Assembly: GCA_038874185.1 (NCBI GenBank)
Contig: JAVZCX010000002.1
Span: forward strand, 1-45,524
Length of the DNA stretch: 45,524 nucleotides
Source: Candidatus Micrarchaeia archaeon
GTDB lineage: Archaea > Micrarchaeota > Micrarchaeia > CABMEP01
Direction of reading: 5' to 3'
The notes under the pieces: model-generated
What the model was told of the DNA's origin: nothing
What the model saw: the letters and a program-made list of their open reading frames with translations, nothing else
Database searches by the model: none
Shown here: one piece after another, positions 1 through 45,524 of the stretch
Numbering within the stretch: position 1 is the first letter of the stretch
How the letters are laid out: each line of letters opens with the position of its first letter
Position numbers and translations under genes: made by a program

Positions 1-65
1 AGAATAAGCGAGAATAATAAGATTACTATATTCAAATTTAAATAATTATCTACAGAAAAAGATGT

Positions 66-470
66 ATGCATGAAATTGTAGTCAAATCTGAAAGAAAAAA
101 TGAAATAATAAATATAACTAAAGAAGTGGAAGAAATTGTAAGAAAAGAATCAAAAGAAAAAAAGATAGATGAAGGGATTTGTCTTGTCTATGTTCCGCAT
201 GCAACTGCAGCATTAACTATCAATGAAAATTGGGATCCTTCGGTATGTGAGGATTTTATTGATTGCTTATCTAAAATCATCCCTGAAGGAAAATGGAGAC
301 ATGACAAAGTAGATGGAAACGGAGCTGCACATATAAAAGCTGCAATTATAGGTCCTAGTGTTAGTATACCTTTCAAAAATGGTAAACTTCTTTTAGGAAC
401 ATGGCAAGGTGTAATGCTATGTGAATTTGATGGACCCAGGGAAAGAACGGTTATTGTAGTTTGTAAATAA
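66..470 (+). CDS. YjbQ/UPF0047 family protein (secondary thiamine-phosphate synthase-like)
   Basis: 134-aa ORF with family-typical strings VPHATAALTINENWDP, GNGAAHIKAAIIGPS and LGTWQGV. Confidence 0.8.
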   Translation: MHEIVVKSERKNEIINITKEVEEIVRKESKEKKIDEGICLVYVPHATAALTINENWDPSVCEDFIDCLSKIIPEGKWRHDKVDGNGAAHIKAAIIGPSVSIPFKNGKLLLGTWQGVMLCEFDGPRERTVIVVCK

Positions 471-484
471 ACAAATTATAAATT

Positions 485-961
485 TCACTTATAATTTATT
501 TTTCTCTTTAAGAAGTTATATGCATTCTTAAGCAGTTTCTTGTTTGTATCATGAGTAAGAAGCCTTAATGCTTCATTATAGCTCACCCATCTATATTCAT
601 CGTGCTCAAGGACAGCATTTACTTTTATAGATACTGGGCCATTGTATTCAACCAAAAAAGATTGGAATTCCATTCTTGTATATTTGTATTTTTTAACATA
701 ATCTTTTGGTGTCTTAAATTTAAGCTTAAATGGTAATGGAATTATTGTACCTAATCTCTTCTGATCTGCATAAATCTCTTCTCTTAATTCTCTCATTAGA
801 TTATGCATTGGTCTTTCTCTTCCAATTCTTCCTCCTTTCAGCATTTCCCAGCCATTCCATCTTTTAATTCTATGAAGAAGCAGGAATTCTGGCTTTTTGC
901 CTTTCAGTCTGAAAACTATAGCGGTTATTCCTTTCCTTATTTTTTCATTACTCCCAGCCAT
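485..961 (-). CDS. Nudix hydrolase
   Basis: 158-aa ORF with a Nudix box-like segment, GGRIGRERPMHNLMRELREEI (GX5EX7REUXEE pattern). Confidence 0.75.
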   Translation of the reverse strand: MAGSNEKIRKGITAIVFRLKGKKPEFLLLHRIKRWNGWEMLKGGRIGRERPMHNLMRELREEIYADQKRLGTIIPLPFKLKFKTPKDYVKKYKYTRMEFQSFLVEYNGPVSIKVNAVLEHDEYRWVSYNEALRLLTHDTNKKLLKNAYNFLKRKINYK

Positions 962-1012
962 AAATAAAGTATTAAAAGAATCTTATTTAAACCTAACTTG
1001 ATATAATTATTT

Positions 1013-2158
1013 ATGCCAATAACTATTTTCCTTGAGGATGGAAAGCTTAAAGTAAAAAATCCTGAAGACTATGAAGCACTAAGAAGATCTTATTACGGAG
1101 AAAAAGGTAAAGGAGAGATAGTTATAACTCCAGAAGAGGCGATGTATCTAATAGAGGTTAGAAACGCTGTTTGCATAGAAAATGGGAAGGAGATCAGCTT
1201 CTCGCAGATAGCAGATAGATTCAATAAGGAAAAGATGTTTGCAGAATACATGACATTTCGCGATTGGAGAGAAAGAGGATTGATAATTAAAAAATACAGG
1301 AAAGAAGGCAAATATGAAAAAAATCCAACTGTAAAATACCCGAGCAAGGAAACGAAATTCCCAAAAATCCAGGCTGAGGCGATTTTCTTCAAAGACGATA
1401 AAATGGCAATATTGGAAAATGAAGAGATTGGAAAGGAGCTTTATAATAATTATTGGATCGGACAATACGGTTCATACAAGGCAGAAGGAAGAGGAAAGTT
1501 CCTAAAGTTAGATAAGTTTGAGACATATTTTCTTGTTAAGAATTGTGGGCTGAAACTGATTAATTTAACTGAAAAGGAATTGGAAAAAATATTGAAAGAA
1601 GAAAACGATTTTGAATCAATGTATAACGTGTATGAAGACTGGAGAATGAATGGATTTGTAGTGAAGACTGGCTTCAAGTTCGGAACCCATTTCAGGATAT
1701 ATTTCCCTGGTGCATTGCCAGGAAAAGGAAAGGATTGGACCCATTCAAAGCATGTTCTCCATGTATTTCCAAGAGAAAAAAGAATGATAATTGCTGAATG
1801 GGCAAGGGCAATAAGGGTTGCGCATGGAGTAAGAAAGACCTTCATACTTGCGATACCTGGAAAGAAAACAAAATCAGAAAAAGGAATGATAAGCTTCTTA
1901 TTATATCATAGAAAAAACAACAATATTGAAACACCTGAAAAGGACAGCCCCTCCTTTGCACTTGTACCTCTTAGTGAAGATGAGATGATCGGAGGGAATG
2001 AACTCGCATCTGCAATAGAAGAAGCAAAGGAGATTGGATTGGATGTCATGCTTGGAATAGTGGATAGGGAGACCTCTGTCACATATTACAGAGTTAAAAG
2101 AATAAACTTGCCTAAAAGCAAGTATGAATACTATGAAATAGAATGGGCACAGCCGTAA
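1013..2158 (+). CDS. endA: tRNA-splicing endonuclease, fused multi-unit form
   Basis: 381-aa ORF. The C-terminal half has the EndA catalytic-unit signature (VYEDWRMNGFVVKTGFKFGTHFRIY, HSKHVLHV, VRKTFILAI, VTYYRVKRI). The N-terminal half has a second, degenerate EndA-like unit (YMTFRDWRERGLIIKK). The length is more than twice the roughly 180-aa single-unit enzyme. Confidence 0.85.
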   Translation: MPITIFLEDGKLKVKNPEDYEALRRSYYGEKGKGEIVITPEEAMYLIEVRNAVCIENGKEISFSQIADRFNKEKMFAEYMTFRDWRERGLIIKKYRKEGKYEKNPTVKYPSKETKFPKIQAEAIFFKDDKMAILENEEIGKELYNNYWIGQYGSYKAEGRGKFLKLDKFETYFLVKNCGLKLINLTEKELEKILKEENDFESMYNVYEDWRMNGFVVKTGFKFGTHFRIYFPGALPGKGKDWTHSKHVLHVFPREKRMIIAEWARAIRVAHGVRKTFILAIPGKKTKSEKGMISFLLYHRKNNNIETPEKDSPSFALVPLSEDEMIGGNELASAIEEAKEIGLDVMLGIVDRETSVTYYRVKRINLPKSKYEYYEIEWAQP

Positions 2159-2195
2159 CAGCTGTAAATAATTAATAGATAAACTAAGTGATAAG

Positions 2196-5100
2196 ATGAA
2201 CATTGGAGAAGGAATAAGAAAAGCGCTTGCAAAGATAACTGGAAAAGCGATAATAGATGAAAGTGCTGTTAAATCAATGATAAAAGAGATACAAAGAGCG
2301 CTTATACTTTCAGATGTGAATATAGAGCTAGTGTACAAGCTTTCAAAGCAGATAGAAAATCGTTCTCTTAATGAAAAACCTCCCGCTGGAAGAAGTATGA
2401 GCGAACACATCCATGCAATTGTGTATGAAGAACTCACTAAGATCATGGGGGAGGGAAGAAAGCTCGAGCTAAAACCTCAAAAGATAATGATGTGTGGATT
2501 GTTTGGAAGTGGGAAATGCATACATGGAGATTCGCTAATTCCTCTCTGTGAAGGAAATGTAATGCCAATCAAACAAGTCTATAAACAAATAGAAAAGAAT
2601 GGAAATAAAGAGGTATTAATAGATGGATATATGATACGACCAAATAAGGAATTTGAAGTTTATTCTTTTGATCCAAATACAATGAAAATTAAGAAAACAC
2701 GTATAGAAGCTGCTTGGAAACTTTATAAAGATGAATTAATCGAAGTGAGTTTAGATAATGGGAACGATCATAAGATATTGGTGACGCCAGAACATCCATT
2801 CTATACTTTAGAAGATGGAATGATAAAAGAGGTACGTGCAGAAGATCTGCAGATTGGCCAGTTTGTCGCAGTTCCAAGAAACCTTCCCTTTGATGATAAA
2901 AGATATGTTGACATGTGGGATGAAATAATTACAAATACAAACAAAGACATTGCGATCGTAGATAAAGGGATTGCATTGCAAATTAGAGAACAACTTTTGC
3001 GAAAATATGGAACTCTTATGATTGCATATCAGAAATTGAAAATAAGGGGAGCATATTGCACATTTACTGCCAACCTTAAATGGGGAATAGTCCCTATCGA
3101 ACTATTAAGAAAATGCATCAAATATGGGGTTAAAATAAGTAAGCCGACGACATTGACTGTTGCAAGAATTGGAAGAGCAGGTCCATCTAAAAAAATAAAG
3201 TTTCCATTGATTTTTTCTGAAGAATTCTCTGAATTCTTAGGCTACTTATATGCCGAAGGATACATTAGAAAAGAATATCTAGAAATGACAAATGTGGAGC
3301 CAGAGCTAATCGAAAGATTTAGTTACTTAGTAAAGAAATTATTTGATATCAAACCGCGAATTAAAAGGGACATAAGGCGATCACGACTCAAAAGAGTCAT
3401 AGTAAGTTCTAAACTATTGGTTTATCTACTTAAAATAATATTTAAAATGCCTTTGAAAAATAAAAGCAGAAAAATATCAAGTCCAATACAATTATTGAAA
3501 TCGCCTAATAATATCTTAATTTCATTTATTAAAGCATATTTCGATTCTGACGGCTGGGTTGGCGATAACACAAGAAGTATAGAGATCTCTACAGCGAGCA
3601 AAAGAATGGCGGAAGAACTTCGCTACATGTTGTTAAGATTAAATATATTTAGTGGTGTCTCTAGAAAAACAATAAATAATACAAGCTATTACCGAGTTTA
3701 TATAAGAGGATGGAGCGCAGAAAGATTCTCTAAGATAATCCTTCCGACATCTAAGAAAAAAGAAGAACGACTTAGAAATATGATCGATATTGGGAAAGGT
3801 CAAACGCCTGGGAAATTTGAACTCATCCCAGTTGGCAGACTCTTAAAAGAAACAAGAGAAGGTTGGGGCGCAACGATCGGTGAAATTCAAGAACATGTAA
3901 ATTCGTATGGAAATTACGAAAGGAATGGTGTTATAACAAGAAAATCACTGAAAAAATTCTTGGAATGTCTACCGAAACTAAAAAGAAATTGGATGACATT
4001 GATGAATATTATTTCTAATCATGGAAATAACTATGAAGAAATTATAGAAAATGCAAGAATAAATAAAGCTGTAGCTAATGCGTTTCTCTTCAGACTGTCT
4101 CAACTGGGGTATGTAAAGCAGATTCCAACTGAAAATGGTTTATTATTCATGATAACAACTACTGGTAAAGAGAAAGTAAAGGCTGTTAAAACCTTTGATG
4201 AAAATTATAAGATATTAAGGTTATTATCTGAATCAAATGTTTGTTGGATAAGGGTTGCAGGAAAGAAACATGTCAAAAATAAAGAAAAGTTTGTTTATGA
4301 TTTGACTATCAAAGAATACCACAACTTCATTGCAAATAATATGATCGTTCATAATACTACACAGATAGGCAAAATTGCACATTATCTCAAGAAAAGAGGT
4401 ATGAGCGTTGGTGTTATTGCAGCTGACATGATGAGGCCTGCAGCATATGAACAGCTTGAACAGCTTTCAAAGCAGGTAGGCTGCAACTTTTATGGAAGAA
4501 AAGGGGAAGGCGTCAAAGCTAAGGATGTTGTCAAAGAAGGTATTGAAAAGCTAAAGAATGATGTTATAATAATAGACACCTCTGGAAGAGATGCGCTTGA
4601 TGATGAACTAATAGCTGAATTGAGAGAGATAAATGAAGTTGCAAAGCCTGATGAGAGAATACTTGTAATATCAGCTGACATAGGACAGGTTGCAAAGAAG
4701 CAGGCTGAAGAATTCAATAATGCAGTTGAACTAACTGGAGTTATAATAACAAAAATGGATGGGAGCGGTAAAGGTGGTGGGGCGCTTACAGCATGTGCAA
4801 CTGCAGGCGTGAAAGTTATATTCATAGGTGTAGGAGAAAAAATAGGAGACATAGAGGAATTCAACCCATCTAAATTTGTTGGAAGGCTTTTAGGAGTACC
4901 TGACTTTGAGGCTTTGATTGAAAAAGTAAAGGCTGCAGTACCTGAAGGAATGGAAGAGATGCCTGAAGAATTCACTATTGAAACTTTCTACAAACAATTA
5001 AAGGCTGCAAGAAATATGGGTCCCTTAAAAGGACTATTTGAGACAATGGGAATGGTTAATGTGCCTAAAGAAGTTCTTGACCAAGGAGAGCAAAAAATGG

Positions 5101-5342
5101 ACCAATATGAATCAATTATAGATTCGATGACCAAGGCTGAAAGAAAGAATCCAGATCTGGTTAGAAAAAGTCCTTCAAGAATAGAAAGGATTTCCAAAGG
5201 TTCGGGTGTACCTGCTTCTGTTGTAAAGGAATTTATAACTCAATTTGGCAAGATGAAAAAGATGTATGAACAGTTACAGAAGAATAAAGGTATGCAAAGA
5301 AATCTACAAAGACTATTCAAAGGAAAAGGATTCGGTTTCTAA
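2196..5342 (+). CDS. srp54: Signal recognition particle protein SRP54, interrupted by an intein
   Basis: The N domain is followed by a G-domain P-loop, GLFGSGK / TTQIGKIAHYL, that is split by an insert. Downstream motifs are DTSGR, ITKMDGSGKGG and a Met-rich M domain. The exteins sum to 435 aa, the normal archaeal SRP54 size. Confidence 0.93.
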   Translation: MNIGEGIRKALAKITGKAIIDESAVKSMIKEIQRALILSDVNIELVYKLSKQIENRSLNEKPPAGRSMSEHIHAIVYEELTKIMGEGRKLELKPQKIMMCGLFGSGKCIHGDSLIPLCEGNVMPIKQVYKQIEKNGNKEVLIDGYMIRPNKEFEVYSFDPNTMKIKKTRIEAAWKLYKDELIEVSLDNGNDHKILVTPEHPFYTLEDGMIKEVRAEDLQIGQFVAVPRNLPFDDKRYVDMWDEIITNTNKDIAIVDKGIALQIREQLLRKYGTLMIAYQKLKIRGAYCTFTANLKWGIVPIELLRKCIKYGVKISKPTTLTVARIGRAGPSKKIKFPLIFSEEFSEFLGYLYAEGYIRKEYLEMTNVEPELIERFSYLVKKLFDIKPRIKRDIRRSRLKRVIVSSKLLVYLLKIIFKMPLKNKSRKISSPIQLLKSPNNILISFIKAYFDSDGWVGDNTRSIEISTASKRMAEELRYMLLRLNIFSGVSRKTINNTSYYRVYIRGWSAERFSKIILPTSKKKEERLRNMIDIGKGQTPGKFELIPVGRLLKETREGWGATIGEIQEHVNSYGNYERNGVITRKSLKKFLECLPKLKRNWMTLMNIISNHGNNYEEIIENARINKAVANAFLFRLSQLGYVKQIPTENGLLFMITTTGKEKVKAVKTFDENYKILRLLSESNVCWIRVAGKKHVKNKEKFVYDLTIKEYHNFIANNMIVHNTTQIGKIAHYLKKRGMSVGVIAADMMRPAAYEQLEQLSKQVGCNFYGRKGEGVKAKDVVKEGIEKLKNDVIIIDTSGRDALDDELIAELREINEVAKPDERILVISADIGQVAKKQAEEFNNAVELTGVIITKMDGSGKGGGALTACATAGVKVIFIGVGEKIGDIEEFNPSKFVGRLLGVPDFEALIEKVKAAVPEGMEEMPEEFTIETFYKQLKAARNMGPLKGLFETMGMVNVPKEVLDQGEQKMDQYESIIDSMTKAERKNPDLVRKSPSRIERISKGSGVPASVVKEFITQFGKMKKMYEQLQKNKGMQRNLQRLFKGKGFGF
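2517..4355 (+). mobile_element. Large intein (613 aa) with a LAGLIDADG homing-endonuclease domain, inserted in the SRP54 P-loop
   Basis: Starts with Cys (CIHGDSLIPL, block A) and has TPEHPF (block B TxxH). LAGLIDADG-like motifs are FLGYLYAEGYI and FIKAYFDSDGWV. Ends FVYDLTIKEYHNFIANNMIVHN, followed by a +1 Thr. Removal restores GSGKTT. Confidence 0.9.
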
Positions 5343-5346
5343 TTAA

Positions 5347-7995
5347 TTAAGATGCCTTCAATTGCTTTTGAATTTCCTTACTCTTCAAGGATTTGGCTAA
5401 TTCAATGTATAGGAATCCGACCAAAGACATCGACACTATTGCAGCTAATTCCAATATAGTAAGTGGTTTTGTATCAAATAAAATCTGCATTGGTTCAAAA
5501 TATAAAATTGACATTTGAAGAATAATTGCTATAGCGGCAGCAAGTAATAAATATCTGTTCTTAAGAATTTCTTTTCCTACTGGTTTTTCTAGAGACCTGC
5601 ATGCAAAAGACTGAAACATCTCGAATAGCATAACCAATGTAAATACCACAGTCTGTGCCTTTATCAGGTCATTTGATGATTCTAGAACATAAATAAATGA
5701 TGCAAGTGAAAAGAATGTCAGTATTATAGGATAGTGAATCAGATATATTTCCAAACCACTAGTTATATCTTCTTTTGGCGACCTTGGTTTTCTATTCATG
5801 ACCTCCTTAGAGATTGGATCAACAGAAAGCGCTAACGCTGGCAGACCATCTGTTACCAGATTTATCCATAATATCTGTATTGCAACCAAAGGTAGAGGAA
5901 GGCCTATAAGTATTGCTAGAAATATTATGAAAACTTCGGCTATATTCCCTGAAAGTAGAAATGCGATCGTCTTCCTTATATTTTCGTAAATTCCTCTTCC
6001 TTGTTCCACAGCATTAACAATAGTTGCAAAGTTGTCATCTGAAATCACAAGATCAGCAACCTCTCTAGTTACATCAGTTCCAGTCTGTCCCATTGCTACT
6101 CCAACATCAGCAGCCTTCAAAGCTGGAGCATCGTTTATTCCATCTCCAGTCATTGCTACTATTTCTCCATTTTCTTTGAGTATCTTCGTTATCCTAACCT
6201 TATGCTCTGGGGATGCCCTTGCAAATATTTTTATGTCAGGCATCATTTTCTTCAATTCTGCATCGCTTATCTTATCCAACTCTACGCCAGTAACTGCAAG
6301 CCCCTTATCCATAATGCCTAATTCTTTTCCTATCGCAATTGCAGTCTCTTTATGATCGCCTGTTATCATTATTACATCTATTCCTGCTTTCTTACAGGTT
6401 GCGATTGCATGCTTAACTTCTGGTCTTGGTGGGTCTATCATAGCTTGAATGCCAAGGAAAACGAGCTTGTCTTCTACTATTTTGTTGGAAGATGTAATCT
6501 TCATTGCAAATGCTAAAACTCTGAAGCTTGATGATGCATATTCTTTTTCCTTATTTAATATCATCTTCTTATGCTGATTTGTCAACTTTACTATTTTTCC
6601 TTCTTTCATTACGTATGTACATCTTTCAAGCACCTTTTCAGTCGCACCTTTTGTCCATATTACATTCTTTGACTTATCATACTTGTATAGTACAGACATC
6701 ATTTTTCTTTCTGAGTCGAATTGAATCTCATCCAACCTGTTTTTTTCTGATCTATCATCTTCTAATCCTACTTTATATGCAGATAAAAGTAATGCTATTT
6801 CAGTTGGATCCCCTACAGGCTCACCATTCATAAACGCATTGTTGCAGTAAAGACCTGATTTAAGAGTTAGTTTTAATTCCTCTGGAACTTTGTCTATCTG
6901 CTTGCCATTGAGCAATATTTTTCCTTCTTTTTTGTATCCTTCACCTGTAACATTATACTCTTTACCAATATTCCATATTCTTTTTACTGTCATTTCGTTT
7001 ACAGTTAAGGTTCCTGTCTTATCTGTACATATAACTGTAACGCTTCCTAATCCCTCAACTGCAGTCAGCTTTCTTACTATTGCCTTATGTTTTGCCATTG
7101 TAGCTACTCCTAGAGATAATGCTATCGTTATAGATGCAAGTAATCCCTCGGGAACTGCTGCAACAGCGAGAGAAATTGCAGTTATTGCAATTGTTATAAA
7201 TTCAATTCCATTTATTAAACCTAAAATAAAGACTGTGAAGCAAATAAAAAGAAAAACCTTACCTATAAACTTTCCAAAATCATCCAATTTTCTTTGTAAT
7301 GGAGTGATTTCCTCTCCTTGCTGTATAGAAAGTGCTATCTTCCCAAACTCAGTATTCATTCCTGTTGCGATCACCGCTGCTTCGCATCTTCCATATACTA
7401 CAGATGTACCCATGAATAACATATTGGATTGATTTTGAATCGGTTGCGGAGATTTCATTTGCTCTGAAGATTTTGAAACTGGAATGGACTCTCCAGTAAG
7501 CACTGATTCATCTACTTTAAGGTTTATTTGGCTTAGGATTCTACAATCTGCAGGCACTTTATCTCCTGTATCCAAAATCACAATATCTCCAGGGACGAGC
7601 TCCCTTGAAGATATATTCTTTACCTCTTTATCTCTTAATACTTTAACAACAGGCACTGTAAGTTTTTTTAAGGCAGTTATTGCTTCCTCTGCTTTTTTTG
7701 TCTGAACAAAACCTAAAAATGCATTAAGAAAGATTATTAGCAATATCAGCATTCCATCTATATATTCTCCAAATGCAAAAGAGAGTATCACTGCAACTAT
7801 AAGAATTATTATAAGGAAGCTTTTGAATTGGTCTATAAAAATTTCAACGTCTGTTTTTTTCCTTTTTTCTTGTATTTCATTATATCCGTATTTTGAAAGT
7901 CTTGCTTTTGCTTCAGAAGAAGTCAGTCCTTCTTTAGATGTGTTCAAAGTATCTAGTGTTTGATTAACTGAAAGTAGATGATATGCTTCTGTCAT
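5347..7995 (-). CDS. P-type cation-transporting ATPase (type II, Ca2+-ATPase-like)
   Basis: 882 aa with LTGESIPV, ICTDKTGTLT (phosphorylation site), MITGDH, MTGDGINDAPALK and multiple TM helices. Confidence 0.9.
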   Translation of the reverse strand: MTEAYHLLSVNQTLDTLNTSKEGLTSSEAKARLSKYGYNEIQEKRKKTDVEIFIDQFKSFLIIILIVAVILSFAFGEYIDGMLILLIIFLNAFLGFVQTKKAEEAITALKKLTVPVVKVLRDKEVKNISSRELVPGDIVILDTGDKVPADCRILSQINLKVDESVLTGESIPVSKSSEQMKSPQPIQNQSNMLFMGTSVVYGRCEAAVIATGMNTEFGKIALSIQQGEEITPLQRKLDDFGKFIGKVFLFICFTVFILGLINGIEFITIAITAISLAVAAVPEGLLASITIALSLGVATMAKHKAIVRKLTAVEGLGSVTVICTDKTGTLTVNEMTVKRIWNIGKEYNVTGEGYKKEGKILLNGKQIDKVPEELKLTLKSGLYCNNAFMNGEPVGDPTEIALLLSAYKVGLEDDRSEKNRLDEIQFDSERKMMSVLYKYDKSKNVIWTKGATEKVLERCTYVMKEGKIVKLTNQHKKMILNKEKEYASSSFRVLAFAMKITSSNKIVEDKLVFLGIQAMIDPPRPEVKHAIATCKKAGIDVIMITGDHKETAIAIGKELGIMDKGLAVTGVELDKISDAELKKMMPDIKIFARASPEHKVRITKILKENGEIVAMTGDGINDAPALKAADVGVAMGQTGTDVTREVADLVISDDNFATIVNAVEQGRGIYENIRKTIAFLLSGNIAEVFIIFLAILIGLPLPLVAIQILWINLVTDGLPALALSVDPISKEVMNRKPRSPKEDITSGLEIYLIHYPIILTFFSLASFIYVLESSNDLIKAQTVVFTLVMLFEMFQSFACRSLEKPVGKEILKNRYLLLAAAIAIILQMSILYFEPMQILFDTKPLTILELAAIVSMSLVGFLYIELAKSLKSKEIQKQLKAS

Positions 7996-8132
7996 GAGAA
8001 TATTTATTTGGCAATATATAAAAAATTGATGCTGTTCCCTTCATCTTTGGTAATTTAAACAAATAAAGAAGGTTTAAAAACATAATGCAAAGTAAAAAAA
8101 TCTTTTTAAATGTAATCAGACATATTTTATAG

Positions 8133-8636
8133 ATGAGCGACACTATTACTCAACAAATACAGGAACTTGAAGCAGAAAAGAAGTCGAAGCTTGAAAACGT
8201 TAAAAAGCTTAGCGAGGAGATCAGAACTCTAGCTAACGAAATAGAAAAAATCAGAAAAACAAGTGGTTTGGGTTCTGCGGATGAAGAAAAAAGAATAATC
8301 AAGCAGATAAACCAGCTAGACTTTAAGATCTCAACAGCTAAAAACCTGCCACTAAAAGTGGAGAAGGAATTGGCTAAGAAGATACATAGTTTAGAGGCAC
8401 GCTTGAAAAAGATAAGAGAACTCAAACAGAAAATGGGAGTTCTGAAAGAGATGGAAGGAAAGATCTCTCAACTAAAGAACGAAAGAGACAAGCTCAAAAA
8501 AGAGATTGATGAAACAAATGAAGAGATCGATGCGCTTAAGCAAGAAAAACGTGTGTCAACAAGAAAGAGAATAAAGGAAGCCGCTATTGAGCAATTCTCT
8601 TTAGGAGACATCGCAGCGATAAAGAGGAAGAAGTAA
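8133..8636 (+). CDS. Lys/Glu-rich coiled-coil protein (archaeal COG1340-like), function unknown
   Basis: 167-aa ORF with heptad-like, highly charged sequence throughout. No catalytic motif recognised. Confidence 0.55.
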   Translation: MSDTITQQIQELEAEKKSKLENVKKLSEEIRTLANEIEKIRKTSGLGSADEEKRIIKQINQLDFKISTAKNLPLKVEKELAKKIHSLEARLKKIRELKQKMGVLKEMEGKISQLKNERDKLKKEIDETNEEIDALKQEKRVSTRKRIKEAAIEQFSLGDIAAIKRKK

Positions 8637-8684
8637 TTAATTTATTCTTAATTTTCTTCTTGCTTTTGAACTTTAGGTAGTGAT

Positions 8685-11054
8685 ATGGGTAAAATAAAGG
8701 CTATTCTTGTTGATGTCGATGTAGTAAACAAAAACGGCAGAAGCATAATAAGACTAATTTTGAAAAGAAAGAAAATGTTCAGATTATACGACAAAGAGTT
8801 TTATCCTTATTTTTACATAGAAACCGAACAAGAAATAAAGAAAGGGATTTATAACGGGATAGAAATAATTGATGTTGGGGAAGAAAAAAAACGAATAGGG
8901 CATGAGCAGAGGGTTTTGAAAAAGATAACTTGTAGCGACCCAAAGGAAGTGCCGATCCTTGCAAAACTATTTAGTGAATTTGGAAAGATCTATGAAAAAG
9001 ATATTAAATTCAATAAAAGATACCTTATTGACAAAAATCTAAGGCCCATGAATACTGTTGAAATAGAATACGAAGGCAAATATGTAAAAAACATAAAAGA
9101 TATTGGAAATATAATTGATGTTAATTCATTGAATGCTCTGACTTTTGATATAGAGGTATATAATCCACATGGAATACCTAGAGAAGATGAAGATCCAGCC
9201 ATAATCATAAGCTATGCCGATGACAAAACAGCTGGGGCAATCACTTGGAAAAATGGAAAAACTGAGAATGTTTCAATTGTAAAAGACGAAAAGGAGATGA
9301 TTGAAAAATTCTGTAATCTGATCGAAGAGAAAGAAGTAGATATTCTTGCAGGATACAATTCCTCTGTTTTTGACATACCTTATCTGAAGGCCAGGGCTAA
9401 GGAACTTGGGATAAAGCTTAGACTGGGTAGAGGAAGAAGCGAACCGAAAATAAAGAGAATTGGAATGACAACCCATTCCAAACTTGAGGGAAGAGTGCAT
9501 TCTGATGTTTATTATCTAGTAAGAATCCTTGCTGCTGCGCAGGCAATCAAGCTTGAAAGGCATACTCTTGAAGAGGTTTACAAAGAGCTAGTAGGTGGAG
9601 ATAATTGGAAAGTAGACATGCTCTCAATATATCAGATGTGGGATGATGAAAATAAAAGAACAGAATTATTGGAGTATGCTATAAAAGATGCAAAGGCGGC
9701 GCATGAGATTTTCAAGAAACTTTATCCCTTAGAAGTGGAGTTGGCTAGACTTACTAAGATAACCCTTCCTAATATAAGCGGTTCTACAACAGGACAGATG
9801 GTAGAATCCTTGCTTATGGATGAAAGCTATAAACGAGGATATCTTATACCTCAAAAGCCTAGCTGGGCTCAAGATTTTTCAAAGCCCATACAAGGGGCTT
9901 ATGTAAAGCTTCCGTCTCCAGGAATATATGAAAAGATTGCTGTATTTGATTTCAGAAGCCTGTATCCTTCTATAATAACTTCTCACAACATTGATCCCTA
10001 TACTATTAACTGCGGCCATGAAGAATGCAAGAATGGGAGAAATAAGGCTCCAAATGGATTTTACTTCTGCGAAAAGGAAAAGGGTTTGGTTCCTTCTGCC
10101 ATACTTCATCTTTTAGAGCTTAGAAAGAAAATAAAGAAAGAACTTAAGGAAGCACAAAAATCTGGAAATGAAAAGGAGGTCAGCACACTCAATGCCAGAG
10201 TGGCTGCCTTAAAAATCGTATTGAATACTGTGTATGGAATGCTTAATTATCCAAAATCAAGGTGGTATTCAAGAGAATGCGCAGAATCAATAACTGCATT
10301 TGGAAGAAATTACATTCAAGAAGTGGGAAGAAGAGCTGAAGAAAAAGGATTTAAGGTTCTTTACAGCGACACAGACAGCATATTTCTTCTTCTTGAAAAT
10401 AAGACAGAAGAAAATGCTATCAATTTTATGGAAGAAATAAACAAGACGCTCCCTGAAACCATGGAGTTAGAATTAGAAAATATCTATAAAAGAGGGGTTT
10501 TTGTATCTAAGAAGCAAGAGAAAGAAACAGGGGCGAAAAAGAAGTATGCATTGGTTACAGAAGATGGCAAAATCAAGATAAGAGGATTTGAGCTTGTAAG
10601 GAGAGATTGGTCTAAGATAGCAAGAGAAACACAGAGAAAAGTTTTAGAGGCAATATTGATAGATGGCAGCAAGGAAAAGGCACTTTCCATAGTGAAGGAA
10701 GTTATTGAAAAACTAAACAAAGGTAATGTGTCAAAAGATGATTTGATTATTTATACACAACTTAGAAAAGAAGAATATGAAGTTCTTTCTCCAGAAATTT
10801 CAGCTGTTGAAAAGGCAAGAAAGAGAGGGATTGAAATAAGGCCTGGATCCATTGTAGGGTATATAATAACTAAAAAAGGAAATAGCATATCTGAAAAGGC
10901 AGAAATAGCTGAATTTGCTGATGATTATGATGCTGAATATTATATCCATAATCAAGTGCTTCCTGCTGTAATGAAAATAATTGGTGAGTTGGGTTACAGT
11001 GAGGAAGACATAATATTTGAAGGGAAACAATCTTCTCTTTCAGATTGGATGTAA
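8685..11054 (+). CDS. polB: Family B DNA polymerase
   Basis: 789 aa. Exonuclease motifs are FDIEVY and YNSSVFDIPYL. Polymerase motifs are SLYPSIITSHN, LNTVYG and YSDTDS. No intein is present. Confidence 0.93.
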   Translation: MGKIKAILVDVDVVNKNGRSIIRLILKRKKMFRLYDKEFYPYFYIETEQEIKKGIYNGIEIIDVGEEKKRIGHEQRVLKKITCSDPKEVPILAKLFSEFGKIYEKDIKFNKRYLIDKNLRPMNTVEIEYEGKYVKNIKDIGNIIDVNSLNALTFDIEVYNPHGIPREDEDPAIIISYADDKTAGAITWKNGKTENVSIVKDEKEMIEKFCNLIEEKEVDILAGYNSSVFDIPYLKARAKELGIKLRLGRGRSEPKIKRIGMTTHSKLEGRVHSDVYYLVRILAAAQAIKLERHTLEEVYKELVGGDNWKVDMLSIYQMWDDENKRTELLEYAIKDAKAAHEIFKKLYPLEVELARLTKITLPNISGSTTGQMVESLLMDESYKRGYLIPQKPSWAQDFSKPIQGAYVKLPSPGIYEKIAVFDFRSLYPSIITSHNIDPYTINCGHEECKNGRNKAPNGFYFCEKEKGLVPSAILHLLELRKKIKKELKEAQKSGNEKEVSTLNARVAALKIVLNTVYGMLNYPKSRWYSRECAESITAFGRNYIQEVGRRAEEKGFKVLYSDTDSIFLLLENKTEENAINFMEEINKTLPETMELELENIYKRGVFVSKKQEKETGAKKKYALVTEDGKIKIRGFELVRRDWSKIARETQRKVLEAILIDGSKEKALSIVKEVIEKLNKGNVSKDDLIIYTQLRKEEYEVLSPEISAVEKARKRGIEIRPGSIVGYIITKKGNSISEKAEIAEFADDYDAEYYIHNQVLPAVMKIIGELGYSEEDIIFEGKQSSLSDWM

Positions 11055-11070
11055 TTAAAAAGGTGAATAT

Positions 11071-11976
11071 ATGGATGAATTCTATGAAGATTATAGCGAG
11101 GAAGATAAGATAAAAAATACTATCGAGGCTGGAAAGATTGCAGGAAAAATAAGGGATTCTATTAAAATAAAAGAAGGGGATTCAATACTGAAACTATGTG
11201 ATTCGCTTGAAAAGAAAATGGAGGAGATGGGCGGGGGATATGCTTTTCCAGTAAACGTCTCAATAAACGAAATAACAGCACATGATACTGCATCTGTAAA
11301 TGATGATAGGGTATTTGCAAAGGATGATTTAGTAAAGATAGATATCGGGGTTCACAAAGAAGGCTTCATTGCAGATGGCTCAATCACAATAGACCTAAGT
11401 GGAGAACATGGAAAGATGATTGATGCCACAAAAGAAGCATTAGAAAACGCAGTATCAAAAATAAAGGCTGGAATATCAACATCAGAAATAGGAAAAGAAA
11501 TTGAAAACACTTTGAAGAAAAATGGATTCAAACCTATAGATAATTTGACTGGTCATGGCCTTGATAGATATGTAATTCATTGTGATCCGATAATACCTAA
11601 TTTTGAAACAAAGAAAGGATCCATATTGAATGAAGGGGACATCATCGCAATAGAGCCTTTCGTAACCTATGGCAACGCGGCAGGGCATGTAAGTGAAATG
11701 GATAGGTGTGAAATATTCAGCGCGCACAGTTTTGAGGCTACTAGAAATCGAGAAGCTAGAAAAATGATGGAAAGGATTGTTATGGAGAGAAAAACAATGC
11801 CATTTGCTGAAAGACACTATGTAAATACACAGGCTGAAAAAATCGCATTGATGGAGCTTATTAGAAATGGTTCTTTAATGGCCTATCCTGTTCTAAGGGA
11901 AGTGAGCAAAAGCAAGGTTGCACAGTTTGAGCATACAGTTGTGGTGGGAAAGGATTCTGCAGAGATTGTATTCTAA
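11071..11976 (+). CDS. map: Methionine aminopeptidase, type 2 (archaeal)
   Basis: 301 aa with pita-bread fold strings KIDIGVH, TGHGL, IIAIEPF and QFEHTVVV. Confidence 0.88.
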   Translation: MDEFYEDYSEEDKIKNTIEAGKIAGKIRDSIKIKEGDSILKLCDSLEKKMEEMGGGYAFPVNVSINEITAHDTASVNDDRVFAKDDLVKIDIGVHKEGFIADGSITIDLSGEHGKMIDATKEALENAVSKIKAGISTSEIGKEIENTLKKNGFKPIDNLTGHGLDRYVIHCDPIIPNFETKKGSILNEGDIIAIEPFVTYGNAAGHVSEMDRCEIFSAHSFEATRNREARKMMERIVMERKTMPFAERHYVNTQAEKIALMELIRNGSLMAYPVLREVSKSKVAQFEHTVVVGKDSAEIVF

Positions 11977-12064
11977 GTTCTTAAATTATCTCAAATCAAA
12001 ATTTTCTAGATTAATTCTACGTAAACATCAAAGATTTTAAAAAACCAACCAAAGATATATACAT

Positions 12065-12787
12065 ATGACAAAAATAGTTGAAGTTTCGCCTATTAAACTA
12101 AAAAATCCAATATTAATAGAAGGATTCCCAGGAGTTGGGATGATTGGAACCATCGCAGCAATGCATTTGGTTAAGGAATGGGATATGGAATTGGTTGGAT
12201 ACATTGATTCCGAGGCGTTTCCACCATTATGTACTGTCCATAACGAAGAACCCTTGCCTGCTGCAAGGATATATCAATCTAAAAAATATAATCTACTCGT
12301 CTTGTTTTCAGAGTTTGTCATACCAATCTCTGCAGTAAGCTCTGTTGCGAATGAGATTGTCTTGTGGGGAGAGGATAAGAAACTCAGTGCGATTATATCT
12401 CTCGGTGGAGTAGGGATCGAAGCTTCGAAGGAAACTGTATTCGGGATTGCATCCACAGAAGGTCTGAAAAATGATCTGAAAGATGCAGGCGTGACTATAG
12501 TAAAAGAAGGGGTAACAACTGGTGTAACTGGTTTGATATTGGCAAATGCATATGTAAGAAAATTCCCTGCTGCCGCAATCCTTACATCCAGCAGAGGTAT
12601 GAACATCAACTTAATAGGGGCAGCCAAGGTCCTTGACAAACTAAGTGAATTGCTACATATAAAAATAGATACAGAAAAACTAAAGAAAGAAGGAGAAGAA
12701 ATAGAAGAAAAACTAAAGAAATTGATAAAAGACAGCAAAGAAGCCAAGAAAACATACGAACAGATACAATCTCCGATGTATAGATAG
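12065..12787 (+). CDS. Proteasome assembly chaperone family protein (PAC2/COG1938-like)
   Basis: 240 aa with an N-terminal LIEGFPGVGMIG motif and a C-terminal charged tail, as in archaeal PbaA/PbaB-like proteins. Confidence 0.7.
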   Translation: MTKIVEVSPIKLKNPILIEGFPGVGMIGTIAAMHLVKEWDMELVGYIDSEAFPPLCTVHNEEPLPAARIYQSKKYNLLVLFSEFVIPISAVSSVANEIVLWGEDKKLSAIISLGGVGIEASKETVFGIASTEGLKNDLKDAGVTIVKEGVTTGVTGLILANAYVRKFPAAAILTSSRGMNINLIGAAKVLDKLSELLHIKIDTEKLKKEGEEIEEKLKKLIKDSKEAKKTYEQIQSPMYR

Positions 12788-12861
12788 GTTTTTTATTTTC
12801 GTAATTGATATAGCTATAACATATGAGATGGAAGGCTTAAGCGCAAAATTATTACAAACAT

Positions 12862-12948
12862 GCAGGGGTGCCCGAGCTTGGTCTAAAGGGTAGGGCTTAG
12901 GACCCTATGCGCGTAGGCGCTTCGTGGGTTCAAATCCCACCCCCTGCA
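12862..12948 (+). tRNA. tRNA-Leu(UAG), class II, no intron
   Basis: Acceptor GCAGGGG/CCCCTGC. Anticodon arm TAGGG-CTTAGGA-CCCTA. Long variable arm GCGC-GTAG-GCGC. T arm GTGGG-TTCAAAT-CCCAC. Discriminator A. Confidence 0.9.
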
Positions 12949-14120
12949 TTTTTATTTTTATTATCATTCGTTTTATTCTCAATTCTTTGCAAGGCAATCT
13001 TCATCGCCGCATCTCTAGGCTTTATCCCTTCTTTTCTGGATAAAACCAATACTTTCTTTACATTGGATGTTATTTTTTTCTCTACTATTTTGAACATTTC
13101 GTCTGGTGTTTTTCCTTTGTATTCTGCATAGGAAGAGATTACGCCTCCTGCATTTGCAACAAAATCTGGAATAACAAGTATTCCCTTTTTATACAGTATC
13201 TCTTCGTATTCTGGTTTAGTAGGGATGTTAGAGCCTTCAACGATTATTTTGGCGCGTATCTTATCCACATTGTCCTTGTTTATTACATCGGGCACTGCTG
13301 CAGTAATTAATATATCTACATCTAGTTCAAAAAGATCTGAAGTCTTAAGTATTTCGCCTGGTTTATAATTAATAACACTTCCTGTCTCTTTCTTTACTTT
13401 TTCCAGCTCCTGAAAATTTATTCCTTCTGGATTATAAAGGGTGCCTTTACTGTCGCTTATTGCAACAAGCTTTGCTCCTTTTTCTATCATGTGTTTTGCT
13501 GCAAAATATCCAACATTTCCAAATCCCTCAACTGCGAAGGATGTTTCTTTCACATTCATTTTCTTGAAATCCATTCCCACTAATGCAGCCTGACAAACTC
13601 CAAAGCCAGTTGAGCCATACTCATGCGGAATCCCGCATTTCTTGCCGTCCTTGCCTATGCACATTCCTTTCGGCTTCCCTGTTGCTGCTTTCCAAGAACC
13701 GTTTGCCTCCACAAACCATCTCATCTCTTCCTCTCCAGTATTCATGTCCGGCCCTGCAACATACTCCCTTGGACATATAGACTTGATTGCCTTTGAAAAA
13801 GCAACTATGTACTCCTTTTTTCTTGCTGGATCCTTGATTACATCTGCAGGAGCTAATATGCCGGATTTTGCTCCTCCGAAAGGAAGCCCTGCTAGGGAAT
13901 TTTTCAAGGTCATAGCTCTTGCAAGCCTGGCAACCTCTTCGATTGTAATTGTTGGAGTCATTCTGATTCCGCCCTTTCCAACGCCCAATGCTGTATTGTC
14001 TATTACAACCCAACCTTTCATTCCTGTTTTTTTATCTGAAACAATAAGTATTTTTTCTGGACCTAAATTGTCAAAATCTAACCTTCCCAAATCCATTTTC
14101 CCACCATTTATAACCATCAA
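12930..14120 (-). CDS. gdhA: Glutamate (Glu/Leu/Phe/Val family) dehydrogenase
   Basis: 396 aa with GLPFGGAKSGI (catalytic Lys box) and a GFGNVG dinucleotide fold. The last 19 nt, including the stop codon, lie antisense to tRNA-Leu. Confidence 0.88.
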   Translation of the reverse strand: MMVINGGKMDLGRLDFDNLGPEKILIVSDKKTGMKGWVVIDNTALGVGKGGIRMTPTITIEEVARLARAMTLKNSLAGLPFGGAKSGILAPADVIKDPARKKEYIVAFSKAIKSICPREYVAGPDMNTGEEEMRWFVEANGSWKAATGKPKGMCIGKDGKKCGIPHEYGSTGFGVCQAALVGMDFKKMNVKETSFAVEGFGNVGYFAAKHMIEKGAKLVAISDSKGTLYNPEGINFQELEKVKKETGSVINYKPGEILKTSDLFELDVDILITAAVPDVINKDNVDKIRAKIIVEGSNIPTKPEYEEILYKKGILVIPDFVANAGGVISSYAEYKGKTPDEMFKIVEKKITSNVKKVLVLSRKEGIKPRDAAMKIALQRIENKTNDNKNKNAGGGI

Positions 14121-14121
14121 T

Positions 14122-14724
14122 TTATTGCGAATCCTGTTGTTTCCTGCAGAATGTTAGATATGCAGTATGTGTGATTCCTGTATTCTGCGGTCTTGTGCCC
14201 CTTTCTCTTGAAATAATCTCTCGTATTATTACTTCTATAGTGAATGAAACGAAATTATTCTTTGCTGCTGCAGAAACAAATTTTGAGACTTGCTCTGCAT
14301 GGGGGAGATATGCAACTATGTATCCTTTTTCACTTAGCTTAAATTTTGATTCGAAAATCAGCTCTGGATTCGGCAGATCCAGATTAACAATGTCTATCTC
14401 TTCCTCTATTTTGGAGATTTCTTCAAAAACTGAACCGAACTCATGTATGATATTTGTAAGGCCTGAACGTTTTATGTTTTTTTCTGAAAAGTCATAGAAT
14501 TCTTTTTTGTTCTCGTATGAATAAACTTTTTTCGCTATGGAAGCGAAGAATACGGTTGCGAACCCGCTTCCCGTACCTGCATCAACGACTATGCTTTCCT
14601 TGTTCATTCCAGTAAATGCGACTATCGCTCCCAAATCCTTTGGAAGTATTACTTGCGGTCCACGCTTTAGCTTCTGAAGCTGGGGTGGAAACCTGAAATC
14701 ATAATTTTTCTTGCGCCTTGCCAT
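14122..14724 (-). CDS. trmI: SAM-dependent tRNA methyltransferase, TrmI/Gcd14-like
   Basis: 200 aa. PQVILPKDLGAIVAFTGM followed by VVDAGTGSGF resembles tRNA (adenine-N1)-methyltransferase. It is shorter than canonical TrmI. Confidence 0.65.
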   Translation of the reverse strand: MARRKKNYDFRFPPQLQKLKRGPQVILPKDLGAIVAFTGMNKESIVVDAGTGSGFATVFFASIAKKVYSYENKKEFYDFSEKNIKRSGLTNIIHEFGSVFEEISKIEEEIDIVNLDLPNPELIFESKFKLSEKGYIVAYLPHAEQVSKFVSAAAKNNFVSFTIEVIIREIISRERGTRPQNTGITHTAYLTFCRKQQDSQ

Positions 14725-14788
14725 AAAATAAATATAATGATAATATTTTAATGCCTTTACTGCTATAATATTATACTTCTATATGTCT

Positions 14789-14860
14789 GCCTCAGTAGCT
14801 CAGGGGTAGAGCGCTACCTTGGTAAGGTAGAGGTCGCGAGTTCGATTCTCGCCTGAGGCT
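14789..14860 (+). tRNA. tRNA-Thr(GGU), no intron
   Basis: GCCTCAG-TA-GCTC-AGGGGTA-GAGC-G-CTACC-TTGGTAA-GGTAG-AGGTC-GCGAG-TTCGATT-CTCGC-CTGAGGC-T. Confidence 0.92.
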
Positions 14861-14892
14861 TATACTCTTAATTTCTTAATTCTTATTTTAGT

Positions 14893-16587
14893 CTATAAAA
14901 TAATGAATTCCTTTCCAAAATTGAAAAGAAATAAAACCAAAGGAAGAAGCAGAATAAAATACCCGATAAATGTCCTCACTCTTCCTTCCTGCATTGCTAT
15001 AAATATAGAAGATAATACCACATAAATAATTAGATATACTTGTGCTGCGTGGTTAGCAACGCTTAATATTTGAGATCTATATTCTAGTGTAGCTGCATCT
15101 CCGTTTAACGGTTGAATACCTGAGATTAAGTTTAAAATTACGGATAGAATTATAGGAACAAAGATACATCCTCCAAGAAGAATGGTGTACTTCTGTAGCG
15201 CTAAAGAAGAAGCTTGCTCCTTTTTAAGCATGTTCAATTCGAATATGTCTTCTGCGGTTTCTTTTATCCCCTTATGGACATCTTTTCCTGTCTTGTAACA
15301 TTGTATAAGAAGAGATATTACTCTGTCTAATAGAAGCGAACTGTTTCTATCTTTCATATTGAGAAGAGAATGACTTACGCTTATTCCAACTTTTATCTGC
15401 CGCTCTGCTTTTTTGAATTCATCTGACAAGGATCTGTATCCTGCGTTTGCTATGTTTTCTATTATTCGTTCCATTGGAATTCCTAATTCAAGTGTTGCAG
15501 CATACATCAGCGCATCTGGAAGATACTGTTCTATCTCATTCGCTCTCATCTCAATCATCCAGAGCAAAATAAAATATGCTAGTAGTGGGAGAAGAAGGAA
15601 AAGTAGGGAGTAGTAATTTACTTGGAAATAAAAAATAATTGCTAGCATTACTGAAAGCAATGTTAGATAAATCATAAAATTTCTAAACCTCAGATTTATT
15701 TTCATATTTTTCAACTGCTCATCAAGCATTGTTTCCTCTTTTTTTGAGAGAAATTTTTCTGATAAGTTTGAAAGGACTGCAGGGGTTGCGTATTTTATGT
15801 AAACTATCAGCAAAATATTGATTAAAGGGAAGATTACGACAAATGCAAACCAAATGTCTCCAATGGAAGTTTGTGTTTCTAAATATGTGCTTGCCACAAT
15901 AATATATGCCAAATACATCGTAGGCGCTATGGAGGATATGGCTATAAACATGAGACTAAGAAAGCTTAATTTTGCAGAGAATTCTTTGAATTTGAATCTT
16001 TGCGCATGGATAAGCTCGTCCGCGCTGTGTTTTAATTCTGTACCGTCCATTCCTTCAAGATAAACATGTATCAACTGCACCATTAGTTTCTTTACCGTCT
16101 GCGAATCTACCCTTTCTGTTACTTGCCTTAGTGCATCTGGGATTGGTGTTCCTCCATCTATCATATTTACTACTTTTTTGAATTCTGAAGAGCATTTATA
16201 ATTGGAATTTGCTATGTTTTCCAAAGCAGTTTCAAATGGTACTTTCATATTAAGTTGAATTCCTATGGACCTTATTGCAATGGGAAGATCTGATTCTATC
16301 TGCGCTGCTCTTGCCTTTGCTATAGAAGAAGGGATCTTTTTGAAAATAAGGAAATACGCAAGAAAAAGCATTGCGAAAATAAGGATTAAAGTAATATAGT
16401 CAAATGAAGTACTTAAAGTAGAAATAAAAAAGGTGGATGATGCGCCTAAAAATAATGAAACTAAAAGCGAGTAGGCGATGTATTTTGAAGGTGAGATTTC
16501 CAAATCTGCACGGTATAAGTTGATCCCTACCTCTTTTTTGATCGAATCGAAATAGGCACCGAGCGCGCTATAAGATTTCCTTCTCAC
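14893..16587 (-). CDS. Type IV pilus/archaellum-like platform membrane protein (FlaJ/TadC, T2SS-F family)
   Basis: 564-aa polytopic membrane protein with two cytoplasmic helical domains. It lies immediately downstream of the secretion ATPase. Confidence 0.75.
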   Translation of the reverse strand: MRRKSYSALGAYFDSIKKEVGINLYRADLEISPSKYIAYSLLVSLFLGASSTFFISTLSTSFDYITLILIFAMLFLAYFLIFKKIPSSIAKARAAQIESDLPIAIRSIGIQLNMKVPFETALENIANSNYKCSSEFKKVVNMIDGGTPIPDALRQVTERVDSQTVKKLMVQLIHVYLEGMDGTELKHSADELIHAQRFKFKEFSAKLSFLSLMFIAISSIAPTMYLAYIIVASTYLETQTSIGDIWFAFVVIFPLINILLIVYIKYATPAVLSNLSEKFLSKKEETMLDEQLKNMKINLRFRNFMIYLTLLSVMLAIIFYFQVNYYSLLFLLLPLLAYFILLWMIEMRANEIEQYLPDALMYAATLELGIPMERIIENIANAGYRSLSDEFKKAERQIKVGISVSHSLLNMKDRNSSLLLDRVISLLIQCYKTGKDVHKGIKETAEDIFELNMLKKEQASSLALQKYTILLGGCIFVPIILSVILNLISGIQPLNGDAATLEYRSQILSVANHAAQVYLIIYVVLSSIFIAMQEGRVRTFIGYFILLLPLVLFLFNFGKEFIIL

Positions 16588-16657
16588 ATGCCCACCTTTA
16601 TAAAACTATGATAATAAATTTATTACAAAGTCCTAATTAAGTATGTTTAGTAGATAG

Positions 16658-18043
16658 TCATTGGTTTTCTGGATTGGAATTTACTGATAGTTTGATATTG
16701 GAAAAGAGTTTTTCCTGAAGTTTGAACACGAAATCATTGAATGGTAGCGTTTTGAATGAAGAAAGCAAATCTTTCCTAAACTTAAGTTCTTCCTCTAACT
16801 CTTTCTTGCTCATTCCGAAACTTGTGGCTATCTCTTCAAATCTTATCGATTTAGACGCGTCTCCCACCATACCGCCTGATTTTCTATCTATTTGGAATAT
16901 CTTATTGATTTCTCCTTCATGACTCATCTCTGCCAACTCTATTCCTTTTCTTTCTTCCCAATATCTTCTGGTATTTGAATCATACCTCATCAATCTTCTT
17001 TGTATCAAAATAAAATCAATTGAAGCCACATCATATTTAGAAACTCCTAGGGTTAGCATCCTTTTCACCGCTTCCTCGGAAGATTGCGCGTGGAAGGTTG
17101 CATAACTGCCTCTTGCTTGGCCACTGAGTATTGTTTCTATAAACGCAGATGTTTCTTCTTGCGTTCTTATCTCTCCTACGATTACACGATCCGGCCTCAT
17201 TCTTAGGCTGTCCTCAACAAGACTTTTCATGTTTATTTTTAACTCTGGATTAGAAAGGAGCTTTATTCTGTGTGGGTGTGGAATGTTTATTTCAGGAGTC
17301 TCTTCTATTATCAGAATTCGATCAGAAAGTGGAACGAAGGAAAACATTGCATTTAAAGTCGTTGTTTTTCCACTCGAAGTGTTGCCGGCTATCAGTATGT
17401 TGAAATCAGATTGAAAAACTAGCGAAAGGAAAGCTACTGAATCTAGTGAGTAGATATTTTTCTGAAATAGTTCAACTGGAGTAACTGGATTTGATCTGAA
17501 TTTCCTTATGGTCATCTCTAAATCAGATATTGGGGGAATCGAAGCATGCAGCCTTGAGCCGTCTGGAAGCACTGCATTAATCTTTGGATTTTGATATGTG
17601 ATTCTTCTTCCGACTTGCCTTGCTATCTTGTTTATAACTGAAATCGCAGTCTCTTGATTCCTGAATCTTAAATTAGATTCTAACCAGCCCTTATCTATAT
17701 GATAAATGTAGACTGGTTTGTCTATTCCTATAACTGCTATTTCTTCTATGTTGTTATCTTGTAAAAATTCTTCAATCCCACTAAAACCATATATATTATA
17801 CATCAGATAATTAACAAAATACTTCTCTTGATCCGGATCTAAAGATATATTGTGATATTTGCAATAGTCTATAAGAAGTTCCGCTATCTCCTTTCTTACG
17901 TTCTTAGAAGATATGTCTTTGTTTTTTGACTCTTCCTTGAAAAGTTTTGTCAGATCCACAATTATGTCTTCTTCTTCCTTTGAGATTGGAGGAATGGAAA
18001 GCGCATAATCCTTCTTTTCTTTAACTATCTCCCAACCAAGCAT
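16658..18043 (-). CDS. Type II/IV secretion system ATPase (FlaI/PilB/VirB11 family)
   Basis: 461 aa with Walker A AGNTSSGKTT, Walker B-like RILIIEETPE, RMRPDRVIVGEIR and a His box (ATFHA). Confidence 0.88.
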   Translation of the reverse strand: MLGWEIVKEKKDYALSIPPISKEEEDIIVDLTKLFKEESKNKDISSKNVRKEIAELLIDYCKYHNISLDPDQEKYFVNYLMYNIYGFSGIEEFLQDNNIEEIAVIGIDKPVYIYHIDKGWLESNLRFRNQETAISVINKIARQVGRRITYQNPKINAVLPDGSRLHASIPPISDLEMTIRKFRSNPVTPVELFQKNIYSLDSVAFLSLVFQSDFNILIAGNTSSGKTTTLNAMFSFVPLSDRILIIEETPEINIPHPHRIKLLSNPELKINMKSLVEDSLRMRPDRVIVGEIRTQEETSAFIETILSGQARGSYATFHAQSSEEAVKRMLTLGVSKYDVASIDFILIQRRLMRYDSNTRRYWEERKGIELAEMSHEGEINKIFQIDRKSGGMVGDASKSIRFEEIATSFGMSKKELEEELKFRKDLLSSFKTLPFNDFVFKLQEKLFSNIKLSVNSNPENQ

Positions 18044-18068
18044 ATACTCATCTTAGATGACACATATA

Positions 18069-18794
18069 TTATCTTCCAAATCTTCTCTCTCTTCTTTTAA
18101 TCTCCTCAATTGCATTATAAAAATCTTTCTTTGTTATATCTGGCCATAGCTTATCGCAGAAATATAATTCTGAATATACTGATTGCCAGGGCATGAAACC
18201 GCTTAATCTTTCTTCCCCGCCCGATCTAAAGATTATATCTGGGTCTCCCAAATGTGGAGCGTAAAGATAGTTTGAAAATTTGTCTTCGTCCACTTCTTTA
18301 AGTCTTCCTGATTTTGCATCTTTTATCATCTGATTTACTGCGTCTATTAGCTCCTTCCTTCCACCATAATTGCAGAATATTCCAAGTTTGTATTTCTTGT
18401 TTTTCGAAGTTAGTTTATGGATTTCGTTAATTTTATCGGTTATCTCTTTAGGAAAAGCTGAAAAATCTCCAACGAAAGTTATACTTATTTCTTTTCTTGC
18501 CTTTTCAAAATCCTTGGACTTCAGCATCTCATCTAGCATTTTATTGAATAAATCAAAAAGCGCATCTAATTCTTCTTTTGACCTTTTCATATTTTCTGTT
18601 GATAATATCCAGATTGATAGGGTGGTGACTTCTAAATCCTTACACCATTCAATTAGCTTCTTGAGCTTTTGTATCCCTGCCCAATGTCCTTCCTTTACGG
18701 ACTTTCCTTTTTTCCTTGCCCATCTTCTATTTCCGTCCGGGATGATAGCCAAATGAATGCCGCTCAAAAATTCACCTTTGAAAATATATATCAA
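18069..18794 (-). CDS. uppS: Undecaprenyl/di-trans,poly-cis-polyprenyl diphosphate synthase (cis-prenyltransferase)
   Basis: HLAIIPDGNRRWA, TLSIWILSTEN, ERLSGFMPWQS. Confidence 0.9.
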   Translation of the reverse strand: MIYIFKGEFLSGIHLAIIPDGNRRWARKKGKSVKEGHWAGIQKLKKLIEWCKDLEVTTLSIWILSTENMKRSKEELDALFDLFNKMLDEMLKSKDFEKARKEISITFVGDFSAFPKEITDKINEIHKLTSKNKKYKLGIFCNYGGRKELIDAVNQMIKDAKSGRLKEVDEDKFSNYLYAPHLGDPDIIFRSGGEERLSGFMPWQSVYSELYFCDKLWPDITKKDFYNAIEEIKRRERRFGR

Positions 18795-18797
18795 ACA

Positions 18798-20324
18798 TTA
18801 GTCAAACCTATTTATATAAGGAATTGATCTTAAAATCTTTTCTGGAACCAGAGCGATGATGATTTTCCTTACAAAATCCAACACCCTGAATCCGAAAATG
18901 CTTGCTGTGATTAAATAAATTCCTATTCCTAAGAATATAAATAGGAATAGTAATAAAAAGGAAGAGGATGGATCAATATATGCTCTCATTAATAGGAGAG
19001 CGGCTGCCATTATAAGAGAAGACAATAATGGAATTCTTATGGGAAATGTGAATCTAACTTTGAGGATCTTTTCGCTCCATTTTATCATGATAATCAATCC
19101 TAATGCTCTAGAGATTACAGAAGCGATTGCAGCACCTATTATCCCTAAGATTGGAATGAAAACAACGTTCAAAATTATATTGGCTAAAGATGCAAACACT
19201 GCGCATGTCCCTATCTGTTTCGTCAATTTCTTTGCACCTAAATATGAATTCACCATTCCGGTTGTAACTCCATCAAAAATGAAATATGAAAGCATCATCA
19301 ATGGCAACGCAGCTTCGATATATTGGATTCCGAAGAATACATTTACTATTGCATCGGAAAGAAGTGCGAGACCGATAACCGCAGGCAGTGAGATGAATAG
19401 AAGATACTTTATAACCTTATTCAAATTTTCAAATGAATCCCTTCCTGCAGATTCAGCTGAAGTGAAATATGGAAATGTCACCTTGCTTATCCCACTAAGA
19501 AGTGAAGAGCTGGAAGAGGCTATTGAAACTGCGATTCGATAGATACCTACGGCAGTTGTACCTAGAAAGAATCCTATCATTATCGAATCCGTCCACATTG
19601 TAAACGTCGCTGCTATTGAAGTTATCCCATAAAAGAACCCAAATGAAAACATGTCCTGTAATGAATCCTCGCTCTTACCTGAGAATGAAATTACATTTCT
19701 TAGAATATATGACTGAATAAAAGTTGCTATCGCAACAGATACTATATATCCTGTTATTGCTCCATCCACACCAAACCCTAAGATAACAAGTCCTGCGGAC
19801 AATATTAATCTTAATAGTTGATTAATTGTAGAAACTATCGACTCCTCCTTGAACTTCTTGATTCCGTCAAGAATTCCTGAAAATACGGAAAAAAGATTGT
19901 AGAATATGAAATAGATAGAACCTGCTACGAAGAATTTGCCTCCATTTTCAATGTTGAAAAACAATGCCAAATTATCTGAATACACCAGCATTAGGATTGC
20001 GATTAAAAATATTATGCCTAATTTCCATTTTATCGGAGCGGCTAATTTAGACCTAAGCTCGGATGGGCGTCTATCATATTTTGAAGAAGTATAGACTATG
20101 TAATAATTAAGGCCCATCTCTGAAAGAGAAGACAAGAAAGATACTACAGCGATTATTGTGGATAATATACCCCAGTTTTCTTTATCTAAAAGCCTAGCTA
20201 GTATAACTGTTGACACTAAACCTAAGAATAATATGAGAAATACGCCGGAATAAGCCCAGAATGAGGATTTGATCATATCATCTATTGATCTTTTTTTATC
20301 TGATTGCTTCAATGAAAAACCCAT
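18798..20324 (-). CDS. Polysaccharide/oligosaccharide flippase (Wzx/MOP superfamily)
   Basis: 508 aa with about 12-14 TM helices and the typical polysaccharide-biosynthesis-protein layout. It sits next to uppS. Confidence 0.7.
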   Translation of the reverse strand: MGFSLKQSDKKRSIDDMIKSSFWAYSGVFLILFLGLVSTVILARLLDKENWGILSTIIAVVSFLSSLSEMGLNYYIVYTSSKYDRRPSELRSKLAAPIKWKLGIIFLIAILMLVYSDNLALFFNIENGGKFFVAGSIYFIFYNLFSVFSGILDGIKKFKEESIVSTINQLLRLILSAGLVILGFGVDGAITGYIVSVAIATFIQSYILRNVISFSGKSEDSLQDMFSFGFFYGITSIAATFTMWTDSIMIGFFLGTTAVGIYRIAVSIASSSSSLLSGISKVTFPYFTSAESAGRDSFENLNKVIKYLLFISLPAVIGLALLSDAIVNVFFGIQYIEAALPLMMLSYFIFDGVTTGMVNSYLGAKKLTKQIGTCAVFASLANIILNVVFIPILGIIGAAIASVISRALGLIIMIKWSEKILKVRFTFPIRIPLLSSLIMAAALLLMRAYIDPSSSFLLLFLFIFLGIGIYLITASIFGFRVLDFVRKIIIALVPEKILRSIPYINRFD

Positions 20325-20375
20325 AAATAATTTTATACAGAAAGTAATAAAAGTCTAAATTAATTAATAGCAAGG

Positions 20376-21023
20376 TCAGAACCTGAGAAAAATGAAACCG
20401 AGGATTCCTGCAACTAAAGTACATATAAAGTTTGAGGTGCTTTTAGTTCCTAATCCCTTTTCTTCAAATACACCTGCAATTGAATCTGCTAGACTTCCGA
20501 GAAATCCGAAGAATCCAATCAATAATATGTTCAATGGGTGGAATGAATAAACAAAATAAGCTACAACGCCTATTATCAATGCGCCGATGAAAGAAAGATA
20601 AGTGCCTAAGATTGAAATAGCACCTGAAGTGCCCTGTCTGACAGGTTTTAGAGTTCCCAAAGACAACGGGTTTGGAGACAGCACTCCAAGTTCAGAGCCA
20701 AATTTATCTGCCATTGCGCCCGCAAACGCAGATACGTAAGATAATATCCAGATTGGATCATTTGTCATGTAGTAAAAACCGCATGAAATCAATGGAAAAA
20801 GCGAATTTGAAAGTACGTTCTGCCAACTTCTTTCGTGTTCATAAACTCCTTTCTCTTTCTTTTCTTCATACATATACTTAGTTATTCCGACGCCAATGAT
20901 TAGAAAGGTTAATGCTATCGCTAGATTTTGAAACGCATAGCTACCAGAAAGAACGTAAACTAAGAACGCTGCGAATAATACTGAAAATATACCTATTGCG
21001 TCAAGCAACAATAATCTCATCAA
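20376..21023 (-). CDS. DUF92/TMEM19-family integral membrane protein
   Basis: 215 aa, multi-TM, with family-like strings ADKFGSELG and GTSGAISILGT. Confidence 0.6.
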   Translation of the reverse strand: MMRLLLLDAIGIFSVLFAAFLVYVLSGSYAFQNLAIALTFLIIGVGITKYMYEEKKEKGVYEHERSWQNVLSNSLFPLISCGFYYMTNDPIWILSYVSAFAGAMADKFGSELGVLSPNPLSLGTLKPVRQGTSGAISILGTYLSFIGALIIGVVAYFVYSFHPLNILLIGFFGFLGSLADSIAGVFEEKGLGTKSTSNFICTLVAGILGFIFLRF

Positions 21024-21075
21024 ACCACAAGATGTATTAATATAATCTAAGGAATATCATAATAACATTTACTTT

Positions 21076-22092
21076 TTATTTGCTTTTGCCGATGCCTTCT
21101 ATTGAAATGATTTTGCCTTCTATGTTAAACTGTTTTCCAGTAAACAAAGGTATTATCTCCATGCACGATCGCATGTGGCCAGTTATTTTGTTAACTTTTA
21201 TCTTTGATTCTCCACAAGCCAAAGCCATGTATATTAGAATTTGATCTCCCATCCATTGGTCTACCGCCCCTTTGGATTTCACAAGCTTGTTTAATTCTTC
21301 TGCACACGTCTTTGCTATTTTTTCAGCCTTTATTCCTTTCTCACCCAATATGCCAGAACCGATAATTGTGTTTTCATATTCCGCCCACGTGGTTATTGCA
21401 TTACCTGCTGAAGCCGAATTCCTGTTCCTCTTAGTTAGTATTATACCTGGAAATATGCTCCTTATGCTTTGTTCTTCTCTTTCCATAATCTCGTCTGGAA
21501 GATTTGACTGAGAAATTACTCCGTTTATGGATTTTAGATTTAATTTTTCAGTTATAGAGATTGGAGAAATAATGGAAGGCTTGACAAACAGGGTTACTTT
21601 CCCCTGGCCTTTTGGATACCAGCCGAATTCTTCTACCAATATTTCTGCATTTACACCCATCTTTCGAATCATAGGTAAGAATATATTTTCGAAATAATCA
21701 GTCGATGGCGAATGAGATACATGAGTTCCTCCTGTCATATTTATCTTGGAAGGTCTGTCTGCATAAAGCATCACTGGAAGAACAGATTGCATTAACAAAG
21801 GAATCGATCCTGCAGTTCCTATGTCAAATTCATAGTATCCTCCAATTATTCTATTTGGCTTGAAAAAAAGATCTGTAGATCCTACTTTGTTTCCATCTAC
21901 TTCTGCTTTTGTAATCAATGAAAGTGAATTTGTGGATGTTAGGTGCTGAGGTTGTAGTCCTGGCTTTGGCCGCTTCGCTCTTATGTTTTTAATATTGAAC
22001 GGAATCCCTGTAATACAAGAAAGTGCTAATGCAGTTCTTAAAATCTGCCCACCGCCTTCTCCTTTAGAGCCGTCTATTACAATTGGATCCAT
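21076..22092 (-). CDS. rtcA: RNA 3'-terminal phosphate cyclase
   Basis: MDPIVIDGSKGEGGGQILRTALALSCITG is the canonical RtcA N-terminus. I therefore place the start at the ATG at 22092, giving 339 aa. The ORF-track extension to 22308 is hydrophobic and non-homologous. Confidence 0.85.
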   Translation of the reverse strand: MDPIVIDGSKGEGGGQILRTALALSCITGIPFNIKNIRAKRPKPGLQPQHLTSTNSLSLITKAEVDGNKVGSTDLFFKPNRIIGGYYEFDIGTAGSIPLLMQSVLPVMLYADRPSKINMTGGTHVSHSPSTDYFENIFLPMIRKMGVNAEILVEEFGWYPKGQGKVTLFVKPSIISPISITEKLNLKSINGVISQSNLPDEIMEREEQSIRSIFPGIILTKRNRNSASAGNAITTWAEYENTIIGSGILGEKGIKAEKIAKTCAEELNKLVKSKGAVDQWMGDQILIYMALACGESKIKVNKITGHMRSCMEIIPLFTGKQFNIEGKIISIEGIGKSK

Positions 22093-22389
22093 ATAATCCA
22101 CCTTTAGTGAAAAGAAAGAGGCCAGTGCATTCGCACTGGCGAGGCGACCAATTTGAGGCAGATGTACAAAATTCGATGTACCCTCTATTAGTATAATATC
22201 TAAAAGATTTATAAATCTTACTAAAATCATTATTTTTATATAAAAAGTTTTCCTTTTAACTAGGCTTCCTATACTTCCACTAAAAATTAAAAATAAGAAT
22301 AAATTCATTTAACCCTTTCTTCAAGTATTTATGCTCTTTACGTTTGAAATGTTTTAATAGCTTTATACAATAATCTATCTGGGGATTAT

Positions 22390-23559
22390 GTGAACATGAA
22401 TAGTTTATCACATCTTTCCAAAAAGAAAGGGTCTGGTGGAAAAAGAATAAACGAACCTGAAGGTTTTATAGTAGAAGAAATTTTTAATGGAGAGAACGTA
22501 ACGGAGTTAAATCTAGAAAACGTTGACAATTCAGAATACATCACATTTGTACTTGAAAAGAAGAACCTCACAACTTACGATGCGATTCGTTTTTTATCTG
22601 ACTCTCTCAAAGTGGATGTTAAAAGGTTCAGCATTGCAGGACAGAAAGACAAGAATGCGATTACATATCAATTGGTTTCTTGCTGGAAAGGTAGAGAGAT
22701 AAGCTCTGAAAAGCTAATGGAAATAAGCAAAAAGAACCATAATATAAAGATAGCGAGGATTTGGAATACGAACTTTAAAGTAAGAATAGGCACGTTGACT
22801 GGGAATAGCTTTACAATTAGATTAACTGAAGTAGAGGACATTGGCGCTGTTGAGAGAATAATGCAAGAGAATGGAGATATCATACCGAATTATTTCGGAC
22901 CTCAGAGGTTTGGGACCAGATCTACTAATGTTGATGTAGCCAGATGCATACTGTTGAAAGATTATGAAAGCGCAATCAAGTACTTACTTAAGATTCCGGA
23001 AAATGAAAGCATCAGCGAATGCCAAGAAGCTAATGAACTTGGATTGTACGAAAAAAGAATTTCTAATTTCTTGAAGGAAAGAGGTTACGATTCTGATTCA
23101 TTCAGAAATGCAATTAAGATGATACCTGCTTCGATCCTTAAATTAATACTAGACTCTTATCAATCTTATCTTTTTAATGTTGAATTAAGTTTTAGAATTA
23201 AAAATAAACTGATGGAACCTCTTGAAAATGATAAAACATGTGGTTTTAACAGATATGGTTTTGTTGATTTAGATTCTTCTGGAAATCAGATCGTCTGCAG
23301 CCAGTTAATCGGGTATGATAGCAGACCTAATGATGTAATAAAAGACATTTTATGGGAAGAGGGAATTGAAATTGGTGATTTCAAACTGCGCGAATTCCCT
23401 GGTTTGAATCTAAATGGGTCGTGGCGTCCATTATTTGTAAATGTAAAGGATTTAAATATTAAGAAAGATAATGATGAATACGAATTAAAATTCAAACTGA
23501 CTAAAGGTGCATATGCAACTAGCTTCTTAAGAGAAATCACAGACATAAAAAGGATATAA
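22390..23559 (+). CDS. truD: tRNA pseudouridine synthase D (TruD/Pus7)
   Basis: 389 aa with AGQKDKNAIT and NYFGPQRFG motifs and the insertion-domain layout typical of TruD. Confidence 0.85.
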   Translation: MNMNSLSHLSKKKGSGGKRINEPEGFIVEEIFNGENVTELNLENVDNSEYITFVLEKKNLTTYDAIRFLSDSLKVDVKRFSIAGQKDKNAITYQLVSCWKGREISSEKLMEISKKNHNIKIARIWNTNFKVRIGTLTGNSFTIRLTEVEDIGAVERIMQENGDIIPNYFGPQRFGTRSTNVDVARCILLKDYESAIKYLLKIPENESISECQEANELGLYEKRISNFLKERGYDSDSFRNAIKMIPASILKLILDSYQSYLFNVELSFRIKNKLMEPLENDKTCGFNRYGFVDLDSSGNQIVCSQLIGYDSRPNDVIKDILWEEGIEIGDFKLREFPGLNLNGSWRPLFVNVKDLNIKKDNDEYELKFKLTKGAYATSFLREITDIKRI

Positions 23560-23572
23560 TGAGTGGATTGAG

Positions 23573-24754
23573 ATGAATCTTGAATTCAGTAGGTTGATTG
23601 AATATATGATGATGTTCTTAGTGCTTTTTTTCAGCACTACTATGCTTTTAATATATCTAAAAAACAGAGAAAAGGTCAGAAAAACTGCGAAAAGAACAGA
23701 CTATGAACCTACTGTAAGTTTCATAATACCTGCCTACAATGAAGAGGAAACTATTGTTGAAACTATAAATTCTGTTCTTAAATCAGATTATCCGAAAAAT
23801 AAGTTAGAAATCATTGTTGTTAATGATGGGTCAAGCGATGGAACCGCTGACGTTGTTAGGTCTATTAAAGATAAAAGGGTTAAGCTAATAAATAAAAAAA
23901 ATAGCGGAAAGGCAGATTCGCTTAATAGAGGAATAAAGGAAGCTAAAGGAGAAATAATTGTTACTTTAGATGCAGATTCATACATTGAAAAAAATAGTTT
24001 AAGAAAAATGATCTCTTACTTTAAAGACGATGTAGCTGCTGTGACCTCGGCTGTGAAGGTAAGAGAAAGAGAAAATATGACATTTCTTGAAAAGCTACAG
24101 AGACTGGAATATTTATTCACCATATTCAATAGAAGACTTTTTGCAATGATAAATGGAGTTTATGTGACGCCTGGTCCTTTTAGCGCGTTTAGAAGAGAGA
24201 TATTTGATATTGTTGGTGGATTTGATCCTAACAATATAATGGAAGACCAAGAAATCGCACTCAGAATACAGGCTGCCAATTATAAAATAGAGAGCTGCAT
24301 GGATGCTGTTGTATATACTGATGTCCCTAAAGATTTCTCTTCATTCATGAAGCAGAGGGAAAGGTGGCACAGGGGCGGCTTTAGAAATGTGATGAAATAT
24401 GCTTATACAATAAACCCAAAGTACGGAGATTTTGGGATGTTTGTCATGCTTTACAGCATACTTTCAATTGTTCTATTGGTTGTTGTTTCGTTTGCAGTGG
24501 CTACTGCAGTATCGAAAGGAAATTTTTTAGTTTTGGACAAATTGTTGCTTACTATAGAACCAATCCACATATTATCAGCCGTAGTATTGATCATTACATT
24601 AGCATGGACTGTAATAGCATTGAAGGAAATGAAGGAAAATAGAATAAAGAAAAGGTATCTGTTTGTTTACACCATATTATACTGTTATCTAATCACCTTA
24701 TTCATGTTTATTGCTATATTTAAAGAGTTGAAAGGGGAAAAACAAAGATGGTGA
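23573..24754 (+). CDS. Family 2 glycosyltransferase, processive beta-glycan synthase-like
   Basis: IIPAYNEE, VVNDGSSDGT, TLDADS (DxD) and QRERWHRGG (QxxRW), plus an N-terminal TM and C-terminal TM helices. Confidence 0.85.
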   Translation: MNLEFSRLIEYMMMFLVLFFSTTMLLIYLKNREKVRKTAKRTDYEPTVSFIIPAYNEEETIVETINSVLKSDYPKNKLEIIVVNDGSSDGTADVVRSIKDKRVKLINKKNSGKADSLNRGIKEAKGEIIVTLDADSYIEKNSLRKMISYFKDDVAAVTSAVKVRERENMTFLEKLQRLEYLFTIFNRRLFAMINGVYVTPGPFSAFRREIFDIVGGFDPNNIMEDQEIALRIQAANYKIESCMDAVVYTDVPKDFSSFMKQRERWHRGGFRNVMKYAYTINPKYGDFGMFVMLYSILSIVLLVVVSFAVATAVSKGNFLVLDKLLLTIEPIHILSAVVLIITLAWTVIALKEMKENRIKKRYLFVYTILYCYLITLFMFIAIFKELKGEKQRW

Positions 24755-24758
24755 GTGT

Positions 24759-25403
24759 ATGGCTCTTAAAAAATTGGAAAGAAAGATTAGCTGGGATTTG
24801 TATATAACTGCGTTTGTTATATCGTTGATAATATTTATTATTGGAGTATGGTTTGGACTCCAGATAGAAAAAACAGTTTATGGACAAATGAATGAAAAGA
24901 TAGTAGAACTTAGTAATAGAATGATTGCAATAGGAAATTTATTGCTTTTAGAGAATGAAAAGGGATACTGTGAGTACATTAAAAGCGAAACTGCTAAATT
25001 CGATGATGAAACTTATGAACTTGGAAAGCAGATAGAATTTATGGAAGAGAAAAGAGGAGTTGATGAAAGCGTTAAGTTGAATTACATGGAACTAGAATTC
25101 AGAGACTATTTATTATCTAAAAAGGTTAACACAATGTGTGGAGAAAAGCAAAATTTAATTCTATACTTTGTTGATAGTGAAATGTGCCAGACATGTAAGG
25201 AGCAAGGAAGCATTATAACATCTGTAAGAATGAAAACAAATACTAAAGTATACACTTTTGACCTTTCAGTAAATTCAACTTTGGTGGACGCGTTGAAAAA
25301 TAGATATGGAATTGCAAATCAGTCAATCCCTGTAATTGTAATAAATGACGATGTTAACTTTGGATTTATGGATGAAAGCGCGTTGATTTCTAAATTGCAT
25401 TGA
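24759..25403 (+). CDS. Membrane-anchored thioredoxin-fold-like protein (CxxC)
   Basis: 214 aa with one N-terminal TM (ITAFVISLIIFIIGVWFGL). A CQTC motif sits in YFVDSEMCQTCKEQG, with a cis-Pro-like IPVIVIN downstream. Confidence 0.5.
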   Translation: MALKKLERKISWDLYITAFVISLIIFIIGVWFGLQIEKTVYGQMNEKIVELSNRMIAIGNLLLLENEKGYCEYIKSETAKFDDETYELGKQIEFMEEKRGVDESVKLNYMELEFRDYLLSKKVNTMCGEKQNLILYFVDSEMCQTCKEQGSIITSVRMKTNTKVYTFDLSVNSTLVDALKNRYGIANQSIPVIVINDDVNFGFMDESALISKLH

Positions 25404-25459
25404 CATTTTTTAGTGGATATAAGTATTTCAAATATCAGAATAATTGGAAGTGATACAAA

Positions 25460-25768
25460 ATGGCTGGAAAGGTATTGATAAATGTCATAGAGCGAAATAA
25501 AAATGTTGTAATTGCTATATGCGACAAGTCGCTTTTAGGAAAGAAATATGTTGAAGGGGAATTATGCCTTGACTTAATAAAATACAAAAAGTTTTACCAG
25601 GGCGAATTTGCAGAAAATGTTAAAGAATTGGATGAAAAACTCAAGGTTGCTTCTTCTATAAATGTAATTGGAAAAGAGTCGCTTAAACTTATTGAAAATA
25701 AAGGTTTCGATATAAAAAATTGCAAATATATTGGGAAAATACCTCATTTGCAGATATATAGATTGTAA
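25460..25768 (+). CDS. DUF424 family protein
   Basis: 102 aa. VVIAICDKSLLGKKY, FYQGE and GKIPHLQIY match my recollection of archaeal DUF424/COG2412. Confidence 0.6.
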   Translation: MAGKVLINVIERNKNVVIAICDKSLLGKKYVEGELCLDLIKYKKFYQGEFAENVKELDEKLKVASSINVIGKESLKLIENKGFDIKNCKYIGKIPHLQIYRL

Positions 25769-25816
25769 TATATGCTTCATTAATTCTGTAATGATTCCTT
25801 TATTATATGGGCAATC

Positions 25817-26980
25817 CTATTTTGTTGCTGATATTATCCTTATTACATCTCCATTATTTAGTACGTGGTCCTTTCCAATTCTTATTTTTTTCTTCACATC
25901 TATCGCATAAATAAAGTTTTTAGCAAGATCTGAATGTATTTTTCCTGCAAATTGAAGAGCTGTTGTCCCTTTTTTAACTAGTATCGCATCTGGGAGTACG
26001 TTACCGAAATTGTCTGTAAATTTGTGTTCATCGCTTACTGGATAAACAACTATCAGCCCTAGAAAATCGAAAACTGCCTTATCTATCACTTCCTGAACTC
26101 CTGTTCCGTTATTGGAATATATAATCTTCCTTATCTTTTCCAGGGCTTGTTTCTGTTGCTCATTTGCATTTATTATCTCAAAATCTTTTTCGCCAGGATT
26201 GTACTTTATGATGCTGTTTTTAGCTGCTTTTCTTAATGCAAGCTCCCCATCTGCGTAAGTTGGAATTATAATCCGATCTGGAAATCTTTCCTTCATTTTC
26301 ATATAGTTATCTTTAGCACCAGGTATGTCTATCTTGTTTGCTGCGATTACTACAGGCATTACTTCTTTCTTTATTTCTCTACAGAACTCCAAGATTTGAT
26401 TATCACTCCAATTTATCCGATCCAACGCAAGGTTGAGTTTTTTTGCGACTTTTTCTATCTCGGATTCCGATATATTCAGGCCAGTTAGTATCTCGTGGAC
26501 TGCTTTAATATCCCTTCCTTTGATTTTACTCCAGCCTCTCTTAAGAATGCTGTCTATCCAATAAATCAACTCTTCTTCAAGAAATACCACTTCTTCAGCA
26601 GGATCATAATTTTCAGTAGGGTTGCCTTCTGCATCTGTTTTTCCACTTGCATCAACTACTTGGATGAGAACGTCTGCAGACCTGACATCGTCTAAGAATC
26701 TGTTTCCGAGTCCTTTTCCTTCATGCGCGCCGGGCACCAGTCCTGCTATGTCCAAAAGATTTATTGGAACATATCTCTTGCCGTTTTCGCATTTGCCGTT
26801 TTTTGGATTGCAATGAACCCCCAGCTCTTTACAAGGGCAATCGACCTTAACGTAAGTTACGCCTTTGTTTGGATCTATTGTTGTAAAAGGGCGCGGACTT
26901 ATAGGTACGTCCACTATTGTTGCTGCAGAAAAGAAAGTCGACTTGCCGCTAGATGGTTTGCCGGTTATTCCTATTAACAT
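25817..26980 (-). CDS. Obg-family P-loop GTPase/ATPase with C-terminal TGS domain (YchF/DRG-like)
   Basis: G1 GKPSSGKST, G2 FTTIDPN, G3 DIAGLV and NKID. The C-terminal TGS-like segment is GTTALQFAGKIHSDL...GDVIRI. Confidence 0.82.
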   Translation of the reverse strand: MLIGITGKPSSGKSTFFSAATIVDVPISPRPFTTIDPNKGVTYVKVDCPCKELGVHCNPKNGKCENGKRYVPINLLDIAGLVPGAHEGKGLGNRFLDDVRSADVLIQVVDASGKTDAEGNPTENYDPAEEVVFLEEELIYWIDSILKRGWSKIKGRDIKAVHEILTGLNISESEIEKVAKKLNLALDRINWSDNQILEFCREIKKEVMPVVIAANKIDIPGAKDNYMKMKERFPDRIIIPTYADGELALRKAAKNSIIKYNPGEKDFEIINANEQQKQALEKIRKIIYSNNGTGVQEVIDKAVFDFLGLIVVYPVSDEHKFTDNFGNVLPDAILVKKGTTALQFAGKIHSDLAKNFIYAIDVKKKIRIGKDHVLNNGDVIRIISATK

Positions 26981-27122
26981 TCTATCTCCTTTTAATCTTT
27001 TATAATATGCTGATTACGGTTACTGAAAAGAAATAAAAACATACTCTTACATATATTAGCAAAGATGTGTCTACATTTCCGTCAGATATATCTATGTAAT
27101 TAAATATAAAAATGGTGATGTA

Positions 27123-27650
27123 ATGGATCTTAGCTTTTCGATAATTGTGTTTCTTCTCCAGATATTTATAGGAATATTGTTCGCGATATTGTCTGTTTAC
27201 CTTGGGCTTAGATTCTATGACAAAATGACAAAAGGAATAGATGAAATAAAGGAATTAAAGAAAGGAAATGTCGCTGTAGCAATAATTCTTGCTGCTTTAA
27301 TTTTATCTATTGGTAACATTGTCCAGCAAGGGGTGGCCCAGTTCGACAACGTCCTTCTTCGTGGAGTTTCTATTCCTTTATTCATAATATCGTTTATAAT
27401 GGCAATGTTTCAACTGGCGGTTGTTGTTTTGATTGCAGTATTGTCAATATATGTTGCAATACGTGTCTTAGATTCCATGACTGTAGGTATAGATGAGTTG
27501 GCTGAAATAAAGAAAGGGAATATAGCGGTTGCAGTAATTGTGGCGGCAGTTATTTATCTTGTATCTGTTGTTGTTTCTGGAGCGATAGCAGATATAAATA
27601 ATCTTTCCATATTCAAACCAGAAATAGTGGCAAGCATGCTTGGTTTATAA
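27123..27650 (+). CDS. DUF350 membrane protein (two tandem DUF350 repeats)
   Basis: An internal duplication is visible: IDEIKELKKGNVAVAIILAALILS versus IDELAEIKKGNIAVAVIVAAVIYL. Confidence 0.65.
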   Translation: MDLSFSIIVFLLQIFIGILFAILSVYLGLRFYDKMTKGIDEIKELKKGNVAVAIILAALILSIGNIVQQGVAQFDNVLLRGVSIPLFIISFIMAMFQLAVVVLIAVLSIYVAIRVLDSMTVGIDELAEIKKGNIAVAVIVAAVIYLVSVVVSGAIADINNLSIFKPEIVASMLGL

Positions 27651-27655
27651 AAGAA

Positions 27656-28099
27656 CTACGAATTAGAGATAATTATTTTTCCTTTTTTGGATTCTATTTT
27701 TATATTTCCGTTTTTGATAGTTATAATTCCTTGATCTATATCTACATTGCATTTAGAAACGAATGACTTATTTATGTTTGTAGAAGCTAATATCAATTCT
27801 CTACCATTTAAAGATAAATTTGTCTCTTCAGGAAAATTAAGAGAAAGAATGCGTTCATTTCCTTCACCGAGAATACATATTGAATTTATTGAATTTTCAA
27901 TATCGTCCAAATATTTTGAAAGAAGTATTTCATTTATATCCTTCTGAACTCTATCTTTCATTTTTAGAAAATTCACAAAAAACAAAGAAAGAATTGATAA
28001 AAAAATAGCAAAGATCAGTAAAAACTCTATTGAAAGCTGACCTTTTCTGCCTTTGATATAACTAAGTGCAAAAAGATAAATTCTGCAATCATCTGACAT
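27656..28099 (-). CDS. Archaeal type IV pilin-like protein (class III signal peptide)
   Basis: RKGQLSIEFLLIFAIFLSILSLFFV has a KG/Q prepilin-peptidase site followed by a hydrophobic helix. The true start may be internal, because the annotated leader is unusually long. Confidence 0.7.
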   Translation of the reverse strand: MSDDCRIYLFALSYIKGRKGQLSIEFLLIFAIFLSILSLFFVNFLKMKDRVQKDINEILLSKYLDDIENSINSICILGEGNERILSLNFPEETNLSLNGRELILASTNINKSFVSKCNVDIDQGIITIKNGNIKIESKKGKIIISNS

Positions 28100-28111
28100 G
28101 AGATCAGCAGT

Positions 28112-28354
28112 CTATAGTAGAAAATTGAACTCTAAATTAGTTTTTACATATGGGGCGGTTGTACCTGAAGATCCTTCTGTGGTTTTTTCTATCTGGCCAT
28201 AAATCTTCTCTGATGTATTCTGTATAGAACCAGATGCCTTTTCAGCAGATTCCCTCATTTTTGATGCAACTAAAAAAACCACTCCCAGCAGTATTGCAAG
28301 TATTATGATCAACTCTATTGAAAGCTGACCTTTTCTGCATTTGTGTTTTGCCAT
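28112..28354 (-). CDS. Archaeal type IV pilin-like protein (class III signal peptide), small
   Basis: MAKHKCRKGQLSIELIIILAILLGVVFLV has a short basic leader, a KGQ cleavage site, Glu at +5 and a hydrophobic helix. Confidence 0.75.
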   Translation of the reverse strand: MAKHKCRKGQLSIELIIILAILLGVVFLVASKMRESAEKASGSIQNTSEKIYGQIEKTTEGSSGTTAPYVKTNLEFNFLL

Positions 28355-28443
28355 ATTGATATAATAGAAACATTATTTTTAAATCTTGCTTTAAAGCATA
28401 ATTGAATTAAAAAGAGTAAAAAGAAAGCTGTGATTGGAAGTTT

Positions 28444-30345
28444 TTATTTTAATCTTATTGAATCCAAATCCATTGGCGCCCTTGCTTCTATTCCTAGCGT
28501 TCTTGAGATTGTATTCGAGAAATCTTCGCACTTCTTCGGCTCTCCATGATCGATCAAAATTAAAGAAGGCTTTGGTTTCATTGTTTTTATGTAATTCATT
28601 AATTGCCTTCTGTCACTGTGGCCGCTGAATCCTTCTGCTGTTTCGACTCTTAATTTTACTTGGAATGTTTCCAGTCTTCCGTCTTCTCCTACAACTGCTA
28701 CTTCCTTGTCTCCTTTTTGAATCTTTCTTCCCAAAGAATAATTGGTGTTGAAACCTACGAATATGATTGCGTTCTTTGGATCTCCTGCTAATGCCTTGAA
28801 GTATTCTACAGAAGGTCCTCCAGTCATCATACCTGATGGAGCTAGAATCACGCAAGGCTCTCCTTCTATTATCTCCTGCCTGTTTCCTTTCACTACTTCA
28901 AATATTGGGGATTCAAACGGGCTCTTTCCACTCAATATCATCCTTTGCAGGCTGTCTTTAAGATATTCTGGATAAACTGTATGTATAGCTGAAGCTTCCA
29001 GAATCATGCCGTCTATATACACTTTAAAATTGGCTTTATCTGGATTTCTTCTTGCAAATTCTTCAAATACAAGCATAATATCTTGAGATCTTCCTACAGA
29101 GAATACAGGAATTAATACTTTGCCTCCTTTTGATATTGTTTCCGTCGCAATTCTTATCACTTTCTCCTCTGCTTGAGGCCTTGGGTGATGAAAATCGTCT
29201 TTTCCACCGTATGTGCTTTCTAAAATTAAGGTTTCCACCCTTGGAAACATGTTGACTGCTGGATTAAGGAGCTTGGTATGACTGAATTTCAAATCTCCAC
29301 TATAAACTAAATTGTGCAAACCGTCGCTTATATGCAGGTGCACTATTGAGCTTCCTAATATATGGCCTGAGTTATGCAATGTAAGCTTTATTTCTGGGCT
29401 GATGTCTGTCACTTCTCCGAAATCTCTTGTTATGCAATGCAGAAGCGCCTTTCTTACATCCTTTTCTTCATAAAGTGGAGTTAATCCTTGTTTCTTCATG
29501 ACTTTGATATAGTCGAATGTTAATAAGGCCATTAGGTCCCTACTTGGAGGTGTGCAGTACACCGGACCTTCATATCCCATTGCAAAAAAGTAAGGTATGA
29601 ATCCGCAATGATCTAAATGACTATGGGAGAGAACTAGTGCGTTTATCTCATCGAATGGTATGTTCAATGTAGACACGTAGGGATAGAAGTCTTTAGCTGT
29701 ATCTGTCGCCTCAAATTTCAATCCTGAATCTAATATTATCTTATCGTTTGATGTCTCTAAGAATATGCACGACCTTCCTACTTCTTTGAAGCCACCTAAA
29801 GCTGTTATTTTAATCCATGATGTTTTTTCTACATTTGAAAATATTCTTTTTCCTGTCTTCAAAAGGAATTTCTTCCTTGTTTCTGCTTCTTTTAGCATTG
29901 TTGATCTTATGCTTTTTACTACTTCTGAAGGAAGCGTTGGAGTTCTTAAAACCTTTGGAGCCCAACCTGTTGATTTTATTATATCTTTTAAAGTTGAACC
30001 TCCTTTACCTATGACAAGACCTGGTTTGTATGCTTCAATCCATACTTCATGGAACTCTGGTGAAAAGCGTATTTCATTCACCCCTGCCTCTGGTTGTATC
30101 AATTTTGTAATTGCATCTTTCGCTTCTTCTGGCTTCATTAAAAGAGAAGGTGATGCTCTGATTATTACTTTTTTCTTTAGAGCGTTCGCTATATCTTTAA
30201 CTGGGTTGTCAAAAGCATAGAACTTTTCTATATTATCTATATATAGAATTATATCTGGTCCTTCTGCTTCTATTTTTGATATCGAACAACCAGTCGGAAT
30301 GAATTGCTCTATTTTTTTTGATATATCTGAAAGTAAGTTCTGCAT
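28444..30345 (-). CDS. aCPSF1: KH-domain beta-CASP metallo-beta-lactamase ribonuclease
   Basis: 633 aa with N-terminal KH domains (VIGKGGSTLKDI), HSHLDHCG, and beta-CASP motifs up to FSGHSDRRQL. Confidence 0.92.
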   Translation of the reverse strand: MQNLLSDISKKIEQFIPTGCSISKIEAEGPDIILYIDNIEKFYAFDNPVKDIANALKKKVIIRASPSLLMKPEEAKDAITKLIQPEAGVNEIRFSPEFHEVWIEAYKPGLVIGKGGSTLKDIIKSTGWAPKVLRTPTLPSEVVKSIRSTMLKEAETRKKFLLKTGKRIFSNVEKTSWIKITALGGFKEVGRSCIFLETSNDKIILDSGLKFEATDTAKDFYPYVSTLNIPFDEINALVLSHSHLDHCGFIPYFFAMGYEGPVYCTPPSRDLMALLTFDYIKVMKKQGLTPLYEEKDVRKALLHCITRDFGEVTDISPEIKLTLHNSGHILGSSIVHLHISDGLHNLVYSGDLKFSHTKLLNPAVNMFPRVETLILESTYGGKDDFHHPRPQAEEKVIRIATETISKGGKVLIPVFSVGRSQDIMLVFEEFARRNPDKANFKVYIDGMILEASAIHTVYPEYLKDSLQRMILSGKSPFESPIFEVVKGNRQEIIEGEPCVILAPSGMMTGGPSVEYFKALAGDPKNAIIFVGFNTNYSLGRKIQKGDKEVAVVGEDGRLETFQVKLRVETAEGFSGHSDRRQLMNYIKTMKPKPSLILIDHGEPKKCEDFSNTISRTLGIEARAPMDLDSIRLK

Positions 30346-30386
30346 CTTTCACACTTTAAAAAGTTTAGATAATAGAATAAAATATA

Positions 30387-31040
30387 TTATTGTTTCTTCT
30401 TTTTCTCCCTTGATTTCTCTAATATTTTTTCTACTTCTTCAGGCTTGTATTTTCTTATTCCTTCCTTAGTTATTGCTACAATATCTATGCCGCCCCCAGA
30501 AGCAGTGTCTCTTTTCTTGGCTGCATTTATCGCTCTTGCTACTATTGGTATTGCTTCATTTATTGTTGTCTTTTCATAAATGTCATCCAATACTGCCTGT
30601 GCTGAAAACCATCCGCTTCCACCGTATGCTGTATGGTCTTTTACTGGCGTTATTGATCCGGAAGGGTCAAGCGTATATAATTTTGGTGTTCCGTCTTTGT
30701 CAACACCACCTATTATTATTGCCACGTAGAACGGCATGAACTTGTATTGGTATAAGAGATTTTGTAGAAATGACACTGCTGCATCTACAGATATCGGCCT
30801 TCCTTCCCTTATCCTGAAAAGCCTGAATTCAACAGATAGAATCCTATCCAATGCCTCAAGATCTCCTGCCAGTCCGGCTGCAGCAAATGCAATATGTTTT
30901 TCCGGTGTTCTTACCTTTTCTATGTCTTCAGATATTACAACCATTCCACCAGCTGTAACTCTTTTTTCTGCTGCAATTATTATCCCATCAGTGCATACCA
31001 AACCTACTGTGGTTGTGCCTGTTTTGATATTAGTGTCCAA
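30387..31040 (-). CDS. psmB: Proteasome subunit beta
   Basis: A short propeptide is followed by the active-site Thr: MDTNIKTG|TTTVGLVCTDGIIIAAEKR. Confidence 0.92.
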   Translation of the reverse strand: MDTNIKTGTTTVGLVCTDGIIIAAEKRVTAGGMVVISEDIEKVRTPEKHIAFAAAGLAGDLEALDRILSVEFRLFRIREGRPISVDAAVSFLQNLLYQYKFMPFYVAIIIGGVDKDGTPKLYTLDPSGSITPVKDHTAYGGSGWFSAQAVLDDIYEKTTINEAIPIVARAINAAKKRDTASGGGIDIVAITKEGIRKYKPEEVEKILEKSREKKKKQ

Positions 31041-31146
31041 TTGATCACCAAAAGATAGTCTAAAATTAAAAAATCTAGTCGCCTTAATTAAATTAGCTTA
31101 TAATAATATAAACAGTAGTATATATAAATTTAACGTTGAGAAAGAA

Positions 31147-31488
31147 TTGAAAAGAAAAAGTGAGAAGATGAAAAAAATAATGTTGAGGCGATATAAAATT
31201 TTGAAGACTAACGCGGAAAAAACCAAAGGGTTAATGTTTTTAGACAAGGTTGAAGAAAGATTAGTTTTTATATTCAAAAATGACATTGATTCTCCTTTCC
31301 ACTCTTTCTTTTGTCCTGAATTTGATATTATTTTCTTAAATGAAAAAATGAGGGTTAATGAATATCAGGAAGTAAGAACTTGGAGATTTATTAAACCGAA
31401 AAAGAAGTATAAATATGTTTTAGAGGCAGAGCCGGGTTTTATAAGAAAAAATAAGATAAATATTGGGGACTTGGTAATTCTTGATTAA
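31147..31488 (+). CDS. DUF192 family protein
   Basis: TKGLMFLD followed by F..NEKMRV and LEAEPGF matches the DUF192 pattern. The start may be the downstream MKKIM. Confidence 0.6.
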   Translation: MKRKSEKMKKIMLRRYKILKTNAEKTKGLMFLDKVEERLVFIFKNDIDSPFHSFFCPEFDIIFLNEKMRVNEYQEVRTWRFIKPKKKYKYVLEAEPGFIRKNKINIGDLVILD

Positions 31489-32696
31489 CGTTTTCCTTCT
31501 TTTCCTGCGGTTATTCTTAAAGTTCCCCCAACCTCTTTAATTGTAACATCTACATTTTTAGAATTCTCGAAGCAAGTGCGGATCTGATCTAATGAATAGT
31601 TCCTGATTGCAGCGATGTTTGCTTGTATCGCCTCTTCAGAGTTGTCTTTTATTATGTTCTCTTCGAATTGCTTTCTAAATGCATCTATATTTATTTCATA
31701 GTAAGCCAACCTGATCGGATGTTCCTCTTCCAGCTTTCTTCCACTTTCTAACTTCTGGTATAGGGATTTTGATAATTGTTTTTGTTTTATAAATTGATTT
31801 ACCCTTCTGAATTCTGCTTCCAGTTCTGAAAGTAGGTTGTATATTGAGTCGCTTTCAGAAACGAATATGAATGAAGAATCACCTAAATAAGACAAAAATA
31901 TTTTTTCATTGAAATCGCTTATCTTATCCTGCGCCATTTGAGAAATTAACCTTATCAGCTTCATCTTTCCTTTTTCTCCATGAAGTTCTTCGTATTGATC
32001 TATTCCTTCGATTTCTAATTTTATGAATTTGCTGTTCTCTTCTTTGAGATACATTTTGATGTTCTTAACTAAACGTTCTACATCAGGCAAATCAACCAAT
32101 GGATCAAAGAGTTCTCCGCTTTTGTTTAGGAATATGTTGACTAAAGCGCGAAGTTCCATTGGGTCGAATGGTTTCTTGATATAGTAGTCTGCGCCGTATT
32201 GAATACCGAAGAAGCGATTTACTGTCGCATCCGCAGCTGAGACTATCACAATTATAATGTTTTTTGTTTCTGGATTGGATTTTATTTTTTTGCATATCTC
32301 CAATCCATCAGTACCTGGAAGCATTAAATCAAGTATAAGTAGATCGGGTTTGAATATGTTTATTTCTGTTAATCCTTCGTTACCGTCATAAGCTGATTTT
32401 ATTTCATATTTTTCTCCTTCTAATGTAAGGCGAATTAAGTTGTTTATGTCTTTGTCATCTTCAATAATTAAGATTTTTTTTGGTTTCTGTGACTCGAGCA
32501 CGTACCAGAAGTCAAATTGCCCTATGTTCCTTGCTTCTAGTTTTTCTTTTGCTTTTAATCTTACTAATGCGCCTTTTACTTCTTCTGGTGTTACATTTGA
32601 AAATTCTTTAATAATTTCGTTTGTTTCCATAGCTTTGTCTCTAGCTCTAAGAAATGAAAGTATATCTTGTTCCAACCTCAAATCGTCTATCTCCAT
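31485..32696 (-). CDS. Response regulator: N-terminal wHTH-like, REC, and C-terminal degenerate GGDEF-like domains
   Basis: REC: ILIIEDD, LLILDLMLPGTDG, YIKKPF. C-terminal: DPLVDLPDVE, FIKLEIEGIDQYEELHGEKGKMKLIRLIS and SYLGDSSFIFV align by eye to the GGDEF-domain pattern (LDIDHFKxxND..GH..GD..L, RYGGDEF). Confidence 0.75.
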   Translation of the reverse strand: MEIDDLRLEQDILSFLRARDKAMETNEIIKEFSNVTPEEVKGALVRLKAKEKLEARNIGQFDFWYVLESQKPKKILIIEDDKDINNLIRLTLEGEKYEIKSAYDGNEGLTEINIFKPDLLILDLMLPGTDGLEICKKIKSNPETKNIIIVIVSAADATVNRFFGIQYGADYYIKKPFDPMELRALVNIFLNKSGELFDPLVDLPDVERLVKNIKMYLKEENSKFIKLEIEGIDQYEELHGEKGKMKLIRLISQMAQDKISDFNEKIFLSYLGDSSFIFVSESDSIYNLLSELEAEFRRVNQFIKQKQLSKSLYQKLESGRKLEEEHPIRLAYYEINIDAFRKQFEENIIKDNSEEAIQANIAAIRNYSLDQIRTCFENSKNVDVTIKEVGGTLRITAGKEGKR

Positions 32697-32754
32697 GTTA
32701 TCTAATATATATCTTAGTATAAAAGAATTAAAAACTTATTATTAAAATTATATT

Positions 32755-34680
32755 ATGGCAGATGAAATTGAACGTAAAGAGGTACAAACAAAAATATTTG
32801 AAATAGCTAATGATAATAACGAAACTATTCAACAAAAAAGCGAATCTAACCTCCAGAATAAGAAAAATGCCAAGAATCTCCATCTTTTCAATGATTCATT
32901 TTATTTATTATTTAAAAATCTAGATTGCCCGGCAGTCATTGTTGATGAAAAGAAAAATGTATTGTTTATAAATGATAGATTTACAGATGTTACAAAAATT
33001 CAATTTGATGAGATAAGCGGAAAAAGGTTAACTAGTTTGATTAAAAATAATTTCTTGGTCTTGAAAAATGAAAAGATTGAAGTGGAAACCAAAGAATTGA
33101 ATTTAGGTCTTACAACGCTTGTTTTAATTAAAGATATATCTAAAGAAAAAGAGATTGAAAATTTAGAGAGAAAACTTAAGATATTGGAGAATATAGACGA
33201 AATTGTAATAGAAATCAAAAGGAATGGTAAGATTGTTTCTTTTAATTCACAGGCTAAGTTAGTAATGCCTAATATAAGTGAAAATAGTAATATTAAAGAC
33301 TTTATAAAAATAAATAAATTTACTAATAAGATTAATGATTTATCAAATGAAAAGAATGTTGTTGAAAGTGAAGGTTTTTTAGTTGGTGAAAATTCAATTC
33401 CTTTTTTTGTCAAGATATTCCAATCTGATCAAAATTTGATTGTTGTTTTGAAGAATAAAAGCGAGCATGTAAAATTAAATGAAGAAATACGTGTTGTAAG
33501 GGAGCAGTATGAACAGTTAGTAAACAACACCACAGATATAATATGTATTATAGATAAAACTGGAAAGTTTAAATTTGTAAATAAACAGTTTGAAAAACAA
33601 TTAGGTTACAAAGAACCATATCCATCTATATTTGAAATAATACATCCAGAGGATATGCCTGAATTTGTCAGAACTATAACTGAATCTGAAAAACAAAAGA
33701 AAGGATTCCAAGACAAGGAATTTAGAATATATAATAATAAAAAGAAAATGTTCTACTTTTCAGTTAGTGCGTTGCCTTTAGTCCATGAAAAATTATTTGT
33801 TGAATATAGCATGACTCTACGAAATATTACTGAAAAGAAAAAGAGCGAGGATGAAACCATAAAAGAAAGAGAGAGATTGAAGGAAGATTATAAGCGTCTT
33901 TCTGAAATTAATAAAATGAAAACTGAATTCGTAAGCATGGTTTCGCATGACCTTAAAACACCACTTACAAACATACAAGGTTATGCTTCGTTGCTTAGAA
34001 ATAAAATATTAGGGCCGAATACACCTAAACAACAAGAAGCTGCCGAAATAATAGACAAAGAATCCAAGCGTCTTGCTAAACTTATAAATGATTTACTAGA
34101 TCTTTCGAAATTAGATGCGGGTGCTATTACATTATATAAGAAACCGTTTAAATTAAAGGATTTAGAAGATAAATGCTCTTTAAGGAATCTTGCAGAAAGG
34201 AAAGGTTTGACTTTGATATGGAATACACCTGACAGTTTAGGTGAAGTTTACGGTGATCCTGAAAGGATAGCGCAAGTGTTGACAAATCTCGTCAATAATG
34301 CAATTAAATTCACAGATAAAGGATCTGTAACAATAAATGCATTCGAAAAAGACAAAAAATGGATTCAAGTAGATGTTATTGATACTGGACCTGGCATACC
34401 TAAAAAAGAGCAGCAGGCTATATTTGAAAGATTTCAAAGAAGCAGTGTTTCGAAATTGTATAAAAAAGAGGGAAGTGGTTTGGGTCTTGCAATTGCTAAA
34501 GAAATAATGAAATTACATGATAGTGATATTTTTGTTAATTCAGAGGTAGGTAAAGGGAGTATTTTTAGTATTCTTTTACCGAAAGCAAAAAATAAAACAG
34601 AAAATGAAAATGTAAATGATTATATTGAAAAATTATCTATAAACACAGAAGACGTTAAGAAAGAGAATGAAAATAAATAA
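32755..34680 (+). CDS. Cytoplasmic PAS-domain sensor histidine kinase
   Basis: H box FVSMVSHDLKTPLTNIQGY, N box LTNLVNNAIKFT, G1 DTGPGIP, G2 GSGLGLAIAKE. PAS-like repeats lie upstream, and no TM segment is obvious. Confidence 0.88.
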   Translation: MADEIERKEVQTKIFEIANDNNETIQQKSESNLQNKKNAKNLHLFNDSFYLLFKNLDCPAVIVDEKKNVLFINDRFTDVTKIQFDEISGKRLTSLIKNNFLVLKNEKIEVETKELNLGLTTLVLIKDISKEKEIENLERKLKILENIDEIVIEIKRNGKIVSFNSQAKLVMPNISENSNIKDFIKINKFTNKINDLSNEKNVVESEGFLVGENSIPFFVKIFQSDQNLIVVLKNKSEHVKLNEEIRVVREQYEQLVNNTTDIICIIDKTGKFKFVNKQFEKQLGYKEPYPSIFEIIHPEDMPEFVRTITESEKQKKGFQDKEFRIYNNKKKMFYFSVSALPLVHEKLFVEYSMTLRNITEKKKSEDETIKERERLKEDYKRLSEINKMKTEFVSMVSHDLKTPLTNIQGYASLLRNKILGPNTPKQQEAAEIIDKESKRLAKLINDLLDLSKLDAGAITLYKKPFKLKDLEDKCSLRNLAERKGLTLIWNTPDSLGEVYGDPERIAQVLTNLVNNAIKFTDKGSVTINAFEKDKKWIQVDVIDTGPGIPKKEQQAIFERFQRSSVSKLYKKEGSGLGLAIAKEIMKLHDSDIFVNSEVGKGSIFSILLPKAKNKTENENVNDYIEKLSINTEDVKKENENK

Positions 34681-35247
34681 TAATCTAGATTAATAAAAAT
34701 AAGAATTTCGATCTTATATCCTTAATTAAATCTGATTTTTAAGTAATTCTTTATTTTCCCTCCTAATTTAATTCAACATTCATTATATAAGGGGGAGGGG
34801 TTAATTCCACTAATATAGATAAATATATAAGTTTTTGTAACTATAATTACAATATGTATATTTTATATATTTTTAGATTTAAAAAACTAGATAAAAAAAC
34901 ATTAAATTGTATAAAAAGACGTTTTTATTATAATTATAAAAAAATAAAAAATAATTTTGTCATTAATATATTTAAAAAAGAACAAATATTTCTGATAAAA
35001 AAACAAAATGAAGTGTTAATAGATGAATTTCTAAAAGAATATATCAATTGGATAGAATATTATAAAATAAATACAAATAATATAGAATTAATCTCGAACA
35101 AAGAAAAATAAAAAATAAATAATACTAGAACAAACCCCCCTCAGTATTCTTTTAATTAAGATATATTTATAATTAAATACCTTCATTATTTTTACTATAT
35201 ATTTAAAATTATATGATAAAAGATTAATCGAATATATTTGTGATAAA

Positions 35248-37278
35248 ATGAAAATATTAATAATAGCAGAAAAACCTTCTGTAGCTCAAAAAATAGCATA
35301 TGCAATAAAAAAAGATTTTCAATCATTAACTAAAAAATATTATAAACGAGTACAATATTTCGAATTAAAAAACGAAAATATAACGACATATATAGTACCA
35401 GCTGTAGGTCACTTATTCACATTAAAAGAAAAACAAAACAAAACACCTGTCTTTGATCTAGAATGGATACCTTCATATCAAATAAACAAAACTACTTACT
35501 ATACTAAAGATTATTTAGAAAATATACAAAATCTAATAAAAAATGCAGATTTAATTATAAATGCTACAGATTTTGATATAGAAGGGAGTTTGATAGGTTA
35601 TAATATTATCAAACATTATGGAGACATTAAAAAAGCGAAAAGAATGAAGTTCTCTACAGTAACCCCTCAAGAACTTTACAATTCTTATAAAAATCTAATA
35701 GATTTTGACATTTATAATGCATATGCTGGTGAAGCAAGACATACTATAGATTGGTTTTATGGAATTAATTTAAGCAGATCTATAATGAATGCAATAAAAA
35801 AAGCTGGAAGATACAAATCTCTTTCTATAGGTAGAGTTCAAGGTCCAATGCTTCATTTTTTAGTTCAAAGAGAAAACGAAATAGAAAATTTCAAACCAGA
35901 ACCATATTGGGTCTTGTCTGCAATAGCTAAAGAAATTGAATTCTCACATGAAAAGAACCCATTCAGATCCAAAGACGAAGCAGAAAAATCAAAAGAAAGA
36001 ACAAAAAAGAACGGAACAATCAAAATAGAAGAAACTATAAAGAAAAGCTATCCACTTCCACCATTTGATTTCACTTCTTTGCAAACAGAAGCCTACAGAA
36101 TATTTGGTTTCATTCCAGTCAAAACACAAGAGCTATCACAATCATTATATGAAAAAGGAATGATAAGCTATCCAAGATCCGCTTCTCAAAAATTACCACC
36201 ACAAATAAATGTAAAGCAGATAATATATCAACTTTCATCCAATCCAACTTTTTCAGAATTGACCAACAAGCTAATCAAAGAAAACAAATTCAAACCACGA
36301 GAAGGTAAAAAAGAAGACGTTCATCCAGCCATTCATCCAACCGGCCAAAGAGAAAAGATAAGCGCAGATGAAGAAAAGATATACAATCTAATCGTGCACA
36401 GGTTCCTTGCTTCATTCGCAGATCCTGCGGAAATTAAGGAGAGTCAAATAACATTAAACGCAGAAGAAATATACAGAACCAAGCTTACAGAAATAACAAA
36501 AAGAGGATGGTATGAATTCTACCCATATGTGAATGAGAAGGAAGAGAAAAACCCATTCAAAAACAACGAAGAAGTTAATATAACAAAAACCAACATTAAA
36601 GAAAAAGAAACAACACCACCTCAAAGATATACACCCGCTTCAATTTTACAACTTATGGAAAAAGAGAATATTGGAACGAAAACAACAAGAGCAATAGTTT
36701 TGGACACACTTTATAAAAGAGGATATGTGGCTGGAAAACAACTTACTGTTACCCCTTTAGGTAAAATAATATACAAGACATTTCAGAAATACTCGCCAAA
36801 GATCTTAGACCCTAATCTAACAAGACAGCTAGAAGAAGAAATGGAAAAGATACAGAATAAAGAAATCCAAAAAGAAAAAGTAATCGAAGATGCAAAAGAA
36901 ATAGTTTCCACCATCGTTCATGAACTAATGAACAATGAACGTGAAATAGGATCTGAATTAAAAACAAAGCTAGAAGAATCTGAAAGATTTGCACCCTGCA
37001 AATGTGGAGGTTATCTTAAGGTCATTAATTACAAAGGTAAAAAGTTTCTTGGGTGCAGCAATTATCCAAATTGTAAAGTTACTTTTTCCTTGCCTCCAAC
37101 CTATCTTTTTAATTACGCAAGTCAGTGCCAAATCTGCGGGTCACCTAAAATATGGATAATAAAAGGAAAGCAAAAATATCAAAAATGCTTAAATCAAAAT
37201 TGTGAATCAAACACTAAACCAGAAGTAAAAAAAGGATCAAAAACGAAGAAAGAGCAGAAAAAATCAATTAAAAAATAA
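35248..37278 (+). CDS. topA: Type IA DNA topoisomerase (Topo I/III-like) with C-terminal zinc ribbons
   Basis: TOPRIM KILIIAEKPS and TDFDIEGS. The active-site region is ISYPRSASQ (Tyr). C-terminal CxxC pairs are CKCGG...CSNYPNC and CQICG...CLNQNC. Confidence 0.88.
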   Translation: MKILIIAEKPSVAQKIAYAIKKDFQSLTKKYYKRVQYFELKNENITTYIVPAVGHLFTLKEKQNKTPVFDLEWIPSYQINKTTYYTKDYLENIQNLIKNADLIINATDFDIEGSLIGYNIIKHYGDIKKAKRMKFSTVTPQELYNSYKNLIDFDIYNAYAGEARHTIDWFYGINLSRSIMNAIKKAGRYKSLSIGRVQGPMLHFLVQRENEIENFKPEPYWVLSAIAKEIEFSHEKNPFRSKDEAEKSKERTKKNGTIKIEETIKKSYPLPPFDFTSLQTEAYRIFGFIPVKTQELSQSLYEKGMISYPRSASQKLPPQINVKQIIYQLSSNPTFSELTNKLIKENKFKPREGKKEDVHPAIHPTGQREKISADEEKIYNLIVHRFLASFADPAEIKESQITLNAEEIYRTKLTEITKRGWYEFYPYVNEKEEKNPFKNNEEVNITKTNIKEKETTPPQRYTPASILQLMEKENIGTKTTRAIVLDTLYKRGYVAGKQLTVTPLGKIIYKTFQKYSPKILDPNLTRQLEEEMEKIQNKEIQKEKVIEDAKEIVSTIVHELMNNEREIGSELKTKLEESERFAPCKCGGYLKVINYKGKKFLGCSNYPNCKVTFSLPPTYLFNYASQCQICGSPKIWIIKGKQKYQKCLNQNCESNTKPEVKKGSKTKKEQKKSIKK

Positions 37279-37285
37279 ACAAAAA

Positions 37286-37696
37286 TCAAACAACACGTAT
37301 GTTCAATTCTTTTTTAACACCATTTAAAATATAAGAATATGTTCTATAATGAACATACACGTTTATTTTTACAGGTATGTTTCCAGGGTTAGTCATGATA
37401 TTAGACCAAACAGGAATGATTACTGTGTATTCATCACCTTTATTCAAGTATCCAACACGGATTTCCTTTGTCTTATGTATTCCAGTCTGATCCATTGCAA
37501 GCCCATTTCCAACTTCTACTACCACTGAACTTAATACAGTTTCATCAGTTATGTTTTTTATCCTGATCTCTAAGTCACATCTGTCTATTTTGTGTGCTGA
37601 AAGACGGATAGGGTTTATGCTAGTTTTTACTTCATACGGAACTTTTTTAGCAACGCTACTCACATCTTTTTTGCCAAACAAATCCAGTATTCCCAT
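37286..37696 (-). CDS. Hypothetical protein (predicted beta-rich)
   Basis: 136-aa ORF with good coding appearance and no motif that I recognise. Confidence 0.4.
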   Translation of the reverse strand: MGILDLFGKKDVSSVAKKVPYEVKTSINPIRLSAHKIDRCDLEIRIKNITDETVLSSVVVEVGNGLAMDQTGIHKTKEIRVGYLNKGDEYTVIIPVWSNIMTNPGNIPVKINVYVHYRTYSYILNGVKKELNIRVV

Positions 37697-37848
37697 ATTA
37701 TCACACTACAATTATCAGTTTACTTGTATGTTATTAATATGTGCAATCATATTTATTAAAGTATTGTATTTATATTATTTTCTCATACATCGAATGCAAT
37801 CGAATAGATTTTTAAATATTATAGATAATACTTGATTATAAATACGAG

Positions 37849-38073
37849 GTGTTTTTAATGGGAAAGAAAATAGGATCTGAAAAGATTAAGAGAGAAGACG
37901 GATATCTGTACTACATTGGTAAGGACGGATATGTCTGGAAAGCGCCAATGAAGGCAAACAAGAAAGGAAAGAAAGGAAAAGTAGGAACAGAAAAAATAGC
38001 AAAGAAACCAGGCTTCATGTACTACGTCGGAAAAGACGGATTCGTATACGAAGCAAAGATGAAGAACGCGTAA
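37849..38073 (+). CDS. Small Lys-rich protein with two tandem about 19-aa repeats
   Basis: DGYLYYIGKDGYVWKAPMK and PGFMYYVGKDGFVYEAKMK are separated by a KKGKKGK linker. The start could be the downstream MGKK. Confidence 0.5.
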   Translation: MFLMGKKIGSEKIKREDGYLYYIGKDGYVWKAPMKANKKGKKGKVGTEKIAKKPGFMYYVGKDGFVYEAKMKNA

Positions 38074-38084
38074 ATGTATTAATT

Positions 38085-38133
38085 GTTTTTTATTTCTTTT
38101 TATTCTTATTTTTATTTCTTTTTACTTCTTTTT
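38085..38133 (+). terminator. Oligo-T-rich tract downstream of the small repeat-protein gene (putative archaeal terminator)
   Basis: Successive T5-T6 runs (ttgttttttatttctttttattcttatttttatttctttttacttcttttt) directly follow the stop codon. Confidence 0.35.
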
Positions 38134-38201
38134 CCAAATTATTTATTATTACAGTTAAAACCAATTAAAATCAAATCTGATTTAAAATTTAAAATAAAGG
38201 A

Positions 38202-38274
38202 TGGGGTCGCTGAGATTTGAACTCAGATCAACAGCTCCCAAAGCTGTCAGCATACCAGGTTAGCCCACGACCCC
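38202..38274 (-). tRNA. tRNA-Pro(UGG), no intron
   Basis: Reverse complement: GGGGTCG-TG-GGCT...TGCT-G-ACAGC-TTTGGGA-GCTGT-TGAT-CTGAG-TTCAAAT-CTCAG-CGACCCC-A. The D stem has 3 bp plus a U-U. Confidence 0.88.
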
Positions 38275-38343
38275 ATATGGCAACAGAAGAACAATATTAA
38301 TATATATAGGTAGATTACTTTTTTAAACTATTATGAAACATAT

Positions 38344-38694
38344 ATGTCTATGAAGCAAGCGATAGTTTTTAGGGAAGATATAAAATTAGGGAAAGGGAAA
38401 TTGGCAGCACATGCAGCACATGCAGCAATAACTGGTTTTCTTATGGTAGAAAAAAAAGACAAAAAAATAATTTCTGAATGGCTAAATTCAGGTCAGAAGA
38501 AAATAACACTCAAAATCAAATCAGAAGAAGAATTAATCTCTCTTTATCAAAAAATTAAAGACAAAATACCTTGCCAATTAATTCGAGACGCAGGCCTTAC
38601 CCAAATAGAACCAGGAACGATAACATGTTTAGTAATAGGGCCATGGTATGATGAAGAAATAGATGATTATACAAAAGATTTGAAATTATTGTAA
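38344..38694 (+). CDS. pth2: Peptidyl-tRNA hydrolase, archaeal type (Pth2)
   Basis: KQAIVFREDIKLGKGKLAAHAAHAA, DAGLTQIEPGTITCLVIGP. Confidence 0.92.
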   Translation: MSMKQAIVFREDIKLGKGKLAAHAAHAAITGFLMVEKKDKKIISEWLNSGQKKITLKIKSEEELISLYQKIKDKIPCQLIRDAGLTQIEPGTITCLVIGPWYDEEIDDYTKDLKLL

Positions 38695-39057
38695 TTTTTC
38701 ATCTGAATTTAAACTTTTTTCTTCTTTTAATTTGTCCTTCTTTAGATTATCTTCAGAATCAAAATTTCCTTCCATTATGATAGAAGTTAATGATTTTATG
38801 CTTTCTGCAACTTTAATTCCTTTTTGCGTAAGCATAACATATCTGAATTTTTTTTCTTTATGGGTCGTTAAAAGACCCAATCTTTCAAGCCTTTTCAATT
38901 CATCCATAACATATACGAAACTCAAGCCCGTTTTTCTACTTAAATCACTCACAGTCCATTTTTCTTCTTGGATTAATGTAGCTAATATAATACCTGGGCT
39001 TTTAATAAAAATACTTATTGATAGATCTTCATTTCCTTCAACAGCTTGATTTGCCAT
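38686..39057 (-). CDS. Winged-helix transcriptional regulator (ArsR/MarR-like)
   Basis: WTVSDLSRKTGLSFVYVMDELKRLERLGLLT is an HTH-plus-wing pattern. It converges on pth2 with a 9-nt overlap. Confidence 0.6.
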   Translation of the reverse strand: MANQAVEGNEDLSISIFIKSPGIILATLIQEEKWTVSDLSRKTGLSFVYVMDELKRLERLGLLTTHKEKKFRYVMLTQKGIKVAESIKSLTSIIMEGNFDSEDNLKKDKLKEEKSLNSDEKLQ

Positions 39058-39119
39058 AAATATTGGAAAGAAGCAATATTTTTAAATATATTATTACATA
39101 ATAATTTAGAGGCGATGAT

Positions 39120-39437
39120 ATGTCAATCCGCTTAAGCAAACTATATGGAATGGATATATTTTCCGATGCAGGAAAATATCTAGGAAAAGTATATGATATT
39201 ATTGTTGACGTGGAGAAGGGAGAAGTAGTGAGACTTACTCTTGAGAGCATCCACACAGCATCTAGAGAGGATGCACAGAGAATAATAAAAGAGAAAACTG
39301 TTCTATATAAAAATGTAAGATCCCTCGAAGATGTGATTGTGGTTTCAAAAGGAGCAGGACAAATGCAATACAGTTACACACCTTCTGTAGCATCAAAAGA
39401 AGACGAGGGAACTTCAAATCTTTCTTTCCTCAAATAA
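39120..39437 (+). CDS. PRC-barrel domain protein
   Basis: LYGMDIFSDAGKYLGKVYDIIVDVEKGEVVRL is typical of archaeal PRC-barrel proteins. Confidence 0.7.
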   Translation: MSIRLSKLYGMDIFSDAGKYLGKVYDIIVDVEKGEVVRLTLESIHTASREDAQRIIKEKTVLYKNVRSLEDVIVVSKGAGQMQYSYTPSVASKEDEGTSNLSFLK

Positions 39438-39539
39438 TTTAATTTATTTTTATTTTTTAATTCTGTTTTTAATTCTATTTTTATTTTTCTATTTGTAAAT
39501 TTACACATAGTTTTTTAAATTAATCACCCATATTATTTT

Positions 39540-40130
39540 ATGTTCATTGCATTCGAAGGAATAAACGGCTCAGGTAAAACTAAGCACGTTCATGCGTTTA
39601 TTTCAGAGCTTAAGAAGCAGGGAAAAAAGGTAAAGCTTTACGAATATCCAGATAAAGCGGGAGTATTCGGAAGGCCGATTAAAAATTTTTTAAATAAAGA
39701 GGTGGAAATTTCCTCAGAATCGCAATTTTTACTGTTTCTTGCAGACATTATGAAAGATCAGGAATCAATTAAAAAGGATCTAGAAAAAGGATACTGGGTT
39801 CTTGCAGATAGGTATGTGTTTACTACTATCGCATTTCAAAGAATAAACTATTCAAAAGCAAAAGACCTCATCAATACCATCGGAGTGATAAAACCAGACT
39901 ACGTAGTTTATCTTTCCATCTCTCCAGATGTGGCAATAGAGAGGATAAAAGGAAAGAAACGCTATACTAGGTTCGAGAGAGATGAAGAATTTCTAGTCAA
40001 GGCAAATTTAAGGTATAAAGAGCTTGCAAGTGAAAAATTTCTCTCAAAATGGATAACTATTGAAACTGTGAAGCCTTTTGAAGAAGTAAGACAAGAATTA
40101 GTGAAAAAAATACTTAATCATCGAGATTAA
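39540..40130 (+). CDS. tmk: Thymidylate kinase
   Basis: FIAFEGINGSGKTK P-loop and a DRY motif (LADRYVFT), with a lid region. Confidence 0.85.
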   Translation: MFIAFEGINGSGKTKHVHAFISELKKQGKKVKLYEYPDKAGVFGRPIKNFLNKEVEISSESQFLLFLADIMKDQESIKKDLEKGYWVLADRYVFTTIAFQRINYSKAKDLINTIGVIKPDYVVYLSISPDVAIERIKGKKRYTRFERDEEFLVKANLRYKELASEKFLSKWITIETVKPFEEVRQELVKKILNHRD

Positions 40131-40208
40131 AATTTTAACAGTAAAAAGAAAGGAAGGTATTTATTTCTTTTTGTGTATATTATATTCTAAGTGTTCTATT
40201 TCTTTCAA

Positions 40209-40283
40209 GCTCCGATCGTCTAGCCCGGTCAAGGACGCAGCCCTTTCAAGGCTGAAACTCGGGTTCAAATCCCGATCGGAGCA
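40209..40283 (+). tRNA. tRNA-Glu(UUC), no intron
   Basis: GCTCCGA-TC-GTCT-AGCCCGGTCAA-GGAC-G-CAGCC-CTTTCAA-GGCTG-AAAC-TCGGG-TTCAAAT-CCCGA-TCGGAGC-A. Confidence 0.92.
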
Positions 40284-40434
40284 CTAATTATTTAATTACT
40301 ATAAATAAAAATCACTATTTTCAACTATTTATTAAGGAATTTGATAGAAACAATATGAGAAAAAGTTCACTAAATCAAAATAAAAACACAAAAAATCAAA
40401 AACAAAGGAAAGATAAAAGAAGAAAACAAAAAAA

Positions 40435-41649
40435 TCAGCTGAATAACAGTTTAAGATAGAATAGAGGAGAAGAGAAGTTCTTCTTTGATTCCTCGCTTAC
40501 TATCATAGATGTAATTTCCTTCTTTATTTCTGGATTCCTTGCCGCTTTATCTATCACTAAGTTGAGAAGGAATTCAATCTTTCCTAATCTCTGTAGTAAG
40601 TAGCTCATCTCAAGCTCGCTCTTTAGCTCTCTTTTTATTTCTTCTTCATATTCGCTTAATATTTTCTTGCTATAAACGCCCATTCTGAGTGCTTTGCTTA
40701 TAGTTCTGAAAGCCAGCTTTCCGCTAAGCATTGCATTACCCATTCCCTCTCCAGAGAAAGGATCTATTAAAGAGGCTGCATCTCCAATTAAAATCCATCC
40801 ATCTCCAGCTATATGTTTTCTTATCTTTGAACCCAATGGAAGGTTCCATCCTTTGATCTCGCTTATTAGTCTTGCGTTTTTGAATCTTTCCTTAAACATT
40901 GGGTTTTCTTTAATCTCCTTTTCCATCAGTTCTTTGAGATTGATGTTCTTAGCCTTTACATCTTTTGTAAGCATCCCTAATCCTACATTTGCAGTTCCGT
41001 CTTCGTATGGGAATATCCAGAAGTAGCCAGGTATTGCTGTTTTTGTAAAGTGAAGCTCTATAACATCCTTCATTCCAGTTACTCCATCATAATATCCTCT
41101 TACTGCGACACAATGGTGGGCTGGATCAACTTCAAACAAACCCAATTTCTGTGCGACAACCGACATTGCTCCGTCTGCACCAACTACAATGCTTGAGTAG
41201 TATCTTTGCTCTTTTCCGTTCTTGTCTTTTCCTACAATTCCTATTACCTGTTCTCCATCTTTGATTAAATCAGTGACAGTGAATTCTTCTAGTGTGTCAA
41301 CATATTTCTTTGCTGCCTTGAATATAAGATTGTCAAGTATCTCTCTTCTGCATACAAACCCGTCTTGGCCTTCAGTCCTGATCTCAAGGATTGTTCCTTT
41401 CGGCGATGAGAATATTACTCCATTGTTGACTCCATGCGCAACTTTCTTGATTTCAGGAAGAATTCCTAATTCCCTGAGAACAGAGATAGATTTTCCACTG
41501 CAAGCATCTCCACAAGTCTTGTCTCTTGGAAATTTTGCCTTGTCAACCAAAAGCACCTTTCTTCCTTCTCTTCCCAGGAAGTTTGCACATACAGAGCCAG
41601 CAGGCCCTGCGCCTACGATAATTACATCATATTTGTTAGTAATTGCCAT
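40435..41649 (-). CDS. Geranylgeranyl reductase family flavoprotein (archaeal lipid saturase-like)
   Basis: YDVIIVGAGPAGSVCA FAD fold, DKTCGDACSG, LIGDAASLIDPFSGEG. Confidence 0.88.
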   Translation of the reverse strand: MAITNKYDVIIVGAGPAGSVCANFLGREGRKVLLVDKAKFPRDKTCGDACSGKSISVLRELGILPEIKKVAHGVNNGVIFSSPKGTILEIRTEGQDGFVCRREILDNLIFKAAKKYVDTLEEFTVTDLIKDGEQVIGIVGKDKNGKEQRYYSSIVVGADGAMSVVAQKLGLFEVDPAHHCVAVRGYYDGVTGMKDVIELHFTKTAIPGYFWIFPYEDGTANVGLGMLTKDVKAKNINLKELMEKEIKENPMFKERFKNARLISEIKGWNLPLGSKIRKHIAGDGWILIGDAASLIDPFSGEGMGNAMLSGKLAFRTISKALRMGVYSKKILSEYEEEIKRELKSELEMSYLLQRLGKIEFLLNLVIDKAARNPEIKKEITSMIVSEESKKNFSSPLFYLKLLFS

Positions 41650-41811
41650 TTTTTCACCTACAAATAGATAACATTATATGTAATTCAAAACAGATCACAG
41701 AACATATTCTGTGAATAATATAATATGCAAATAAAGGAATATAAATATATCATATTGTCCAAAATAGCTTACGCTAGGGAAATATAATTTAAAAGAAAAA
41801 TAAGAAGATAG

Positions 41812-41832
41812 GTTTGAACGAAAGACACGAAG
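41812..41832 (-). repeat. 3' strand of the 23S rRNA processing stem
   Basis: gtttgaacgaaagacacgaag is the perfect reverse complement of 45081..45101. The two arms bracket the 23S gene. Confidence 0.8.
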
Positions 41833-42238
41833 AAATTTGTGAGTAAGGAGATTTAGTATCAGCTGGCTCGCAGCTCGCGTAAGCTCGCTGCTTACACCAC
41901 TGACCTATCAAACGGGTCTGCTACCCGCTCTCACGTCTGCCTAGTTTTGGGCAATCCTTCGACCTTAGATGCTTTCAGGTCTTATGATTTGGCGCGTGGC
42001 TGCCCGGCAATGCTTTTTACAACCGGTATACTAGAGGCGCCCGTCCCATGTTCCTCTCGTACTAGTGGGGCGCTCCCCTCAGGCAGATGCAATCCTAGTA
42101 GATACTACCGTACTGTCTCGCGACGTACTGAACCCAACTCGTGTATCTCTTTAATGGATGAACAAACCAACCCTTGGGCGCTCCTGCACGCCCAGGATGA
42201 GATAGGTCGACAGCGATGTACCAAGCCGCGGGGTCGAT

Positions 42239-42283
42239 ATGTACGCGACAGACTAGCGTTCTAACGAAGACTAAGCTGTCGCA
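42239..42283 (-). other. 45-nt insertion at the tip of 23S helix 89 with BHB geometry (putative mini-intron)
   Basis: RNA sense: CGA-GA-GTAC-[CCT]-GCGACAG...CTGTCGC-GTAC-[ATA]-TCG. A 4-bp central helix is flanked by two 3-nt bulges on opposite strands. Removal gives a loop of the same length as the E. coli GAGUUCAUAUCGAC segment. Confidence 0.6.
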
Positions 42284-42309
42284 GGGTACTCTCGCCCGCG
42301 ACGAGCCTG

Positions 42310-42406
42310 TTTTGGGTCTTCACAGCTACAGAAAAGGACAACAAAAATACGATATGAAATATCGGAGAGGAGTGTATGTCCAGGTGATGTGGTGCAACTG
42401 AGAAGA
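42310..42406 (-). other. About 95-97-nt insertion inside the peptidyl-transferase ring sequence GGGAUAAC of 23S (putative intron; boundaries within about 3 nt)
   Basis: RNA sense: ACCTCGGGGGTAA|TCTTCTCAG...CTGTGAAGACCCAAAA|CAGGCTCG, against E. coli CUCCGGGGAUAACAGGCUG. The flanks pair as GGGT-[AAT]-CTTCTCAG / CTGTGAAG-ACCC. Confidence 0.6.
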
Positions 42407-42533
42407 TTACCCCCGAGGTAACTTGTCTGACAGACTGAGCCCTTAACAAAAGGATTTCAGTGTTCGTTAAGCCCGGCTTTCGCCTCTGCGTCCCACGCTT
42501 TTAAGAACACAGTCAGCCCTGCATTTCTCTTTA

Positions 42534-42694
42534 ACCGTCTTCACCCGACGTTCAGTGGCCGCACGATGATATGCGTCATTCGCTGTTCAACCTCATCACT
42601 AAATCGCACTAGGATTGTGCAATGCGTTTACAACGCATGCACATTCGTCCGCAAGACGAATTGTGCGTCAGAGGTTGTTCATTATATCATCCGC
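42534..42694 (-). other. About 161-nt structured insertion in 23S domain V (intron or expansion segment)
   Basis: Lies between CATGGTG and TAAAGAGAAATGCAGGGCTGACTG, which are contiguous in E. coli (UUAGUG|CAAUGGCAUAAGCCAGCUUGACUG). Its core is closed by the 8-bp stem GATGATAT/ATATCATC (42684..42691 / 42565..42572), with nested helices CAACCTC/GAGGTTG and CGCAC/GTGCG and two hairpins. Confidence 0.5.
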
Positions 42695-45080
42695 CACCAT
42701 GCGGTCATTTCTGACCGGGTTGAGCAGAGCTTTGGGCGCCCTTATTTCCTTATTGAGGGCGTACTGCCCCAGCCAAACTATCCACCTGCCGCTGTCCCCT
42801 TTCAGGTAAGAAACACAAGGATTGAAGAGTGGTGTTACACTTTTGCATCCACCTCAGCCGCAACCGAGGTTTCTACGCTCCCACTTACGCTCTGCAACAA
42901 TCCCTGAATTCCAACAACAGGCTATAGTAAAGTTCTACGGGGTCTTCGTTTCCCACTAGGATTCCTCCGCATATTCACGGAGCAGTGAGTTCACTAGGTC
43001 CCTCGTTGGGACAGTGGGAGAGTCGTTATGCCCTTCATGCAAGTCGCCAATTAAGCGACGAGGTATTACGCTACCTTAAGAGGATCAGAGTTATCCCCGC
43101 TCTTCGCCAGCCCTTAAATCCCTTGGACGAGATGTTCGGGTACTGGTAGTGAGCAGGCATCGGCAACCATACAAGACGTTTCCATTTTGCGGTTACCTGT
43201 GTTTTTGATAAACAGTCGCTCTCCCCTTGTTACTGAGACCTGCACATGCACCTTAAGATACAAGCGCAGGCAACCCTTATACCGAAGATACGGGTCTAAT
43301 TTGCCGAATTCCCTGACGAGAGTTCCCCTAACACGCCTAAGCTTTTTCAGCTAGCCACACTTGTACTAGTTCTAGGTACGGTCATAATGGATCGGATAGG
43401 ACCACTTTTCACGGATCCAAGGTCTCAACAGAACCCCCAAACGAGGGCTATTCGCGCCTTATACTGCTTCTCCTCATAACGAGACTCCACAGCACTATGT
43501 CGCTTGAACAAGGTCTCCCTTGCTCTGCCTAACCTCAGATGTCATGTTCCTACCTTGCGTTGCCGCGTCTACCACTATGGTACAGGAATATTAACCTGTT
43601 TCCCATTCGTCCCCTAGTAATTAGCTGGGGCCTTAGGACCGACTAACTCTTGGCTGACAAACGTTGCCAAGAAAACCGTGGGCTTTCGGCGTACTGGATT
43701 CTCACCAGTATTTGCTGCTACTAACTCCAGGATATTTATTGCAATACAGTCCATTGGAGCTCACGCCCCAACTTCTCTCTGTACCGCACACCTCCCTACC
43801 GGATCACACCTTTCGGGTGTGCCCTTGGGTCTCAGCATCCAGCTTTAGTCCCGTACATTTTCGGCCTGTATATTTCTCCCAACAAAGTTGGTGTCGAACG
43901 GTCCGCTATTACGCGTTGCTTAGACGATGGCTGCTTCTAAGCCTACGTCCCGTCTGTCTAGAAATACACATTCCTTGTGTCTTCACACTTAGCTGGAGTT
44001 TAGGGGCTTTAACCCAAGACTCGTTCGTTCACGTCACGGCTCGTCAGCTTACCCGACGAAACCCGACTCCCTGCTTCTACGATGATTGTAGATTCGGAGT
44101 TTGACAAGAAAGCAGGCTCTTTCGAACCTATTCTTTCTAATCAGTGCTCTACCCCACAATCCATCTCCACAAGGGTCATCCTGAGGGATGCTTCGGGAGG
44201 AACCCGCTATCGCAATGCTCGATTGGACTTTCACCCCTACACAGAAGTCACCTAAGCAGATATACTAGCACTAGTTGCGGCCCTCCACCAGTCGTTAGAC
44301 CGGCTTCAGCCTGCTTCAGTGTAGATCGCAACCGTTTCGGGTCAGATAATAGTGACTAAACGCACTTTCGTACGATGCGCCTCGTTCAGCACTGCGCGCA
44401 ATCGCTTTCGCTTCGCCTCTCGGCTCGCCACTAATATCTACTCCCTGGATCTTGATTCGAGAAGTACGATACGATACTGGTCCAGAACCATCGTACAACA
44501 GCATTGCTGCTGCTTCCTTTTGATTCCTTCGTCCCTTTCATACCGTATCAACCTGTGACCATTCAGTTTCAGGCACTTTTAACACCCATTTCTGGGTTCT
44601 TTTCAACGTTCGCTCACGCTACTAATCCGCTATCGGTCTTGGCTACCTGTTTAGAATTGGATGTTGCTCCACCCAAATTCATACTGGATTACCAACCAGT
44701 ATTACTCTTTTCGTCTCCCTCCTCCACCTTTTGCTTACGGGGCTGTCACCCTGTTTCGCACAGCATTCCAGCTGACTTCAGCTCCAGTAAAGGATGGTTG
44801 AGACGCCCACATCTCCTATACATTACTGCACAGGATTCAGTTTGTTCTCTCCGGCTTTCGCTCGCCGTTACTTACCGGATCCCAATTGGTTTCTCTTCCT
44901 GCGGCTACTAAGATGTTTCAATTCACCGCGTGTTTACCTGTCTCCAGGCACACAGAGATCGACGGATCAATGCTTGCTTGCAGCTACCCGTCGCTTATCG
45001 CAGCTTGCCACGTCTGCTTGAAAACCAAGCCTGGCCATCCCCTGAATGGCGTAGCACTCACAAATACAGTGTTATCACTG

Positions 45081-45101
45081 CTTCGTGTCTTTCGTTCAAA
45101 C
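45081..45101 (-). repeat. 5' strand of the 23S rRNA processing stem
   Basis: cttcgtgtctttcgttcaaac pairs perfectly (21 bp) with 41812..41832. The hairpin CAGTG-ATAA-CACTG (45066..45080) lies between this stem and 23S helix 1. Confidence 0.8.
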
Positions 45102-45160
45102 TTATATTCGCATGATGCACGCATCATCCATTCGGAAGACGCGCTATGGACTCGGCGTGA

Positions 45161-45192
45161 ATTACGCACAGCCTCCCTTTAGGAGACCACGT
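45161..45192 (-). other. tRNA-Ala intron 2, 32 nt, non-canonical position 59/60 in the T loop
   Basis: GCGTG-TTCG-[AAA]-CGTGGTCTCC-TAAAG-GGAGGCTGTG-CGTA-[ATT]-CACGC. Cutting after the second nucleotide of each bulge yields the T loop TTCGAAT. Confidence 0.75.
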
Positions 45193-45214
45193 TTCGAACA
45201 CGCAGCCTCCTCCT

Positions 45215-45288
45215 ATCTTGGAAACTTTCTTATAAAGAAAGTTTCATCAAAGAAGTTCTTGATGAAACTTCTTTCCTAAGAAGTTTCT
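45215..45288 (-). other. tRNA-Ala intron 1, 74 nt, canonical position 37/38
   Basis: Canonical hBHBh' motif: CCTCC-TTTG-[CAA]-GAAAC...GTTTC-CAAG-[ATA]-GGAGG. The intron body contains three near-perfect hairpins. Confidence 0.85.
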
Positions 45289-45440
45289 TGCAAAGGAGGC
45301 GCTCTACCATTGAGCTACGAGCCCATGATCTATACTTCAGAATTCAATTACAACATTCCGTGCCTTGCTTGATGCGCTATGATTATAATTCATAACGAAA
45401 TGGAATTGTGCACACTTGAAACCAATTTAATTAATAAATT

Positions 45441-45524
45441 GGAGGTGATCTATCCGCAGGTTCCCCTACGGATACCTTGTTACGACTTAGCCCCCCTCAT
45501 AAAAACTTGGCTCGATACCATCAG
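45441..45524 (-). rRNA. rrs: 16S rRNA gene, 3' end only (continues beyond the window)
   Basis: The reverse complement reads ...AAGTCGTAACAAGGTATCCGTAGGGGAACCTGCGGATAGATCACCTCC, the universal SSU 3' terminus. Confidence 0.92.

What the first reader, a model, noticed from the sequence alone, without database searches (positions are those of the whole stretch)
42239..42283. 45-nt BHB-framed mini-intron candidate at the apex of 23S helix 89
The window has GAGAGTAC, then 45 nt, then ATATCGACCCCGCGG. E. coli has AAGAGUUCAUAUCGACGGCGG (about 2470-2488). The insert is flanked by a GTAC...GTAC repeat. It folds as outer CGA/TCG, central 4-bp GTAC/GTAC, 3-nt bulges CCT and ATA on opposite strands, and an inner 7-bp GCGACAG/CTGTCGC helix. 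This is the geometry recognised by archaeal splicing endonuclease. Cutting after the second bulge nucleotide gives an H89 loop of exactly the consensus length. ORF-less rRNA mini-introns this small are rarely annotated.
Basis: partly seen in the sequence, partly recalled or inferred. Interest (0 to 1): 0.7.

Follow-up and report, generated by a model that had tools for sequence, protein, structure and literature searches.

The report
Mini-intron in archaeal 23S rRNA
The 45-base insert at the tip of helix 89 of this Micrarchaeota 23S rRNA gene is very probably a genuine archaeal splicing-endonuclease (BHB) intron, one of three in the gene and part of a widespread but apparently undescribed family, so it is real but a known kind of element.

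Summary
The 23S gene lies on the minus strand (41834..45066). Intron-less Micrarchaeota 23S genes lack exactly 42283..42239. The RNA folds into a textbook bulge-helix-bulge (BHB) motif: GUAC/GUAC central helix, 3-nt bulges CCU and AUA, and a 7-bp inner helix. Shuffled 23S sequences give 0.007 motifs of this quality per gene.

I found 46 distinct 38-75 nt inserts at the same site in Micrarchaeota genomes and metagenomes. All 46 keep the 4-bp central helix. All seven inner-helix pairs show changes on both sides. One lineage changes the exon strand GUAC to GUUC and the intron strand to GAAC, which indicates pairing rather than a target-site duplication. A Caldarchaeum MAG carries an 849-nt insert at the identical site with the same geometry.

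The window also encodes an ARMAN-2-type (epsilon2) splicing endonuclease at 1013..2158, with the catalytic Tyr/His/Lys conserved. The same 23S gene holds two more insertions: a 159-nt canonical BHB intron, and a 97-nt insert in the peptidyl-transferase loop.

Short hairpin BHB introns in archaeal rRNA are already described, so this is a new member of a known kind. Splicing itself was not observed.

The parts
41834..45066 (-). 23S (LSU) rRNA gene, the host of the intron. It is 3233 nt against a 2987-position model.
   Evidence: Rfam RF02540, 2342.7 bits, full length.
42239..42283 (-). The 45-nt BHB mini-intron (U42283 to U42239), between E. coli positions 2477 and 2478 at the apex of H89.
   Evidence: Absent from seven intron-less Micrarchaeota 23S genes, with the MAFFT gap at exactly these columns. 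BHB fold. 46 variants at the same site.
42290..42294 (-). 5' exon strand of the outer helix (CGAGA). CGA pairs with UCG in the MFE fold, or GA with UC when stacked directly on the central helix.
   Evidence: outer helix 2 bp directly adjacent, or 3 bp with a GA bulge.
42286..42289 (-). Central helix, exon strand: GUAC (E. coli G2472-C2475).
   Evidence: Paired in 36 of 36 distinct aligned variants.
42283..42285 (-). 5' bulge CCU. Predicted cleavage lies between C42284 and U42283.
   Evidence: The first two bulge bases are AC, CC or AU in the 46 variants, as in intron-less loops.
42276..42282 (-). Inner (intron) helix, 5' strand: GCGACAG.
   Evidence: All 7 pairs show changes on both sides across the family.
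42252..42275 (-). Apical irregular hairpin of the intron. It contains the semi-conserved GUCUUCGUU element.
42245..42251 (-). Inner helix, 3' strand: CUGUCGC.
42241..42244 (-). Central helix, intron strand: GUAC.
   Evidence: Changes to GAAC where the exon strand is GUUC (L153), and to GGAU where the exon strand is GUCC (L096).
42238..42240 (-). 3' bulge AUA. Predicted cleavage lies between U42239 and A42238.
   Evidence: The first two bulge bases take 8 different values across the variants, as expected for intron sequence.
42235..42237 (-). 3' exon strand of the outer helix: UCG.
1013..2158 (+). Gene for an epsilon2-type (three-unit) RNA-splicing endonuclease, EndA, of 381 aa. This is the enzyme expected to cut the BHB.
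   Evidence: Pfam tRNA_int_endo 1.5e-27 plus the N-terminal domain. Full-length match to PDB 4FZ2, the ARMAN-2 EndA, at E 7.9e-123. Tyr, His and Lys align with Y236, H251 and K282 (PMC3488258).
42550..42708 (-). Second intron of the same 23S gene: 159 nt with a canonical BHB (ACCCGG UCAG AAA UGACCGC ... GCGGCCA CUGA ACG UCGGGU).
42310..42406 (-). Third insertion: 97 nt inside GGGGGUAA^CAGG (E. coli about 2449-2452). The boundary is ambiguous by up to 2 nt, and only a relaxed BHB is present.

Best explanation
The 45 nt at 42283..42239 (minus strand) are an ORF-less archaeal bulge-helix-bulge intron. It interrupts the apical loop of helix 89 of a Micrarchaeota (DPANN) 23S rRNA gene, between E. 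coli positions 2477 and 2478.

In the primary transcript, the last four exon bases before the site (GUAC) pair with the GUAC near the 3' end of the intron. This 4-bp helix is flanked by two 3-nt bulges on opposite strands (CCU and AUA). It is continued by a 7-bp intron helix on one side and by the H89 stem on the other.

The cell's splicing endonuclease, an epsilon2-type EndA encoded in the same window, should cut after the second nucleotide of each bulge. An RtcB-type ligase should then join the exons to give GAGAGUACCC-AUCGAC and circularise the 45-nt intron. The result is an H89 loop of normal length.

Shown here: the insert, the motif, its conservation and covariation across 46 variants, and the presence of the enzyme gene. 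Inferred: cleavage, ligation, and the exact cut positions.

The intron carries no homing endonuclease. In the window's clade it looks vertically inherited.
For: (1) The insert is absent at exactly these columns from seven intron-less Micrarchaeota 23S genes and from more than 100 other archaeal 23S genes that share the same 3' H89 strand.

(2) The MFE fold gives a canonical BHB, z = -3.9. A motif of equal quality is expected 0.007 times per shuffled 23S.

(3) There are 46 distinct inserts of 38-75 nt at the same site. All 46 have a 4-bp central helix, and 35 of 46 fit the strict motif.

(4) On 36 distinct aligned junction sequences, the central helix is 100% paired. All 7 inner pairs show double changes. 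88.9% of cells are paired, against 34-48% when partners are slid. 0 of 500 shuffles reach the observed percentage paired, double-change cell count or covariation score.

(5) L153 has exon GUUC with intron GAAC, and L096 has exon GUCC with intron GGAU. This is complementarity, not a direct repeat.

(6) L096, a Caldarchaeum MAG, has an 849-nt insert at the same phosphodiester bond. The BHB rule there restores exactly the intron-less Aigarchaeota sequence GAGAGUCCCC|AUCGAC.

(7) The predicted exonic bulge dinucleotide takes 3 values (AC, CC, AU), all seen in intron-less loops. The predicted intronic dinucleotide takes 8 values.

(8) The EndA gene lies in the window with its catalytic triad conserved, and is closest to the ARMAN-2 enzyme. 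That enzyme has been shown to cut strict and relaxed BHBs (PMC3488258, PMC3239211).

(9) The same gene has a second canonical BHB intron, and an insertion inside GGGGUAA^CAGG of the peptidyl-transferase loop. By inference, the latter could hardly be tolerated in mature rRNA.
Against: No RNA data were available: no spliced junction, no circular intron and no cleavage assay. The outer helix directly next to the central helix is only 2 bp (GA/UC), or 3 bp with a 2-nt GA bulge.

The predicted ligated loop (..GUACCC AUCGAC) differs by two bases from the loop of intron-less Micrarchaeota (..GUACAU or ..GUACAC AUCGAC). Because of the palindromic GUAC repeat, the DNA alone cannot fix the boundaries.

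No intron-less member of the window's own close clade was retrieved. The metagenome pattern could only find insert-bearing genes. Dispensability is therefore shown only across more distant Micrarchaeota, about 70% 23S identity in a rough global alignment. No RtcB gene lies in the window.
Confidence: 0.88

Rival explanations
1. Expansion segment: the 45 nt stay in the mature 23S rRNA as a lineage-specific extension of helix 89.
For: The insert is a stable hairpin that continues the H89 stem. It is fixed in the window's clade and seems vertically inherited there. No RNA data exclude retention.
Against: An extension has no reason to keep a 3-nt / 4-bp / 3-nt geometry with one strand supplied by the exon. 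Yet all 46 variants keep it while the interior varies in sequence and length. The same bond carries an 849-nt insert in Caldarchaeum. Many Micrarchaeota lack the insert. To my knowledge (recall, not tested), H89 runs from the peptidyl-transferase centre toward the factor-binding site, and no expansion segment is described there in any domain.
Confidence: 0.05
2. Excised spacer without religation: EndA cuts at the two bulges but the exons are not joined. The mature 23S would then be fragmented at the H89 loop, as with bacterial intervening sequences.
For: The BHB predicts cleavage, not ligation. Archaeal BHB motifs are also used for rRNA end processing without exon joining (PMC7714728). No ligase gene lies in the window.
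Against: With three such sites, the 23S would be in four pieces, with breaks in the peptidyl-transferase loop. Archaeal rRNA introns studied so far are ligated, by established knowledge of RtcB-dependent splicing (not tested here). The restored loop has exactly the consensus length, which matters only if the ends are rejoined.
Confidence: 0.05
3. DNA-level insertion of a small mobile hairpin element (MITE-like) that created a GTAC target-site duplication, with no RNA splicing.
For: The insert is flanked by GTAC...GTAC.
Against: GTAC is its own reverse complement, so it does not discriminate between the models. Where the exon tetranucleotide differs, the second copy is the complement and not a repeat: GUUC with GAAC in L153, and GUCC with GGAU in L096. 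Eight variants have GUAU, which keeps a G.U pair. An unspliced insertion in a single-copy rRNA gene would have to be tolerated by the ribosome.
Confidence: 0.01
4. Group I or other self-splicing intron.
For: Group I introns do occur in Micrarchaeota LSU genes, at position 2593 (PMC6125680).
Against: 45 nt is far too short for a group I core. No Rfam intron family was found in the window at gathering threshold. Nothing was found in the insert at E up to 10 except one chance hit.
Confidence: 0.01

Closest known systems
Short (<50 nt) hairpin-forming BHB introns of Thermoproteales 16S rRNA genes (Jay & Inskeep 2015, PMC4496867)
   Same: Both are ORF-less and consist of little more than a hairpin that maintains the BHB motif at the exon-intron junctions. 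Both sit at conserved rRNA sites that can also carry endonuclease-encoding introns, and both are sporadic among relatives.
   Different: The host gene is 23S, not 16S. The host phylum is Micrarchaeota (DPANN, low G+C), not thermophilic Crenarchaeota. The site is the H89 apex, E. coli 2477/2478. I found no paper describing this site.
ORF-containing archaeal rRNA introns (Desulfurococcus, Pyrobaculum and Aeropyrum type, recalled from knowledge), and the 849-nt insert of the Caldarchaeum subterraneum MAG in locus L096
   Same: L096 uses the same insertion bond and the same BHB framing: a 4-bp helix from exon bases 2472-2475, 3-nt bulges, and a UCG outer strand.
   Different: The window's intron has no coding capacity. 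The 264-aa ORF in L096 gave no Pfam hit at E up to 1e-3, so I could not show that it is a homing endonuclease.
Archaeal pre-tRNA BHB introns cut by the ARMAN-2 epsilon2 EndA (PMC3239211, PMC3488258, PMC12397907)
   Same: The motif and the presumed enzyme are the same. The window's EndA aligns over its full length with the crystallised ARMAN-2 protein, with the catalytic residues conserved.
   Different: The substrate is rRNA rather than tRNA. In the passages and term hits I checked, those papers assay pre-tRNA or synthetic BHB RNA, not rRNA.
Group I introns in Micrarchaeota and other DPANN LSU rRNA genes at positions 1923, 1931, 2500 and 2593 (Nawrocki et al. 2018, PMC6125680)
   Same: Both interrupt domain IV/V of 23S in the same phyla. 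[quoted passage not shown]
   Different: The splicing mechanism (protein enzyme versus ribozyme), the size and the site all differ.

Membership tests
Archaeal BHB (splicing-endonuclease-dependent) intron | Two 3-nt bulges on opposite strands, separated by a 4-bp helix and flanked by helices (hBHBh'). The 5' exon end and the intron 3' end form the central helix. | tested here: met
   MFE fold. Strict scan finds GA|GUAC|CCU|GCGACAG...CUGUCGC|GUAC|AUA|UC. The outer helix is short: 2 bp adjacent, or 3 bp with a GA bulge.
Archaeal BHB (splicing-endonuclease-dependent) intron | Cutting within the bulges and joining the exons restores the uninterrupted gene at its normal length. | tested here: met
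   GAGAGUACCC|AUCGAC has the same length as intron-less homologues. The same rule in L096 restores the exact intron-less Aigarchaeota sequence.
Archaeal BHB (splicing-endonuclease-dependent) intron | The motif, not the sequence, is conserved among homologous introns (covariation). | tested here: met
   All 46 variants have a 4-bp central helix. Double changes occur in all 7 inner pairs and in 1 central pair; slid controls give 34-48% paired against 88.9%.
Archaeal BHB (splicing-endonuclease-dependent) intron | Optional: present in some homologous genes and absent from others. | tested here: met
   Seven Micrarchaeota species representatives lack it and five carry an insert at this site (L015, L081, L099 and L047, plus the window). 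No intron-less member of the window's own close clade was sampled.
Archaeal BHB (splicing-endonuclease-dependent) intron | The host encodes a splicing endonuclease (EndA). | tested here: met
   ORF 1013..2158: Pfam PF01974 and PF02778. PDB 4FZ2 at E 7.9e-123, with Tyr/His/Lys conserved.
Archaeal BHB (splicing-endonuclease-dependent) intron | The host encodes an RtcB-type ligase to join the exons. | not tested
   No RtcB was seen among the ORFs scanned in the window. Not all ORFs were scanned, and the rest of the genome is not available. An RtcA cyclase lies at 21076..22308, but it is not the ligase.
Archaeal BHB (splicing-endonuclease-dependent) intron | The intron is absent from mature RNA, and a circular or linear excised intron is detectable. 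| not testable with these tools
   No RNA data were available.
rRNA expansion segment | Retained in mature rRNA, with no requirement for splice-site geometry. | tested here: inconclusive
   Retention cannot be tested. The strict conservation of BHB geometry is unexplained under this model.
Group I intron | Conserved catalytic core (P3-P8), typically more than 200 nt, detectable with the Rfam group I intron model (Intron_gpI). | tested here: not met
   The insert is 45 nt. No Rfam hit at gathering threshold in the window, and nothing in the insert at E up to 10 except one chance hit.
Transposable element with target-site duplication | The flanking repeat is a direct copy of the target, whatever its sequence. 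| tested here: not met
   L153 has GUUC with GAAC, and L096 has GUCC with GGAU. These are complementary, not repeated.

The most novel reading that the evidence does not exclude
The H89 mini-intron may be more than a decaying relic. It is an endonuclease-free intron family held at one bond of the 23S gene across a wide span of Micrarchaeota. About two thirds of the variants share an internal element (consensus about AGUCUUCGUU). In the window's clade the intron tracks host divergence. It could be retained because it does something. One possibility is that it delays closure of H89 and the adjacent peptidyl-transferase loop until EndA acts, as an assembly checkpoint coupled to the neighbouring introns. 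Another is that it gives rise to a stable circular RNA.
Probability: 0.1. Interest if true: 0.6.

Novelty: new member of a known kind. Interest (0 to 1): 0.35.

Why it matters
For annotation, this 23S gene, and those of many Micrarchaeota, should be annotated with three introns. Otherwise rRNA length, alignments, primer or probe design and phylogenies around the peptidyl-transferase region are distorted.

For biology, it extends the known substrates of the epsilon2-type splicing endonuclease of ultrasmall archaea from tRNA to rRNA. The enzyme gene and three candidate substrates lie on one 45-kb piece of DNA, which makes an in vitro test straightforward.

It also documents a recurrent intron site at E. 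coli 2477/2478. That site is used by at least four or five unrelated intron sequences in two archaeal phyla. This bears on how endonuclease-free mini-introns arise and persist.

It does not change the current picture of archaeal splicing.

Tried and rejected
- An exact-protein look-up of the neighbouring gene, to find the source contig, found nothing on record.
- A loose BHB scan (G.U allowed, inner helix at least 3 bp, length up to 250) gave 2171 hits on one strand. It is useless as evidence and was replaced by a scan at the observed stringency with shuffles.
- A Mantel-type test of intron distance against host distance over all loci was weak (Spearman 0.125, p about 0.08). This is probably because the 400 nt downstream contain further introns in some loci (host distances reach 0.58). 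Only the monotonic trend among the window's nearest relatives is used.
- The 264-aa ORF of the Caldarchaeum insert gave no Pfam hit, so I do not call it a homing endonuclease.
- An Rfam search of the insert at E up to 10 found only a chance lncRNA hit.
- The target-site-duplication reading of GTAC...GTAC was rejected on L153 and L096.
- For the 97-nt insertion, none of the canonical BHB registers I tried by hand on the folds restores GGGGGUAACAGG. Each leaves 1-2 extra A. I call its motif relaxed only.
- The statistics for the internal GUCUUCGUU-like element (31 of 46 against 2 in shuffles) are post hoc. They are confounded by common descent and are not used as evidence of function.

Full report
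**Context.** Rfam places a complete archaeal LSU rRNA on the minus strand at 41834..45066. It is 3233 nt against a 2987-position model. The 3' end of a 16S gene lies upstream at 45440..45524. The surrounding genome has about 34% G+C and the rRNA about 50%. It encodes typical archaeal proteins: family B DNA polymerase, FttA/aCPSF1, and SRP54 with an intein. The finding must therefore be read on the reverse complement.

**The observation.** On the minus strand, GAGAGTAC (42293..42286) is followed by 45 nt and then ATATCGACCCCGCGG, as stated.
- CGA/UCG, with GA unpaired
- GUAC/GUAC
- a CCU bulge on the 5' strand and an AUA bulge on the 3' strand
- GCGACAG/CUGUCGC, capped by an irregular hairpin

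The energy is -42.5 kcal/mol, z = -3.9, and 0 of 200 shuffles fold as well.

The strand order is outer helix, central helix, bulge, inner helix on the 5' side. On the 3' side it is inner helix, central helix, bulge, outer helix. This is the handedness of the archaeal and eukaryotic splicing motif, in which the end of the 5' exon pairs with the end of the intron. I take this from the established pre-tRNA anticodon-intron pairing, which is my knowledge and not a tool result.

**Chance.** A permissive BHB pattern is very common (2171 hits on one strand). At the quality seen here, the 23S sense strand has a single hit, which is this one. 300 shuffles of the 23S average 0.007 hits.

**Is it an insertion?** The Rfam alignment has 164 nt where the model has 23, between model positions 2558 and 2582. 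More than the 45 nt is therefore extra in this region.

A scan of one genome per species for the 3' strand of H89 (ATCGACCCCGCGGCTTGGTAC) returned 120 loci. Most are Bathyarchaeia and Nitrososphaerota, and 13 are Micrarchaeota. The window belongs with the Micrarchaeota. It shares their unusual ACAUCGCUGUCG sequence just downstream. It is about 97% identical in 23S to L015 (MAG SKW71) and L099.

Seven Micrarchaeota (L007, L021, L036, L054, L061, L076, L080) read GAGAGTACAT|ATCGACC or GAGAGTACAC|ATCGACC with no insert. MAFFT against them leaves a 45-nt gap at exactly 42283..42239. It also leaves gaps of 97 nt (42408..42312 as placed by MAFFT) and 159 nt (42707..42549). Subtracting 301 nt leaves about 2932 nt, a normal archaeal 23S length.

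**The family at this site.** L015, L081 and L099 carry the same intron with small differences. L081 has A to G in the inner helix, giving a G.U pair.

A metagenome scan was run for any 30-60 nt between GAGAGTNC and ATCGACCCCGCGG. It found 52 loci with 42 distinct sequences. Together with the genome loci, there are 46 distinct inserts of 38-75 nt.
- All 46 have a 4-bp central helix.
- 35 fit the strict motif: a 3-nt bulge followed directly by at least 3 bp of inner helix on both strands.
- The other 11 deviate by a 2-nt bulge or a small extra bulge next to the central helix.

The interiors fall into several apparently unrelated classes: GCGAC...GUCGC, AAACUUU...AAAGUUU, AGCUUUUUCC...GGAAAAACU and CAUUGGUUGC...

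I aligned the two junction regions, 27 and 29 nt with the variable middle removed. The 36 rows are distinct and ungapped (A1), and I counted pairs on them:
- The central helix is paired in 36 of 36 rows: 8 have G.U and 1 has a double change.
- Each of the seven inner pairs has changes on both sides.
- 88.9% of cells are paired, against 34-48% when partners are slid by 1-3 columns.
- 0 of 500 shuffles reach the observed percentage paired, double-change cell count or covariation score.

The exon positions are fixed by the search pattern, so only the central and inner helices are informative.

**Pairing or repeat?** GTAC is palindromic, so the window alone cannot distinguish a target-site duplication from a helix. 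L153 can: its exon reads GUUC and its intron reads GAAC. In L096 the exon is GUCC and the intron is GGAU. These are complements, not copies.

**The same bond in another phylum.** L096, a Caldarchaeum subterraneum MAG, has 849 nt between GAGAGUCCCC and AUCGACC. Co-folding its two junctions gives GUCC/GGAU, bulges CCA and AAA, and UCG/CGA with GA unpaired, which is the window's geometry. The BHB rule there restores GAGAGUCCCC|AUCGAC. That is the sequence of the intron-less Aigarchaeota and Bathyarchaeia. This is independent support for both the site and the cutting rule.

**Position.** I counted from landmarks of the E. coli sequence: D2449, A2451, pseudouridine 2457, Cm2498, m2A2503 and pseudouridine 2504. 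These are from my knowledge and are consistent with the Rfam consensus. The intron lies between 2477 and 2478, and the exon strand of the central helix is 2472-2475.

**Boundaries.** The predicted exonic first two bulge bases are AC (34), CC (11) or AU (1). These values are also seen in intron-less loops. The predicted intronic last two bases take eight values. This favours the BHB-rule boundaries over the alternative GUAC|...GUAC|AU. It is not proof.

**The enzyme.** The ORF at 1013..2158 (381 aa) has the tRNA-intron endonuclease catalytic and N-terminal domains. It aligns over residues 11-381 with PDB 4FZ2 at E 7.9e-123. That entry is the epsilon2 three-unit EndA of ARMAN-2, Candidatus Micrarchaeum acidiphilum (PMC3488258). 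The residues mutated in that paper (Y236, H251, K282) are Tyr, His and Lys in the window protein. That enzyme cuts both strict and relaxed BHB substrates (PMC3239211, PMC3488258). The ligase (RtcB) was not seen in the ORFs I scanned.

**Neighbouring insertions.** The 159-nt insertion is a second canonical BHB intron: ACCCGG UCAG AAA UGACCGC ... GCGGCCA CUGA ACG UCGGGU. The BHB rule gives the intron as 42708..42550 and the loop as UCAGAAG. That matches in length the UCAGAAA of intron-less L007. Its inner helix covaries among relatives, for example UGGCUAA with UUUAGUCA.

The 97-nt insertion splits GGGGGUAA^CAGG, the G2447-C2452 core of the peptidyl-transferase loop. Only a relaxed motif is visible: GGG/CCC of 3 bp with a UAA bulge. 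Close relatives (L123, L127, L144, L168) have the H89 intron but an intact 2449 region, as do 38 of 56 loci overall. The two insertions are therefore independent.

**Inheritance.** Among the window's nearest relatives, intron divergence rises with host rRNA divergence. Host distances of 0.002-0.17 correspond to intron distances of 0-0.25. This suggests vertical descent and faster evolution of the intron. The global correlation is weak and confounded.

**What is known.** Short (<50 nt) hairpin BHB introns are a described class in Thermoproteales 16S genes, sometimes next to endonuclease-encoding introns (PMC4496867). Introns in Micrarchaeota 16S genes (PMC5498576) and group I introns in their LSU genes at 2593 (PMC6125680) are reported. 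Six full-text searches found nothing on an H89 or 2477 site, or on BHB introns in Micrarchaeota 23S. The library is incomplete, so this is absence of evidence only.

**Verdict.** The element is a new member, and a sizeable undescribed family, of a well-known kind. The main open point is experimental: whether, and exactly where, the RNA is cut and rejoined.

Noticed in passing
window 42550..42708 (-): A second canonical BHB intron of 159 nt lies in a domain V hairpin loop of the same 23S gene: ACCCGG UCAG AAA UGACCGC ... GCGGCCA CUGA ACG UCGGGU. The spliced loop UCAGAAG has the same length as the loop in intron-less Micrarchaeota. The inner helix covaries among relatives.
   Followed up: partly
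window 42621..42666 (-): 46 nt inside that 159-nt intron are present in the window but absent from all 11 relatives in which this site could be read, among them the closest ones, L015, L081 and L099. They are flanked by a 7-nt direct repeat, GCACAAU, and fold as two small hairpins. This is a recent indel within an intron.
   Followed up: partly
window 42310..42406 (-), boundary +/-2: A 97-nt insertion lies inside GGGGGUAA^CAGG (E. coli about 2449-2452, the peptidyl-transferase loop). Only a relaxed BHB is present: GGG/CCC of 3 bp with a UAA bulge. The canonical registers I tried by hand leave 1-2 extra A. Aigarchaeota loci L040 and L105 have larger inserts at the same place, and close relatives L123, L127, L144 and L168 lack it.
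   Followed up: partly
window 42205..42222 (-); loci L007, L021, L036, L047, L054, L061, L076, L080, L081, L099: All Micrarchaeota 23S genes retrieved read ACAUCGCUGUCG where other archaea, and the Rfam consensus, read ACCUCGAUGUCG. By my E. coli numbering this is C2499A and A2503C, at positions usually regarded as near-universal. The window's clade additionally has GUCGACC instead of GUCGGCU.
   Followed up: no
window 1013..2158 (+): An epsilon2-type three-unit splicing endonuclease gene, full-length homologue of the crystallised ARMAN-2 EndA, lies on the same 45-kb piece as its three candidate rRNA substrates.
   Followed up: yes
window 2196..5342 (+): The SRP54 gene is interrupted by an intein with a LAGLIDADG endonuclease domain: Pfam Intein_splicing 8.2e-27 and LAGLIDADG_3 5.7e-22, between the N and GTPase domains.
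   Followed up: no
window 21076..22308 (-): An RNA 3'-terminal phosphate cyclase (RtcA) gene (Pfam RTC 6.1e-79). It is related to RNA end chemistry but is not the splicing ligase.
   Followed up: no
window 42252..42275 (-) and loci L121-L172: About two thirds of the H89 mini-introns share an internal element near the hairpin apex, roughly AGUCUUCGUU or GUCNUNCGUUU. It occurs in 31 of 46 variants, against about 2 in shuffles. The pattern is post hoc and confounded by descent. Its function is unknown.
   Followed up: partly
L096 (CALHAG010000016.1), the 849-nt insert before ATCGACC: The Caldarchaeum insert at the same H89 bond contains a 264-aa ORF that has no Pfam hit at E up to 1e-3. If it is a homing endonuclease, it is not recognisable with Pfam.
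   Followed up: partly
L066 (JBIOKC010000246.1): A 2.8-kb contig binned as a Thermodesulfobacteriota bacterium carries an archaeal 23S segment identical in this region to Bathyarchaeia sequences. This is probably a binning error.
   Followed up: no

Follow-up and report, generated by a model that had tools for sequence, protein, structure and literature searches.

Introduction

What becomes of extra sequence that splits the peptidyl-transferase (PTC) ring of a 23S rRNA gene? The question is raised by a 45,524-nt stretch of DNA from a Candidatus Micrarchaeia archaeon, referred to below as the window, in which an earlier sequence-only reading had noticed about 96 extra nucleotides within the ring and had argued that they almost certainly have to be excised. 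Archaeal rRNA BHB introns with or without LAGLIDADG homing endonucleases are already published, including introns of Micrarchaeota 16S and of DPANN LSU genes (PMC4496867, PMC5498576 and PMC6125680), as is the broad-specificity epsilon2 splicing endonuclease. Nawrocki, Jones and Eddy 2018 (PMC6125680) describe multi-intron LSU genes of DPANN archaea in which BHB introns occur beside group I introns. Here we consider whether the insert in the window is likely to be another such BHB intron, which enzyme might remove it, and how this reading compares with its rivals.

Results

The host gene

The Rfam model LSU_rRNA_archaea spans the gene end to end with a score of 2342.7 bits, 3233 nt standing against 2987 model positions:

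41834-45066, minus strand: host gene, archaeal 23S rRNA (Rfam LSU_rRNA_archaea match)

The 3' end of an SSU gene occupies 45440-45524, and GC content is ~34% in the flanking genes and ~50% in the rRNA. The geranylgeranyl reductase (GGR) gene at 40435-41649 neighbours the rRNA and has its best named homologues in Candidatus Micrarchaeota, and rRNAs ~99% identical to that of the window are found in JAOAKO010000002.1, CAZJHL010000018.1 and JAVZPM010000001.1, all assigned by GTDB to Candidatus Micrarchaeota / Micrarchaeia. As judged from these similarities, the host of the 23S gene is a Micrarchaeota-like DPANN archaeon.

Archaeal 23S processing stems usually carry a canonical 3-4-3 BHB. Here the sequences on either side of the 23S gene (45067-45176 plus 41724-41833, minus strand) form a helix of 21 bp, AAGUUUGAACGAAAGACACGAAG with CUUCGUGUCUUUCGUUCAAAC, in the manner of such a stem, and inspection of its fold showed no clear canonical 3-4-3 BHB. 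Action of a splicing endonuclease on the transcript therefore draws no independent support from this feature.

The gene also departs from the archaeal consensus near the PTC. At 42205-42225 (minus strand) the window reads ACAUCGCUGUCGAC against the consensus ACCUCGAUGUCGGC (C2499A, A2503C), and at 42410 (minus strand) it has G at 2448 (GGGGGUAA; A2448G). Unusual PTC-near substitutions are likewise seen in the homologous loci that we label L001-L005, L013 and L039, with A at 2505 additionally in L013, L039 and L077. Because these substitutions are shared by the intron-less relative introduced below, they have no tie to the intron.

A 97-nt insert in the PTC ring

In RNA sense the gene reads ...UACCUCGGGGGUAA, then the extra sequence, then (A)CAGGCUCGUCGCGGGCGAGAG; the E. 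coli counterpart is CUCCGGGGAUAACAGGCUGAU (G2447-C2452), in the numbering that we take to be standard, with GGGGAUAACAGG at 2444-2455. Alignment to an archaeal LSU covariance model, which the sequence-only reading had suggested as the way to fix the boundaries, located the gene and the insert, but the model alone left the extra sequence unplaced: 164 nt are set together against 23 of its positions at the PTC-ring region, because two separate inserts, introns B and C below, are present there.

Placement came instead from an uninterrupted allele. Syntenic rRNA operons of relatives were fetched via homologues of the window's reductase, and the closest relative found, L001 from a JGI metagenome (GGR 92% identical, LSU exons ~95%), has a contiguous ring, CCTCGGGGGTAACAGGCTCG (= CCUCGGGGGUAACAGGCUCG at the ring), and scores higher than the window against the LSU model (2427.5 vs 2342.7 bits). 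Comparison with this intron-less allele sets the length of the insert at exactly 97 nt and fixes its boundaries within the AA repeat. The flanking A's make three placements equivalent (42310-42406, 42311-42407 and 42312-42408), from which the BHB rule described in the following section selects one, with the cut between A2450 and A2451, sequence-equivalent to 2449/2450 or 2451/2452:

42311-42407, minus strand: intron B, putative ORF-less BHB intron of 97 nt in the PTC ring (covariance-model alignment, intron-less L001, homologues)

Removal of intron B restores the universal ring sequence. The predicted joined product, GGGGGUA-ACAGG, is the L001 allele, with the predicted junction CCUCGGGGGUA|ACAGGCUCG. 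On the RNA-sense strand the longest ORF of the insert has 23 codons and a TTG start, nothing meaningful. The sequence-only reading had therefore described a real insert: its span of 42310-42406, splitting G2447-C2452, is right within the 2-3 nt of ambiguity that it ascribed to the flanking A's, the PTC ring, as opposed to a variable helix, is indeed where the insert lies, and it contains no ORF. The search for the same insertion in related genomes that it had called for returned same-site inserts in at least 12 other distinct versions, which are considered below.

A tRNA gene of the same neighbourhood varies in a similar manner. The tRNA-Glu(UUC) gene beside the reductase gene is intron-less in the window (40209-40284, plus strand), and the orthologous genes in L002 (11247-11357) and L003 (8126-8236) have a ~36-nt intron at the canonical 37/38 position, so that a second site inside the window's clade differs in whether an intron is present.

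Predicted structure at the intron B junctions

The bulges of a BHB are cut after the second nucleotide, as in pre-tRNA 37/38 introns. We used the definition of a BHB as two 3-nt bulges on opposite strands, with a 4-bp helix between them and further helices flanking (PMC5829648). Along an archaeal pre-tRNA intron these parts succeed one another, 5' to 3', as outer helix, 4-bp helix, 3-nt bulge, inner helix and loop, then again inner helix, 4-bp helix, 3-nt bulge and outer helix. Divided accordingly, the sequence of the window is CUCG-GGGG-[U A|A]-UCUUCUCAGUUGC ... GUAGCUGUGAAGA-CCCA-[A A|A]-CAGG, with the following elements, all on the minus strand:

42408-42417, minus strand: BHB of intron B, 5' exon half (sequence, pair counts)
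42417-42414, minus strand: outer helix, strand CUCG (sequence, pair counts)
42413-42410, minus strand: central strand GGGG, 2445-2448 (sequence, pair counts)
U42409 and A42408, minus strand: bulge UA|A, whose third nucleotide, A42407, is the first intron base (sequence)
42394-42406, minus strand: inner helix h2, 5' strand UCUUCUCAGUUGC (MFE folds, compensatory changes)
42317-42329, minus strand: inner helix h2, 3' strand GUAGCUGUGAAGA (MFE folds, compensatory changes)
42306-42316, minus strand: BHB of intron B, 3' half (sequence, pair counts, L001-matching product)
42316-42313, minus strand: central strand CCCA, its A opposite G2445 as a mismatch
A42312, A42311, cut, A42310, minus strand: bulge B, with A42310 (A2451) as the first base of the 3' exon (sequence)
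42309-42306, minus strand: outer helix, strand CAGG (sequence, pair counts)

The central helix GGGG/CCCA consists of three G-C pairs and one G.A mismatch at the outermost pair, the outer helix CUCG/CAGG is weak, with 3/4 positions paired and one C.A, and the inner helix extends over 13 positions (UCUUC.../...GAAGA). The inner helix appears in the MFE fold together with the UAA bulge and the GGG/CCC pairs, and bulge B falls within an internal loop there; the insert with its flanks is no more stable than shuffled sequence (z = -1.36). Read from sequence and pairing, the motif of the window is a nearly canonical, slightly relaxed BHB.

The sequence-only reading had already seen in the flanks a relaxed helix-bulge-helix arrangement, which is of the archaeal-intron type, and in this it was right, while its register was one nucleotide off from the one supported comparatively, GGGG/CCCA with U-A|A. 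It had also found no convincing outer helix on the 3' side; the corrected register does give one, if short, following the bulge A-A|A. The earlier register itself (GGGU/ACCC, bulge AAU) was rejected, since symmetric cuts in it leave two extra A's relative to the intron-less allele.

The same site in other genomes

A collection with a single genome for each prokaryotic species was scanned for the 5' exon with a base other than C after GGGRUAA; the matches listed give no frequency estimate, and intron-bearing genomes have probably been missed. Because the pattern required a non-C, natural variation at 2452 flooded the scan, and most matches are archaea reading GGGAUAAU(U/G)GAG, that is, a natural C2452U substitution with no insertion. 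The variant GGGAUAAU(U/G)GAGUC (L008-L127), with U at 2452 and U/G at 2453 instead of the usual C-A, is read, among the matches listed, by Methanosarcinaceae/Methanosarcinales, Methanomassiliicoccales, Methanomethylophilaceae, Aenigmatarchaeota and some Micrarchaeota.

Insertions at the same point as intron B are found, among the matches listed, in the Micrarchaeota loci L013, L034, L039, L049, L052, L064, L072, L077 and L122, and beyond Micrarchaeota in Candidatus Borrarchaeum weybense (L045, Asgard) and in a Hadarchaeota MAG (L102). The insert is also kept at this site in L019, L085 and L100 (LSU ~99% identical), and in the more distant L002/L003 and L005, with a length of 97-141 nt, conserved ends and a divergent interior; in L002/L003 and L005 (114 and 141 nt) the ends AAUCUUYYCAGUU ... 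UAGCUGUKAAGACCCAAAA are conserved around a variable interior. In all, 12 other distinct versions were compared, of 44, 45, 57, 107, 114, 141, 167 and 669-680 nt. Distant Micrarchaeota share the 27-nt exon that separates introns B and C with 100% identity.

Through this range of lengths the BHB geometry is constant in all 13 versions, with UA|A as bulge A, A(A/U/G)|A as bulge B and an inner helix that follows directly. Positions 2445-2448 (GGGA where 2448 is A) pair in relatives with CUCC, CCUC, CCCU or UCCC, and all 4 central pairs are formed in L122, L049, L013, L039, L077, L064, L045 and L102; the G.A mismatch in the central helix is a feature of the window's clade, which has CCCA instead of CUCC, CCUC or CCCU. 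Symmetric cuts after the second bulge nucleotide yield the intron-less product in 13/13 versions.

Pairs were counted in a 38-column alignment of the junction segments of the 13 distinct versions. Standard pairs fill 86% of the cells, and double changes occur in 7/14 pairs, comprising 6/6 of the inner stem and one of the central helix, in segments that were picked with the BHB model in mind, which favours the model somewhat. The covariation score was reached by 0/500 shuffles, and sliding the partners by 1-3 columns reduces pairing to 20-53%. The exon change A2448G is matched by a U-to-C change in the intron strand. The inner helix takes the forms UCUUCU/UGAAGA, UCUCGU/ACGAGA, UUCGUC/GACGAA, UUCCAC/GUGGAA, AUGCGU/GCGCAU and GUACGC/GCGUAC, and these compensatory changes are independent of the choice of segments.

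Three loci, L051 (Freyarchaeota), L094 and L111, have ~750-nt insertions starting at the same GGGGAUAA| point. Their 5' ends differ from that of the intron B family and are mutually similar (UUAAUUAGAAAC..., UCAAUCAGAGAAAC...), and no Rfam group I match at gathering score was found in the L051 or L094 insertions.

Long members of the family

Four members of the family are 669-680 nt long, and each of the three that were translated (L034, L064 and L072) has a sense-strand LAGLIDADG ORF of ~188 aa, with the motifs LVGALGDA and GFFDAEGS and a match to Pfam LAGLIDADG_3 (E ~1e-10). The best solved relative of the L072 ORF is I-DmoI (E = 2.7e-8), which is encoded by the 23S intron of Desulfurococcus mobilis; the ORF has no significant similarity to I-SceI (E ~0.2). 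Neither of the long homologues that were scanned, L034 and L072, matches a group I model at gathering score.

Over its first 48 nt the window intron shares 50-57% identity with L072 and L034, which is suggestive, not strong, as a sign of common descent. By its site and sequence, we take the window intron to be an ORF-less member of a mobile family that has endonuclease-bearing full-length members at the same rDNA site, and we infer that the short form descended from the long form. The 16S introns of Thermoproteales fall into three size classes, namely endonuclease-encoding introns, ORF-less remnants and hairpins of less than ~50 nt (PMC4496867), and the family at 2450/2451 shows matching size classes.

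Two further predicted introns in the same gene

Two more predicted introns, which the sequence-only reading did not mention, lie ~140 nt (A) and ~30 nt (C) from intron B:

42550-42708, minus strand: intron A, putative intron of 159 nt with a canonical BHB, H84 loop (covariance model, intron-less Micrarchaeota loops)
42239-42283, minus strand: intron C, putative BHB hairpin of 45 nt, canonical, tip of the H89 loop (fold, loop-length consensus, L049)

For intron A the covariance model shows 160 nt against 1 model position, ~140 nt upstream of intron B. The sequence folds as ACCCGG-UCAG-[A A|A]-UGACCGCAUG ... CGUGCGGCCA-CUGA-[A C|G]-UCGGGU, with the outer helix ACCCGG/UCGGGU, the central helix UCAG/CUGA and the inner stem UGACCGCAUG/CGUGCGGCCA. 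Joining at the predicted junction GGUCAGAA|GUCGGGU would leave CGGUCAGAAGUCG, as long as the uninterrupted Micrarchaeota H84 loop GGGUCAGAAAUCC. The interior has large indels among near-identical genomes (159 nt here vs ~113 nt in L019, L085 and L100).

Inside intron A a conserved CCUCUGA ... (G/A)UGA(U/A)GAGG resembles a k-turn or C'/D'-like motif. A C/D-box sRNA (UGAUGA/CUGA-like) was considered for it and rejected, there being no Rfam family match and the 'guide' segments pairing with one another; a k-turn-like element in a rod-shaped intron is more likely.

Intron C folds as GA-GUAC-[C C|U]-GCGACAG ... CUGUCGC-GUAC-[A U|A]-UC, with GUAC/GUAC as the central helix. The product it would leave, GAGAGUACCC|AUCGAC, is of the consensus length for the H89 loop and agrees with L049, in which UACCCAUCGAC is contiguous and a separate H89 intron lies 5 nt upstream. 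Alternatively, a simple deletion with a GAGAG|UACAUAUCGAC junction may account for the difference in sequence. Without introns A, B and C, the 23S rRNA would be shortened from the 3233 nt in the genome to 2932 nt, a difference of 301 nt.

Among the matches listed, H89-loop insertions are also present in Aenigmatarchaeota, Nanoarchaeota and other Micrarchaeota (e.g. L030, L035, L048, L050, L053 and L061), L049 (MNVE01000016.1) has at least 5 insertions in the last 1 kb of LSU exon sequence, three of them ~730-770 nt, and the SSU gene of L034 spans 2087 nt vs a 1478-position model. The Micrarchaeota LSU genes of L049, L034, L072 and L064 are far more interrupted than that of the window.

A splicing endonuclease gene in the window

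The window also contains a gene for a candidate enzyme, again unmentioned in the sequence-only reading:

1013-2158, plus strand: epsilon2-type RNA-splicing endonuclease (EndA), 381 aa (Pfam, PDB alignment)

Its product matches Pfam tRNA_int_endo (E = 1.5e-27) and, over the full length, PDB 4FZ2/9W2K (E = 7.9e-123), the epsilon2 endonuclease of Candidatus Micrarchaeum acidiphilum ARMAN-2 (PMC3488258, PMC12397907). The residues aligned to Y236, H251, K282 and K161 are conserved; the former three form the catalytic triad, and K161 lies in an ARMAN-specific loop and is needed for cleaving strict and relaxed motifs (PMC3488258). EndA of the ARMAN-2 type cleaves both strict and relaxed BHB (PMC3488258, PMC5829648) and is one of two types known for relaxed BHB (PMC5829648), and this broad specificity fits the imperfect central helix of intron B. 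As for the ligase, RtcB was not found among the 30 window ORFs scanned.

Some features of these surroundings may be recorded. The EndA gene is of the three-unit, ARMAN-2-like form and adjoins the SRP54 gene (2196-5342, plus strand, 1048 aa), which is split by an intein with a LAGLIDADG endonuclease domain (Pfam Intein_splicing, LAGLIDADG_3) in or just before the GTPase domain; here too a core gene of this small genome hosts a selfish element. A gene for the RNA 3'-phosphate cyclase RtcA (21076-22308, minus strand) stands head to head with one for the tRNA pseudouridine synthase TruD (22390-23559, plus strand).

Discussion

We propose that the 97-nt insert is an archaeal BHB intron excised by EndA and an ORF-less member of a homing-endonuclease family, a reading to which, on sequence and comparative grounds, we would give a probability of roughly 0.88. 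Intron B interrupts a conserved gene and its removal restores that gene; it has the 3-4-3 geometry, slightly relaxed, with symmetric cuts; its helices show compensatory changes; and a splicing endonuclease gene is present. In the primary transcript, the exon GGGG (2445-2448) would pair with the CCCA that lies close to the 3' end of the intron, and the intron ends would pair with each other, UCUUCUCAGUUGC with GUAGCUGUGAAGA, presenting the bulges U-A|A and A-A|A on opposite strands, four bp apart. The EndA encoded at 1013-2158 would then cut each bulge after the second nucleotide, and an RtcB-type RNA ligase, its gene being outside the window, would join the exons into GGGGGUA-ACAGG. The intron would probably be circularised, with a circle junction running from ...GAAGACCCAAA to AUCUUCUCAG.... 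These steps of cleavage, ligation and circularisation of intron B we infer from its motif.

Let us consider what else the insert might be. If mature rRNA kept the 97 nt as an expansion segment of the PTC ring peculiar to this lineage, they would join other unusual insertions that occur in DPANN and Asgard rRNAs, in a lineage that also has unusual PTC-near substitutions (A2448G, C2499A, A2503C). However, L001, with exons ~95% identical, is without the insert, the lengths at this one point range over 44-680 nt with a homing endonuclease gene in some versions, and the sole conserved feature is a splicing motif linking exon and intron; moreover, the site, A2450/A2451 in the single-stranded catalytic core, is unlike that of an expansion segment. 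We consider retention very improbable. The same low expectation applies to a degenerate group I or other self-splicing intron. L2449 is a documented group I site (PMC3511172), which bears out the hot spot that the sequence-only reading named at this position, and group I introns are present in Micrarchaeota LSU genes according to PMC6125680, which catalogues LSU/1923, 1931, 2500 and 2593. Yet 97 nt, with relatives of 44-57 nt, is far under the size of a group I core, as that reading had also held, and there is no Rfam match other than LSU at E<=5 in 42230-42720, nor a group I match at gathering score in L034 and L072, the long homologues scanned; whichever of the equivalent placements is chosen, the last intron base is A and not the terminal G of group I introns, and the structure that is conserved is the BHB.

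Somewhat less improbable, if still a long way from likely, is that EndA or another RNase removes the insert and the exons are left unjoined, so that the 23S rRNA would exist in at least two pieces broken in the PTC ring. The window contains no ligase gene, and unconventional BHB-dependent 23S processing is known, for example the circular permutation reported in Pyrococcus (PMC7758197), but RtcB ligation follows cleavage in all characterised archaeal BHB introns (PMC4496867), a break at A2450/A2451 would be inside the catalytic centre, and the sequence offers nothing that sets the site apart from family members elsewhere. Finally, the data are of the metagenome type, in which rRNA operons are often misassembled; against a pseudogene or an assembly artefact stand the presence of the same insert in at least five other independent assemblies (L019, L085, L100, L002/L003 and L005), the high conservation of the exons, including the 27-nt B-C exon at 100%, and the covariance-model match from end to end, and we give this explanation hardly any weight.

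If intron B is, as we propose, a BHB intron excised by EndA, protein-dependent archaeal introns reach the catalytic ring of the ribosome in DPANN, where they co-occur with a broad-specificity epsilon2 endonuclease. Intron turnover at the site would be rapid, with the intron present or absent between genomes of ~95% identical rRNA. The 23S gene would be 301 nt longer than the mature RNA, and models, primers and phylogenies that ignore the introns would misalign the PTC region. Existing knowledge of how BHB introns work is unchanged by the finding.

A wider proposal is perhaps worth stating, which we regard as speculative and rather doubtful: LSU 2450/2451 might be an uncatalogued archaeal BHB homing site, occupied in Micrarchaeota, Borrarchaeum and Hadarchaeota, and the ORF-less copies of the window's lineage, three mini-introns grouped around the PTC, might persist through their dependence on the broad-specificity epsilon2 EndA, with splicing serving as an assembly checkpoint. 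If this were true, formation of the catalytic centre would be contingent on splicing by EndA, and the locus would offer a test of the proposed descent of BHB introns from group I introns at the same site. In a limited literature search we came across no BHB intron published for LSU 2450/2451.

How, then, does intron B compare with known systems? Like the introns of PMC6125680, it belongs to a multi-intron DPANN LSU gene, and one contig of that study, MNVE01000016.1 (L049), carries a 45-nt member of the intron B family; the study catalogues group I introns, and we found in it no list of BHB positions. Like crenarchaeal rRNA BHB introns, the family interrupts a highly conserved rRNA site, forms its BHB between exon and intron, and comes in three size classes. 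In contrast to the crenarchaeal introns of Desulfurococcus mobilis 23S and Thermoproteales 16S/23S, the host is a DPANN archaeon of ~34% GC and not a hyperthermophilic crenarchaeon, the site in the window is the PTC ring at 2450/2451, the window copy has a G.A in the central helix, and the predicted enzyme is epsilon2 and not (alpha-beta)2. The recognition motif and the predicted cut positions are like those of ARMAN-2 pre-tRNA introns, and the EndA of the window is a full-length homologue of the ARMAN-2 enzyme; unlike in those introns, the substrate here would be rRNA, and in the literature on the ARMAN-2 enzyme we found no report of epsilon2 endonuclease activity on rRNA introns. The group I introns at L2449 in myxomycete nuclear rDNA interrupt the same ring within 1-2 nt and are likewise mobile and LAGLIDADG-associated; the yeast mitochondrial omega intron, with I-SceI, is also at L2449. 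Unlike these group I introns, the intron B family has no ribozyme core, its splicing would rely on a protein endonuclease and a ligase instead of a ribozyme, and the homing endonuclease of its long members is I-DmoI-like.

Follow-up and report, generated by a model that had tools for sequence, protein, structure and literature searches.

A spacer tRNA-Ala(UGC) gene with introns in the anticodon loop and the T loop in a Micrarchaeota rRNA operon

Organization of the rRNA operon and of its spacer tRNA

The 45,524-nt stretch of DNA analyzed here, referred to below as the window, ends within an rRNA operon located on the minus strand. The 3' end of the 16S rRNA gene, which is cut by the window edge, occupies positions 45440..45524 and matches model positions 1394-1478 of Rfam SSU_rRNA_archaea. 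It is followed by the 3' strand of the 16S processing stem (45331..45377), which pairs with the 16S 5' flank of L002, a relative with 99% identity, and then by a tRNA-Ala(UGC) gene (45147..45324). The 5' strand of the 23S processing stem (45081..45101) comes next and forms a perfect 21-bp duplex with the 3' strand (41812..41832). Between these two strands lies the 23S rRNA gene (41834..45066), identified by Rfam LSU_rRNA_archaea with 2342.7 bits (model positions 1-2987 over 3233 nt). The tRNA gene is thereby enclosed by the two stems, with the 16S stem strand ending 7 nt upstream of it and the 23S stem strand beginning 45 nt downstream. Since the 16S processing-stem strand ends so close to the tRNA, it is very likely, given the stem strands on either side, that 16S, tRNA and 23S are transcribed together.

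The tRNA-Ala gene has a precursor of 178 nt and is split into three exons, all on the minus strand. Exon 1 (45289..45324, 36 nt, GGGCTCGTAGCTCAATGGTAGAGCGCCTCCTTTGCA) contains the acceptor 5' strand, the D arm, the 5' strand of the anticodon stem and the anticodon loop up to A37. Intron 1 (45215..45288, 74 nt) follows at the canonical position 37/38. Exon 2 (45193..45214, 22 nt, AGGAGGAGGCTGCGTGTTCGAA) contributes A38, the 3' strand of the anticodon stem, the variable loop, the 5' strand of the T stem and the T loop up to A59. Intron 2 (45161..45192, 32 nt) interrupts the T loop at position 59/60, and exon 3 (45147..45160, 14 nt, TCACGCCGAGTCCA) supplies T60, the T-stem 3' strand, the acceptor 3' strand with U70, and the discriminator A73. 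CCA is not encoded, A73 being followed by TAG.

ARAGORN calls no tRNA in the unspliced precursor. When the exons are joined, the resulting 72-mer is recognized as tRNA-Ala(tgc) with a perfect cloverleaf, an anticodon loop of TTTGCAA and a T loop of TTCGAAT. The spliced sequence also carries G3:U70, A73 and an alanine anticodon, as expected of a tRNA-Ala. If only insert 2 is deleted by hand, the intron mode of the same program locates intron 1 by itself, as i(37,74). A first-pass annotation of this DNA had proposed that a tRNA-Ala(UGC) in the spacer is interrupted by introns twice, once within the T loop. The existence of such a gene in a Micrarchaeota spacer is confirmed, and the coordinates, sequences and junctions given for it were correct, as were the two mature loops and the G3:U70 pair; the tRNA finder behaves as this model predicts, being blind to the precursor and responsive to the spliced form. 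The other four tRNAs of the window contain no introns, again in agreement with what had been noted.

With the Rfam tRNA model, the precursor scores 21.2 bits against a gathering score of 29. A natural relative without insert 1 reaches 38.0 bits, 17 bits above the window gene, so the covariance-model score does rise upon loss of an insert, as had been anticipated; the gain was measured on this natural intron-1-less allele, and the fully spliced form was judged by ARAGORN. Since standard finders (ARAGORN and Rfam) miss the gene in the window, Micrarchaeota genomes may seem to lack tRNA-Ala(UGC) when the gene resides in the rRNA spacer, a point of relevance for annotation.

Excision motifs and their conservation in related loci

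Intron 1 is framed by a strict bulge-helix-bulge motif (hBHBh'), in which two 3-nt bulges on opposite strands are separated by 4 bp (3-4-3). The central helix TTTG/CAAG consists of one U:G and three Watson-Crick pairs, the bulges are CAA and ATA, exactly as described in the first-pass annotation, and the helix h' (GAAAC/GTTTC) extends to 7 bp.

The motif of intron 2 is less regular. In the window, TTCG/CGTA forms three pairs and a U55•U mismatch at the second position, with bulges AAA and ATT and an h' helix (CGTGG/CTGTG) rich in G:U pairs. The earlier description of a 4-bp helix therefore does not stand for this intron, although its junction and its bulges do. When the cloverleaf stems are enforced in ViennaRNA, the local fold has an energy of -71.5 kcal/mol, compared to -66.5 with TTCG/CGTA forced, a penalty of about 5 kcal/mol. 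On the basis of this predicted folding, intron 2 of the window would count as a relaxed bulge-helix-bulge motif. In the unconstrained minimum-energy fold of the precursor (-78.7), a strand of the anticodon stem pairs with intron 2 and no cloverleaf is formed.

This exchange of partners concerns the intron 2 hairpin and the anticodon stem. In the window clade, the hairpin UCUCC/GGGAG of the T-loop intron (45161..45192) resembles the anticodon stem CCUCC/GGAGG (45295..45299 and 45209..45213). The resemblance is probably incidental, since it is not conserved in the other clades.

Relatives of the locus were collected by exact-match scans with exon 1, which returned 6 loci from species-representative genomes and 13 metagenome contigs. 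Five of the six species-representative loci are labeled Micrarchaeota or Micrarchaeia, and the sixth is a 2.3-kb contig labeled Hadarchaeum. Two further genomes (L020 and L024, with identical tRNA-Ala genes) were found through the geranylgeranyl reductase gene that adjoins the 23S gene. In L021, L022 and L023 this reductase gene has no adjacent rRNA, the gene order being kept only in the close relatives L020 and L024. L025 and L026 were left out of the comparison, as their upstream DNA is too short to reach the spacer. In total, 20 related loci were compared. The contig filed under Candidatus Hadarchaeum (L004, NZ_JBMFOX010000087.1) has a spacer and tRNA-Ala nearly identical to those of Micrarchaeota and a 23S that is 93% identical; its label is probably a binning error.

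The exons are conserved to a very high degree. In 18 loci all three are identical; a T-stem change is added in L016, and three changes in L020/L024. Exon 1 is identical in 19 related loci, and in L020/L024 it carries C6->U and C28->U, which are compensated in exons 3 and 2, respectively. Seven exon substitutions occur in all, and six of them fall into three compensatory pairs: C6:G67 to U:A, which spans both introns, C28:G42 to U:A, which spans intron 1, and U52:A62 to C:G, which spans intron 2. The seventh lies in the D loop. In the spliced alignment, standard pairs fill 63 of 63 cells, and G3:U70 is invariant.

The inserts behave very differently. Intron 1, 74 nt in the window, measures 73, 46, 42, 82, 86 or 81 nt in relatives and is absent from 9 loci, where exon 1 is fused to exon 2 exactly at TTTGCA|AGGAGG. 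Intron 2 is present in all complete copies, with lengths of 31-32, 52, 58, 61-63 or 76 nt and sequences that are largely unrelated between clades. The recurrence of the same exons around inserts of varied length and sequence in 20 loci is far beyond chance, and because the exons stay nearly invariant while the inserts vary or vanish precisely, the inserts are best described as removable introns. It could be argued that the gene is instead a decaying tRNA relic whose matching pieces are mere leftovers, as its invisibility to standard tRNA finders might suggest. We give this reading practically no credence, given exons that are invariant or changed in a compensatory manner next to freely diverging inserts, and intact identity elements.

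Pairing at the excision sites is also maintained. The core of the intron 1 motif is 97.9% paired across 6 distinct sequences, and its h' helix contains 3 compensatory pairs (e.g. GAAAC/GTTTC versus GAGCTT/AAGCTC); pairing drops to about 70% when the partner strand is shifted by one column. For intron 2, pairing reaches 85.7% in the core and 90.6% in the central helix (8 distinct sequences). The partner of U55 varies by clade: the window clade has U, L005, L010 and L015 have G, and L007 and L008 have A. Outside the window clade, perfect TTCG/CGAA helices with bulges of 3 nt occur at this 59/60 site, and in the L008 group a strict 3-4-3 motif at intron 2 folds unaided.

These comparisons bear on the exact register of the T-loop junction. 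From the window sequence alone, the pair of cuts can be shifted by one nucleotide, and the relaxed motif pins the bulges only loosely, so that a junction at 58/59 or 60/61, with a mature loop of UUCGAUU or UUCGAAA, has to be considered. Such a register is nonetheless very unlikely. TTCGAAT is the sole mature T loop that can be obtained in all clades (L007 and L012 yield it in all three registers), and the 3-4-3 rule points to 59/60. Because this loop alone is possible in every clade, the cuts that release intron 2 of the window are placed at 45193|45192 and 45161|45160, that is, at 59/60.

The two introns have different histories. Every complete copy retains the T-loop intron, even where 23S identity falls to about 74%, and three clades lack the anticodon-loop intron; this picture of a universal T-loop intron and a variable anticodon-loop intron comes from the present analysis. 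In a neighbour-joining tree based on 830 nt of 23S, intron 1 is found in two clades, one containing the window and its closest relatives and the other containing L005, L015 and L019. Each of them is sister to a clade without intron 1, and the outgroup L016 also lacks it. The intron 1 sequences of both clades are evidently related. Most simply, the tree would reflect a single gain and then two or three precise losses, or else transfer between lineages. The related loci form a clean natural series for intron gain and loss, in which the T-loop intron is ancient and never lost, and intron 1 and the 23S insert described below come and go.

Other classes of element were considered for the inserts. 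No group I or group II intron was matched by Rfam in the two inserts (74 and 32 nt) at either the gathering or a permissive threshold. A box C/D guide RNA within the introns, of the kind encoded by the euryarchaeal tRNA-Trp intron with its C box (RUGAUGA) and D box (CUGA), was also rejected. CTGA is absent from both introns, and the only snoRNA match is noise (E = 3.5); the one TGATGA present forms one side of a hairpin and is missing from the 42-nt version of L001.

Splicing endonuclease and predicted processing of the operon transcript

A gene for a tRNA-splicing endonuclease is located at 1013..2158 on the plus strand of the window. The product contains the Pfam domains tRNA_int_endo_N and tRNA_int_endo and is of the ε2 (three-unit) type of EndA, a single chain with αN, α and βC units. 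Its residues 11-381 align with residues 13-387 of the ARMAN-2 EndA structure (PDB 4FZ2) over the full length (E = 8e-123). The catalytic triad of the ARMAN-2 enzyme (Y236, H251 and K282) corresponds to Y230, H244 and K275 in the window protein, and the RNA contacts R275 and W384 correspond to R268 and W378. K161 of the specific loop, which confers cleavage of relaxed T-loop motifs, is represented by K156 within GSYKAEGR. These key residues were identified in ARMAN-2 EndA, where K161 is required for cutting of the relaxed motif at 59/60 (Hirata et al. 2012, PMC3488258), and the ARMAN-2 ε2 enzyme cuts both strict 37/38 and relaxed 59/60 substrates in vitro (Fujishima et al. 2011, PMC3239211). 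From the ε2 homology and the conserved residues, the product of 1013..2158, which the first-pass annotation had put forward for cleavage assays, is the likely enzyme for both introns, and it would be expected to act as a homodimer with broad specificity.

The weak central helix predicted for intron 2 in the window clade raises the question of whether EndA excises this insert, as it could instead stay in the tRNA, enlarging the T arm, or be eliminated by some other activity. We consider this extremely improbable. Other clades have the perfect helix with 3-nt bulges at the same site, the in vitro cleavage at 59/60 by an ε2 enzyme provides a precedent, and the insert sequence is not conserved, as would be the case for a spacer that is spliced out.

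Excision by EndA remains the preferred reading for both inserts. The region 45147..45324 (minus strand) is thus, with high confidence, a functional spacer tRNA-Ala(UGC) with two protein-spliced bulge-helix-bulge introns, contained in a 16S-tRNA-23S precursor and cut by EndA; the cleavage, the ligation, the order of the steps and the co-transcription are predicted from sequence. The tRNA would be made within the common 16S-tRNA-23S transcript. The ε2 endonuclease (1013..2158), acting as a homodimer, would then cut within the 3-nt bulges of the strict motif at 37/38 and of the relaxed motif at 59/60, leaving 2',3'-cyclic phosphate and 5'-OH ends. The three exons would be ligated by an RNA ligase, presumably of the RtcB type and encoded outside the window, and the tRNA ends would be trimmed by RNase P and RNase Z. 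CCA would be added afterwards, since the gene does not encode it.

No gene for an RNA ligase (RtcB) is present in the window. Other RNA-processing genes are located at 21076..22308 (minus strand), 22390..23559 (plus strand), 14122..14724 (minus strand) and 28444..30345 (minus strand): those for RNA 3'-phosphate cyclase RtcA, pseudouridine synthase TruD, a GCD14/TrmI-like tRNA methyltransferase of the m1A58 family, whose target adjoins the 59/60 intron site, and the aCPSF1/FttA nuclease.

The 23S rRNA gene of the window contains a further intron-like insert of 97 nt (42311..42407, minus strand), removal of which restores GGGGGTAACAGGCTC as in relatives that lack the insert. It is located at the site GGGGGUA|ACAGG, which we take to be the peptidyl-transferase A2450/A2451 region (E. 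coli numbering). An insert is precisely absent from this site in L008, L009, L011, L016 and L018, and inserts of 97-347 nt are found there in L001, L003, L005, L006, L007 and L012. The ends of the window insert fold as GGG[TAA]TCTTC...GAAGA CCC(A)[AAA], which has the appearance of a relaxed bulge-helix-bulge. This insert is probably an endonuclease-spliced rRNA intron and, as such, a third substrate in the operon. The primary rRNA transcript therefore probably contains at least three substrates of one broad-specificity endonuclease, which would make it a convenient test object.

Another insert in the 23S gene (42621..42666, minus strand, 46 nt) is found only in the window; even relatives whose 23S is 95-96% identical lack it. 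A direct repeat of 7 nt (GCACAAT) borders the insert, which contains two hairpins. A fourth intron was rejected at this position, as the insert has no bulge-helix-bulge or clear splice motif; a recent duplication or expansion may account for it.

The first-pass annotation had concluded that maturation of the rRNA operon and tRNA splicing are coupled. Such a coupling is plausible. The tight placement of the tRNA between the stems, the universal T-loop intron and the 97-nt 23S insert speak for it; a canonical 3-4-3 motif, looked for in both processing stems, was not found, which speaks against a simple picture. The idea is not new, because a role of the archaeal splicing endonuclease in pre-rRNA processing is already established (PMC7714728).

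A stronger form of this idea would make the T-loop intron a checkpoint. The intron would block the elbow of the tRNA, forcing RNase P and RNase Z to wait for splicing and so gating the separation of pre-16S and pre-23S. Both nucleases generally depend on the elbow formed by the T loop and the D loop. If the proposal were true, selection would keep the T-loop intron throughout the clade, and splicing would set the order of release of pre-16S and pre-23S. The wedging of the tRNA between two processing stems fits the proposal, as does the presence of the T-loop intron in every complete copy down to about 74% 23S identity, alongside loss of the anticodon-loop intron in three clades. It is also in line with the processing stems, as no canonical 3-4-3 bulge-helix-bulge was found in the 23S stem of the window or the 16S stem of L002. 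However, these stems may contain relaxed motifs that were not recognized, and retention of the intron could also result from chance or from the lack of a mechanism for its loss. On balance, we regard such a checkpoint as rather unlikely.

Both processing stems (45065..45101 with 41812..41835 for 23S, and the 16S flanks of L002) consist of a long duplex followed by a 16-nt, hairpin-bearing insert in the 5' strand. These inserts are CAGTGATAACACTGTA for 23S and CACTCGCAAAGAGTAA for 16S, and each lies opposite 2-3 unpaired bases.

Comparison with known systems

A spacer tRNA-Ala(UGC) is known from euryarchaeal 16S-23S operons, where it is freed from the rRNA precursor by RNase P and RNase Z. The window gene is the same gene in the same place between 16S and 23S. 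The euryarchaeal copies are, to our knowledge, without introns. In plastids and cyanobacteria, the trnA(UGC) of the rrn spacer contains a group II or group I intron of hundreds of nucleotides that is self-splicing or maturase-assisted. These genes resemble the one described here in being an intron-bearing tRNA-Ala(UGC) of an rRNA operon, with splicing as part of operon maturation. They differ in the nature of the introns, which in the window are 74 and 32 nt long, have bulge-helix-bulge ends and match no group I or group II model of Rfam.

Thermoproteales and other Crenarchaeota usually have, as far as we know, no spacer tRNA in the rRNA operon, and their endonuclease has an (αβ)2 architecture, in contrast to the ε2 type found here. 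They are similar in that a single gene can contain as many as three introns of the endonuclease type, at non-canonical sites whose motifs are often relaxed (PMC3239211); an overlap between the ARMAN-2 intron sites and the main insertion sites in these species is also noted there. The broad specificity of the crenarchaeal enzyme was, according to the authors of the ARMAN-2 EndA study, acquired independently by means of a Crenarchaea-specific loop (PMC3488258).

The closest parallel is ARMAN-2 (Ca. Micrarchaeum acidiphilum), in which 56% of the tRNA genes are disrupted, with introns at 59/60 and multi-intron tRNAs (Fujishima et al. 2011, PMC3239211). A tRNA-Pro of this archaeon contains two T-loop introns, and the disruption has been tied to the ε2 enzyme (PMC3239211). 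ARMAN-2 shares with the window the phylum, the type of enzyme, the 37/38 and 59/60 sites, the mixture of strict and relaxed motifs and the occurrence of more than one intron per gene. It may differ with respect to the host gene, here the tRNA-Ala(UGC) located in the spacer of the rRNA operon. The arrangement had been called unusual for a DPANN-like genome in the first-pass annotation. That assessment does not hold, as the relatives are Micrarchaeota, a phylum in which such introns and their enzyme have been known since 2011 (PMC3239211). The mechanism is one already known for Micrarchaeota, and nothing is changed in our understanding of archaeal splicing. What is established here is the anatomy of the gene, its exact junctions, the pattern of conservation and the presence of the enzyme gene. 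A literature search of incomplete coverage returned no account of introns in a spacer tRNA-Ala from an archaeon.

Introns are also known in the rRNA genes of Micrarchaeota (Nawrocki et al. 2018, PMC6125680). Archaeal rRNA introns are comparable to the 97-nt 23S insert of the window, with its bulge-helix-bulge-like ends, and to the long 16S and 23S inserts of relatives; they differ from the spacer introns in that their host is rRNA rather than tRNA. The 16S genes of relatives are far longer than the 1478-position model, with hits of 2141 and 2263 nt (L001 352..3500, L002 2411..4551 and L020 3907..6003). L020 and L001 have a large insert near the 16S 3' end, which in L020 contains an ORF of 180 aa that has no significant match in Pfam. 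Micrarchaeota have been reported to carry group I introns at SSU/1498 (Nawrocki et al. 2018, PMC6125680), and Rfam matched no group I intron in L001, L002 or L020.

Two other features of the window may be mentioned. The SRP54 gene (2196..5342, plus strand) is interrupted by an intein that includes a homing-endonuclease domain of the LAGLIDADG type (Pfam Intein_splicing 143-720 and LAGLIDADG_3). The tRNA-Pro(UGG) gene (38199..38275, minus strand) is 77 nt long according to ARAGORN, with an irregular D arm containing a mismatch and a G:U pair, and 73 nt according to Rfam; the D arm of ARMAN-2 tRNA-Pro has a single Watson-Crick pair (Fujishima et al. 2011, PMC3239211).
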